64,000 bases of DNA, from assembly GCA_024137785.1 (NCBI GenBank), contig JAHRHZ010000043.1, positions 3,389,275 to 3,453,274 on the forward strand, given 5' to 3'. Numbering within the stretch: the first letter of the stretch is position 1; each line of letters begins with the position of its first letter. Source of the stretch: Ginglymostoma cirratum. Its lineage: Eukaryota. A model generated the notes under the pieces. That model was not told the origin of the DNA. It searched no databases and was given only the letters and a program-made list of their open reading frames with translations. This document shows positions 1 through 64,000 of this stretch, one piece after another. Made by a program: the position numbers and the translations under genes.

Positions 1-88
1 AAATCCTGGAATGCCCTCTGTAAGGGCATCGGGCGTATACCTACAGCACATGGACTGCAACAGTTCACCCACTGCCTTCTAAATCATA

Positions 89-372
89 TCATAGAATCCC
101 TACAGCATGGAGCAGGTCATTTGGCCCATCTAGTGTACACCAACCTTCCAAAGAGCATCCCTCCCAAATCCACACCCCTATCCTCTTCCCATGGCTAATC
201 CACACTAACCTGCACATCTTTGGACTGTGGGAGGAAACAGATGTACCCAAAGGAAACGCACGCAGGCACGGGGAGAATGTGCAAACTCCACACAGACCGT
301 TGCCCGAGGCTGGAATCGAACCCAGGTCACTGGCTCTGTGAGATATCAGAGCTAACCAAGGAGCCACCGTGT
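89..372 (-). mobile_element. HE1-type (V-SINE) tRNA-derived SINE
   Basis: tRNA-like head, V-domain gtgtggagtttgcacattctcccgtg, CR1-like tail gggattctatga. Confidence 0.85.
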
Positions 373-1104
373 CTCCACCATGCCAGTCCGTGCAAAAGGA
401 GCAACTAAGGATGGACAATAAATGCTTTATCAGCCAGTGTCATCCATGTCCCACAAGTGATTAAAAACAAACTCATTTCAGGATCAACTAAGAAGCCAAG
501 GCTTCAGTTATATTGTTCAGCCTCAGATTCCAGGGAGAGGGATGGAGCCAGTGGCTAGGGGAATGCAGTTTGTGATATAGACTGAAGACATTGGCTTTGA
601 TCTTCACATGCAGAGAGCTGGGGTGAGAATAACCACAAACTCATGAGATGCATGGCTGATGACAAATAATAATCACTAAGCTGAACAGACACAGAACTGA
701 AAACAGGAAACACAGACGTTGAGTGACGTGGGAGTTAGTAGCCCACGTGTTTGGGCAGGCCATATTTCCTCCCGGAGACACATCAGGAAGCTTGACAAAA
801 GATCCTTCATCAAAATGTTATTTTCACACAAAAACATGTTGCTAAGGAGCAGTTAAAAGACAACGTACATTTATGACACTGGGAGATTTTATTACTAAGA
901 TAGACCTCTCACAAAACACGTAATTATACCCAAACCTATTTATCCTGAATATCACCACAATGTGACATAATTTTGCAGTGGTTATTTTACTAAACCGATA
1001 AGCTGGAGAATTCAAAACCCACTTTGGGGGCTTGAGGAGCTGAAATTAATTTTGTTTTAAAACTCTGGAAGTAAGAAGGGTGGCTTAAATAAGAATTTGG
1101 AATT

Positions 1105-1950
1105 GGAGATGTTTGCCAATGATGGTATAATGTTCATCACTATTCACGATTCCTCAGATACTGAAGCAGTCCATGTGAAAATGCAACAAGACCGAGACAG
1201 TGACCAGCCTTGGCTTGACAAGTAGCAAGTAACATTCACGCCACACAAATGCCAGGCCATGATCAACTTCAACTAGAGAGAATCAAACCATCATCTTTTC
1301 ACATCCCGAGGGCTACCAATGGCCAGAAACTGAACTGTATTCATCATATAAATACAATGGCTACTAATGCAGGTCAGAGTCTTTAAATCTTGCAGTGAGT
1401 AACTAACCTCCTGACTCCCCAAAGCCTGTCACCTATTAGGCATAAGTCAGGAGTATGATGGAATACCCCCTACTTTCCTCAGTGAGCACAGCTCCAGAAA
1501 TATTTGACACCATCCAGGACAAAACAGCCATTTGATTGGCACCATGTGCAAAAACATCCATTCCCTCCACCGTCGATGCTCAGTAGCAGCAGTGTGTACT
1601 ATCCACAAGATGCACTGCAGAAATTCATCAAGAACTCTTTAGACAGAATCTTCCAAACCTGCACCCACTTCTATCTAGAAGGACAAGGGTAGCAGATATA
1701 TGAGAACATTACCCCCTGTAACTTCTAGTCCAAGCCACTCACCATCCTGACTTGGAAACATATCGCTGTTTCTTAACTGTTGCTGGATCAAAATCCTGGT
1801 ATTTCCTCCCTAATACAATGTGGGTCAACCTACAGCACATGAACTGCAGCGGTTCAAGAAGGCAGCTCACCACCACCTTCTCAAGGGGCAACTAGCGACA
1901 GGCAATAAATACTGGCCCAGCCAATGGCACCCATGTTCCATGAATGAATG
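1105..1950 (+). mobile_element. L2/CR1-clade LINE 3' fragment (family also at 53390-55120)
   Basis: Decayed RT end (FADD-like, ccacacaaatgccagg) and 3' tail ggcaataaat...catgaatgaat. Confidence 0.7.
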
Positions 1951-2901
1951 AACATAAAACAACAATTAAGTTGTCAGGTTTTCATCAAAAATACTAACTG
2001 ATTCCTAATGCTCTTTAAGGGGAAAAAAAACTTACAATCATTATGAGCAGGATCAGGCTGTTGAGTCGGATTAGCAACCATGATTGTATCGAATGGCAGA
2101 GCTGGAAGGGCTGAATGGCCTACTCCTGCTCCTATTTTCTATGTTTCTACATCACTAAGTTAGACCGATACATGGTACCGATATTGTCGACTTTGAAAAG
2201 CCCTCTGAAGCCAGATGTGTGTATGTAGCAGTCCATTGGAAAGAGGATGAGGCTTTGCTCAGAGCTAGCGCCTGCATGGGGAGTCTTTCACTTCGGGAAG
2301 CTACAGCACTGCGTCTACCACAGGGCTGACCAGGAACTCTCTTGCTCATACTGCCTGCCACGGTTGCATCAGAACAAGTTAGAACGCCCACTTGAACCCA
2401 TCATGTCATATCTTCTGTGATCATCAAGCCTTGAGATGGGTCTTAAACACAAAGCCTCAGGCTGAGGGATAGGGACATGCTGAGTGTGATAGCAACCACC
2501 ACCACCAGCCCCCCAACCCACCCCCAAATCTGGCTAACACACCACTAAAGTGGTCAGGGCTTGGGAGAGAGGGGAAGTGGGGAGGTGCTCGGAGGTATTG
2601 AAGTATTGCAATGAATCAGAGAACCATCACCTTCTCAGGCCAATACAAAGAGAAAGGACTTGCATCCCTAAAGCCCCTTTACACAGGGGTTTCCCAAATA
2701 ACATAGTGCTTTTTGAAGTGCAAAGGTGATGGAAACGTAAAAACTAAGGCTGCCAACTTGTGCACAGTAAGATCCCACCAACAACAATGTGATAATGACT
2801 AGATAATCCAGCTGTCTCAGTGATGCTGGGTTGGAGGATAAATTTTAGCCAGTACACCAGCAGCAATCTCCCATTCTTAGTTCTTCAAATTCTTCACCTT
2901 T

Positions 2902-3352
2902 TATAGAATCATAGAGCCATACAACACAGAAACAAGCCCTTTGGTCCAACTTGTCCATGCCAACCAAGTTTGCCAAACTATAGTAGTCCCATTTGCCCGT
3001 TTTAGGCCCATATCCCTCCAAACCTTTCCTATCCATGTACCTATCCGAATGTCTTTTAACTGTTGTAATTGTACCTACATCTACCACTTCCTCCGGCAGT
3101 TCGTTCCACAGAAAGCACCTTCTGTGTGAAAAAGTTGCCCCTCAGGTACCTTTTAAATCTTTGCCCTCTCACCTTAAAATCATGGCCTCTAGTTTTGAAT
3201 TCCCCAACCCTAGGGAAAAGACCTTTGCTATTCATCTTATCTATGCCCCTCATGATTTTATAAAACTCTATATAGTCAGCCCCCAACCTCCTACACTTCA
3301 GGGAAAAAAGGTCCCAGCCTATTCAGCCCTTTCTTAAAACTCAAACCTTCCA
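2902..3352 (-). mobile_element. CR1 LINE 3' fragment
   Basis: Encodes YKIMRGID...TRGHDFKVRG...FFTQ; tail ctatgattcta. Confidence 0.85.
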
Positions 3353-4765
3353 TTTCTCCACCGTGAGGAGACAGTGAGATCTTGGTTTAACATCCCATCC
3401 AAAAGATGGCACCTACAAACAGGCCAGCAGGTGTGCCCTGAGAGATTTGGCCTGGATTTGTGTGGCAAGGCTTCCACAGGTGTGTTCTCAGAGTCACACC
3501 CTCCTGGCTCAGAGATGGCAGCGTTAACCACAGAGCCATGACTGACGTATAAATAAATAAATACCAACCATGCCCGAGACTCTTATGTGTTGAAACTGGG
3601 TTAGAAATAAATGACTTTGAACTCCATCACCTTCACATGGCACTCTCTGTATATTGTACTTGAGTGTGGTATGCAAGAGAATATTGTTTCTGTAAATAGA
3701 GTTTGAGTAAAAATGTTTCAAATGCACACAATGTCACAATACTGTACTCAGCCAGGTAATCAGTCACATCAATCTCTCTGCTTGTTTTTGTAATCTCCGT
3801 TAGGTATGGGTATTGCAACTGGCACTGTTAACACCTGTAATGAGTAAGGTTAGGAGGGTTGGTATGAGGTGGGTGAGGTTGAGGAAATCAACCAGGGCTC
3901 TTGCCCCAGATTGCTGTCCACGTTACGCTGAGGTGGCAGCATCAGCTGAGCCATCTGGCCCTCTAAATCACAACACGCTCAGCTTCAACTAGGCAAACAA
4001 ACTCTCAGGCAGAAACTCTCGGCAGGCCAGGCAGCATTGGTGGAGACAGAAATAGAATGAATGGGTCAGATCTACATTTCTCATTATAACATGCAGACAT
4101 TTGAACAACAGGCAAGGGTAGGCCATTCAGCCCATTGAGCCTCCTCCACCATTCAATAAGACCTGAGCTGATGGTTTTGTAAGCTCAAATCCAAATTTCA
4201 ACCTGATAACCTTTCACTTCCTTCCTTATCAAGAATTGATCTAACTCTGCCTTAAAAAATCTAAAGATTCTGTTTCCATCACCTTTGAGAAAGAGAGTTC
4301 CAAAGACTCTCTGTGAGAATATATTTCTCCCCATCTCTGTCTTAAATGTCTAGAAGCAGTGACCCCTAGTTCCAGATTTTCCCACAAAAGGAAACATCAA
4401 TTTGTTTCAATGAGACCCCAGGTGAGGGTCCCGATATATAATGGTTCAGACAGAACATTCAAAATTTCAAGCTCCCACCTGGGGAGGCATGAACACACAC
4501 CCTCATGGTTCCTCATTCTAGAGACTGGCTCAGAGCAGGCTGGAAGGGCCCTTGTACAGTACACATGGAAAAAAGGGGTGACTTGGTGATGAGATACAAG
4601 ACTCTATGCAGATATTTCACAGTCCAAAGTCAAGATAAAAGTTAAAAGAGATATACGGATCAGTCCCTGAGTATCATGAAGTGTAGATGGTCAGACATTG
4701 TAGCTGTTATGTTGGGTGATAGCATTAGCACTAATGCTAGTAAGTGAGTAATTGATTTTAACATA

Positions 4766-4839
4766 TCCTCTCTGGCTTAATTGCTCAGTGCAGTTGGCAG
4801 TTGACTGCAAGGTTGCTGGTTCGAGATCACCCAAATGTG
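4766..4839 (+). pseudogene. Degenerate tRNA-Asn(GTT)-derived sequence
   Basis: Colinear, ungapped resemblance to vertebrate tRNA-Asn (…ggcaGTTgactgcaaggttgctGGTTCGAgatcaccc). Stems are disrupted. Confidence 0.6.
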
Positions 4840-4857
4840 AAAAGATTGCTTTAAGAT

Positions 4858-5200
4858 GGCATGGTGGTTCAGTGTTTAGCACTGCTGCCACACAGCACCA
4901 GGGACTCAGATTCATTTCCACTCTTAGGTGACTGTGTGGAGTTTGCACGTTCCCCCCGTGTCTATGGGGGTTTCTGCTGGGTGTTCTGGTTTCCTTCCAT
5001 AGTCCAGGGATATGTACATTGTGGGGATTAGCCATGCTAAATTGCCTGTAGTGTCTGGGAATGTGCAGGCTAAGTGAATTGGCCATGGGAAATGCAGGGT
5101 TAAGGGGATAGAGGTGGGTCTGGGTGGGATGCTGTTCAGGGGGTTGGTGCAGACTAAATGGCCCAACTGGCCTCTTTCTGTACCGTGGGAACCCTATGAG
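4858..5200 (+). mobile_element. HE1-type SINE
   Basis: ggtggttcagtgtttagcactgctgcc head plus V-domain. Confidence 0.85.
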
Positions 5201-5489
5201 TTCAAGGTCCTTGGCTCTGCAGTCAGCTGAAACGCTACTTTGCGTTTCCTTCCGGCTGTGGTTTTGCTCTACTTATGGCTTCAAGAAAAGAGGGAGAGAT
5301 AGAGAGTGAGAGAGAGAGAGAGAGAGAGAGACTTCCTTTCTTCTTACCTGCAGAGCAGGAATGACTAGGCTTTCTCAGCTGTGACTCTGTTAGTGCACAC
5401 TTTACCTCGGAATTTCAAACCTACCCAAATGGCAACCCACGGAACAATTGACAGTTTTGTGAAATATTTATCTGGTTTCACTGATGTAG

Positions 5490-5790
5490 CAGCATGGTGG
5501 CTCAGTGGTTAGCACTGCTGCCTCACAGCAACAGGGACCCAGGTTCAATTCCAGCCTCAGGCGACTGTCTGTGTGGAGATTGCACATTCTCCCCGTGTCT
5601 GCGTGGGTTTCCTCCCACACTCCAAAGATGTGCAGGCTGTGTGGATTAGCCATGCTAAATTGCCCTGTACTGCCCAGGGATGTGTAGATTATGTGTATTA
5701 TGGAGTGATGGGGATGGGTCTGGGTGTGATGTTCTGATGGTTGGCGTGTGCTTGTTGTCCATTTCCACACTGTAAGGATTCTATGATCTA
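5490..5790 (+). mobile_element. HE1-type SINE
   Basis: ggtggctcagtggttagcactgctgcctcac head and tail ggattctatga. Confidence 0.85.
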
Positions 5791-6029
5791 ATCTTCTTTG
5801 GAGAAGAAAATCTGCCATCTTTACCTGGTTTGGCTTACAGGTGATTCTAGACATTCAACAATGTGGTTGAATCTTGACCTTCCTCTGAAATGGCCTATCA
5901 AGCCACTAACCTGTATGGATCACCCCAGAGGCCTTGCTATTGGAAACAGCAATGGCAAGTTCAACCCTGTCCCCCCAGAACAGTAGCTGGGGGCTTGTGC
6001 CAAAATTTAGGAGGCTGCAATGACCTAGT

Positions 6030-6368
6030 CGTATTGTCACTTGGCTGTTAATTCAGGGACCCAGGTCATGTTCTGGGGACCCGGGTTCAAATCCCGCCAT
6101 GACAGATGGTGGAATTTGAATTCAATAAAAATCTGGAACTAAGAGTCTGGTGATGACCATGAGTCTATTGTCAATTGTTGGGGGGAGAAAGCAATCTGGT
6201 TCACCAATGTCCTTTAGGGAAGGAAACTTACCATCATTACCTGGCCTGGCTTACGTGTGACTCCACACCAACAGCAACATGGTTGACTCTCAACTGCTGT
6301 CTGGACAATTCGGGATGGGCAATAAATGCTGACCTGGCCAGTGACACCCTCATCCCATGAATGAATTT
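6030..6368 (+). mobile_element. tRNA-derived SINE with L2-like tail
   Basis: B-box ggttcaaatcccgcc, body ...cctggcttacgtgtgactcca, tail gggatgggcaataaatgctg...catgaatgaat. Related copies near 5805, 36605-37140, 47487-47715 and 56935-57260. Confidence 0.7.
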
Positions 6369-6667
6369 AAAAAATTGAGAGTGCTGTCCCACAGATTTCT
6401 CAAGCAACGGCCTGACATAGTAACACTCATGGAATCATGCCTTACGAATTATAATACATTAGAAGGAAGAAGGGGCATCATTTTAATATCTAACCTAAAA
6501 GGCAGAGCTTTCAGATATCCTTGAAGACTTTTTAAAATCTTCCATAGGTTGTAGATGTTGCTGATTGGAATATCTGTTGGCCCATCTCTAATTGTTTTTG
6601 AGCATGTGGTGGTGAGCCACTTCCCTGACCATGTACCCTATAGCTGCAGAACCATGCTCATAGATCA

Positions 6668-6980
6668 GAGAATCCCTACAATGTGGAAGCAGGCCATTTG
6701 GCCCATCAAGTCCACACTGACCCTCCAAAGAACATCACACCCAGACCCTCCCCCTTACTCTATCCCTGTAACCCTGTGTTTCCTGTGGCTAACCCATCTA
6801 GCCTGCACATCCCCACACAATAAGGGGCAATTTAGCATGCAAGATAACTTGCATATCTTTGGACTGTGGGGGGAAACACAGGCAGAGAATGCGCAAACTC
6901 CACACAGATAGTCACTGAAGGGTGAAATTGAACTGGGGCCCCTGGCGCTGTGGGGCAGCAGTGGTAACCACTGAGCCACT
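6668..6980 (-). mobile_element. HE1-type SINE
   Basis: Reverse complement of the HE1 head, V-domain and tail. Confidence 0.8.
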
Positions 6981-8559
6981 TATGCTGCTGTTAGGGAGGG
7001 AGTTCCAAGATTTTGACCTAACAACACAGAAACACTGCACCGAGAGCCACATCTTAGAGTTACGTACTCAGTCCTGTGGAGTGGAACATGATCCCAACAG
7101 CTCCCGGTTTCAGAAAGTCACACTGCTGTTACTGGTCCACAGCTAAGAACTCACCTTGTCCATGGTCTAAGGAAGCAGGAACATTCCATGAGTCACAACC
7201 ACTTCTTTGTTCCCTGTTGAGGGCTACAGCTCAATGCTTGAAATCTCAACAGCTGTAGAACGAGTGAAAACAAGTGAAAGACAAAACCATAACTCATCAC
7301 CAGTTTTCTAAAGAGCCTCTGAGGGTAAACAGAATGGCCAAATGGCACAGAGTATTAAGGTCTAAAAATAATCTCTGGCTAGGAGGGCATCAAACTTTGA
7401 GTATTTTCACACTGCGACTTTAAAGTACATTGTCAAGGCCAACTGTTACAGGCTGAAAAAGTGCCAATTCTCAAACATAAGAGAGTTAAACAATGTGACC
7501 TTGTTTTGAGTTCATTCTGTGTTTGACAGAGATCTGCAAAGCTGAAGAGACTTGGACAGGATTAACTCAACCCACTCCTCACAAGAAAATGTTACATGAT
7601 AAAAAATACTTGCTCCCCTGCCCTCCCATGATGGTGTTTTTTTGTCAGTTTTAAATTAAATGAGTCCCCTGGTTGTCAATCCTTCTGCAAATTGTCTTAA
7701 TCTATTGAAATCCTTTGTAAGTTTGCACACCTTTGTGAAATCTTTCTCTAAGGAGAACAACTCCACCACATTCCCAGTCCGTTCACACCGATAGCCTCAC
7801 ACATATACTGGATAACTCTTAGTCTGAATGGACTCCAGATCACGCTGAGAAATCGCTCAGCTAATTCATCCCTGGGACAAGCAGGAACCATGCATTAAAA
7901 AATCATTTATATTTTATTATTGTAGCACCATTAATGCAACAAAATGTTGCAAGATTATTTGCAGGAGCCTTGCAAAGACACAAAATCACAATGTGGAAAT
8001 ATTAGGACAGGAGACCAAAAGCTCAGTCAGCCAAAGAGGGCACTTTTAATGAGGGTCTTAAAGGATGAGAGGGATGTGGTAACATTCAGGGAATGAATTT
8101 CAGAGCTCAGGCCCTAGATAACTTACACTACGGCCATGAAAGACAGAATCGTGGAATCCCATAGAATCTCTCCATAGAATGAGTGAGGAATTAAGCCATG
8201 GACACCTTTAAGGATAATGATGTGTTGATGATATTGTGACAATGTCTCTTGACTAGTAATCCACTCTGGGAGCAAAAGTTTGATTTCCACCATGACGGAT
8301 GTTTGAACTTTAAAAAAAAGCCTGATTGCTGTAAAAACCCATCCGCGTCACTAAAGGAAAGTTGTTGCCTTCCCCTGAGCTGGCCTACATTTGACTCCAG
8401 ACCCAAACCAATGTGGCTGCCCTCTGAACTGGCCTGAAGGGCAATTAGGAACAGGCATCAAATGCTAGCCAAGCAGTGACATTCACATCCCATGAAACAA
8501 TAAGACAAAAATCTCAAAGGATTGTAGAAGGAGAGGACATGACTAAGGATCTTTTGGGG

Positions 8560-8880
8560 AAGCGTGGTAGCTCAGTGGTTAGCACTGATGCTACAACTCT
8601 GAGAACCTGGGTTTGATCTCACCCTCGGGTGACCGTCTGTGTGGAGTTTGCATGTTCTCCCAGTGTCCACATGGGTTCCCTCCCACAGTCCAAAGATATG
8701 CAGGTTAGGTGGGTTGGCCTTGGGAAATTGTCTATAGTGTTCAGGCTACATGGGTTAACCGTGGAAAATGCAGGGCTTCGGGGATGGGGTGGGTCTGGGT
8801 GAGATGCTCTTCAGAGGGATAGTATGGTCTTAAATAGGCTGAATAGCCTACTTCCACGCGACAGGTGATCCTACGATGAA
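8560..8880 (+). mobile_element. HE1-type SINE
   Basis: ggtagctcagtggttagcactg head plus V-domain. Confidence 0.8.
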
Positions 8881-9335
8881 CTTGAAAACCAGAGTGAGCA
8901 TTTTAAAAATTAAACCAAAACAGATGTTGCTGGAACAGCTCCGCCGTCAGAACTGGAGACGGGTCACCAAAATGTTAACTCTGATTTTTTCTTCACGCAT
9001 GCTGCCAGACCTGCCGAGCTTCTCCAGCAACTTTTGTTTTTGTTCCTGATTTACAGCATCCGCAGTTCTTTCGGTTTTTATTCAGCATTTTAAAATATTG
9101 CCAGAAGAGGACCCAATGCTTGTCATCAAGCCCACAAGATGAAAGATGAATGGAACTTGGGGTGAGTAGGGTTGTGGGCAAAGAGTGTTGGGTAGAAAGT
9201 GTGTTTAAATGAATTGAACTCCCAGAATCAATGAGAAGTCTGTTTCACAAGCAGCTCCAATTAGGTGTCTTGATAAGCATCTCAAAATATCTTCAGTCAC
9301 AAAACAAACATGCAGACCAATCCTTCAAAGTATTT

Positions 9336-9570
9336 CAGAGATAATAGGTACTGCAGATGCTGGAGAATCCGAGATAACAAGGTGTGGGGCTGGATGAACA
9401 CAGCAGGCCAAGCAGCATCATAGGAGCAGGAAAGCTTGACGTTTTGGGCCTAGACCCTTCATCAGAAAAGGGTCTAGATGAAGGGTCTAGGCCCGAAACA
9501 TCAAGCTTTCCTGCTCCTATGATGCTGCTTGGCCTGCTGTGTTCATCCAGCTTCACACCTTGTTATCTCT
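9336..9570. mobile_element. Palindromic Penelope-terminus-derived mini-element (family A)
   Basis: ~95-bp inverted arms (gagataacaaggtgtg...ggatgaacacagcaggccaagcagcatc / reverse complement), the same sequence as the tails of the Penelope copies at 23370-23457 and 24945-25075. Confidence 0.8.
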
Positions 9571-10674
9571 TCAAAGGATTTCAATGTTTCTGGGAGGTCA
9601 GAAGGCCTTTTTTATTCATTCGCAGGGATTACTGGCATTGTCAGTGCTTGTATTACTCACCCTTAATTACCTTTGAAAATATGGTGGGGAGAGGCCTTAT
9701 TGAATGTAACTGAGTGGCTTGCTAGGGCAGTTAAGAGTCTGGAGCCATGCGTAGAACATACCGAGTAAGAACAACAGATTACCTTCCCTGAAGGACATTA
9801 GTGAGCAAGGTGAGTTTTTCCAACAATGATTTCATCATTAGACTCTTAATTCCAGATTTTTATTGAGTTTTAAACTCCACTTTCTAAAATGGGGAAATTT
9901 GAACCAGGGTCCCCAGAACATTAGCTGGGTTTCTGCGTTGATAGTCCAGTGAATAACACCACTAGGGCCACTGTCTCCCCTCGCTGTGAGCTCTATAGTC
10001 ACTAATGCTGACATATGAGATTTTTGATCAAACTTTGTTTGTATTTATTGTAGCTCATTGAATGGGATGAGATCCGCAAACCCCTAAAAGGCTGTCAAAC
10101 ATTTTGCCAGTTGTGTAAGAACTACAGCATGGCCAAAACAGTCAATGTAATGCTTTGTGTTATTCTTAGAACTGAAAGAGAAATAGTCTTAGAGAAATGA
10201 TACTGTCAACAAGTGTGCAGTATTGTATAAACAGCATGTGGTGTTTTGTGAGGCATTTCATCTTTACTGACCTTCAGTGTGTATTTATTCAAGTTGCTGG
10301 ACTGACACTGATAGTTATTTTTGTAAGTAATCGATCAGGCTCTGCTCTTTCTCGGGTACATGTGCACAGACTGCAAAGGGCAGAGGGCAAAAGTCAATTG
10401 AGCTTTGCCAGGTAGCTCAGGTGCTGAGCACTGGCCATTGAGTGAGATAGGTCAAACAATGGACCTGTTTCACTCCCCCCCATCTGTGTAAGGGCTGCCA
10501 CCCTTCTAGAATTGCCCTAGAGTCTCCAGGAATTGATGCTTCAGCTCTGGAACAATGCCTGAAGGCCACATCAAGAAGAAAAATTCGAGGGGCATTAAAA
10601 TGAATGCGGGCTTTTCTTTAGAAATTTGCAAATTTGAGTTATTGGAATTCATGGTGGAGGCAAGAAGGGTTTGC

Positions 10675-11025
10675 TATCCACCTTTTCTGTGCCCTTCGTG
10701 ATTTTATAAACCATCTACAAGGTAATATCCATAGAAAAAAGTCCCAGCCTATTCAGCCTCTTCTTATAGCTCAAACCCTCCAACCCAGCAACGTCCTGAT
10801 AAATCTTTTCCGAATCTTCTCCAGTTTAATAATATCTTTGCTACGGCAGGGTGACCAGAACTGTACACAGTACTCCAGAAGTACCTTCACCAACGTCCCA
10901 TACAATCTCAAAAGGATGTCCCAACTCCTATACTCAATGGTCTGAGCAATGAAGGCAAGCGTGCTAAAAGTCTTCTTAACTATCCTGTCTAACTGAGATA
11001 CAACTTTCAAAGAACTACGTACCTG
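10675..11025 (-). mobile_element. CR1 LINE fragment
   Basis: Encodes LYGTLVKVLLEYCVQFWSP...KLEKIRKRF. Confidence 0.85.
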
Positions 11026-11029
11026 AAAA

Positions 11030-13160
11030 AAGTTGTAATAAGGGGAGAATTTTCAGGATGACAGCTTTTAACGATTGGAGTGCCACAGGCATCAGTGCTT
11101 CGACCGCATCTATTTACAATAAGGACTTGGATGGGGCAAGTGACAATAATACGGTCAAAATAGTGAATGGCGCAAAAACAGGTGGGAAGGCGAGCAGTGA
11201 GAATGACAGAGAGTCTGCCGAGGGATATAGACAGGTTAACCGAGCAGGCGGAAACATGGCAGATGAAATATAATGATAATGTATAGTTCTACATTTTGGA
11301 AGGTTTAACGAGGAGCGTAAGAATCTGTAAACTGAAAAAGGCTGCAGCAAGCCACAAGACAGGTGATTCAGGATCCTCATACACGAACTATAGAATCCCT
11401 CTGATATGGAAGCAGGCTATTCAGCCCAACAAGTCCACACCAACTCTCTGAGCAGCATTCCACCCAGACTCTCCCCTGTACACTAGCCCAGTAACCCTAC
11501 ATTTCCCATGGCTAATCCACCCAGCCTGCACGTTCATGGCCAATTGATCCTACCTACACATCTTGGACTGTGGGAGGAAATCTGCACAGATACAGGGAGA
11601 ATGTACAAACTCCACACAATCACCTGAGGGTGGAATCAAACCCAGGACCCTGGCGCTGTGAGGCGGCAGTGCTAACCACTGAGCCACCAGGCTACCCACA
11701 TCAAAGCAGTTTAAATGTTCAGCAGGCCGTAGGGAAGGCAAATGATGTGTTGGCCTTTATTTCAAATGAAGTGGAGTATAAAAATAGAGATGTCTTGCTA
11801 AAAGTATACAAGGCACTAGTCAGAGCACACTAGAATACTGTGAACGGTTTTAGCCCCTTGTCTAAAGAAAGATACTGGTATTAGAGATCTGGGAGTTCAG
11901 GTCCATTGTACCCTGAAGGTGGCTGCACACGTGGATAGAGTGGTCAAGAAGGCATATGGTATGCTTGCCTTCATCGGACGGGGTATTGAGTATAAGAGCT
12001 GGCAGGTCATGTTAAAATTGTACAAGACTTTGGTTCGGCCGCATTTAGAATACTGTGTACAGTTCTGGTCGCCACATTACCAAAAGGATGTGGAAGCTTT
12101 GGAGAGGGTACAGAGAAGGCTTACGAGGATGTTGCCTGGTATGGAAGGTGCTAGCTATGAAGAGAGGTTGAGGAGGTTAGGATTGTTTTCATTAGAAAAA
12201 AGAAGATTGAGGGGGGACCTGATTGAGGTCTTCAAAATCATGAAGGGTATAGACAGGGTTGATAGAGATAAGCTTTTTCCCAGGGTGAGGGATTCAATAA
12301 CGAGGGGTCACGCGTTCAAGGTGAGAGGAGAAAAGTTTAAGGGGGATACATGCGGGAAGTACTTTACACAGAGGGTGGTAGGTGCCTGGAACGCGTTGCC
12401 AGCAGAGGTAGTAGAGGCAGGCACGGTAGATTCATTTAAGGTGCGTCTGGACAGATGCATGAGTAGGAGGGGAGCAGAGGGATACAGATCCTTAGAATTG
12501 GGTGATAGGTTTAGACAGTGGATTTGGATCGGCACAGGCTTGGAGGGCCGAAGGGCCTGTTCCTGGGCTGTAAGTTTTCTTCTTTGTTCTTTGTTCAGGC
12601 TCACTAGGCTGATTCCAGATATGAGAGGAGGTTGGGTAGGTTGGGCCTGTGCTCATCAGGGTTTAGCAGAATGAGAGGTGACCTTATTGAAATTGACAAG
12701 ATTCTTTGGGAGCTGACCCGTGTAGGCACTGAGAGGTTGATTCCCCTTGTGGGAGAGTCTAAGGCCAGAGGGCATCATCTCAGAGTAAGGAGGTGTACAT
12801 TTAAGACACAAATGATGGGGAGTTTCTTCTCAGACAGTAGTGAATGTTTTTTCCTTCACAGATGCTGCCAGACCTGCTGAGCCTCTCCAGCAATTTTGTT
12901 TTTGTTCCTGATTTACAGCATTCACAGTTCTTTCGGTTTTTACATAGTGGATCTGTGGAATTCTTTACAACAAAGGGCTATTGAGGCTGAGTCATTAAGT
13001 ATATTCAGAACCGAGATAGGGAGAGTTTTAATCAGAAGGGGAATCAAGGGTTATGGGGAAAAGGCAGGAAAGTGGAGCTAAGGTTATCAAATCAGTCATG
13101 ATCCTACTAAATGACAGAATTGACCGATGGGCCTACTTGTGCTCCTATATCTTATGGTTT
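11030..13160 (+). mobile_element. Old CR1 LINE carrying nested insertions (HE1 SINE ~11389-11690, young CR1 11883-12594, Penelope-derived piece ~12845-12940)
   Basis: CR1 RT/C-terminal coding remnants continue across each insertion. Confidence 0.75.
11883..12594 (+). mobile_element. Young 5'-truncated CR1 LINE
   Basis: Uninterrupted ORF2 C-terminus (LYKTLVRPHLEYCVQFWSP...TRGH...FTQRVV.AWNALP), (ttctttg)n tail. Nearly identical to 53757-54453. Confidence 0.92.
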
Positions 13161-14194
13161 AATATTGATCAATAGGTTTTTTAAATGAAGATGATCAAGG
13201 TATATGGGGATTTGTTGTGTAAATGGCATTGAGGTAAAATATCAGCTCTCATCTTGTTGAATAGCAAGAGCGGGTTTGAGGGGCTGAATGGCCTACCCCT
13301 GCTCCTATTTCTTATGTCCTTATATTTTCACTAGCAATACACCGACACCAACATCCAGCAATGTTTCACCACATGGACTTGTGCTAATTCTTGTGTAAGT
13401 GATGACTCATAAACTCAAAGTATTTCACAAAGAGTAAACTGTGAGACAGAGAGTGTTTTATGTCTTGTGTCGGAGGTTATAAAGGCCTGAGGTAACTGGA
13501 TAAACGAATCTTTAACGGTATTGGTGAAAACCTGAGCATTATCAGAAGGTAATGATCTCAGGAAATTCAACAGTTCAACAGCAAAGAAAGAATGAAAGAT
13601 AGGATTAGTTACAATTCAGAAGGAGTGTGTATCTGTGATGGCTCCCTGCGCACTGGTGCCACTCGCCTGCCTTTTCACTGAAGTCCTGCAAGTATATGCT
13701 CCTCAGATAGTTATCCAAACTGCTTTGAAAGCCACAAGTGAATCTCCCTTCAATTCTCATGTAAGGAGTGAATGTTCCTGGGCAGGATGGAGGTGAAGAA
13801 GAGATGGTGAGGGGAGGGATCAGGTCTATAATGGTGCTTGGTGCCCCTGGAGGTGAGTGTAGGGACAATGCATTGCCTGACCTGAGATGTCACCTCTTGT
13901 ATTCCTTGATAAAACCTTTAATTATCTCGGGACAACAACTTGAGAGGAATCTAAATTTTGCACTTTAATCAGGTGTTCTCCTTCCTAATTGATTAAAGAT
14001 ACAACAAGAAGTGGCCAGTTTTAGGGCTGTTAACCTTTTGCTTATAAATTCTGAGTCTTACACCCTCTCTCTCACACTACATCTGAGGAAGGAGCTGAGC
14101 TCAGAGAGCTTGTGTTTTCAAATAAACCTATTGAACTACAACCTGGCGTTGTGTGAATTTTGATTTTGTTTTCCTCACTCAGCAATCATTGACT

Positions 14195-14475
14195 ATAGAA
14201 TTCCTTCTGTGCAGATAGAGACCATCTAGCCTGTACCAAACCCCCAAACAGTATCCCACCCATAGCCACACCCCCTCCCAACATCATATTTTCCATGGCT
14301 AACCCACCTAGCTTGCACATCCCTGGACTCTACAGGCAATTTAGCATGGTCAATCCATCTAACCCGCACATCTTTGGACTGTGAGAGGAAATCTACACAA
14401 TCACCTGAAGCTGGAATCAAACCCAGGTCCCTGGTGCTGTGAGGCAGCATTGCTAACCACTGAGCCACCATGATG
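14195..14475 (-). mobile_element. HE1-type SINE
   Basis: Reverse complement of the HE1 head (ctaaccactgagccacc). Confidence 0.8.
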
Positions 14476-14584
14476 CCCTTGTGGATGAGAAAAATAAATT
14501 AATCCTTTTGCCTCAAGACATTCTGAAGCATTTTACATCCAATTAAACACTTCTTTTTGAAGTGTGGTCTTTGTTATATTGAGT

Positions 14585-15385
14585 AGAGTCATAGAGCCAT
14601 TCAGCACAAAAACAGACCATTTGGTCCAACCAGTCCATGTCAACCACGTTTCCAAACTAAACTAGTCCCACTTGCCTCCACTTGGTCCATATCCCTCCAA
14701 ACCAAGAATTTATCCGAATATCTCTTAAACGTATCTACATCCAACACTTTCACTGGCAGTTCATTCCACATACAAACCACTTGGTGTTTAAAAAGTTGCC
14801 GCATGTCCTTTTTAAAATCTTTCTGCTCTCCCCTTAAAAATATGTCTCTTAGGTTTGAACTCCCCACCCTAGGGAAGATCCTTGTCATTCACCTATCTAT
14901 ACCCCTCATGATTTTATAAACTTTAATAAGGTCACCTCCTACAATCCAGTGAAAACAATCACAGGCTTTCCAGTCTATTTGTATATCTCAATCCCTCCAT
15001 TCCCAGCTTCATCCTGGTACATCTTTTCTGAACCAACTCTAGTTTACTAATATCCTTCTTATAACAGGGCAGTCAGAACTGCACACTGTACTCCGGAAGA
15101 GGCCTCACCAATGTCCTGGACAACCTCAACATGATGTCCTAACTCCTATACTCAAAGGTCTGAGCAGCGAAGGCAAGTGTGCTAAATGCCTTCTTACCCA
15201 CCCTGTCTACCTGTGATCCAACTTTCAAAGAATTATGCACCTGAACCCCGAGTTCTCTCTGTACTACAACATTCCGCAAGGCCCGACCGTTAAGTGTATA
15301 AATCCTGTCCTTGTTTGTTTTACCAAAATGCAATACCTCACATGTATCCAAATTAAACTCCATCTGTCACTTCTCAGCCCAATGT
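14585..15385 (-). mobile_element. CR1 LINE fragment
   Basis: Encodes MEFNLDTCEVLHFG...ELGVQVHNSLKV...WNELP. Confidence 0.85.
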
Positions 15386-16029
15386 AGAATCAGTCATTCA
15401 TGCACAGCAAGATCCCACAAATAGCAAGGAGGTAAATGAAGGGAAAACCTGGCAAAGCTGGGCGCGTGGGAAAAATGGTGCACGCTAACAAAATGTGGCT
15501 GAGGCGGTGGGTCATAGCAGCTCATTCCTGTTATTTGGATTGTATAAAGCATTGGGACATGTTGAAAGGTGAATCCACAAGAGTTTCTCACCTGATCTTC
15601 AGAGATTCAAATCTCACGTGGCCAATTCATGCACACAGGGTGTGACAAAGACCCACGTTTGCTGCAAAACAGACAATGCACCTGGCTTTGTGCTTTCTCC
15701 ATGTCTGCAAACTTCTGAAAGTTTCGGCCATATGGGGGAAGGGGATTAGCAGCTGTTCTTGCTAGTGTATCAGAGTACAGACCCAGGTTCAGTGTGGATC
15801 GATCAAAGACTGGACTTAGGAATAACGACCAAAAGAACACCAATTGTTGTGAATCAGGAACAAAAACCGAACCTGTTGGAAAAGCTAACAGCTTTAGTTA
15901 ACATTAACGTTTCCAGTCTGGTGACCCTTCCTCAGAATGGATCCAAAACATTAACTGTGATTTTTTTTCTTCACAGATGCTGCCAGATCTGCTGAGCTTT
16001 TCCAGCAACTTTGTTTTGTTCTGGAATTA

Positions 16030-16540
16030 GGAATATTGTGAGCAGTTTTTGGGCCCAGTATCTAAGGAAGGATGTGCTGGTGTCGGGGGCGGGAGGGTGG
16101 GAAGCGGGGAGGAGGGGGGTGTTTCCAGAGGAGGTTTACAAGAATCCCAGGCATAAAGGGATTGTCATATAAGGAGCGATTGAGGACTCTGGGTCTGTAT
16201 TCGATGGAATTTAGAAGGATGAGGGGGGATCTCATCAAAACTTACAGAATACTGAGAGGCCTGGTTAGAGTGGATGTGGAGATGTTTCCACAAGTAGGAG
16301 AGACTAGAACCCAAGGGCACAGCCTCAGGGTGAAATACAACTGAGATAAGGAGGGCTGCGGAGGCCAAGTCATTAAGTGTCTTTAAGCCAGAGATGGATA
16401 GATCCTTGATTCGTAAGGGGATCAAGAGTTATAGGAAGGCAGCAGGAGCATGGGGTTGAGAAACATAACAGCCCAGATCGAATGTAGAGCAGATTCGGTG
16501 GGCTGAATGGCCAAATTCTGCTCCTATTTCTTATGGACTG
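16030..16540 (+). mobile_element. CR1 LINE 3' fragment
   Basis: Encodes LSYKERLRTLGLYSMEFRRMRGDLI. Confidence 0.85.
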
Positions 16541-16769
16541 TGCTGAAATGCCATGAAATGACTGCTGCCAATTTTCCGACCAACAGAATGACCAGTCTTG
16601 TGGTCACCTCCAGTTTGAATCCAGGTCTGACCAGCTCAAAGCCAGATTACACCAGTAGATCTTGGTAGGTTTTATTGGTTCCATACTGGTTCTTGCGGGT
16701 TTCTCCTCTGGGGTCTTAAGACAGGAGTGAGTTATTTTCCAACAATTTTAACATAAAAGTTATACAAAA

Positions 16770-17105
16770 ACATAGAACATAGAACATAGAACAGTACAGC
16801 ACAGTACAGGCGCTTCGGCCCACGGTGTCATGCTGACCTATTATCCTACCCTAAGATCAATCTACCCTGCATACTTTACATTTTACTATCCTCCATGTGC
16901 CTATCCAAGAGTCGCTTAAATGTCTCTAAAGTATCTGACTCCACTACCACAGCCGGCAGCGCATTCCACATACCCACCACTCTGTGTGAAGAACCTACCT
17001 CTGACATCTCCCCTATACCTTCCTCCAATCACCTTAAAATCATGCCCCCTTGTAATAGGCATTTCCGCCCTGGGGAGAAGTCTCTGACTGTCCACTCTAT
17101 GATCA
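16770..17105 (-). mobile_element. CR1 LINE 3' end
   Basis: (acataga)n tail; encodes TRGHDFKVIGGRYRGDVR. Confidence 0.85.
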
Positions 17106-18149
17106 CTTTTATCCAATGGCTATTTCCAGAAGGGACAGAAATCAAAGGCAAGCTGAGCAGGGCACCGATTGACCCATAGTCATTGCCCAAATATCAGTGG
17201 CACCTTGTTCGTATCACTGGCACAGAAGACTGTCTTCATATTGAGAACAGCAAGAATCACAGACATTACTACAGAGAGCAGGCCATTCAGCCTATTGCGC
17301 CTACATTAGCTTTTTGAACGAGCTCTCCAATTATTCAGTGTTGCCTCTACTGTTTCCATCGCCGATCAAATTATTTTCTTTTGCAGCTGTTTAATGAATT
17401 CCCTTTTGAAAGTTATGACTGAATCTGCTTCCACCACCCTCTCAGGTGTGTGTTCAAGCCCATGAGAACTTGCTGCAGCAAAGGGTCTTCACATCTTCCC
17501 TCCCACCAACTACTCATGTTAGCCACTTCCTTTAATTCTCTAGAAACTGACGATCAGGCTATTGGAAACAGTTTCACTCACAACATCTCATAACTTTGAG
17601 CTTTTTTAATGAATCTCCTGTTTACATTCTGTGCTCTAACAAGAGGCAACCCCAGTTTCTCCATCTCTGCACAGTAATAAAATCCTCCATCCACGGACAT
17701 GTAAGTAAATCTCTCCCATGCCCCTCCCTGAGGCCTGATATCCTTCCTAAAGGAGAAGTCCAGAAATAGCTGCACTACAGCTGAGGTCCAACCAGTGACT
17801 TCAAAATACTGAATACAACTTCTTTGTTTCTGATTTCCTTTCCGCAATTAATGAAACCAGGGATCCAAAATACATTTTAAACAGCTTTCTCAATTTGTTC
17901 AGTCACACTCAAAGTCATGCTGATGGGATCCTCCAGTTCCTGCACCTGCCTTAAGATTGGGCCATTTAATTTTTATTACCTCCGCCTAATTTTCAAACAT
18001 ATTAATAAACAGCAGTAATAGGCCATTCAGCCTCTCAAGTCTGCTGCGTCATTCAGTAAGATGCAGCTGATCTGAAAACATAACATTCCTGATAATCTCT
18101 TGTGCATTGGGAACTCCTGCTCTGCACCCCAATTTCCACACTCACTAAC

Positions 18150-18455
18150 GTACACACACACCCACCCACCCCGCCCCCCCCACACACACACCCACCCACC
18201 TACCCACCCCACACGCACCCCCCACCCCACACGCATCCCCCCATACACACACACACGCACCCCCCACCCCACGCGCACACCCCCACACACACACACGCAC
18301 CCCACACCCCACGTGCACCCCCCACACACACGCACTCCCCCACCCCACGCACCCCCCATACACACATGCTCCCCAACACACACGCACCCCCCCACACACC
18401 CACACCCACACCCCCACACACTGAACCACCTCCCCCACAGACACACACTCCCCAT
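18150..18455. repeat. C/A-rich low-complexity (CA)n/(CCCA)n tract
   Basis: Degenerate cacac/cccc repeats. Confidence 0.9.
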
Positions 18456-19409
18456 CCCAAAGTACATCTCATCACTTTCCAACGAGGTTGTGGGAGAGGG
18501 ATGGCCTAACACAACCAGTTAAAACACATTTGTAATCACTCTTTTAAAAAAATGCCACAAGATTATTTTGGTAAGTGAACTCTAGTGACTTAATCAGGAG
18601 CTGGGAGACTTTATGTAAAAGCTGGTACAGTACTCTCTCTCTCTCTTATACACGAAGCTAAAATTCCCCCATTGTAATCTGTGTTTTTTTGCAAAGGACT
18701 CCAGGAAGTTCTCTCATTATCTTGTGTTTTGATCTCACTTTTCTTCAGCTGCAGTCATTATTGAATCAGTGAAGAGTGTACACCAGCTCTTGCACATAAT
18801 TGGCCTGAAAGCCAAGCTAACCCTGTTGCTAAGCTGATTTCATTGGCGCTGCTGTTCAATGGTTCACCTGATTGGAGCTTTTTAAGGTCCCATTCTCTCG
18901 CCTGTCCCTTTAAACCTCAATGATGTTTAAATAGGGCTCATCAGCTTCCTGCCACCTGCGACTTGTTAAAAAATGTTTAAATAAGTCATGTTAGCGTCTC
19001 AGTGAGCAGTACAACGTGTTCTGTGGTTTTAGTTCTTTTTTGCAAATGCACCAGAGACCTCACTGGCTTGACTGCTGTGACAGGAAGCTCATCACCACCT
19101 TCCCCCTCTGCCACCCCAACCGTAACACCCTCCCCTCAAACACAGCCTTTGTTGCTTGCCATTTCATAGCATTAACCCTTGGCTAACCCGGAGTCTCAGA
19201 AATTTCCTCAAAGCCTAAACCTCAGCAGTTACAAAGCTGGGACCAGGAAAGGAAAGGAAAGCAAAACTTGCATTTATAATATTAAAATAAAACAAAGAAC
19301 TGTGGGCGCTGAAATAAAAGCAGAAATTGCTGGAGAATCTTGACGGGTCTGGCCGGATCTGTGGAGAGAAAGCAACAGCTAACGTTTGAATTCGACAGCA
19401 ACTTCTGTC

Positions 19410-19700
19410 TTTGCATTTACATAGCGTCTTTCACATCCCCCATGTCACTCAAAAGCAGTTTAGAGCCAATGGAGTGTTTCTGAAGTTGTAATGTGGCAAG
19501 CACTGGAGCCAATGGCACACAGCAAGATCCCATACACAGCAATTTGATTCAGTGATATTGGCTGACGGATGGATATTGACCAGGGTCCTGTTCTGAAACA
19601 GTGGCCACACGACCTTACTTACCCACCTGAGTGGGCAGACAGGGTCTCAGAGGACAGTGCCACTGACAGTGTAGCAGCCTCTCAGGACTGCAACTGGGAG
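19410..19700 (-). mobile_element. Deu-type (SacSINE1-like) SINE fragment
   Basis: ttgcatttacatagcgtctttcac...gccaat...cacagcaagatcccatacacagc. Related pieces near 2655-2800, 30320-30720, 30865-31015, 38330-38470 and 39715-39790. Confidence 0.55.
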
Positions 19701-20589
19701 TCTTTTTTTATAATTAATTCGATCATGGGGAGTGCGTGTTGTTGCTGGCTGGGCAAACATTTGTTACCCATCTCTAATTACCCTTGAGAAGGTGAGGCCC
19801 CATCTTGAACATGGCTGAGTCGCTGGTGGGGGGGGAGGGGGTCACCTCAAAGGCCAGTTAGGAGTTAAATGTCACTCTGGGTTTGGAGTCACATATAGAA
19901 CCAGATGAGGTAAGGATGATAGATTTCCTTCCTTAGAGGGCATTAATAAACCAAAAGCAGCTTTCCAACAATTTCAGCAGTTTTGTATGCATTATTACAG
20001 ACATTGGCTTTTGTACAGCCAATTTATTTATAGCTAAATCTCGCCGATTAAACTTGTTTCTTTCACTGCACCTTCCCTTTTATTCCCCTGCACCTGAATA
20101 AGTGCCTGTACCCCAGTCTACAGTCACACTCTCCATCTACACCGACACCTGTCGGATAAGGAGAAAGGCTGAAACCTTGCAGCACCAGAGACCCCTTCAC
20201 TTGTCTGATTCCTATTTACACCCACCTGTCCCTGACCACTAACTAAACCTGAATCACTACCTAACTGGAGGCATCACCAGCTTAGCCCTTCACTCCCAAC
20301 ACCTCACCCCTATCTATAGCTCAGACTCCGGCTCCGGCTCAACAACTTTGCTCTGTCCAATCAGAATCAATCTGCGCAGCTACAATTTACGGAAAATCTG
20401 GCTGTGAACTGTCAATCTGCATTAATGGGTGCATTCTGCCTAGCGATGCCTCTATCAAACAAAGTTGACTAAGTAACCAATCAGTAACTTCTCATGTGAT
20501 ATAAATGTTGGTTTTCTTCTTGAATTGGTTTTCCGGCAAATCATCCTGATCATGGTGGCAAAGAAAGATTTAATAAAGTGGTTCTCAAT

Positions 20590-21030
20590 GTGGACTTCAC
20601 AAGCTTCAAAATCTCCCTGCCCCTGACCGCATCCCAAAACCAGCCCAGCTCATCCCCGCCTCCCTGACCTGTCCATCATTTCCCCCACCTATCCACTCGT
20701 CCCATGTCAACCCCCACCCCCACCTCCTACCTACCAGCCTCATCCCCGCCCCCTTGACCTGTCCATCTTCCCTTGACTGACCAACCCCCACCCTAACTCC
20801 CCACCTACACTCACCTTTACTGGCTCCATCCCCGTCTCCTTCACCTATCTGTCTCCTCTCCACCTATCTTTTCCTTTATCTACCCGCCTCCCTCTCTCTC
20901 TCTATTTATTTCAGAATCCCCTTCCCCTCCTCCATTTCTGAAGAATGGTCCAGACCCGAAAAGTCAGCTTTCCTGCTCCTCTGATGCTGCTCGGCCTGTT
21001 GTGTTCATCCAGCTCGACACCTTGTTACTT
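20590..21030 (+). mobile_element. Penelope 3' fragment (family A), nested in an older Penelope-like terminus (~20040-20585)
   Basis: NVDFTSFKISP-like ORF end, C-rich UTR, ctgaagaa...ccgaaaag tail. Confidence 0.75.
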
Positions 21031-21720
21031 TTGATAAAGTGTGTCTCTTTTACAGCTAGATTCAACAATTTGAATGAATTAAAATGAAAAACCCTGCTTT
21101 CCTTAGCTGATCTTAGTTGGTATGTGGCTCCATCACTAGAAAACTACTATTAAAAGCTGCAGAAGGAGCTTAAGACATTAATTGCATCGAACAACTGGGT
21201 ACAGTGGCTAAAGAAGGGAGCACATTACCACCCTTGAAGAATAATTAAGAACGGGTAATAAATGCTGGCCATGACATCCTGGGAATAAATTGGAATGAAC
21301 TGATCAAAGCATGATCAGACAGAAGACACACTCAACCAACAACATCTTGCATTTACTCCTATTTTCATAAACAAGCTATTCAGTGATATTATTACTCATT
21401 TGTGGAGTGGATGGGAATCCTGTTTAACCATCATCTGCAGTGCTCATTGACCCATGTTAAGCTCCTTATCTGGCAATGATTCAGTTCTAAAATCTTAGAA
21501 CACTACACAATCTCTGCAATCTCTTCCAAACCTACAGCATCTCTGTTTTACTTTGCTCCTGGCTCCTCGTACAAACCAGATTTCCATCCCTTGGCCAATG
21601 GTGACCATGCCTTCCGCTGTCTGGACATCAGACCTAGAGATGCCCCCCTCCCTACTAAACCTCTCCCCCACTCCCTCTCTCCCTCTCAACTTAAAACTGA
21701 TGTCTTTGACCTTCCCAAAC

Positions 21721-23457
21721 TTTCCCAAAATCTACAAACCTGACCGCCCCAGCAGACCCATTGTCTCTGCCTGCTCCTGCCCTAATGAACTCATCTCCAC
21801 TTACCTTGACTTTGTTTTCTCCCCCTGGTTCAGGAACTCCCCACCTATGTCCAGGACACCACCCAAGCCCTCCACCACCTCCAACACTTCCAATTCCCTG
21901 GCCCCCAATGCCTCATCTTCACAATGGACACCCAGTCCCTATACACTTGCATTCCCCACGTGGATGGCCTAAAAGCCCCCCGCTTCATCCTCTCCCGCAA
22001 GCCCAACCAGCCCCCCTCCACCGACACCCTCATCTGCCTTTAACTGAACTCGTCCTCACCCTCAACAACTTCCCCTTCAACTCCTCCCACTTCCTACAGA
22101 CTAAGGGGGTGGCTATGGGCACCCGCATGGGCCCAAGCTATGCCTGCCCCTTTGTAGGTTACGTGGAACGGTTCCTTTTCTGCTGTTACACTGGTCCTAT
22201 CCCCCACCTCCTATGATGCTGCTTGGCCTGTTGTGTTCATCCAGCTCCACACCTTGTTATCTCATCTATTTCAAGCCGACTGACTCCCACAGCTACCTAG
22301 AATACAGCTCCTCTCACCCACCTTCCTGCAAGAATGCGATCCCCTCCTCCCAATCCCTCCACCTCCGCCGTTTCTGCTCCCAAGATGGGGCATTGCACTC
22401 CCGAACATCCCAGATGTCCTCATATTTCAAGGATTGCAATATCCCCCCTTTGGTGGTCGAAAACGCCCTAGACCGCATCTCTTGCGTTTCCCACACCTCT
22501 GCCCTCACATCCCCTTCCCCCAACAAAAATAAAGGCAGAATCCCCCTTGTCCTAACATATCACCCCACCAACATCCCCATCCAGTGTATCATTCTCCGCC
22601 ACTTGTGCCACCTACAATCCGACCCCACAACCAAAGAGATATTTCCCTCCCCACCCCTCTCTGCCTTCCGTAGGGGCTGCCCTCTCCACGACTGCTTCAT
22701 CTGCTCCATATTCCCCTCTACCCCACCACCCCCGGCACCTTTCCCTGCAACCGCAGGAGGTGCTACACCTGCCCCTACACCTCCTCCCTCACCTCCATCC
22801 AAGGCATCAAACAAACCTTCCACATCTGACATCTTAACCTGCACATCAATCAACTTGGTCTACTGCGTCCGCTGTTCCCGATGTGGCCTCCTCTACATCG
22901 GCGAGACCAAGCGGAGGCTCAGAGACCACTTTGTAGAGCATCTGCGCTCTGTTTGCGACAAATGACAACACCTCCCAGTTCCAAGCCATTTTAACTCCCT
23001 CTCCCACTCCCTGGGTGACATGTCCATCCTGGGCCTCCTCCACAATGGTACCACCCACAAACTGAAGGAGCAGCACCTCATATTCCGCCTCGGGAGCCTA
23101 CAGCCCAATGGCCTAAACGTGGAATTCACCAGTTTTAAAATCTCCCTCCCGCCCCGGCCTCATCCCAAGACCAACCCTCCCTCTCATCCCCACCTCCTTG
23201 ACCTGACACAACCTGTCCATCTTCTCTGCCACCTATCCGCCCCTCCCACCTCACTGACCAATCCCCACCACTGCCTACCTGCACTCACCTATCACCATCC
23301 CACCTACCTTCCCCAGCGCCACCCCTCCTCTCTCTATTTATTTCCCAGCTCCCTTCCCCCTCCCCCATTTCTGAAGAAGAGAATTGACCCAAAACTTCAG
23401 CTTTCCTGCTCCTCTGCTGCTGCCTGACCAGCTGTGTTCCTCCAGCTCCACACTGTT
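21721..23457 (+). mobile_element. Penelope-like retroelement (RT + GIY-YIG), decayed
   Basis: PKIYKPDRPSRPIVS, QTKGVAMGTRMGPSYA, YFKPTDSHSYL, YCVRCSRCGLLYIGETKRRL, EQHLIFRLGSLQPNGLNVEF. Frameshifts and an internal deletion are present. Confidence 0.92.
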
Positions 23458-24067
23458 TCACCGTGGACCAATTGTTTTAGTCACTTGTCTCTGCATTTCC
23501 CATGTGGCTCAGTGTCAGACATTGTTTGATCATGTTCCCGTGAATGGTTTGGGATGTTTAGCTGAAGGCATGGTCACCAATGGCCAAGGGATGGAAATCT
23601 GGGTTGCACAAAGATCCAGGTCTGGGGATGCCGTGGGTTGGAGGAGATTAGAGATTGCTTAGTGTTGTGAGATTTTAAATCATTTCCAGATATGTAGCTA
23701 ATATGAGTCAATGAGCACAGTAGGCGGTGGTTAAACAGGACTAAGAGTGCCTTCTACACCCACTGTCCCTGAGTAATATGGAACAACTAGGTACTTTCAC
23801 GGTGTAAGATAACAAAGTGAGTAGGTCTGATCATGCTGATTTGTAAACTGGTGCCTACGAAGCTGGTGATTGATCATCTCCTGCTCATGCAGATAAATGC
23901 TGACTGAAAGTAGAGGCACAGATTGGCATTACACTTGTCCCAATAGCAGCACCTTATTCCCATACACTGAGCACAATAAGAGGCCATTTGGCCCATTTGT
24001 TCTGTGCTGCAGTTTGTGCAGTACACGAGCCTCCTCCCACCTCTCTACATCACACCCTCTGACTTTA

Positions 24068-24375
24068 TCATAGAATCCCTACAGTGTGGAAACACGCCTT
24101 TCGGCCCAACAAGCCCATATCGACACTCAGAGCATCCCACCCAGACCCACCCCCTATAACCCACCTAATCTATCTATCTCTGAACACTACGGGCAATTTA
24201 GCATGGCCAATCCACCTAGCCTGCACATCTTTGGACTGTGGGAGGAAACCGGAGCACCTGGAGGAAACCCATGCAGACACAGGGAGAATGTGCAAACTCC
24301 ACACAGACAGTCACCCGAGGGTGGAATTGGACCCGGGTCCCTGGCGCTGTGAGGCAGCAGCGCTAACCACTGCCC
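24068..24375 (-). mobile_element. HE1-type SINE (well preserved)
   Basis: Full V-domain and tail. Confidence 0.88.
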
Positions 24376-24634
24376 ATCTTCCCTCAGCCAGCTTGCCCTG
24401 ACATGTGTTGATCCTATTGTTTGCAGGCACTCCCTGTGGTAATGAGTTCCCCATTCTCACTCATTTCTGGGTTAAAGGTTTTTGCTCTGAATTACTGAAC
24501 TTTTTTATAGTATTCAGAAATGCTCCCACACACAACTGAACAGCTATTTTCCCTATCACCAAATCACCCAATTGTGTGTTTTCTAGTTCACTAGTTTACA
24601 CGCAAAGCTCATTAAACATAGAACATAGAAAGAA

Positions 24635-24706
24635 AGCAGAGTGGTGCAACCGGAGCATGCTGGGCCAATAACTCAGAGGTCGAGTGATTGAGGTCATCCT
24701 CTGTTA
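24635..24706 (+). pseudogene. Initiator tRNA-Met pseudogene
   Basis: agcagagtggtgcaaccggagcatgctgggccAATaactcagaggtcgagtgattgaggtcatcctctgtta matches the 72-nt iMet tRNA. The anticodon CAT is changed to AAT and the T-loop/B box is degraded. Confidence 0.85.
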
Positions 24707-24944
24707 TTTACATTAACAAAGCAGTAAAAACGGGAGCCATGGTGGCTCAGTGGTTAGCACTGCTGCCTCACAGCACCAAGGACCCAGGTTCAATTCCACC
24801 CTTGGGTGACAACCTGTGTGGAGTTTGTACATTCTCCCTGTGTCTGTGTGAGTTTGCTCCCACAGTCCAAAGATGCACAGGCTAGGTGGATTGGCCATGC
24901 ATAATTACCCTGTAGTGTTCAGGGATGTACAGGTTAGGTGTATC

Positions 24945-25660
24945 AGAGATAAAAGGTACTGCAGATGCTGGAGAATCTGAGATAACAAGCATGGGGCTGG
25001 ATGAACACAGCAGGTCAAGCAGCATCATAGGAGCAGGAAAACTTGACGTTTCGGGCCTAAACCCTTCATCAGAAATGGGGGAGGGGAAGAGGGTTCTGAA
25101 ATAGAGAGGGGGAGGCGGATAGAGGATGGATAGAGGAGAGGATAGGTGGAGAGGAAGCAGACAAGTCGAAGGGGCAGGGATGGAGCCAGTAAAGGTGAGT
25201 GTAGGTAGGGGGGTAGGGAGGAGATGGGTCAGTCCAGGGAGGATGGACAGGTCAAGGGGGCGGGATGATGTTAGTAGATAGGAGATGGGGGTGTGGCTTG
25301 GGGTGAGAGGAAAAACAGGTTAGGGAGGTGGAGATGAGCTGGGCTGGTTTTGGGATGCGGTTGGGGGAGGGGAGATTTTGAAGCTTGTGAAATCCACATT
25401 GATGCCACTGGGCTGCAGGGTTCCCAGGCTGAATATGATTTGCTGTTCCTGCAGCCTTCGGGTGGCATCACTGTGGCATTGTAGGAGGCTAAGGATGGAC
25501 ATGTCATCTGAGGAATGGGAAGGGGAGTTGAAATGGTTCGCGACTGGGAGGTGCAGTTGTTTGTTGCGAACTGAGCGCAGGTGTTCTGCAAAGCGGTCCC
25601 CAAGCCTCCGCTTGGTTTCCCCGATGTAGAGGAAGCCACAACGGGTGCAGCGGATGCAGT
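24945..25660 (-). mobile_element. Penelope 3' portion inserted into an HE1 SINE (24733-24945 / 25661-25760)
   Basis: GIY-YIG end (YIGETKRRLGDRFAEHLRSV; EQQIIFSLGTLQPSGINVDF). The SINE resumes after the insertion. Confidence 0.88.
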
Positions 25661-25939
25661 AAGAAATACAGGGTAGGGGGATGGGCCTGGGTGGGTTGCT
25701 CTTCAGAGGATCAATGTGAATTGTTTGGCCAAATGGCCTGTTTCCACACTCTATAGATTCCAGGAACAGACCATAGAACTATATGGTACAGGAATGGGCC
25801 CTTTGGCCTATGACATTGTGCCAAACAGGACACCATTGGTCCATATCCCCCCATTCCTTGGTTATTCATGTGCTTATCTAAAAGTCCCTTAAACACCCTT
25901 ATCATATCCTCTTCCTCCACCACCACTCCTGGTAGTGTT

Positions 25940-26250
25940 GAGGCTGGTTTGCTGTTACAGTGCTTGGTAGCAGTGTCGGTGTGTTTTCCCACCTGGTTTT
26001 TAAACTCTGGGGTCCGTTACGATGGATTGCCTCACTTCCGAGTTTCCTTTGTAGTGGAATGTATATGGGGTCGAGTTCAATGTCCAATGGACCCCGAGTT
26101 TAAAAACCAGGTGGGAAAACACACCGACGCTTCATCAGAGGATGTTACCCAGCACGGTAATGAAACGTCTGTGGAACAACAAACCAGCTCGGCGAGCCAA
26201 CCAACCTCAACATCCGCAACCCGAGCTACAAATCTACTCCAAAACCTTAG
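25940..26250. mobile_element. Short inverted Penelope element (family C) inserted into a CR1
   Basis: Minus strand encodes IELDPIYIPL (Penelope ORF end). 41-bp inverted repeat 25975-26015/26089-26128, flanked by actcct(g/a)gtagtg direct repeats. Confidence 0.7.
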
Positions 26251-27195
26251 ACTCCTAGTAGTGCGTCCCAGACTCCTACACCTCTCTGTGTAAAAAACTT
26301 TCTCCCTCTCACATAAAATGCATGCCCCCTAGTATTAGACATTTCAACTCTGGGAAAAAGATTCTGACGATCAACCCTATCTATGCATCTCATAATTTTA
26401 TAGCTTTCTATCAAGTCTCTCCTCAGCCTCCGCCACTCCAGAGAAAACAGCCCAGGATTTTCTAGCCTCTCCTTATAGCTCATACCCTCTAATCCAGGCA
26501 GTATCCTGGTAAACCTCTTCTGTTCCCTCTCCAAAGCCTCCAGATCCTTCCTGTAAAAGTGACCAAAATTGAATGCAATACTCTAAGTGTGGCCTAACAA
26601 AAATCTGCAACATGACATCTTGACTCTTGTACTCAATTCCCCAACCAAAAAAGGCAAGCACGCTATATACCTTCTTTACCACCCTATCTGCTTGCATGGC
26701 TACTTTCAGGGAGCTATGGACTTGAACCCCAAGATCCTTCTGTACATCAATGCTGTTCAGAGTCCTGCCATTAACTGTATACTTTTCCTTAACATTTGAT
26801 CTTCCAAAGTGAAACACCTCACACTCACCCAGATAAAACTCCACCTGCCATTTCTCCGCTCATATCCGCACCTGATCTATATCCCACTTTATCCTTTAAC
26901 AACCTTCGACACTACCCATAACTCCACTGATCTTTATATTGACTGTAACCCACCCATCTACATTTTCATCCAAGTCATTTATACATATCACAAACAGCAG
27001 AGGTCCCAGTATGGATCCCTGTGGAACACGACTAGTCACGGACCTCCAGCCAGAAAAACACCCTTCCACCAATACCCTCTGTCTTGTATGGGCAAGCTAA
27101 TTCTGAATCCATGTGGCCAAGTCACCGTGGATCCCATGCATCTTAGTCTTCTGGAATGAGCCTACCATGAGGGACCATGTCAAAAGTCTTACTCA
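26251..27195 (-). mobile_element. CR1 LINE fragment (3' end continues 25770-25937)
   Basis: Encodes CEVFHFGRSN...DLGVQVHSSLKV...RPHLEYCIQFWS. Confidence 0.88.
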
Positions 27196-27879
27196 GTAAA
27201 TAAGGGCAATGCAGGCCATTGACTGTGAGGGAGAAAGAGTTGGGATTAAATCAGAATGGAGCTGGAAGGGGAGATAAAGCACTCTACCCCCTGTGGGTGC
27301 CTACCTCTCCCTCTCTAGAGAGTGAAATTATTGGTGGACACAACATGCTCCATCTCCAAACACCCCTGGACATGAAGACGGGCAGACAGCTGGCAACTAT
27401 GATCCTCTCCATGGCCCACTGCCTGGACCTGCTAATGGCCAACGAGGCCAGGCCCAGGAGCAGATTGATGGGAGATCCTCTGACTTATTCACCCCTCCAC
27501 ACCGGATCCCCAAAGATCAGGAGCATGGGGTTGAAGTGCAATCGAAACAGAACAAAAGATGTTTCAAATGACGAAGACGGAGGTGCAACTGCCCACTGAA
27601 TTCCTAATTGAATTTTGTGATTAGCTTGTATTGATAGCCACTAGTTCTGATCTCTGCCTCCAGCTCCCCTAAAACCCAAAGCCTCACAAGTGGAAATATT
27701 TGATTGGATCACCCTCAATTTTCTTTTTTCTAGAGAAAGAAACCCCAGGCAAGTCAACCTTTCCTAATTGGTGTAACTGTAGTTGGCGTGAGTGAACTGC
27801 ATGCTGTAAAATTATTCTGTTGTCCACTTGAGGGTCTAATTGGGCTCATTCTGCAGGCTCCAGGGTCTATGTCCTCCAG

Positions 27880-28645
27880 GGGTCAGTGTGTTCTGTAGGG
27901 ACCTGTGCGTCTGCAGGGGGCTGTGTTCTGTAGGGGTTTGTGTGTCTGCAGGGAACTGTGTGTCAGTGTGTCTGCAGGGGACAGTGTGTCTGTGTGTTCT
28001 GTAGGAGGCTGTGTGTCAGTGTGTTCTGTAGGGAGGTGTGTGTCTGTGTGTTTGCAGTGGACAGTGTGTCTGTGTGTTCTGTAGGGGGCTGTGTGTCAGT
28101 GTGTTCTGTAGGGAGCTGTGTGTCTGTGTGTTTGCAGGGGACAGTGTGTGCGTGTGTGTGTCTGCAGGGGGCTGTGTGTCAGTGTGTTCTGTCGGGAGCT
28201 GTGTGTCTGTGTGTCTGTCGGGGACTGTGTGTCTGTGTGTTCTGCAGGGGGCTGTGTGTCTGTGTGTTCTGTAGGGAGCTGTGTGTCTGCAGGGGGCTGT
28301 GTGTCTCTGTGTCTGTAGGGGGCTGTGTGTCTGTGTGTTCTGCAGGGGGCTGTGTGTTCTGTAGGGGGCTGTGTGTCTGTGTGTTCTGCAGGGGCCTGTG
28401 TCTTTGTGTGTTCTGTAGGGAGCTGTGTCTCTGTGTGTTCTGTAGGGAGCTGTGTGTCTGTGTGTTCTGCAGGGTACTGTGNNNNNNNNNNGCTGTGTGT
28501 CTGTGTGTTCTGCTGGGGGCTGTGTGCCTGTGTGTTCTGTTGGGTGCTGTGTGTCTGTGTGTTCTGTAGGGGGCTGTGTGCCTGTGTGTTCTGTTGGGTG
28601 CTGTGTGTCTGTGTCTTCTGCTGGGGGCTGTGCGCTATGCGTTCT
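27880..28645. repeat. TG-rich minisatellite, unit ~26 bp (gtgtgttctgtagggggctgtgtgtct), containing a 10-N gap at 28482-28491
   Basis: More than 25 degenerate tandem copies. Confidence 0.92.
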
Positions 28646-29500
28646 GTCGGATTGAACTGGGACCTTCCCTGAGATTCTGCACATTGCTGCCACCTCCAGC
28701 TCACATTGTGTAGGTGCTCCTGCTTTTTCTTGAAGAACAAACGATAATCAAAGTGGATTCGGGGGGAATTCCGAAAGATATTCCCACTGACGATGCTCCT
28801 ATTTCCCGGCAACAGGTTGTCCTGAAGCACCATTTATTTGCTCTGAACAAAGAGGCACGTAAACAGAATGGTGATGGGTTACTGTCCTTAAACCTGCTCA
28901 AATGTCTCGCTGGTCAATATCAACTCTGAGAACAATTATTGGCAGTGACTCAGTGGGTCATAGAGTGATCTCAGTAGAGGTTCTGGAATTCAGTCCATTC
29001 TCAGGTTGGAGTGTATAATCCACACTCTGTAGCCAAAGGAATGGCCTTTCAGATAGAAAAAGAGACTTGCATTTAAAGTGGTTTTCACACCCATAAGTTG
29101 TGTCAAGATATTTTATCAGACAGTGAAAATTTATTTTCAGGTGTCCAGAGATGGTGATCGCCTAATGGTGTTATTATGGGACTAGTAATCCAGAGACCCT
29201 GGGAAATGATGGAACTTGAATTTGATAATTTTTTAATATCTGGAATTAAGATGTCTGTGAGACCCAGGGTAGGGGATTCCAAAACTAGACGGGCATAGGT
29301 TTAAGGTGAGAGGGGAAAGATTTAAAAGGGACCTAAGGGGCAACTTTTTCACACAGAGGGTGATGCGAGTATGGAATGAGCTGCCAGAGGAGGTGGAGGA
29401 GGCTGGTACAATTACAACATTTAAAAGGCATCTGGATGGGTACATGAATAGTCAAGGCTTAGAGGGATATGGTTCAAATGCAGGCAGATGAGACTAGTTA

Positions 29501-30058
29501 AGACCATAAGACCATAAGACATAGGATTGGAAGTAAGGCCATTTGGCCCATCGTGTCGACTCCGCCATTTAATCATGGCTGATGGGCATTTCAACTCCAC
29601 TTACCCGCACTCCCCCCTTAGCCCTTGATTCCTTGCGAGATCAAGAACTTATCAATCTCTGCCTTGAAGGCATTCAACGTCCCGGTCTCCACTGTGCTCC
29701 GTGGCCATGAATTCCACAGGCCCACCACTCTCTGGCTGAAGAAGTGTCTCCTCATTTCCGTTCTAAATTGACCCTCTCTAATTCTAAGGCTGTGCCCATG
29801 GGTCCTAGTATCCCCACCTAACGGAAACAACTTCCCAGCGTCCACCCTTTCTAAGCCATGCATTATCTTGTAAGTTTCTATTAGATCTCCCCTCAACCTT
29901 CTAAACTCCAACGAATACAATCCCAGGATCCTCAGCCGTTCATCGTATGTCAGGCCTACCATTCCAGGGATCATCCGTGTGAATCTCCGCTGGACACGCT
30001 CCAGTGCCAGTATGTCCTTCCTGAGGTGTGGGGCCCAAAATTGGACACAGTATTCTAA
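29501..30058 (-). mobile_element. Young CR1 3' fragment nested in the tail of another CR1 (29262-29500 / 30060-30130, + strand)
   Basis: Open ORF LEYCVQFWAPHLRKD...FFSQRVVGLWNS; (agaccata)n tail. Confidence 0.88.
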
Positions 30059-31259
30059 ATAGTTCAGTTTAGGAAACCTGGTCAGCATAGACGAGTTGGG
30101 CCGAAGGGCCCATTTTAATGCTGTATGACTGTGCAACCCTATTGTTGCAGAAAGACCCCTCTGGTTCATTAGTGTCCTTCTGGGGGAAGAGATGGGTTAC
30201 CTTACCCAGTCTGGCCTACATGTGACTCCAGAGCCACAGCGATACGGTTGAAAATTAACAGCCCTTGTGGCAATCAGGAATGGGCAATAGTGATGCCCAC
30301 ATTGCATGGATGAGTTTTTAAAAAGTCATTGTTGTAGCAAACACAACAGCCAGATTTCACACACTTCAATAACACAGTGCACAGCAGGATCCCACAAACA
30401 GCAACTGGATCCATGACCCAGTCATTCAATTTAATTGTGATAGACATAGAGGTCAGGACATGAATCAATTATTTCACACAGGAAGATCCCCACAAACATC
30501 AGCATAACGACATTTGCTTCTGCGATGTTTTATTGAGGGATAAATATTATCCAGGACACTTCTTCAAAAGATTCCCATGGGACCTTTTACATTCCCCCCG
30601 AGAGAGTAGCTGGGGGCTTCTGGTTACTGCGTCACCTGAGAGACGGTGCCACTGAGAGTGAGGCACTCCCTCAGTACTGCACTGCAGCGTCAGCCTTGTG
30701 TTTTGTGCTCAGATCTGGGAGAAGGTGTTGAACACAGAACGTTGTGTTTCAAAGGTGATGTGAGGTATTACACTGAAGCCCTGTTTGCCTCTCAGGAGAA
30801 GGAAAAGATTCCCAAACCTGCTGTTGCTTAAGAACCATGAATTGATTCTGTTCCTTTTTTATCTGGTTGGTGTTTGTGGGATCCTACTGTACACACACTC
30901 GGCACTGGGTTTTCAAACTCACTACCCAGGGAGTACACTTCGGAAAATACTTCATTGCCTGTATGGCATTTCTGGATACACTGAGTACATGAAAGATGCA
31001 ATGAAAATGCAAATTTTTTCCTACATTTGTGCATGAGTCTGACTCACCAATTTACTGTTAGCTCCAACGAAAGTAAATCTAGGGGTCAAGGGGGTCAATG
31101 AAGGCAGGAGGCAGGATGCAAATTAACTCACCCCCAACTTCTGACCTCACAGGTTCCCTGAGACACTTTCTAAAGCAGCGAGAGGCCAGGCTGATGGACA
31201 GGAATGGATCTGACTCAGACATATATGTGTGAGGTGGAGGGGGTCATTGGTGACGGGGA

Positions 31260-32230
31260 GAACTGAGGCCATAATTATTTGCAATATCTATGATTGGCTT
31301 GGATGAAGAAAGAGAACTTTCTATAAGCAGGTTTGCATGTGACACAAAAGTAGGTGGGAAAGCAGGTGGTAAGGGAATGACACAGAGAGCCTACAGAGGG
31401 AAATAGACAGGTTATGTGAGTGGGTAAAAATGCGATAGGTGGAATATAATTTGAGGAAATGTGAGGATTTGCATTTTTGTCGGGAAGAATAGAGGAGCTA
31501 AATGTTATTTAAATGGAGAAAGTATCCAGAAAGCTCCAGCACAGACAGCTTTGGGAATCCTCTTCATTGAATCACAAAATACTAGCATCCACATTCAGTA
31601 GGTACTAGAAAAGGCAAAGGGAACGGAATATAAAAGTTGGGAGGATTTGCTAAAACTGTATAAGGCACTAGTCAGACCACAGCTGGAATACTGCACACAA
31701 TTTTAGTTCTCTTATCCAATAAAAGATAGACTGGCATTGGAGGCAGTTCAGAGGAGGTTCACTAGGCAGATACCAGGTAGGGATAAGGGTCGTCATATGA
31801 GGGGAGGCTGAGTAGATTGAGCCTGTACTTATTGAAAATAGAGAAGGATGGGAAGTGACTTTATTGAAACATACATGATTCCTAGGGGGCTTGACAGGGT
31901 AGATGCAGAAATGTTGGTTCCCCTTGTGGGAGAGACTAGGGCCAGAGGACAGCATCTCTGAGTAAGGAATCACACATTTAAGACAGCGATGAGGAGGCAT
32001 TTCACCTCTCAAGGAGCTGAATCTGTGAAATTCTTTACTGCAGAGGCTGAGCCATTAAACATGTTTAAGGTCAAGATAGACAGGATTTTCATCAGTAAGG
32101 CAGTCAAGGGGGATAAGACAGGGAAGTGGAGTTGAGGATTATCAGAGCAGCCATGATCACATCGATTGGTGGAGCAGACTCAGTGGGCTGAATGGCCTAT
32201 TTCTGCTCCTATGTCACATGCTCTTATGAA
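31260..32230 (+). mobile_element. Old CR1 LINE fragment
   Basis: Decayed RT C-terminus (FADDTKVGG-like, LYKALVRPQLEYC). Confidence 0.8.
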
Positions 32231-33040
32231 GTCAGTCGGCTCAGTCTGCAGCAGGAAGTGAGGGATACAAGAGTAAGGCTGGAGGCTATCACGGCCAATT
32301 ACAATGTCACACCCACCCTCTTCCTCTCCCCACCCAACCCCCCTCAAAGCATCCCACATGAGATTGGGCAAGTGGGGACATCCTGGGGAGACGCATTGAA
32401 AGATTCTACAAGGACAGAGATGGAGGAAGTGGAACAGTGGAGAGACACAGCTCAGGACACCTGCAGCAACCTCAACTGAAAGCAACTCAATTCCACGTAA
32501 ACATTCTCATCAGGTACTCAGCCCCTGGTGCTTCAGAACAGTTAGCTGCCAGCCATGCTTTAGATAGAACTCAGTTCTTGTTCAGTAACTATTCCCTGAG
32601 TGAGACAGCTCCAGCTTGTCAGTGTTCACAGGTCAGTGGGTTTAACCTTGTCTTGTGTGCATATTCAATTGGCCAGCTCTTCAGCCAACGTCCCACCTTA
32701 CCATCCGGAATGAAGACATCAGCAACATGGAATGGCACCTTTTGCGGAGATTTCTAACCTCGCCCAGAGATGGCACACTGACTCTACCTGTTTATTCCAA
32801 CAATGCTATATTTGGCAAACCGGCTCATCATGGTAAACTTTACAACACAGAGGGGCAGTGCTCTGAGTTGAGACACCTTGATGAGAGGGTGCAGAGGTAG
32901 ATTTAGTCTGAACATCTGAACAATAAACAGCATTAGGTCATTCAGCCTCTTGAACCTGCAGTGCCAGTCAATAAGACCATGAGTGACCAGATTGTAACTT
33001 CAGATCCATATTCCCATGTATCCCTAGTCACCTTTCAATG

Positions 33041-33378
33041 CTTTACTCTGTATCTAACCCTGTGCTATGCCTGAGCTGGGAGTATTTGATAGGGACAATG
33101 TAGAAGAAGCTTTACTCTCTATCTAACCCCGTGCTGTCCCTGTCCTGGGATTGTTTCATGGGGGGAGGACACTGTAAAGAAAGCGTTACTCTGCATCTAA
33201 CCCCATGCTCTTCCTGTTCTGGGAGTGTTTGATGCGGACGGTGTAGAGGAAGTTTTACTCAGTATCTAACCCGATGCTGTCCCTGTCCTGGGAATGTTTA
33301 ATGATGACAGTATAGAGAGAACTTTACTCAATATCTAACCCAATGCTGTCCCTGTCCTGGGAACGTTTGCTGGGGATA
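33041..33378. repeat. Tandem repeat, ~70-bp unit x ~4.7 (tttactctgtatctaacccc..gctgtccctgtcctgggag..tttgatggggacagtgtagag)
   Basis: Units start at about 33042, 33111, 33185, 33254 and 33324. Confidence 0.9.
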
Positions 33379-34919
33379 CAGAATATCAGAGATGTGAAAC
33401 AGTGTGACTGCTACAATGTGTATTTCTCATTGTGATTGGTGAGCAGTTTTTCAGGGAGAAGGTGAGAAGTGACTGGAAATGTATCTGGGATGTTTTGAAC
33501 CATGAATCTAGCAGTCAGATATTTATAATTTGTTTTTAATAGTCTGAGCCAATGGCAGTTCTAGAGGCTAGTTTCAGTTTCCAAGTAAGGGTTCACAGTT
33601 ACTAATAGAATCCTGTAGCAGGCGCCTGGGACTATTTTGATGCCAGTCTAACTCTGCACTGTCATCTGTATTTATTTCATTCAAGGTTCAGATTTCTGGG
33701 AATTCTTTGTGGCTGTGTCTGGGTGCGTTGGCTGTTTTAGAGTTGGATCATTTCCCAGAGCTGGACTGTTGTAAACACTGAATGCTGAAGCTTTCTTTAA
33801 CGGTTCCTTCAGATAAAGCAGCCAGATTCCAAATTGCATTGCAGGGGCTTTGGGGAGCCATTCAATCTCCTGGTCAGTGGTGGGTCCAGGCAGCAGCAGC
33901 CCTGTCCCTCTCTCCTGAAGCACTGGCTCTCATGGGGATGAAACACTCCAAACGGAGGTGTTTGATCCTCAGCATCATCAAATCTTGTGTGCCCTCTGTG
34001 TACAGTATCACAGTGTGTTAGAGTGCAAAAGGAGGACATTCAGCCCATCATACCTCCACTACTTCATCAAGCAAAAAGCAGCATCATGACCTACTCCCAC
34101 TTTCTCCCCATACCCCTCAACACTTTGTTTAAATAACCATCCAATAACCCTCCTCAATGCCTCAATTGAGCCTGTCTCCACCCCATTTCCAGGCAGTGCA
34201 TTCCATACCCCAACTACTCACTTCATGAAAATGATATTTCGACACATCATCCCTGCTTCTTTTACACATCACTTTAAATCCATGCCCTCTCATTCTTGTT
34301 CCTTTTACAGCAGGAACACTTTCTCTACTTACTCTGTCCAGCCCGGTCCCATTTTTTGAAAAGCTCTATCAGATCTCCTCTCTCCAAGGAGAACAGTCTC
34401 AACTTCTTCAAACTATCCTCATCACTGAAGTTTCTTATTCCTCGAACCATTCTTGTAAATCGCTTCTGCGCTCTCTCCAATGCATTCACGCCCTTCCTTT
34501 CTGCAGGGGACACTAGGAGTATGTGAAACATAGAAAGTAGGAACAGGGGTAGGCCATTCAGCCCTTTAATCCTGCTCTGTCATTTAACACAACGATGGCT
34601 GATCATCCATCTCATATGCCGTTCCTGTTTTCTCCCCATATCCTACGAGCCCTTTAACCCTCTAACTTTCTGTGGAAGAGAATTCCAAAAGCACCCCACT
34701 CTCTGGATGAAGACATTTCTCTACAACACAATTTTAAATGCCTTATCCCATGGGAACCCTGGCTCTGGACTCTCCATGGTCATTGGCAATATCCTTCCTA
34801 TATCTAACCTGTCTAGTCTTGTTAGAATTTTATGGGTTTCTAGGAGATTCCCCCCTCATTCTTCTAAACTCCAGGGAACATAGTCCTAACCCTTCCAATC
34901 TCCCTCCATACGAATCATA

Positions 34920-35240
34920 GAATAGAAGCCCTACAGTGCTGAAAGAGGCCATTCAGCCCATCAAGACTTCACCGAATCTCTGAAGACTATTCCACCCAGA
35001 CCCATTCCCCCTGCCCCACCCCCATAACTTTCACAGGGTTTTTTTTAAAACCAAGGCTAAACCAACCAAGCCTGCACATCCCTAGACACGATGGAACAGT
35101 TTCCCATGGCCAATCCACCTAAACTACACATCTTTGGACTGTGGGAGGAAACCCACGCAGACACGGGGAGAATGTGCAAACTCCACACAGTCTCCTGAGA
35201 GTGGAATCAAACCTGGGTCCCATGTGCTAACCACTACGCT
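34920..35240 (-). mobile_element. HE1-type SINE, adjacent to CR1 fragments at ~34020-34910
   Basis: Reverse-complement V-domain. Confidence 0.8.
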
Positions 35241-37394
35241 ACCATACTACCCTATCCCAGGAGTCAGTCAGGTAAACCTTCATTGTTCTTGATCCAGACA
35301 GAACATTAGCTGGGGGGCTATCTCTTCAAAACAGGAAATCATTTTATCTGTGTCCCAACTTCTGCTGGGGACCAGTCCATTGCAGTGCCCCCTCCTCAGC
35401 TCAGTCTGTGGGTGCTTCAGGAATGGCCTCCTGGGTGAGACAGCAGATGGACACACTCAAAGCTTCAGGTCTGAGACAGAGCAATGGCCAACAGATAGGA
35501 CATACCCTCCACCTACAACCTTCAAAACTCACCCCCTATCCCAGGGTCTGCTGTTCAATCGAATGGGAACTAGTCGTGGAGCAGTTTGGGTGAGGGTGTC
35601 CATTGAGGGGTGTTGGGGTGGGGGGCTGTGAAACAAACCAGTGACAGGATTTGGGGGGAGACAAGAGGAGAGGGAGGTCTGTTAGCAGTGGCTGGGAGCA
35701 CCCTTCTCCTCCTGTTTTTGAGGCAACTCTAATCCTTTACTCAAACTTCCTGAGGCCTCCTGCCAAACCCAATGTGGGAGCAAGAAAAATCCCCCAGAGC
35801 CTGTTTGTATTGCCCCTCACTCGTCACCCCCATCACAGACACTGTGCAATCTGATGGTGTGGGAGTTGCTCATCGAGGGCAGGTGGGGAGGGTAGGGAGG
35901 AACATGGCTGCACCTCTCTGATTTTTCTACACCTGGGCCTTCCCAGCTACTGTTAGAGAACTCTGGGCTGTGGCTTCCAGACTGGAAGGTCAGCCTTTGC
36001 GTGTTCCAATTCGTCAAAGACCATTGGGCTCCTAGTCAGGTCATGGCTTATCTGCACCATGGCTCTCAGTTCCAGCTCCCTAAATAATTCCTCCCCTGCC
36101 TAAAAGCCAGATGGATTCTGGGTAATCCAAAATGGATGGATGGGAGAATATCAAGGCTGTGAGAGCTGCTCGTTTTTGTTTTTGAGGGTTTTTCAGTGTT
36201 GGAGCCGATTTCCTTGATTCCTTGGAGCAGTAATTACTGTTCTGTAAGCTGTTTCATTCTTTTGGAACTTTGGGGGGAAAAAAATCAAAACAACGGTACT
36301 TTAAACAGGGGTGAGACAGGCACAGAGAGAGAAAGTAACGTGCGGGAAATGCAGAGGCTGGTGCGTGTATGGAACGAGCGGCCAGCGGAAGTGGTGGAGG
36401 CTGGTATAATTACAACATTTAAAAGGCAACTGGATGTATATACGAATAGGAAGGGTTTTAGAGGGATATGGGCCAAATGCTGGCAAATGGGACTAGGTTA
36501 ATTTAGGATATCTGGTTGGCATGGACGCGTTGGACTGAAAGGTCTGGTTCTGTGCTGTACAGCTCTATGAGTCTATGACTATCTGTTATAATATTGTTTG
36601 CAGCACAGTGGCATTGTCACTGGACTAGTAATCCAGACGAGCAAGGCTAATGTTACAGAGATATAGGTTCAAATCTCACCACAGCAGTTGAGACAATTTA
36701 AATTCAATAAATTAAAGCTGGGATGTAAAGGCACTCCCAGTGATGATAAGTATGAAACTATCATCAATAACTGTAAGAATCTATCTGATCCTTTCAGAAG
36801 GTAATACGTAGTAAACTAATGGTGAAGTAGTAAGTTTATCAGGTTGGTTGTTAATTCAGAAGACAAGCTTAATAATCCAGAACAGCGTGATCTCAAATCT
36901 CTTTATAGGCACCTAAAAACCCATCTGCCCATTAAGGAAGTAAATCTGCCATCCTTACCTGGTCTGGCCTTCATGTGACTCCAGACCCACTGCAGCAATG
37001 TGGATGACTCTTAACCTCATTCTGAAATGGCCCTAACAAGGCACTCAACATTCAAGATGGCATTTCACTACCAGCTTCTCAGGGGCAATTAGGAATGGAC
37101 AACAAATGTTTGGCCTTGTAAGTGATGCCCCATACCCTTGAAAGAACGGATTTCGAACTTTGATCCTGAATCCTTTGGAGTAGAAGCAGCTTTCAGATTT
37201 GAATCGCCTGGTTGGGAGGATTGAGGGTGGCTCAGCACATGCTAGCTTCATTAGGGATTTCAAGCCTGCCAAGTTGGAGCCTCATTACAGAGGTTCAAGC
37301 CCCAAAGGCAGGCGGGTAGAGCCGGTGCCAGCATAGAAGGGGTGCTACACCGTCTGAGGCCTCAGTGGAACTGGGAACCCCACATAGGACTACA

Positions 37395-37850
37395 GCCCAT
37401 CATGTATGCACCGGTCAAAAACAACCACCTAACTATTCTAATCCCATTTTGCTGCTCTTTGCTCAGGGCCTTGTCTGCTTTGATATCAAATGCTCGTTTA
37501 AATACTTCCTCAATATAATGGAGTTTCTGCCTCTGCCCACCCCTACAGACAGTGAGTTCCAGATATCCCCTCATTCTCTGGTTGAAAATGCTTTTCCTCA
37601 CAGTCCCCTCTAAACTTTCTGCCCCTTCCTTTAAATCTATGCCCCTGGTCATTGATCCCTCCACCAAGTGGAAACGTTTCTTCCTCCCCACCCTGTCTAT
37701 GCCACTCGTCACTTTCTTCACCTCAATCATGTCCCCTCTCAATTGCCTTCGCTCTCAGGAAAGCAACCCCAGCCTGTCCACTCTCCCTTCATAGCTGAAA
37801 CTGTCCAGCCCAGACAGCATCCTAGTAAATCTCTTCTGCCCCCTCTCTCG
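37395..37850 (-). mobile_element. CR1 LINE 3' fragment
   Basis: Encodes LRGDMIEVKK...GIDRV...TRG. Confidence 0.8.
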
Positions 37851-38550
37851 TGCATCATTGAGGTGAGATATTAAACCCAGGAGCCTACACACTGTTTCAG
37901 GTAGATATGAAGGATTTCATAGCCATTATTTTCAGTCAGGAACAGGAGTCCTTCCCTTGGACTGGGCCAATATTTTTCCCTCAACCAATACCAGGAAAAT
38001 CTGGTTCAGTGCTTCTCAACACTTTTCTCCCACATAACAAGGTGGGGAGCTGGATGAACACAGCAGGCCAAGCAACATCAGAGGAGCAGGGAAGCTTGAC
38101 GTTTCGGGCCTAGACCCTTCATCCACACCCTCATTTTGTGATTTGAAAATTTGTTGAGCCCTAAGTGAGAACGGAGAGAGCCGGCGCACAGTTGTTAGAA
38201 CTCAGTCAGACTTCCATCCGTGATCACTGCTGCTTCTGAGTTCATAACCCCCCAGATTTCAATTTCTGACCCTGTGAGAGGTTCTGAACTCCACTTGGGA
38301 CACAGCCCATCTTCACTCCAGTGAAATATCTGGAATCTTGCTGTGCATAAAACTAGCTACACTGTTTCTAACACTAATATTGCAGAGATGCTTATAAAGT
38401 ATTTCATTGGTCATAAAACCCTTCAGGACATCCTGAGATGATGAAAGGGTCTGCCACAGAAATGCAAGTGTTTCTTCTCTCATTAGGACCAAGAGATGGA
38501 TGCTCAGACAGGATTCACTTTCTTACGAACACACAGTCAGCAACAACAAA

Positions 38551-38556
38551 TTTAAT
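38551..38556 (-). terminator. Putative polyadenylation signal (ATTAAA) of the Ig-CAM gene
   Basis: ATTAAA on the minus strand ~720 nt after the stop, followed by GT-rich tttgttgttgctgactgtgtgtt. Confidence 0.45.
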
Positions 38557-39274
38557 AACACTGTCTTTTTAAAAAATATTTCTATAGAGATTTTGGAACT
38601 ATAAACGTTATTTCAGCAACCATACTTGGCATTTATATAGCGCCTTTAAAGGAGCAACCAACCCAAGGTGTTTCACAGGAAGCATTATAGAATACATGAG
38701 CCATATCAGGTGACCAGGAGCTCAGTCAATGGCCAAGGTATTCAGGAGCATCTTAAAGGGAGAGCGAGAGTGAGAGAAAGTGAGAGAGAGAAAGGGAGGG
38801 CGAGAGAGCGGGAGGGCGAGAGAGCGAGAGGGAGGGCGAGCGGTGAAAGGTTTAGGAATGGAACTCCAAAGCCCAACAACTCAACAGCTGAATGCATGGC
38901 ACCAAGACGGCAGGGACTAAAACCAGGAATACGTAAGAGCCCAGGATTGAGAAGGGGTTTGAGGGTTAGAGAGTTCAGAGGGTAATAAAACAGAAAAGGG
39001 ATGGGCCATGAAATAATCGAGTAACAAAGATACGAGCTTTTCACATTGACACCATGCTGAACTGGGAACCAGCATATGTCACTGAAGCAGCGCCATCCCC
39101 TAAGTTTGAATTTGTACAGTATATTTGTTCTTTGGAAAGTTTCAGTGTGGTATTTCGACAGCTCAGCTGATTATTTTTCAGCATTTTGTGATTAAAGTAG
39201 ATAATCTGCACCATAGCCACCTGACCCATGGCCACCACCCTCAACTCCTGGGGGGCCCCCACAGTGCAAAAGCT

Positions 39275-39471
39275 TCAGCAAGGACTTGACTGTGTGGGGG
39301 CATTCGGTGGGATTTTTGAAGATCTGTTCTCTGACGTCAAAGCGTTCCCTTGAATCAGATCCTTGAAGAGCCGTTTACGAGTTAAATAAAACAAAACTCC
39401 AATCCCCAGAAAACTTGCTAGAGGGACACAGAGACCGAGAATGACAGCTCCCTGGTCAGGCTTCACTGTAA
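39275..39471 (-). CDS. Exon 8, transmembrane helix and cytoplasmic tail, with stop codon
   Basis: Acceptor ttctttctgtttgcag|. Encodes the hydrophobic helix AVILGLCVPLASFLGIGVLFYL, then RKR stop-transfer, and ends ...TQSSPC*. TGA at 39277-39275. Confidence 0.88.
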
Positions 39472-42400
39472 CTGCAAACAGAAAGAATTAATTTACCAAA
39501 CGCCACAGTGTAGCTGCAAAATCACTTCATAACTCACTCGCAAAAGGATCTCTGGAGAGAGGTTATCCACCTGATACATTAACTGTATTTCCCAGTCTAC
39601 AAATGCTGACTGAAAAATTTCCAGTGTGTCTTTCAGATTTCCACCATTTTTCTGGATCCGAAATGCATTAGGAACAATTCAATACGTTATCTCCAGCTAC
39701 ATTAGCAGGCCACACTTTGGAAATATTTTGTTGGCTGTAAACCGTTTTGGGATGTCCTAAGGTTGTGATGGACACTACCAAATGCAAGTTCTCTTTTTCT
39801 GCTTTCTATCTTTTCTCTACATGGTCAGCTCTTGAGGGAACTTTCCAAATTTCTCACTCTGCTCTTTCGTCTCTCTCTGATCCCTATTGACATTGTGATC
39901 CAGTGTATTCAGACAATCCCTATAGTGTAGAAAGAGGCCATTTTGCCCATTGAGACCATACCAACCATCTGAAGAGCAGCCCACCCAGACCCAAACCCCC
40001 ACCCAAACTCTGCATTTCCCATGGCTGATCCACTCAACCAGCATATCCCTGGACACTATGGGGTAATTTCTCACGGCCAATCCACCCTAACCTGCACATG
40101 TTTGGACTGTGGGGGAAAACAAAAAACAGAGCACCTGGAGGAAACCGACACAGACAACATGCAAATTCCACACAGTCGCTAGAGGCTGGAATCAAACCCA
40201 GGTCTCTGGCGCTGAGTCAGCAGTGCTAACTTCTGAGCTACTGCGTCCTATAGTCTTTTACATAAATGGATTGTTTCCCCAAATGTTTAAAACTGTAAAT
40301 GATCCCGCATCCACCGCCCCTGACCACAGTCCACAGACTCAACAATAAACAACATACATGCAAAGGCGACTTGGCCCTTCGAGCCTACTCCCCCATTTAA
40401 TAAGATCATGGCTGATCTGATTTTAACATCAAATCTACATTCCTGCACATTCCTGATAATCAAGGGGTTGTAAAATCCTGCTTTCACATCTGTTGATCTT
40501 AAACGATTTGTTAACCTGAACTTATCTCCTACTCTGTGACCCAGCTGACTTTATTACACACGAGATCTCATCCACCATTCGATTCTTATTGGCTGTCTTG
40601 AAAGAAGCAATTAGAATAAAAAAGTGTACGAAAGACAAGTCTTCAGCCTCGTTTCACCCAGTCTCATTGATCAGCCATGATCATATCGATTTAGATTTTT
40701 ATTATCACTCAAGTACAGAAGTAGAGTGAAAAGTGTTGCCACACACTGTGACATCTTTGGTACAACTACCTAGGTAAAAAAAAACTCAGGTACAAAGTAG
40801 TAAAAGGTGGTAAACAAAAAAGGTTAAATGGGATCTGTTCAGTTATCGGACCCTCCTGGTGCCTCAAATGCATGTAAATGTAGTCTGGCTCAAGTAAGAG
40901 ATGCCTTTGGTTTGTTTGGATAGAGTCAAACACCATGGTTTGTGTAAAAGCCAAAAGAACTGCAGATGCTGTAAATCAGGAACAAAAACAGAAATTGCTG
41001 GAAAAGCTCAGCAGGTCTGGCAGCATCTGTGGAGGAGAAAACAGAGTTAACGTTTCAGGTCCGGTGACTGTTCCTTGAGGACGAAACGTTAACTCTGTTT
41101 TTCTCCTCCACAGATGCTGCCGGACCTGCTGAGCTTTTCCAGCAACTTCTGTTTTGGTTCTATTGCTTGTTTGTTTCCTTGACAATGCTGCCGTGCAGAA
41201 CGGAACGGCGTTTGTGACTATATATGAAAAGTACATTTTTGAAATAAAAAACAAAATTAATAAAATTAAGGTGAAGTAGAAAACTAAAGAAATAAGGGCT
41301 GAATGGTCTACCCCTGTTCCTGTTTTCCCTGTTTCTATGTCTCAGTGGAATAACATTTGAAAGGAAACTGTATAAACATCTGAAAAGATAAATATTTTCA
41401 GGGTTCTGTGGAAAAGCAGAGGTAGTCAGACTAATGGAGTAGCTCTTTTGAAGTAGCCAGAACAGGCAAGATGGGCCAAACAGCCTCATCGTATGCCAAT
41501 TTGCCTCTGTCCAGGCTCTTTCTCAGGACGGTGAGTACTGAGTACTAGCTGTGTACTGTCCTCTCTCTGGGCCCTGCGATGACAAATCCTCTCTCTCTAA
41601 CCTCAGAGTGAACATACTCACATTGGACATTGAGCTGAGCCTCCAGCCTCACTGCTCCCAGTGGATTCTCCACAACGCACTCATAAAGCCCGTGATCGTC
41701 AGGGCTCAGGGAATCGATTCTCAGCTCCGACTTTCCCCGGGAGTTGGAAATATTCCACCTCGGCTGCTCGCTCCCGGTATCTATCCTCCTCCACGTGATG
41801 TTGGCGTCAGGGTTAGCATCTCCCAGGCAGGTTAATGCCAGTGTCTCCCTCTCTCTGACATTGCCCCCTCCCTCGATGAAGACGTTCCGAGGACCATCTG
41901 GTAATCAGAGAACAGACATCAGCTCCTCTGAGGATTGCAGGCCCCATCTCCTCACCTCCCAGCAACTCCCTCCCACCCTCAGCCCTGTGCAATCACTGAC
42001 CCACACAGTCTGTCAGTACAACATCCTTCTGTTCCAAGCCTTCCATGACCTCTTCCCTCATAAAATCATCATAGTCATTGACAGAACCATTCAGGGAGGA
42101 ATTAGTTATCTGGGAAGGAGGATGGACAGGGTAATGGGGAGGTGGTGGGAGAATGGCGTTCACTTGGATATCCAGCATTGACACAATGGGCCAAATGGTG
42201 GCATTCTATACTATCCTGACCCTTTTGCTCCAATCTAATCCCACTTTCCAGTCCGTGGCACTGATGAGTACATGGCTTTGAGTGCAAATACAGCTATGCA
42301 GGTGTGGTGGCTCAGTGTTAGCACTGCTGCCTCACAGTGCCAGAAACCTGGGTTCGATTCCACCCTTGGACGACTGCCTGTATGGAGTTTGTACGTTCTC

Positions 42401-45400
42401 CCCGTGTCTGCATGGGTTTCCTCCAGGTGCTCCGGTTTCCTCCCACAGTCCAAAGACATGCAGGCTAGGTGGATTGGCTATGGGAGTTACAGTACAGGGA
42501 TAGGCGAAGGGAGTGGGTCTGGGTGGGTGGGATGCTATTCAGCAGGTTGGTGTGACTCAATGGGCCGAATGGCCTGCTTCCACACTGTAGGGATTCTATG
42601 ATTTATTAAATACTGATGAGGGATTTTTACATTGAGCACCCTTTCAGGCAGTGAGTTCCTCAGATCTTCATAAAATCTTGGAGCAGAAGTAGGCCATTCA
42701 GCGAGATAATTTCTGATCCGATAGCCCTTAACTCCACTTTTCTGTCTTTTCCCCATATCCCTCGATTTCCTTTTTGATTAAAATCCATTTCTAACTTAGC
42801 CTTGAATATACTTAATGACCCAGCCTCGACAGCCCTCCTAGGTAAAGAATTCCACAGATTTATTACCTGTCAAGAGAAAAAACAGTCAACTCTATCCCTA
42901 ATTGAGCAACTCCTCGCATTTCACCACACCTACCAGGTAGATTATAATTTTGTATACCCCAGATAAATCTCCTGTTCCAAAGGAAACAACCCATCCTTTT
43001 TATAACTGATATACTTGAAGGAATTAACAGTATCGAGACGAAAAAGGTATTAGCTATTTGAGCAGCTTAGAGAATGGATACATGTCCAGGCCCAGATGAT
43101 ATATATATCCCAGGTTGCCATGGGAGGTGAGGGAGGAGATTGCAGGAGCCCTAACATCAATTTTTAATTTCTCTCTGGCCAAAGGTGGTGTACCGCAGGA
43201 CTGGTGAACAGCTAATGTCTGATCACTATTCAAAAGGGATAAACCAGGAAACTACAGGCCAGTGAGTTTGAGGGACAGAATTAACCTTCACTTGGAGAGA
43301 GGCAAGGCTTAGTCTAGGATAGTCTGCCTGGCTTTGTCTGAGGGAGAGTTCATGTCTAATGAATTCAATTGAGTTTTTTTGAGGAGGTGACGAGGTGTGT
43401 AAATGCGGGTAGGGCAGTGACGGAGTCTAGAGCCAGGCTTTTGATATGGTTTTGACACTGCAGGCTGCTTAAGAGGCCACGAGCCTATGGGACCCAGGGC
43501 CATTTGGTTTCAAAACTGGTTTAGCGGCAGTCAAAGGTTCTTTTTGTGACTAGGAACCTGTGCTCAGTGGCACATTGCAGATTTGGAACTGGGTCCTTGG
43601 TGTTTGTAGTGCAAATTCATAAATGTAAGGAGGTGCACAGATGACAGGAAAATTGATGGCATGGTAAACAGTGAAGAGGAAAATCTTATACTACAGGAGG
43701 ATATAGATGGGCTGATCAGAACAGTCGGAAATGGAATTTAATTTTGAAAAGTATGAGGTGATAGAATTTTGGGATGACTAACAAGGCAAGGGATTACACA
43801 ATGAGTGGTAGATCCCCAGGAAGTACAAAGGATCAGGAGAACTTTGCACAGTCACAGATCTTTGAAAGTAGTGGGACACGTAGGTATGGCAGCAGGAGCA
43901 TATGGGGTACTTACCTTTATTTTTATCGAGATGTTGAATAAAAGAGCAGGGATGGTACACCAGAGCTGTTTGAAATGATAGTTATGTCACAGCTGGAGTA
44001 CTGCGTGCGGTTCTGGTCCCCACACTATGGGAAACAGTGTGATAGCACAGGAGGGGGCTGCAGAGGAGATTCACCAGGATGTTGTCTGGGATGGAGTGTT
44101 TCAGCAATGATAAGAGGTTGGATAAGCTGGGGGTGTTTTCTAGAGCAGAGAACACTGAGGAGTGGGACCTGTACAAAGCGAGGAGGGGATTGGTAGGATA
44201 CATCCGAAGAAACCTTTCCCCATTGTAGAGCTGTCAATAACCAGGGGCATGGATTTAAGGAGTGGGATGGGGGGGGGGGGGTGCGGTGTGTTGGTCAGAG
44301 GGGATTTGAGGAGAAGCTTGAAAGGTTGGTAGAGTCAGGAACCATCAATACACTGAAGTATTTAGATGGACATTTCAAACACCATAGAATGCACCTCTTC
44401 TATTTGTGTGTTGATCTTTCTCTGCACCTTCTATGTAGCTGCAACACTATATTCTGCGTTCTGTTCTATTACCCTGATGTACTTAAATGAGATATGGCTT
44501 GTCTGGATCGCACACAAAACAATATTCACTGTATCTCAATATGTGACAATAATGAATCAAATCAAATGAAATCAAGTCAGGCTGAAGAATGGGATTAGAA
44601 TGGATTGGTGCTGGATGACCAGCATAGCACAATGGCTGAATGGCCTACTCCTGTTCCTTATGCTCATTCCATAAGGCCGTTCAGTGTCTTCTTAAAGCCC
44701 GAGGGTATTACAGCATGGAGAAAGGCCATTCAGCCCCTTGGACCTGCTCCACTATTCCATATGATCGTGGCTGATCTGACATTCCTCACATCCACTTTCC
44801 TGCCCTTTCCCTGTAACCCTCGATTCCCCGATTGATTGAGAATGTAACTCAGTCTCAGATATACACAAGGACTCTGTCCCAACAGCTCTGTGGCAAGGAG
44901 TTCCAAAGACTCTCAATCCTCCAAGAGAAGAAATTTGTCCTCATCTCAATCTTAAATTGGTGCCCCTTTATTCTGAGACTGTGCCCTCTGGTCCCAGACT
45001 CTCCCATGAGGGGAAACATCCTGTCAGCATTTTCTGTCTAGCCTCTGAAGAATCCCATATCTTTCAATGGGATCACCTCTCATTCTTCTAAACTCCAGTG
45101 AATAGAGTCCCAACCCGTTCAGCCTTTGCTCAGAAGGAAGGCAGTCCCTCCTCATAAGATAATGAAATAATACGCAGATCCACACCACATTCATTCCACA
45201 GGTGCAGCACGGTAGTTCAGCGGTTAGCGTTGCTGCCTCACAGCACCAGGGACCTTGGTTCGATTCCAGCCTCAGGCAACTGTCTGTGTTGAGTTAATAT
45301 GTTCTCCCTGTGTCTGTGCACCATTCTTCTGGGTGCTGTGGTTTCCTCCCACAGTGCAAAGATGTGAAGCTTGGGTGGAGAGATAGTAGGAACTGCCGAT

Positions 45401-48400
45401 ACCGGAGAATCTGAGATAAAAGGTGTAGAGCTGGATGAACACAGCAGGCCAAGCAGCATCAGAGGAGCAGGAAGGCTGACGTTTCAGGCATAGACCCTTC
45501 TTCAGAAAAGGTCTATGTGTTCATCCAGCTCTACACCTCATTAGCTCAGCTTGGGTGGATTGGCCGTGAGAAATGCAGGGTTACAGGAATGGGGTGGGTC
45601 TGGGCAGACTGCTCTTCAGAGGGTCAGTGTGGACCTGATGGGCTGTATAGCCTTCTTCCACACTGTAAGGATTTCTGTGAAATGCACACCACATCTTCAT
45701 TCATTCTAGATCCACTTCTCACTCAGTTTAGATCGATTCCACAGCGTGATGCTGCTGTCTCAGTCTCCCTAAGGTTCAGCTCGTTCAGCCATTAGCATCT
45801 GCTGAAGAACAGCCCCACCTGGTGTTAGAAACAGGAATTTTTCATGATCCTGGGTTAAGACTGAGTCAGTAACAAGGAACTGTTCCAGGGCCGTGAGGGC
45901 TGGTATCGATAGGGACACAGTTTCAGGAGGGTCAGTAGGGGAATTCGAACAGGAGATGGGGAGACTATTTTTATGCAGCGAATTGGCATGGTCTGGAACA
46001 CACTGCCTGAAGAGAGTCTGGAAGCAGTTTCAATTGTAGTTTTCAAAAGGAATTGAATAAATAATCAAACATTTAAATATACAGGATTTTGAGGAACGAG
46101 CTGAAAGTGTGACACTAACTTGACATCTCTTTCAAAGAGCCAGAACAAACACTATGGGCTAAATGGCCTCCTTCTATAAAAGTCACAAGAAATTGGAACA
46201 GAAGGCCATTCAGCCTCTCGAGCCTGCTCTGCCATTGAGTAGGATCCTGGCTGAGCTGACATTCCTCAAGTCCACTTTCCTGCCCTTTCCTCATAGCCAT
46301 CAATTTCTGACTGATCAGAAATCTATCGATCTCAGCCTCAAATATACACAACGACTCTGTCCCCACAGCTCTCTGTGGCAAGGGATTTCCAAAGACTCAA
46401 CTCTCTGGCAGAAGAACTTCCTCCTCATCTCTGCCATAAATTGATGCCCTTTTATTCTGAGACTATGCTTTTGGATCTCAGACTCAGAGGAGAAACATCC
46501 TCTCGACATTGACCCAGTCAAGCCCCTTAAGAATCCGATGTGTTTTAATGAGATCACCTCTCATTCTTCTCAACTCCTGACAGTCCCAACCTGTTTAGCC
46601 TTTGCTCATAGGAATCCCTCCATACCAGGGACGATCCTAGTGAACACGCTCCAAACTGCCTCCAATGAAATAAAACCTATCCTTGTATAAAGGGCCAAAC
46701 TGGTCACAGTACTCCAGGATTCTGTGCTGATTTGCCTCTGTCCAGTCTCTTTCTCAGGACGGTGAGAGCTCCCTAGCTGTGTACTGTCCTCTCTCTGGGC
46801 CCTGCGAGGATGAAGCCTCTCTCTCTAACCTCAGAGTGAACATACTCACATTGGACATTGAGCTGAGCCTCCAGCCTCACTACTCCCAGTGGATTCTCCA
46901 CAACGCACTCATAAAGCCCGTGATCGTCAGGGCTCAGGGAATCGATTCTCAGCTCCGACTTTCCCCGGGAGTTGGAAACATTCCACCTCGGCTGCTCGCT
47001 CCAGGTCTCTCTCCTCCTCCACGTGACGTTGGCTGCGGGGTTAGCATCTCCCAGGCAGGTTAATGCCAGTGTCTCCCTCTCCCTGGCACTGCCCCCTCCA
47101 TCGATGGAGACGTTCCGAGGACCATCTGGTAATCAGAGAACAGACATCAGCTCCTCTGAAAACTGCAGGCCCTCAGCCGCCCGCCAACCCAAAACCCAAA
47201 CACAAATACCCCTCACCTACCCCCACAACCCTCCACTCATTTCTGTTCTTCATTCCCACATGATTGAATATATCAAAGGGAAAACTTGCATTTATATATC
47301 ACCTTTCAGTGTGTCAGATTTTGCAAAAGCACAAGGTTGAGAGGGTGCAGAAAAGATTTACACGGATGTTGCCAGGGTTGGAGGGTTTCAGCCATATGGA
47401 GAGGCTGACTAGGGGCTATTTTCCCTGGACTATTAGAAGCTGAGGTATGACCTTAATGAAGTTTATAAAATCATGATAGGCATGTCCGGAATTAAGGGTC
47501 TATTGATGGCCACGAATCTATTGTTGATTGTTGGAAAAACCCAACTGGTTCACTAATGTCCTTTAGGGAAGGAAACTGCCATCCTTACCTGGTCTGGCCT
47601 ACATGTGACTCCAGACCCACAGCAATGTGGTTGACTCCCAATCGCCCTCTGGTCAATTAGGGATGGGCAATAAATTCTGCCTGGCCAGCAACGCTCTCAT
47701 CCCATAAATGAATAAAGAATAAAGAACAATCAAGGTCTTTACCATGGGCTGGGGTGGCCAAAACTAGACAGCATAAGTTTAAGGTGAGAGGGGAAAGATT
47801 TAAAAGGGACCCGAGGGGAAATATTTTCACACAGAGGGTGGTGCGTGTATGGAATGAACTGCCAGAGGAAGTGGTGGAGGCTGGTACAATTACAACATTT
47901 AAAAGGCATTTGGATGGGTATGTGAAAAGAAAGGGTTTAGGAGGATACGGGCCAAATGTTGGCAAATGGGACTAGATTAATTTAGGATAAATAACTGGTG
48001 CAGATGGATCGAAGGGTGTGCTTCCATGCTGTGTAATTCTGTGGCTGCATGTGTCGTGACTGTTACAGAAAATTAGCTGTCAAATTATTTGAGACGGGCG
48101 AGTGGGAAAAGCTATTGGACTGCATGGGGCAGTTGATGGTGGGAGAGCTGGTGACGAAATCTGGAGGGCTGCGCATCTGGACCGGAGGGCGTAACCCCCA
48201 CTCCCCCTGCTCTCCAATGGTGGGGGTGTGGAGACCCAGGAGGGGGACACAAAGCACCCCCTCTCCTGAGACTGCACCATGCTGCACGGAGGCCAGGGGC
48301 GGGGGGGTGGTATCTCTCAACCCATCGTGGAGAATGGGAACGGTTGGGAGGATTAGACGGGAGGGGCATCTTCATTTTCATTTCGTGTTAAGGCCACGAC

Positions 48401-51400
48401 CTCCAAACAACAAGCAGCTGGTGCTGCATCTGCACTGGGATGGGGTGGCACCATTTCAGGCTTTTCCAGAGCATTGGCCTGGGCTAATGGGCAGCACCCT
48501 CTCTGTGTGGGGTCAACACGCAGCAGGAGAAATGCACAGCTGCCATGGGCCAGTAAGCAAGAGGAGAGGGGCCTCACTGACTGACTCTGGGGTACATGCA
48601 TTGTAACATTCAGAATAAATGTTTAACACGACGGGGGGGTGGGGAGATTTTGAAGCTAGTAAAGTCCACATTGAGACCATTGGGTTGTAGGCTTCCAAGG
48701 CGGCATATGAGGTGCTGTTCCTCCAGTTTGCAGGTGGTGTCATTGTGACACTGGAGGCGGCCCAGGATGGACATGTCACCCAGGGAGTTGAGGGGCGGGG
48801 GGGGGGGAAGTTAAAGTGGCTCATGACCGGAGGGTGGTTTGTCGCAAACAGAGTGTAGGTGTTCCACAAAGCTGTCTCCGAGCCTCCGCTTGGTCTCCCC
48901 GATGTAGGGGGGGGGGGGGGCTCCCCACCCCCNNNNNNNNNNNNNNNNNNNNNNNNNNNNNNNNNNNNNNNNNNNNNNNNNNNNNNNNNNNNNNNNNNNN
49001 NNNNNNNNNNNNNNNNNNNNNNNNNNNNNNNNGTCTCCGAGCCTCCGCTTGGTCTCCCCGATGTAGGGGGGGGGGGGCTCCCAACCACCTCCCCCCCAAC
49101 CAGCTACCCCCCCCGACCTCATCCCATGTCCAACCCTCCCTCGCTTCCCGCCTCCTTGACCTGACTTAACCTGTCCATCTTCTCTCCCAGCTATCCGCTC
49201 CTCCCATCTCACTGGCCAGTCCCCACCACTCCCTACCTGCACTCACCTATCACCATCCCACCGACCTGCCCCAGCTCCATCTCTCCTCTTTCTATTTATT
49301 TCTGAGCTCTCTTCCCCCTCCCCCATTTCTGAAGAAGGGCCCTGACCCAAAACATCAGCTTTCGTGCTCCTCTGATACTGCCTGGCCTGCTGTGTTCCTG
49401 CAGCTCCACACTGTGTTATCTCTTAGTACATGGGACACACTATACAGGAACTTTCATAATTACGCTGATCTGTTACAGCGCTGCTTTATTGCTGTTTAGT
49501 GTTTGGGGTCAGTTTGAAAAATAATACAGGAAGCCTCACTACAGGGATACGTTCACAACAATGTGGGTGACTCCAAATGAGCATTTGAGGTACATTCTGT
49601 AAAGAGACTCCGTGCTCAATCCCAGACTGTTGCTTTAGTTTCAAGGAAGACAATTTTGCCTCCAGAAAACACCTGGCCCTTTGCTTCAGCGATGGAGCTC
49701 TCAGTTATGTTGTGGCAGCTGCACTGATTTGGCCCCAGCTCTAACCTCAGAGTGAACATACTCACATTGGACATTGAGCTGAGCCTCCAGCCTCACTGCT
49801 CCCAGTGGATTCTCCACAACGCACTCATAAAGCCCGTGATCGTCAGGGCTCAGGGAATCGATTCTCAGCTCCGACTTTCCCCGGGAGTTGGAAACATTCC
49901 ACCTCGGCTGCTCGCTCCCGGTATCTCTCCTCCTCCACGTGATGTTGGCTTCGGGGTTAGCATCTCCCAGGCAGGTTAATGCCAGTGTCTCCCTCTCCCT
50001 CACGTTGCCCCCTCCCTCGATGGAGACATTCCGAGGACCATCTGGTAATCAGAGAACAGACATCAGCTCCTCTGAGGATTGCAGGCCCCATCTCCTCATC
50101 TCCCAGCAACTCCCTCCTGCCCTCAACCCTGACCCACACTGTCTCTTCATCATAAGAGTCTCTACAGTGCAGATAAAGGCCATTCGCACCGACAGATCCC
50201 ACCCCATCCCTGTAAATCCACATTTACTGTAGTTAACCCATTTAACCTGCACACCTATGGGGCAATTTAGCATGGCCAGTCCACCCTAACCTGCACATCT
50301 TTGGACTGTGGGAGGAAACCAGAGGAAACCCACGCAGACACACGGGAGAATGTGCAAACTCCACACAGACAGTCGCCAGAGGGTGGAATTGAACCCGTGT
50401 CCCTGGCGCTGTGAGGCAGCAGTGCTAACCACTGAGCCATCGTGCCCACTGTCTCCGCTTCTCCCCTAACAACCACCCATAAACATGAATCTTCAGTCAC
50501 TGTAAGGTCTAGGAGCTGCCAACCCTCCAGAAATTAAAGAATAATCTTTAAAAGACTGTAAGAGATAGTGTTTATTAATGGAAGTTAGAATTTGTATAGC
50601 ACCTTTCATCACAATGTGAGATTCCAAACCACTTCACAATCATTTAAGTATTTTCGACATGCAGTCACTGCTTCGATGTAGGAAATTACTTTTAAAACTA
50701 TCTCGGGTAGAGTAGTGGGAAGGGCAGTCTGACTGGGTGAGGTAGTAGGTTTTGGGAGATCTGACTATGAAACCTCCAGGGATATTTCAAGTGGAATTGG
50801 TAACTCCAGGGAAGTGCTTGGGAGCAGTCAGTAAATGGGCCTCTTGGTGTTTGTTTCTGCTCTGTGAGCTGCAAAAGGGAACCTCTTGTCCCGGGAATCT
50901 GTGACCGAAATAACTCCAATTCCAGTTCCCCCAGTGTTCTCTCCTCTTCGGGAAAAACCCTGGTCCCCATTGAAAGGCAATAACTGATAGCATATTTGCA
51001 ACATGGCACCTTTTTGAAGAGTGCTAATGGGATCATCATTGAGTGGTGGGGTGGGGGTTGGGGGTTTGCGGGTTCTCATTTCACACTGGAGACTGTTGCT
51101 GCACACAGTAATTGGAGGGAGGGGCTGGGTAGGTTTGCAATACAGTGTGACAGCAACAGCGCGGGTTCAAATTCTCACACTGGCTGAAGTTACTACGAAG
51201 GTTCCTACGTCTCCCCTTGCTTGAGATGAGGTAACCAACACTTAGGTTAAACGACCCACCAGTTGTCTGTCTCTCTCTAATGACAGACTAACACCATGGC
51301 AACTTAGAATTGGTTCACAACAGAAATTTACAAAACTAATTGGAGGAAATAATCGAAGGAGGTCACCTTCCCGGGGTTGTTAGGAAAGAACAGGGCAGTG

Positions 51401-61337: not shown

Positions 61338-62247
61338 CATATCAGGAAACATTCACTTTCAAAAATGACCTAAAGTTGATGCAAGAGGATAGATTGCAAA
61401 AACTGCCTCAGAGATGGGGAGGATTAGGGAGTGAATTCCTGAGCTGGAGCACAGACTACTAAAGAGTACGAAGTGAGGAACACACAAAATTGGGATGCTC
61501 AGGACTGCAGAGATCGCATGGGGTAGAAGACATCATAAACAGAATAACAAATTGCTGGAAAAACTCAACAGGTTTAGAGAGAAAACAGTTAACTCGAGTC
61601 GGGTGACACCCACATTTTCAGCATCTTGCAGTTCTTTATTTTATGTTAGGTTACAGAGACAGTAAGGGTGAGGCTATGGAGGGACCTGAGAGAGACAATG
61701 AAAAGTTGAAATGCTATAAGAGGGAGTGTAAACATTTCTCACATCGCGAAGTACATATGTTTAGTTTTTGTTCGGTGAAGCAACTGTCTATACCAGTGCT
61801 TCCTACGTGACATGCCCAGCCATGGGAAACTAGCTGGGAGGTCGGTTAGAGACATAGAACAATAGAACATAGAACAATGCAGCGCAGAACAGGCCCTTCG
61901 GCCCTCGATGTTGCGCCGCCCTGTGACCTAATCTAAGCCCATCCCCCTACACTATCCCACAAGGAGAAAGCAGCCAGCAATGGGGAGTCATACTGCGGCA
62001 GTGGTCGGTGAATGATAGCACAGGGAGGGTTGAGCGGCGTTGACAGTGACTCTCAGTGAAGTCCTCAAAATGGCACCAGATTGTCGTAACAGAACACTTT
62101 TCACTAGACGTACGTGACAATACATCATTCATCATTGTTTGCAGTTCAGGAAAGCAGTTTCACATCACCTCGAGACTAGTTCTGCTTTCCCAATGCCAGT
62201 GTTTCTCATTAATGGAGTTAATTGGAAAAGCTTCTTTGGTGGCATTT

Positions 62248-62413
62248 GAGATAACAAGGTGTAGAGCTGGATGAACACAGCAGGCAAGCTTGATGTTTCG
62301 GGCCTAGAAAAGGGTCTAGGCCCGAAACGTCAAGCTTTCCTGCTTGGCCTGCTGTGTGCATCCAGCTCCACACCTTGTTATCTCGGATTCTCCGGCATCT
62401 GCAGTACCTATAA
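62248..62413. mobile_element. Palindromic Penelope mini-element (family A, internally deleted)
   Basis: Inverted arms gagataacaaggtg...; flanked by the direct repeat tctttggtggcatttga (62233 / 62414). Confidence 0.75.
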
Positions 62414-62589
62414 TCTTTGGTGGCATTTGAATCCACTTCTGTGGAGCACAAGCCTGGGCTGATCAGATTGAGAGACCAGTGATATTACCAGGACACCACC
62501 AGCTGCCCTTTCTCCTCCTTGCCAGAAAAAAAAACAGCAATACAGACCCTTCTGCCCTCTTGCGCCAACACATGATGCCTTTCTGAAGT

Positions 62590-63230
62590 AAAAGCTTTTT
62601 GCCTCCATGCTGTTCCTACCCCTCTATTCCATGCCTATTGGCATATCTGTCAAGATAGCTCATAAAAGTTGCTATTTGATTGGTCTTCATCTCCTCTGGT
62701 AGCACATCCCAGGCACATATTACCCTTTGTGTAATAAAAAAAAAAACTTGCCTCTCACGTCTGCCTTAAACTTACCCCCTTTTACCTTAAACCTACGTCC
62801 CTCAGTATTTGATATTTCTGCCTTGGGGGAAAAAAGACACTAAATATTCATTATAACCATGCTTCTTAGTTTTGTAAGCTTCTATCAGGTCACCACCCCA
62901 TCCTTGGGCCTTCAAGTTTGTCCAATCTCTTCTCATAGCTAATACCCTCCAAACAGGCAACATCCTAGTAAACGGTTTCTGCACCCTCTCCAAACCCTCC
63001 ACATCCTTTGTCAAATCTGGTGACCGGAACTGTATACAATATTCCAAATGTGTCGCAAGTTCTGTACAGCTGTAACACGACTTGCCAATTTTTTACACCC
63101 TATGCCCTGACCAATGAAGACAAGCATGCCAAGCGTCTTCTCAACCACGTGATCCACTTGTGTTGCTACTTTCAGGAAATGGTGAACCGTTTGCCTGGAT
63201 CCCTCTGTATGTTGATGCCACGTGCTGCAT
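62590..63230 (-). mobile_element. CR1 LINE fragment
   Basis: Encodes EYCIQFRSPDLTKDVEGLERVQK. Confidence 0.8.
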
Positions 63231-64000
63231 AGAGCACAATGGTGTTCGCTTTGTTCCTCACCAGCCCTTATATTCCATGAATCATCCTCTCCCATTTACA
63301 CCATGTCTGGCATAGCATCACAGCCAAACACACTATTTCCATTTGCCGGGAGGTGCTGTTCCCTGTTCCCTCTCGGTCCATACCGTTGTCAACGTGACGC
63401 CCCACAGCTCTACACCACAACCACCCTCCTAACAATCCCTCCTCTCCTCTTTGCTGCCCCCCACCCCCAACTGAAGTTTTCCATGCAACTCTAGGATCAC
63501 ACATTTGTCCTTTTACCATCTCCTTCTCACCATCCAAATGCATCGAACACATATGCCAGTGATTTACCTCTTTCACATACAGAATGTGGTCTCTACATAG
63601 GGAAGTACAAATGGAGACTACGTGATTGTTTTGAGGAATTAATCTCTGTTCGGACCACAAACATGACCAAGCTTCCCATTGTTTGATATTTTAATTCTAC
63701 ATCTTGCTACCACTCTGCCCCTGCTGTAGTGTTCCACTGAAGCTCAATGTTAGTTTGATATATAGCAGGACAGTATATCTTTTTTGCTGTGTAACACTTG
63801 GCATATTTTAATATGTTGTTGCTGTTGTCAAGGGCCGGGCAACTTTGAGATCTTGGGCAATATTGGCAGAAGACGCTTTGACAATTTATATTACTGAAAA
63901 AAATGACTCATTTTACCAAACCATTTTGTCTTATGCTGATCAGGAAGATTTACAAGAATTCCCAAAGTAAAGAGAAAACATTCACACTGTATGAAAGAAA

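What the first reader, a model, noticed from the sequence alone, without database searches (positions are those of the whole stretch)
41499..50120. Three ~96%-identical Ig exons in otherwise unrelated introns: exon-focused concerted evolution
Seen in sequence: copy A (49766-50041) differs from copy B (46850-47125) at 11/276 nt and from copy C (41622-41897) at 9/276 nt, counted by hand. Homology stops within ~25-120 bp of the exons and is mosaic. B and C share ~120 bp of downstream intron (46730-46849 vs 41499-41621), while A shares only ~25 bp. A and C share ~90 bp of upstream intron, while B shares only ~45 bp. The 2.6-5 kb introns between the copies carry different, often decayed TE insertions. 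Inference: a recent tandem duplication would have copied whole introns, so this is more likely an old duplication homogenised by gene conversion tracts centred on the exon.
Basis: partly seen in the sequence, partly recalled or inferred. Interest (0 to 1): 0.75.

Follow-up and report, generated by a model that had tools for sequence, protein, structure and literature searches.

The report
Shark VCAM1-like gene: homogenised Ig exons
Three neighbouring exons of a shark cell-adhesion gene are almost identical although the DNA between them is unrelated, most likely because DNA repair keeps copying one exon over another; it is a clean new example of a known process.

Summary
Exons A (49766-50041), B (46850-47125) and C (41622-41897) lie on the minus strand. 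They differ at 11, 9 and 14 of 276 nt. Homology ends 27-123 nt into the introns, in a mosaic way, and the 2.6 and 5 kb introns share only scattered old repeats.

The exons are Ig exons 5-7 of an eight-exon VCAM1-like gene (CDS 58887-39275). The assembly gap lies inside intron A-B, at least 733 nt from any exon, and its two edges repeat the same 59 nt.

Nine other shark species carry 2-3 copies of this domain. The copies share species-wide changes, including a one-residue deletion in all three zebra-shark copies. They never group by position: 5 of 5 positional clades were rejected. Synonymous divergence between the window's copies is only 0.04-0.08, while a SINE in intron B-C is 19% from its family majority.

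Two limits apply. The window's own three copies do not form one clade.

This is a known mechanism in a new case. The scan noted conversion patches elsewhere in this genome (s1-879101, s1-879860); I did not check them.

The parts
49766..50041 (-). Ig exon A (copy 1 of the homogenised exon), 276 nt, phase 1-1
   Evidence: One search gives coordinates, splice context and translation. Pfam I-set, E 4.6e-14.
46850..47125 (-). Ig exon B (copy 2), 276 nt, phase 1-1. It is the most divergent copy, with 8 of the 17 variable sites unique to it
   Evidence: I-set, E 7.3e-13.
41622..41897 (-). Ig exon C (copy 3), 276 nt, phase 1-1
   Evidence: I-set, E 2.1e-13.
50042..50131 (-). Upstream intron flank of A that is still homologous to the flank of C (41898-41987). 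With an 11-nt indel the match runs about 20 nt further
   Evidence: 102 of 108 aligned letters alike.
47126..47172 (-). Upstream intron flank of B shared with A and C (44 of 47 nt). Homology ends here
46730..46849 (-). Downstream intron flank of B homologous to that of C (41499-41621). A shares only the first 27 nt (49739-49765)
   Evidence: 111 of 120 letters alike, 3-nt indel.
41499..41621 (-). Downstream intron flank of C homologous to that of B
47173..49738 (-). Non-homologous body of intron A-B. 51% of its bases have a second, diverged copy elsewhere in the window. It contains the assembly gap
48933..49032 (.). Assembly gap (100 N) inside intron A-B. Its edges, 48874-48932 and 49033-49089, repeat the same 59 nt
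41988..46729 (-). Non-homologous body of intron B-C. 46% of its bases have a diverged second copy in the window. It holds an old SINE copy at 45207-45379, 19.2% from the family majority
51482..51763 (-). Single-copy D-type Ig exon, 282 nt, phase 1-1, 38% identical in protein to A. It is not part of the homogenised set
52937..53254 (-). Ig exon D2 of the gene, 318 nt, phase 1-1
56122..56400 (-). Ig exon D1 (head domain), 279 nt. It aligns to human VCAM-1 domain 1, including the IDS motif and four cysteines
   Evidence: 1vca/1vsc/1ij9, E 1.6e-6..
58830..58887 (-). Coding part of the signal-peptide exon, with ATG at 58887-58885
39275..39471 (-). Last coding exon: membrane-spanning stretch, short tail and stop codon TGA at 39277-39275
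   Evidence: 95% identical to the whale-shark protein's C-terminus..

Best explanation
Exons A, B and C are three tandem copies of one Ig-domain exon in the stalk of a shark VCAM1-like adhesion gene. The exon duplication is old: at least two copies existed in the common ancestor of the sampled sharks (inferred).

Since then the copies have repeatedly been made alike by short non-crossover gene conversion between them. A break in one copy is repaired from another copy on the same chromosome or on the sister chromatid. This pastes over a few hundred bases without moving the introns.

Pairing needs homology. Selection slows divergence only in the exon. So the exon plus 27-123 nt of flank survives as an island of homology, while the introns drift and fill with repeats. 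Tracts therefore end at or inside the island's edges.

Different events had different partners and ends, which gives the mosaic seen here. The 3' half of the exon is converted most often or most recently. The 5' half partly escapes.

Shown: the near-identity, the sharp mosaic edges, the unrelated introns, the low synonymous divergence, and the species-wide shared changes in other sharks. Inferred: the age of the duplication and the repair mechanism itself.
For: Identity and extent:
- Exon identity is 94.9-96.7%, and the homology blocks are only 350-446 nt long.
- There is no collinear intron homology.
- In 6 of 6 boundary regions no recognisable dispersed repeat lies within about 45 nt of the block edge. 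The edges are therefore not simply insertion breakpoints.

Selection does not explain the identity:
- dS is 0.039-0.080 and dN/dS is 0.24-1.48.

Mosaic pattern:
- The upstream flank pairs A with C. The downstream flank pairs B with C.
- Codons 12, 13 and 39 pair A with C, and codon 49 pairs A with B, when polarised by the other sharks' residues.
- 16 of 17 variable sites lie in the first 147 of 276 nt (binomial 3.6e-4).

Age of the introns:
- The SINE copy inside intron B-C (45207-45379) is 19.2% from a 12-copy majority. The exon copies are only about 1.6-2.5% per lineage apart.
- Two about 410-nt repeats within that intron are only 76% alike.

Base composition:
- GC3 of A/B/C is 0.66-0.67, against 0.35-0.58 in the other five coding exons. 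The in-block intron flanks have GC 0.50-0.59, against 0.42-0.52 in the intron bodies. This fits GC-biased conversion, as described in PMC2720389 and 10.1101/135152 (passages read).

Tract scale:
- Non-allelic conversion in humans has a mean tract of 250 bp, CI 63-1000 (10.1101/135152, passages read).

Cross-species evidence:
- All 10 species have 2-3 copies.
- The copies of 6 of 10 species form their own clade, and no positional grouping appears.
- Columns fixed within but different between species, against positional columns, are 3:0, 10:0, 1:1, 2:0, 4:0, 11:0, 18:0 and 11:0 in 8 species pairs.
- 5 of 5 positional clades are rejected, AU p from 0.018 to 2.8e-5.
- All three zebra-shark copies share a one-residue deletion and two substitutions. 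All three whale-shark copies share V to I.
- The two congeneric Chiloscyllium species differ at 3 columns in both copies at once.
- In Heptranchias the first 17 residues of the two copies are very different while the rest is nearly identical. This is what a partial tract would leave.
Against: - The window's own three copies are not one clade. Only 2% of bootstrap trees join them. A and C pair at 94/87, and B is as close to whale-shark copy 1 (91%) as to A. Homogenisation in this lineage is therefore incomplete, or not much younger than the split from the nearest relatives.
- One column (A/V at codon 13) follows position between the window and the whale shark.
- All cross-species evidence is protein only and comes from automatic gene models. 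Copy numbers may depend on the isoform chosen.
- The age of the intron repeats rests on 12 copies from 64 kb. The majority sequence was seeded with the youngest copy, and mixed subfamilies would inflate the 19%.
- The GC3 difference could have other causes.
- The AU groups were typed after the tree had been seen.
- No read evidence, no RNA evidence, and no nucleotide sequence from any other species was available.
Confidence: 0.8

Rival explanations
1. Repeated recent duplication without conversion. In each shark lineage the exon was duplicated anew. Either a short unit of about 0.5 kb was copied and its short introns were later inflated by repeats, or there were cycles of unequal crossing-over (birth and death).
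For: - In intron B-C, the 123-nt flank after B and the roughly 115-nt flank before C are what a 0.5-kb tandem unit with later insertions between would leave.
- 46-51% of the two introns is recognisable dispersed repeat, even with only 64 kb to compare against.
- The SINE 200 nt upstream of exon A is young, 2.2% from the majority.
- Copy number differs among species, 2 or 3.
Against: - It needs at least 13 independent duplications of exactly this exon in 10 species, yet no species is left with one copy.
- Intron A-B lacks the expected flanks: only 27 nt remain after A and 47 nt before B. They are not found displaced anywhere in the intron.
- The SINE in intron B-C is 19.2% diverged, and the two 410-nt repeats there are 76% alike. 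Both are far older than the copies' 4-8% synonymous divergence.
- Unequal crossing-over would duplicate the intron between the copies. No intron homology exists.
- The Heptranchias copies, with a very divergent start and a near-identical remainder, do not fit a young whole-exon duplicate.
Confidence: 0.12
2. The copies are old duplicates kept alike by purifying selection alone, with no sequence exchange.
For: The 3' half of the domain is the most conserved part between species as well.
Against: - Synonymous divergence is only 0.039-0.080 and dN/dS is 0.24-1.48. An old duplicate under selection would show saturated dS and low dN/dS.
- Intron flanks are 92.5-95.6% identical.
- Species-wide shared substitutions, and an indel present in all copies of one species, cannot arise from constraint.
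Confidence: 0.02
3. Assembly artefact: one or two real exons were multiplied by mis-assembly or by haplotype duplication.
For: - An assembly gap with duplicated edges lies in intron A-B.
- No read-level check could be made.
Against: - The copies differ at 9-14 sites and sit in unrelated introns. A false duplication would carry kilobases of near-identical flank.
- Independent assemblies of whale shark, zebra shark and Mustelus also yield proteins with three copies.
Confidence: 0.03

Closest known systems
Concerted evolution of duplicated genes by non-allelic gene conversion, for example the mammalian pairs BMP8A/B, DDX19A/B and TUBG1/2 (PMC2720389, passages read), with human tract parameters from 10.1101/135152 (passages read)
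   Same: - Paralogues share lineage-specific changes.
- Regions of high identity are sharply bounded.
- GC is raised in the converted part.
- Tracts are a few hundred bases long.
- Phylogenies mimic many independent duplications.
   Different: - Here the partners are tandem exons inside one gene, not two genes.
- The islands are only 350-446 nt and contain a single exon. Those mammalian pairs were selected for having at least two exons and the intron between them homogenised.
- The pattern is seen in every shark order sampled.
[quoted passage not shown]
   Same: [quoted passage not shown] That paper attributes this to recombination between units.
   Different: - That survey calls the phenomenon the exception, not the norm, and mostly lineage-specific.
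- It links the phenomenon to high gain and loss of units.
- Here the copy number is nearly stable (2-3) and the pattern is present in all 10 species.
- The survey worked on cDNA, so the state of the introns was not part of it.
Concerted evolution in the CEA/CEACAM Ig gene family (PMC7042247; search listing and start of abstract only)
   Same: Ig-domain exons of immune adhesion molecules are homogenised by gene conversion.
   Different: That case concerns separate genes of a family, not tandem exons within one gene. I did not read the details.
Mammalian VCAM-1 (PDB 1vca, 1vsc, 1ij9)
   Same: - The head domain aligns at E 1.6e-6, with the IDS motif and four cysteines in register.
- It is a type I membrane protein made of Ig domains, one per phase-1 exon.
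- NCBI names several shark orthologues 'vascular cell adhesion protein 1-like'.
   Different: - There is one head (D1-D2) followed by four stalk Ig domains, three of them near-identical.
- Human VCAM-1, from my own recall and not from any call, has seven domains with D1-D3 repeated as D4-D6.
- Orthology was not tested by synteny.

Membership tests
Concerted evolution by gene conversion | Paralogous copies share lineage-specific changes, so that they are closer within a species than to their positional counterparts in other species | tested here: met
   - Columns fixed within a species against positional columns total 60:1 over 8 species pairs.
- 6 of 10 species have monophyletic copies and none shows positional grouping.
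- 5 of 5 positional clades are rejected.
- For the window's own trio the tree is unresolved; only A and C pair.
Concerted evolution by gene conversion | The duplication predates the species splits, shown by flanks or introns that are orthologous by position | not testable with these tools
The only hints are indirect: 2-3 copies in all 10 species, and one positional column shared with whale shark.
Concerted evolution by gene conversion | Sharply bounded, mosaic tracts of high identity within otherwise diverged sequence | tested here: met
   - Blocks of 350-446 nt at 93.5-96.7% identity.
- Nothing alignable beyond them.
- Different pairings in different segments.
Concerted evolution by gene conversion | Low synonymous and intronic divergence inside the tract, so that selection alone is not the cause | tested here: met
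   dS is 0.039-0.080. In-block intron flanks are 92.5-95.6% identical.
Concerted evolution by gene conversion | Raised GC content in the converted region (GC-biased conversion) | tested here: met
   GC3 is 0.66-0.67, against 0.35-0.58 in the other five coding exons of the same gene. The flanks are also richer in GC than the intron bodies. This is weak support, as other causes are possible.
Concerted evolution by gene conversion | Formal recombination test (GENECONV or PHI) on nucleotide alignments of several species | not tested
   Only three nucleotide sequences, all from the window, were available. I tested only the clustering of variable sites (16 of 17 in the first 147 nt, p 3.6e-4).
VCAM-1 / MAdCAM-1 family of integrin ligands | N-terminal Ig domain with an acidic integrin-binding motif in the C-D loop and an extra disulfide | tested here: met
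   One search aligns the window's D1 to human VCAM-1 residues 15-89 at E 1.6e-6. IDS lies over IDS and four cysteines are in register. MAdCAM-1 matches only at E 0.65-0.71. That this motif binds integrin is my recall, not a call result.
VCAM-1 / MAdCAM-1 family of integrin ligands | Type I membrane protein with Ig ectodomain, one membrane span and a short tail | tested here: inconclusive
   The exon order is signal exon, six Ig exons, then a last exon with a hydrophobic stretch and a tail of about 40 residues. This comes from alignment to orthologues. No signal-peptide or membrane-span predictor was run.
VCAM-1 / MAdCAM-1 family of integrin ligands | Orthology to tetrapod VCAM1 (synteny, reciprocal best hits) and binding of alpha4 integrins | not tested
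   No synteny data and no experiment were available. The names 'vascular cell adhesion protein 1-like' come from NCBI's automatic annotation. The same gene is also named hemicentin-2-like, contactin-like and myelin-associated glycoprotein-like in other sharks.

The most novel reading that the evidence does not exclude
The homogenisation is not a passing state. It is a condition kept up in every sampled shark order since their common ancestor, hundreds of millions of years by my recall of shark divergence times.

The proposal has three parts:
- There is a conversion core in the 3' half of the exon.
- The 5' part repeatedly escapes and changes at dN/dS near 1.
- Selection favours it because the stalk is built from interchangeable phase-1 cassette exons, whose inclusion tunes how far the integrin-binding head stands from the membrane. 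Annotated isoforms of other sharks drop single Ig exons.

That would make this gene one of the longest-lived exon-scale conversion islands known, and a natural system for measuring how small a homology island can sustain conversion.
Probability: 0.3. Interest if true: 0.55.

Novelty: new member of a known kind. Interest (0 to 1): 0.4.

Why it matters
- **A clean natural example.** It shows how small an island of homology (350-446 nt, one exon plus splice flanks) can keep gene conversion going while kilobases of intron around it turn over completely.
- **A trap for domain phylogenies.** A tree of these domains would wrongly infer a dozen or more independent duplications.
- **A trap for annotation.** Automatic pipelines give the same gene at least five different names in different sharks.
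- **A trap for assembly.** Short reads cannot place 96%-identical exons.
- **Shark immunology.** It defines the exon structure of a VCAM1-like gene. A protein annotated as VCAM1 in nurse-shark plasma rose after immunisation (PMC9207270, passages read).
- **No new mechanism.** The process itself is already known.

Tried and rejected
I asked look-up of encoding contigs for the zebra-shark and whale-shark loci. I fell back on proteins only.

**Read evidence.** The look-up of sequencing runs listed 24 coded runs. The best share of words was 0.17 and none was on record as RNA. So there is no read support for the assembly, for splicing or for relatives.

**Residual old homology outside the blocks.** I looked for this as a footprint of tract edges. 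In 6 comparisons the best was A-B upstream, with z 2.1 and 13 of 300 shuffles as good. It is not convincing and I do not use it.

**Block edges as repeat insertion points.** I checked whether the edges coincide with insertions. In 6 of 6 boundary regions no repeat starts within about 45 nt of the edge. Two regions have no second copy in the window at all.

**More distant relatives (rays, chimaeras).** A profile of six orthologues returned the same 13 shark proteins. After them came only CD22-like and hemicentin-like proteins at 23-24% identity. Only 8000 candidates were scored, so this is no proof of absence.

**PDB search with the repeated domain.** It gives only generic I-set matches: contactin-2, MDGA1, DSCAM, titin. 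The domain by itself does not name the gene. The head domain does.

**Pfam on two intron ORFs** (289 aa at 53565-54431; 39 aa beside the gap). No hit. My impression that they belong to retroelements is therefore unsupported.

**Literature.** Four searches found no paper on the exon structure or concerted evolution of a shark VCAM1-like gene. The library lacks most subscription journals. Supplements were closed and not consulted. They may hold the nurse-shark VCAM1 contig (PMC9207270) or gene-family tables of the whale-shark and zebra-shark genome papers.

- I did not fill or look up the N gaps.

Full report
**What is there.** Three 276-nt segments on the minus strand are A 49766-50041, B 46850-47125 and C 41622-41897. 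They differ at 11 (A-B), 9 (A-C) and 14 (B-C) positions.
- Each is bounded by the same acceptor context (20 identical nt ending in AG) and the same donor (GTGAGTATGT).
- Each is open in one frame, starts and ends in phase 1, and encodes a 91-residue Ig domain. Pfam I-set scores are E 4.6e-14, 7.3e-13 and 2.1e-13.
- A sensitive self-comparison of 36-54 kb gave 32 matches. Three are the blocks around the exons: C-B 446 columns at 93.5%, C-A 393 at 96.7%, B-A 350 at 96.0%. The other 29 are dispersed repeat pieces at 67-93%, often inverted and never collinear with the units.

**Edges of the homology.** I walked outwards from the exons.
- Downstream, all three copies are identical for 27 nt. Only B and C continue, with 111 of 120 letters alike and one 3-nt indel.
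- Upstream, A and C continue for about 90 nt ungapped, or 102 of 108 letters alike if an 11-nt indel is allowed. B shares 47 nt (44 of 47).
- In the next 150 nt beyond each edge, the best local alignment was no better than shuffles. The best of 6 comparisons had z 2.1, reached by 13 of 300 shuffles.
- In none of the 6 boundary regions does a recognisable dispersed repeat lie within about 45 nt of the edge.

**The assembly gap.** The 100 N at 48933-49032 lie in intron A-B, 733 nt from exon A and 1807 nt from exon B. No exon or frame crosses them.
- The 59 nt before the gap and the 59 nt after it are the same sequence (93%). They differ mainly in the length of a G run.
- This is what two overlapping, unmerged contig ends look like.
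- It cannot be excluded that something is hidden there. I did not try to fill it.
- The finding does not depend on the gap. The B-C pair, and all exon-flank junctions, lie in continuous sequence.

**The gene.** tblastn with one copy found a fourth, 38%-identical Ig exon just upstream.
- A search of 1.84 billion representatives with exon A alone returned four short proteins at 46-79% identity. NCBI names most of them 'vascular cell adhesion protein 1-like', from Chiloscyllium, Cetorhinus and Heptranchias.
- Mapping the zebra-shark and whale-shark proteins back on the window, and reading the splice sites, gives eight coding exons on the minus strand:
  - signal exon, 58887-58830
  - D1, 56400-56122
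  - D2, 53254-52937
  - a single-copy D-type Ig exon, 51763-51482
  - A, B and C
  - a last exon with the membrane span, tail and stop, 39471-39275
- All six Ig exons are phase 1-1.
- D1 alone matches human VCAM-1 domain 1 best among solved structures (E 1.6e-6). IDS aligns over IDS and four cysteines are in register. MAdCAM-1 scores E 0.65-0.71.
- This agrees with an earlier first-stage note on the same stretch (s1-879749).
- I searched exon by exon and did not build the joined model.

**Is the likeness due to selection?** No.
- Nei-Gojobori counts give dS 0.047, 0.080 and 0.039, and dN/dS 0.85, 0.24 and 1.48, for A-B, A-C and B-C.
- The copies are therefore young at silent sites as well, and the differences are not filtered by strong constraint.
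- The intron flanks inside the blocks are 92.5-95.6% identical.

**Is the duplication itself young?** The introns say no.
- Introns A-B (2640 nt with the gap) and B-C (4952 nt) share nothing collinear.
- 51% and 46% of their bodies have a second copy somewhere in the 64 kb, at median identity 80% and 77%.
- Intron B-C holds two about 410-nt repeats that are only 76% alike.
- It also holds a SINE copy (45207-45379) that is 19.2% from the majority of 12 copies in the window. The exon copies are about 1.6-2.5% per lineage apart.
- That SINE is absent from the other units, so it entered after the units had separated. It looks several times older than the exons' common ancestor.
- Caveats: there were only 12 copies, the set was seeded with the youngest copy, and mixed subfamilies are possible. 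Another copy of the same family 200 nt upstream of exon A is young (2.2%), so not all intron content is old.

**Mosaic pattern.**
- Of 17 variable exon sites, 3 are unique to A, 8 to B and 6 to C. Sixteen lie in the first 147 nt (binomial 3.6e-4).
- The last 129 nt of the exon plus 27 nt of intron carry one difference among the three copies.
- I polarised the changes by the residues of the other sharks. A and C share derived states at codons 12, 13 and 39. A and B share one at codon 49. The upstream flank joins A with C, and the downstream flank joins B with C.
- No single tree fits all segments. Several conversion events with different partners and ends would leave this pattern.
- GC3 is 0.66-0.67 in A/B/C against 0.35-0.58 in the other five coding exons. 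The in-block flanks are richer in GC than the intron bodies. This agrees with GC-biased conversion (PMC2720389 and 10.1101/135152, passages read), but it is weak evidence on its own.

**Other sharks (proteins only).** Two searches gave 13 orthologous proteins from nine species (sequences).
- Three copies of the A-type domain occur in whale shark, zebra shark and Mustelus.
- Two copies occur in Chiloscyllium plagiosum, C. punctatum, Carcharodon, Cetorhinus, Heterodontus and Heptranchias.
- With the window, that makes 10 of 10 species with at least two copies.
- In a maximum-likelihood tree of 24 domains, the copies of 6 of 10 species form their own clade: Heterodontus 100/98, Carcharodon 99/97, Heptranchias 99/98, Cetorhinus 97/88, Mustelus 94/87 and C. 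punctatum 67/93. The other four lie in unresolved forks, and no positional grouping appears.
- In eight species pairs, columns fixed within each species but different between them number 3, 10, 1, 2, 4, 11, 18 and 11. Columns that follow position number 0, 0, 1, 0, 0, 0, 0 and 0.
- All three zebra-shark copies share a one-residue deletion, Q for L and T for N. All three whale-shark copies share I for V. The two Chiloscyllium species differ at three columns in both copies at once.
- AU tests reject all five positional clades tried: p 0.0086, 2.8e-5, 0.018, 0.0058 and 0.012.

**Results against a simple story.**
- The window's own three copies do not form a clade; only 2% of bootstrap trees join them. 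A and C pair, while B is as near to whale-shark copy 1 (91%) as to A.
- At protein level, B and C differ at 11 of 91 residues. That is more than the 6-10 differences between window copies and whale-shark copies.
- One column (V/A/V at codon 13) follows position in the window and in whale shark. This hints that the three copies already existed in their common ancestor and that copy 2 escaped one event.
- So homogenisation in this lineage is patchy and not very recent.
- This does not rescue the rival readings. A triplication as young as the copies' 4-8% silent divergence should have left introns about 95% alike.

**A regularity across species.**
- Differences between copies of one species fall mostly in the N-terminal half: 50 species-by-column cases in the first 50 columns against 13 in the next 41.
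- This is more than the between-species pattern predicts (56 against 36; Fisher p 0.022).
- Heptranchias contributes 16 of the 50. Its two copies are very different over the first 17 residues and nearly identical after that.
- Either tracts usually cover the 3' part of the exon, or the 5' part is under diversifying pressure. I cannot separate the two.

**Mechanism proposed.**
- The process is short non-crossover gene conversion between tandem exons, probably by synthesis-dependent strand annealing after a break (inferred).
- Block sizes of 350-446 nt fit the few-hundred-base tracts reported for non-allelic conversion. The human mean is 250 bp, CI 63-1000, and the rate falls as the copies diverge (10.1101/135152, passages read).
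- The intron flanks and splice sites are included in the blocks. So the template is DNA, not spliced RNA or cDNA.
- The exon focus follows from constraint. Only the exon keeps enough identity for pairing, so the island cannot grow and erodes from its edges.

**Comparison with what is known.**
- Concerted evolution by conversion is textbook knowledge. Long-lasting cases between gene pairs are described in PMC2720389.
- For domain repeats inside proteins, a metazoan survey calls it rare and lineage-specific (PMC5100051, passages read).
- The present case differs in three ways. It is seen in every shark order sampled. Copy number is nearly constant. The introns are wholly unrelated.
- Four literature searches found nothing on this gene's structure or on homogenised exons in it.
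- One paper reports that a VCAM1-annotated protein rose in nurse-shark plasma after immunisation (PMC9207270, passages read). Another merely places the origin of VCAM1 at cartilaginous fish (PMC7916592, passages read).
- I rate it a new member of a known kind.

**What could not be done.**
The stretch named there was left out of all later searches and masked in scripts.
- No RNA evidence was available. No supplements were seen.
- The species of the window is not known to me. Its proteins are nearest to whale shark (91-93% in the repeated domain, 95% in the last exon) and zebra shark.
- The scan's notes list other conversion patches in this genome (s1-879101, s1-879860). I did not check them.

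Noticed in passing
window 48874-48932 and 49033-49089: The two edges of the 100-N gap carry the same 59 nt (93%), differing mainly in a G-run length. They look like overlapping contig ends that were not merged. Similar 37-41-nt pieces occur at 22887-22926 and 25596-25632, so the gap sits in a dispersed repeat.
   Followed up: partly
window 39275-58887, minus strand; proteins P0155, P0057, P0157, P0025, P0161, P0156, P0160: All six Ig exons of the gene are phase 1-1. The annotated isoforms of Heptranchias, Cetorhinus and Carcharodon differ by the presence or absence of single Ig domains. The exons may therefore act as cassettes that change stalk length. No RNA data were seen.
   Followed up: no
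protein P0155 (Heptranchias perlo), residues about 217-410: In this species the other stalk domain (the D-type, single-copy in the window at 51482-51763) is present twice and nearly identical. The same kind of duplication or homogenisation therefore affects a different exon there.
   Followed up: no
proteins: Automatic annotation names the same shark gene vascular cell adhesion protein 1-like, hemicentin-2-like, contactin-2/5/6-like or myelin-associated glycoprotein-like, depending on species and isoform.
   Followed up: no
window 50246-50445: A SINE copy 200 nt upstream of exon A is only 2.2% from the majority of 12 copies in the window. Another at 24191-24372 is 2.9%. The other ten are 6.6-19.2%. 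The family seems to have been active over a long time, including recently.
   Followed up: partly
window 27939-28647: A minisatellite (27-nt unit, about 25 copies; also read as an 80-nt unit) surrounds the second assembly gap of the window, the 10 N at 28482-28491.
   Followed up: no
window 18160-18453: A C-rich, imperfect 18/40-nt tandem array lies in the stretch with strongly negative GC skew (18-24 kb).
   Followed up: no
window 40980-41160: A 181-nt stretch in the intron between exon C and the last exon matches its own reverse complement at 87%, which makes it a long palindrome or hairpin.
   Followed up: no
window 53565-54434 (+) and 47754-47975 (+): A 289-aa ORF lies in the D1-D2 intron. 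By eye its C-terminal part resembles a 73-aa ORF in intron A-B. Neither the 289-aa ORF nor the 39-aa ORF piece beside the gap has a Pfam match. They are probably parts of an undescribed or decayed retroelement.
   Followed up: partly
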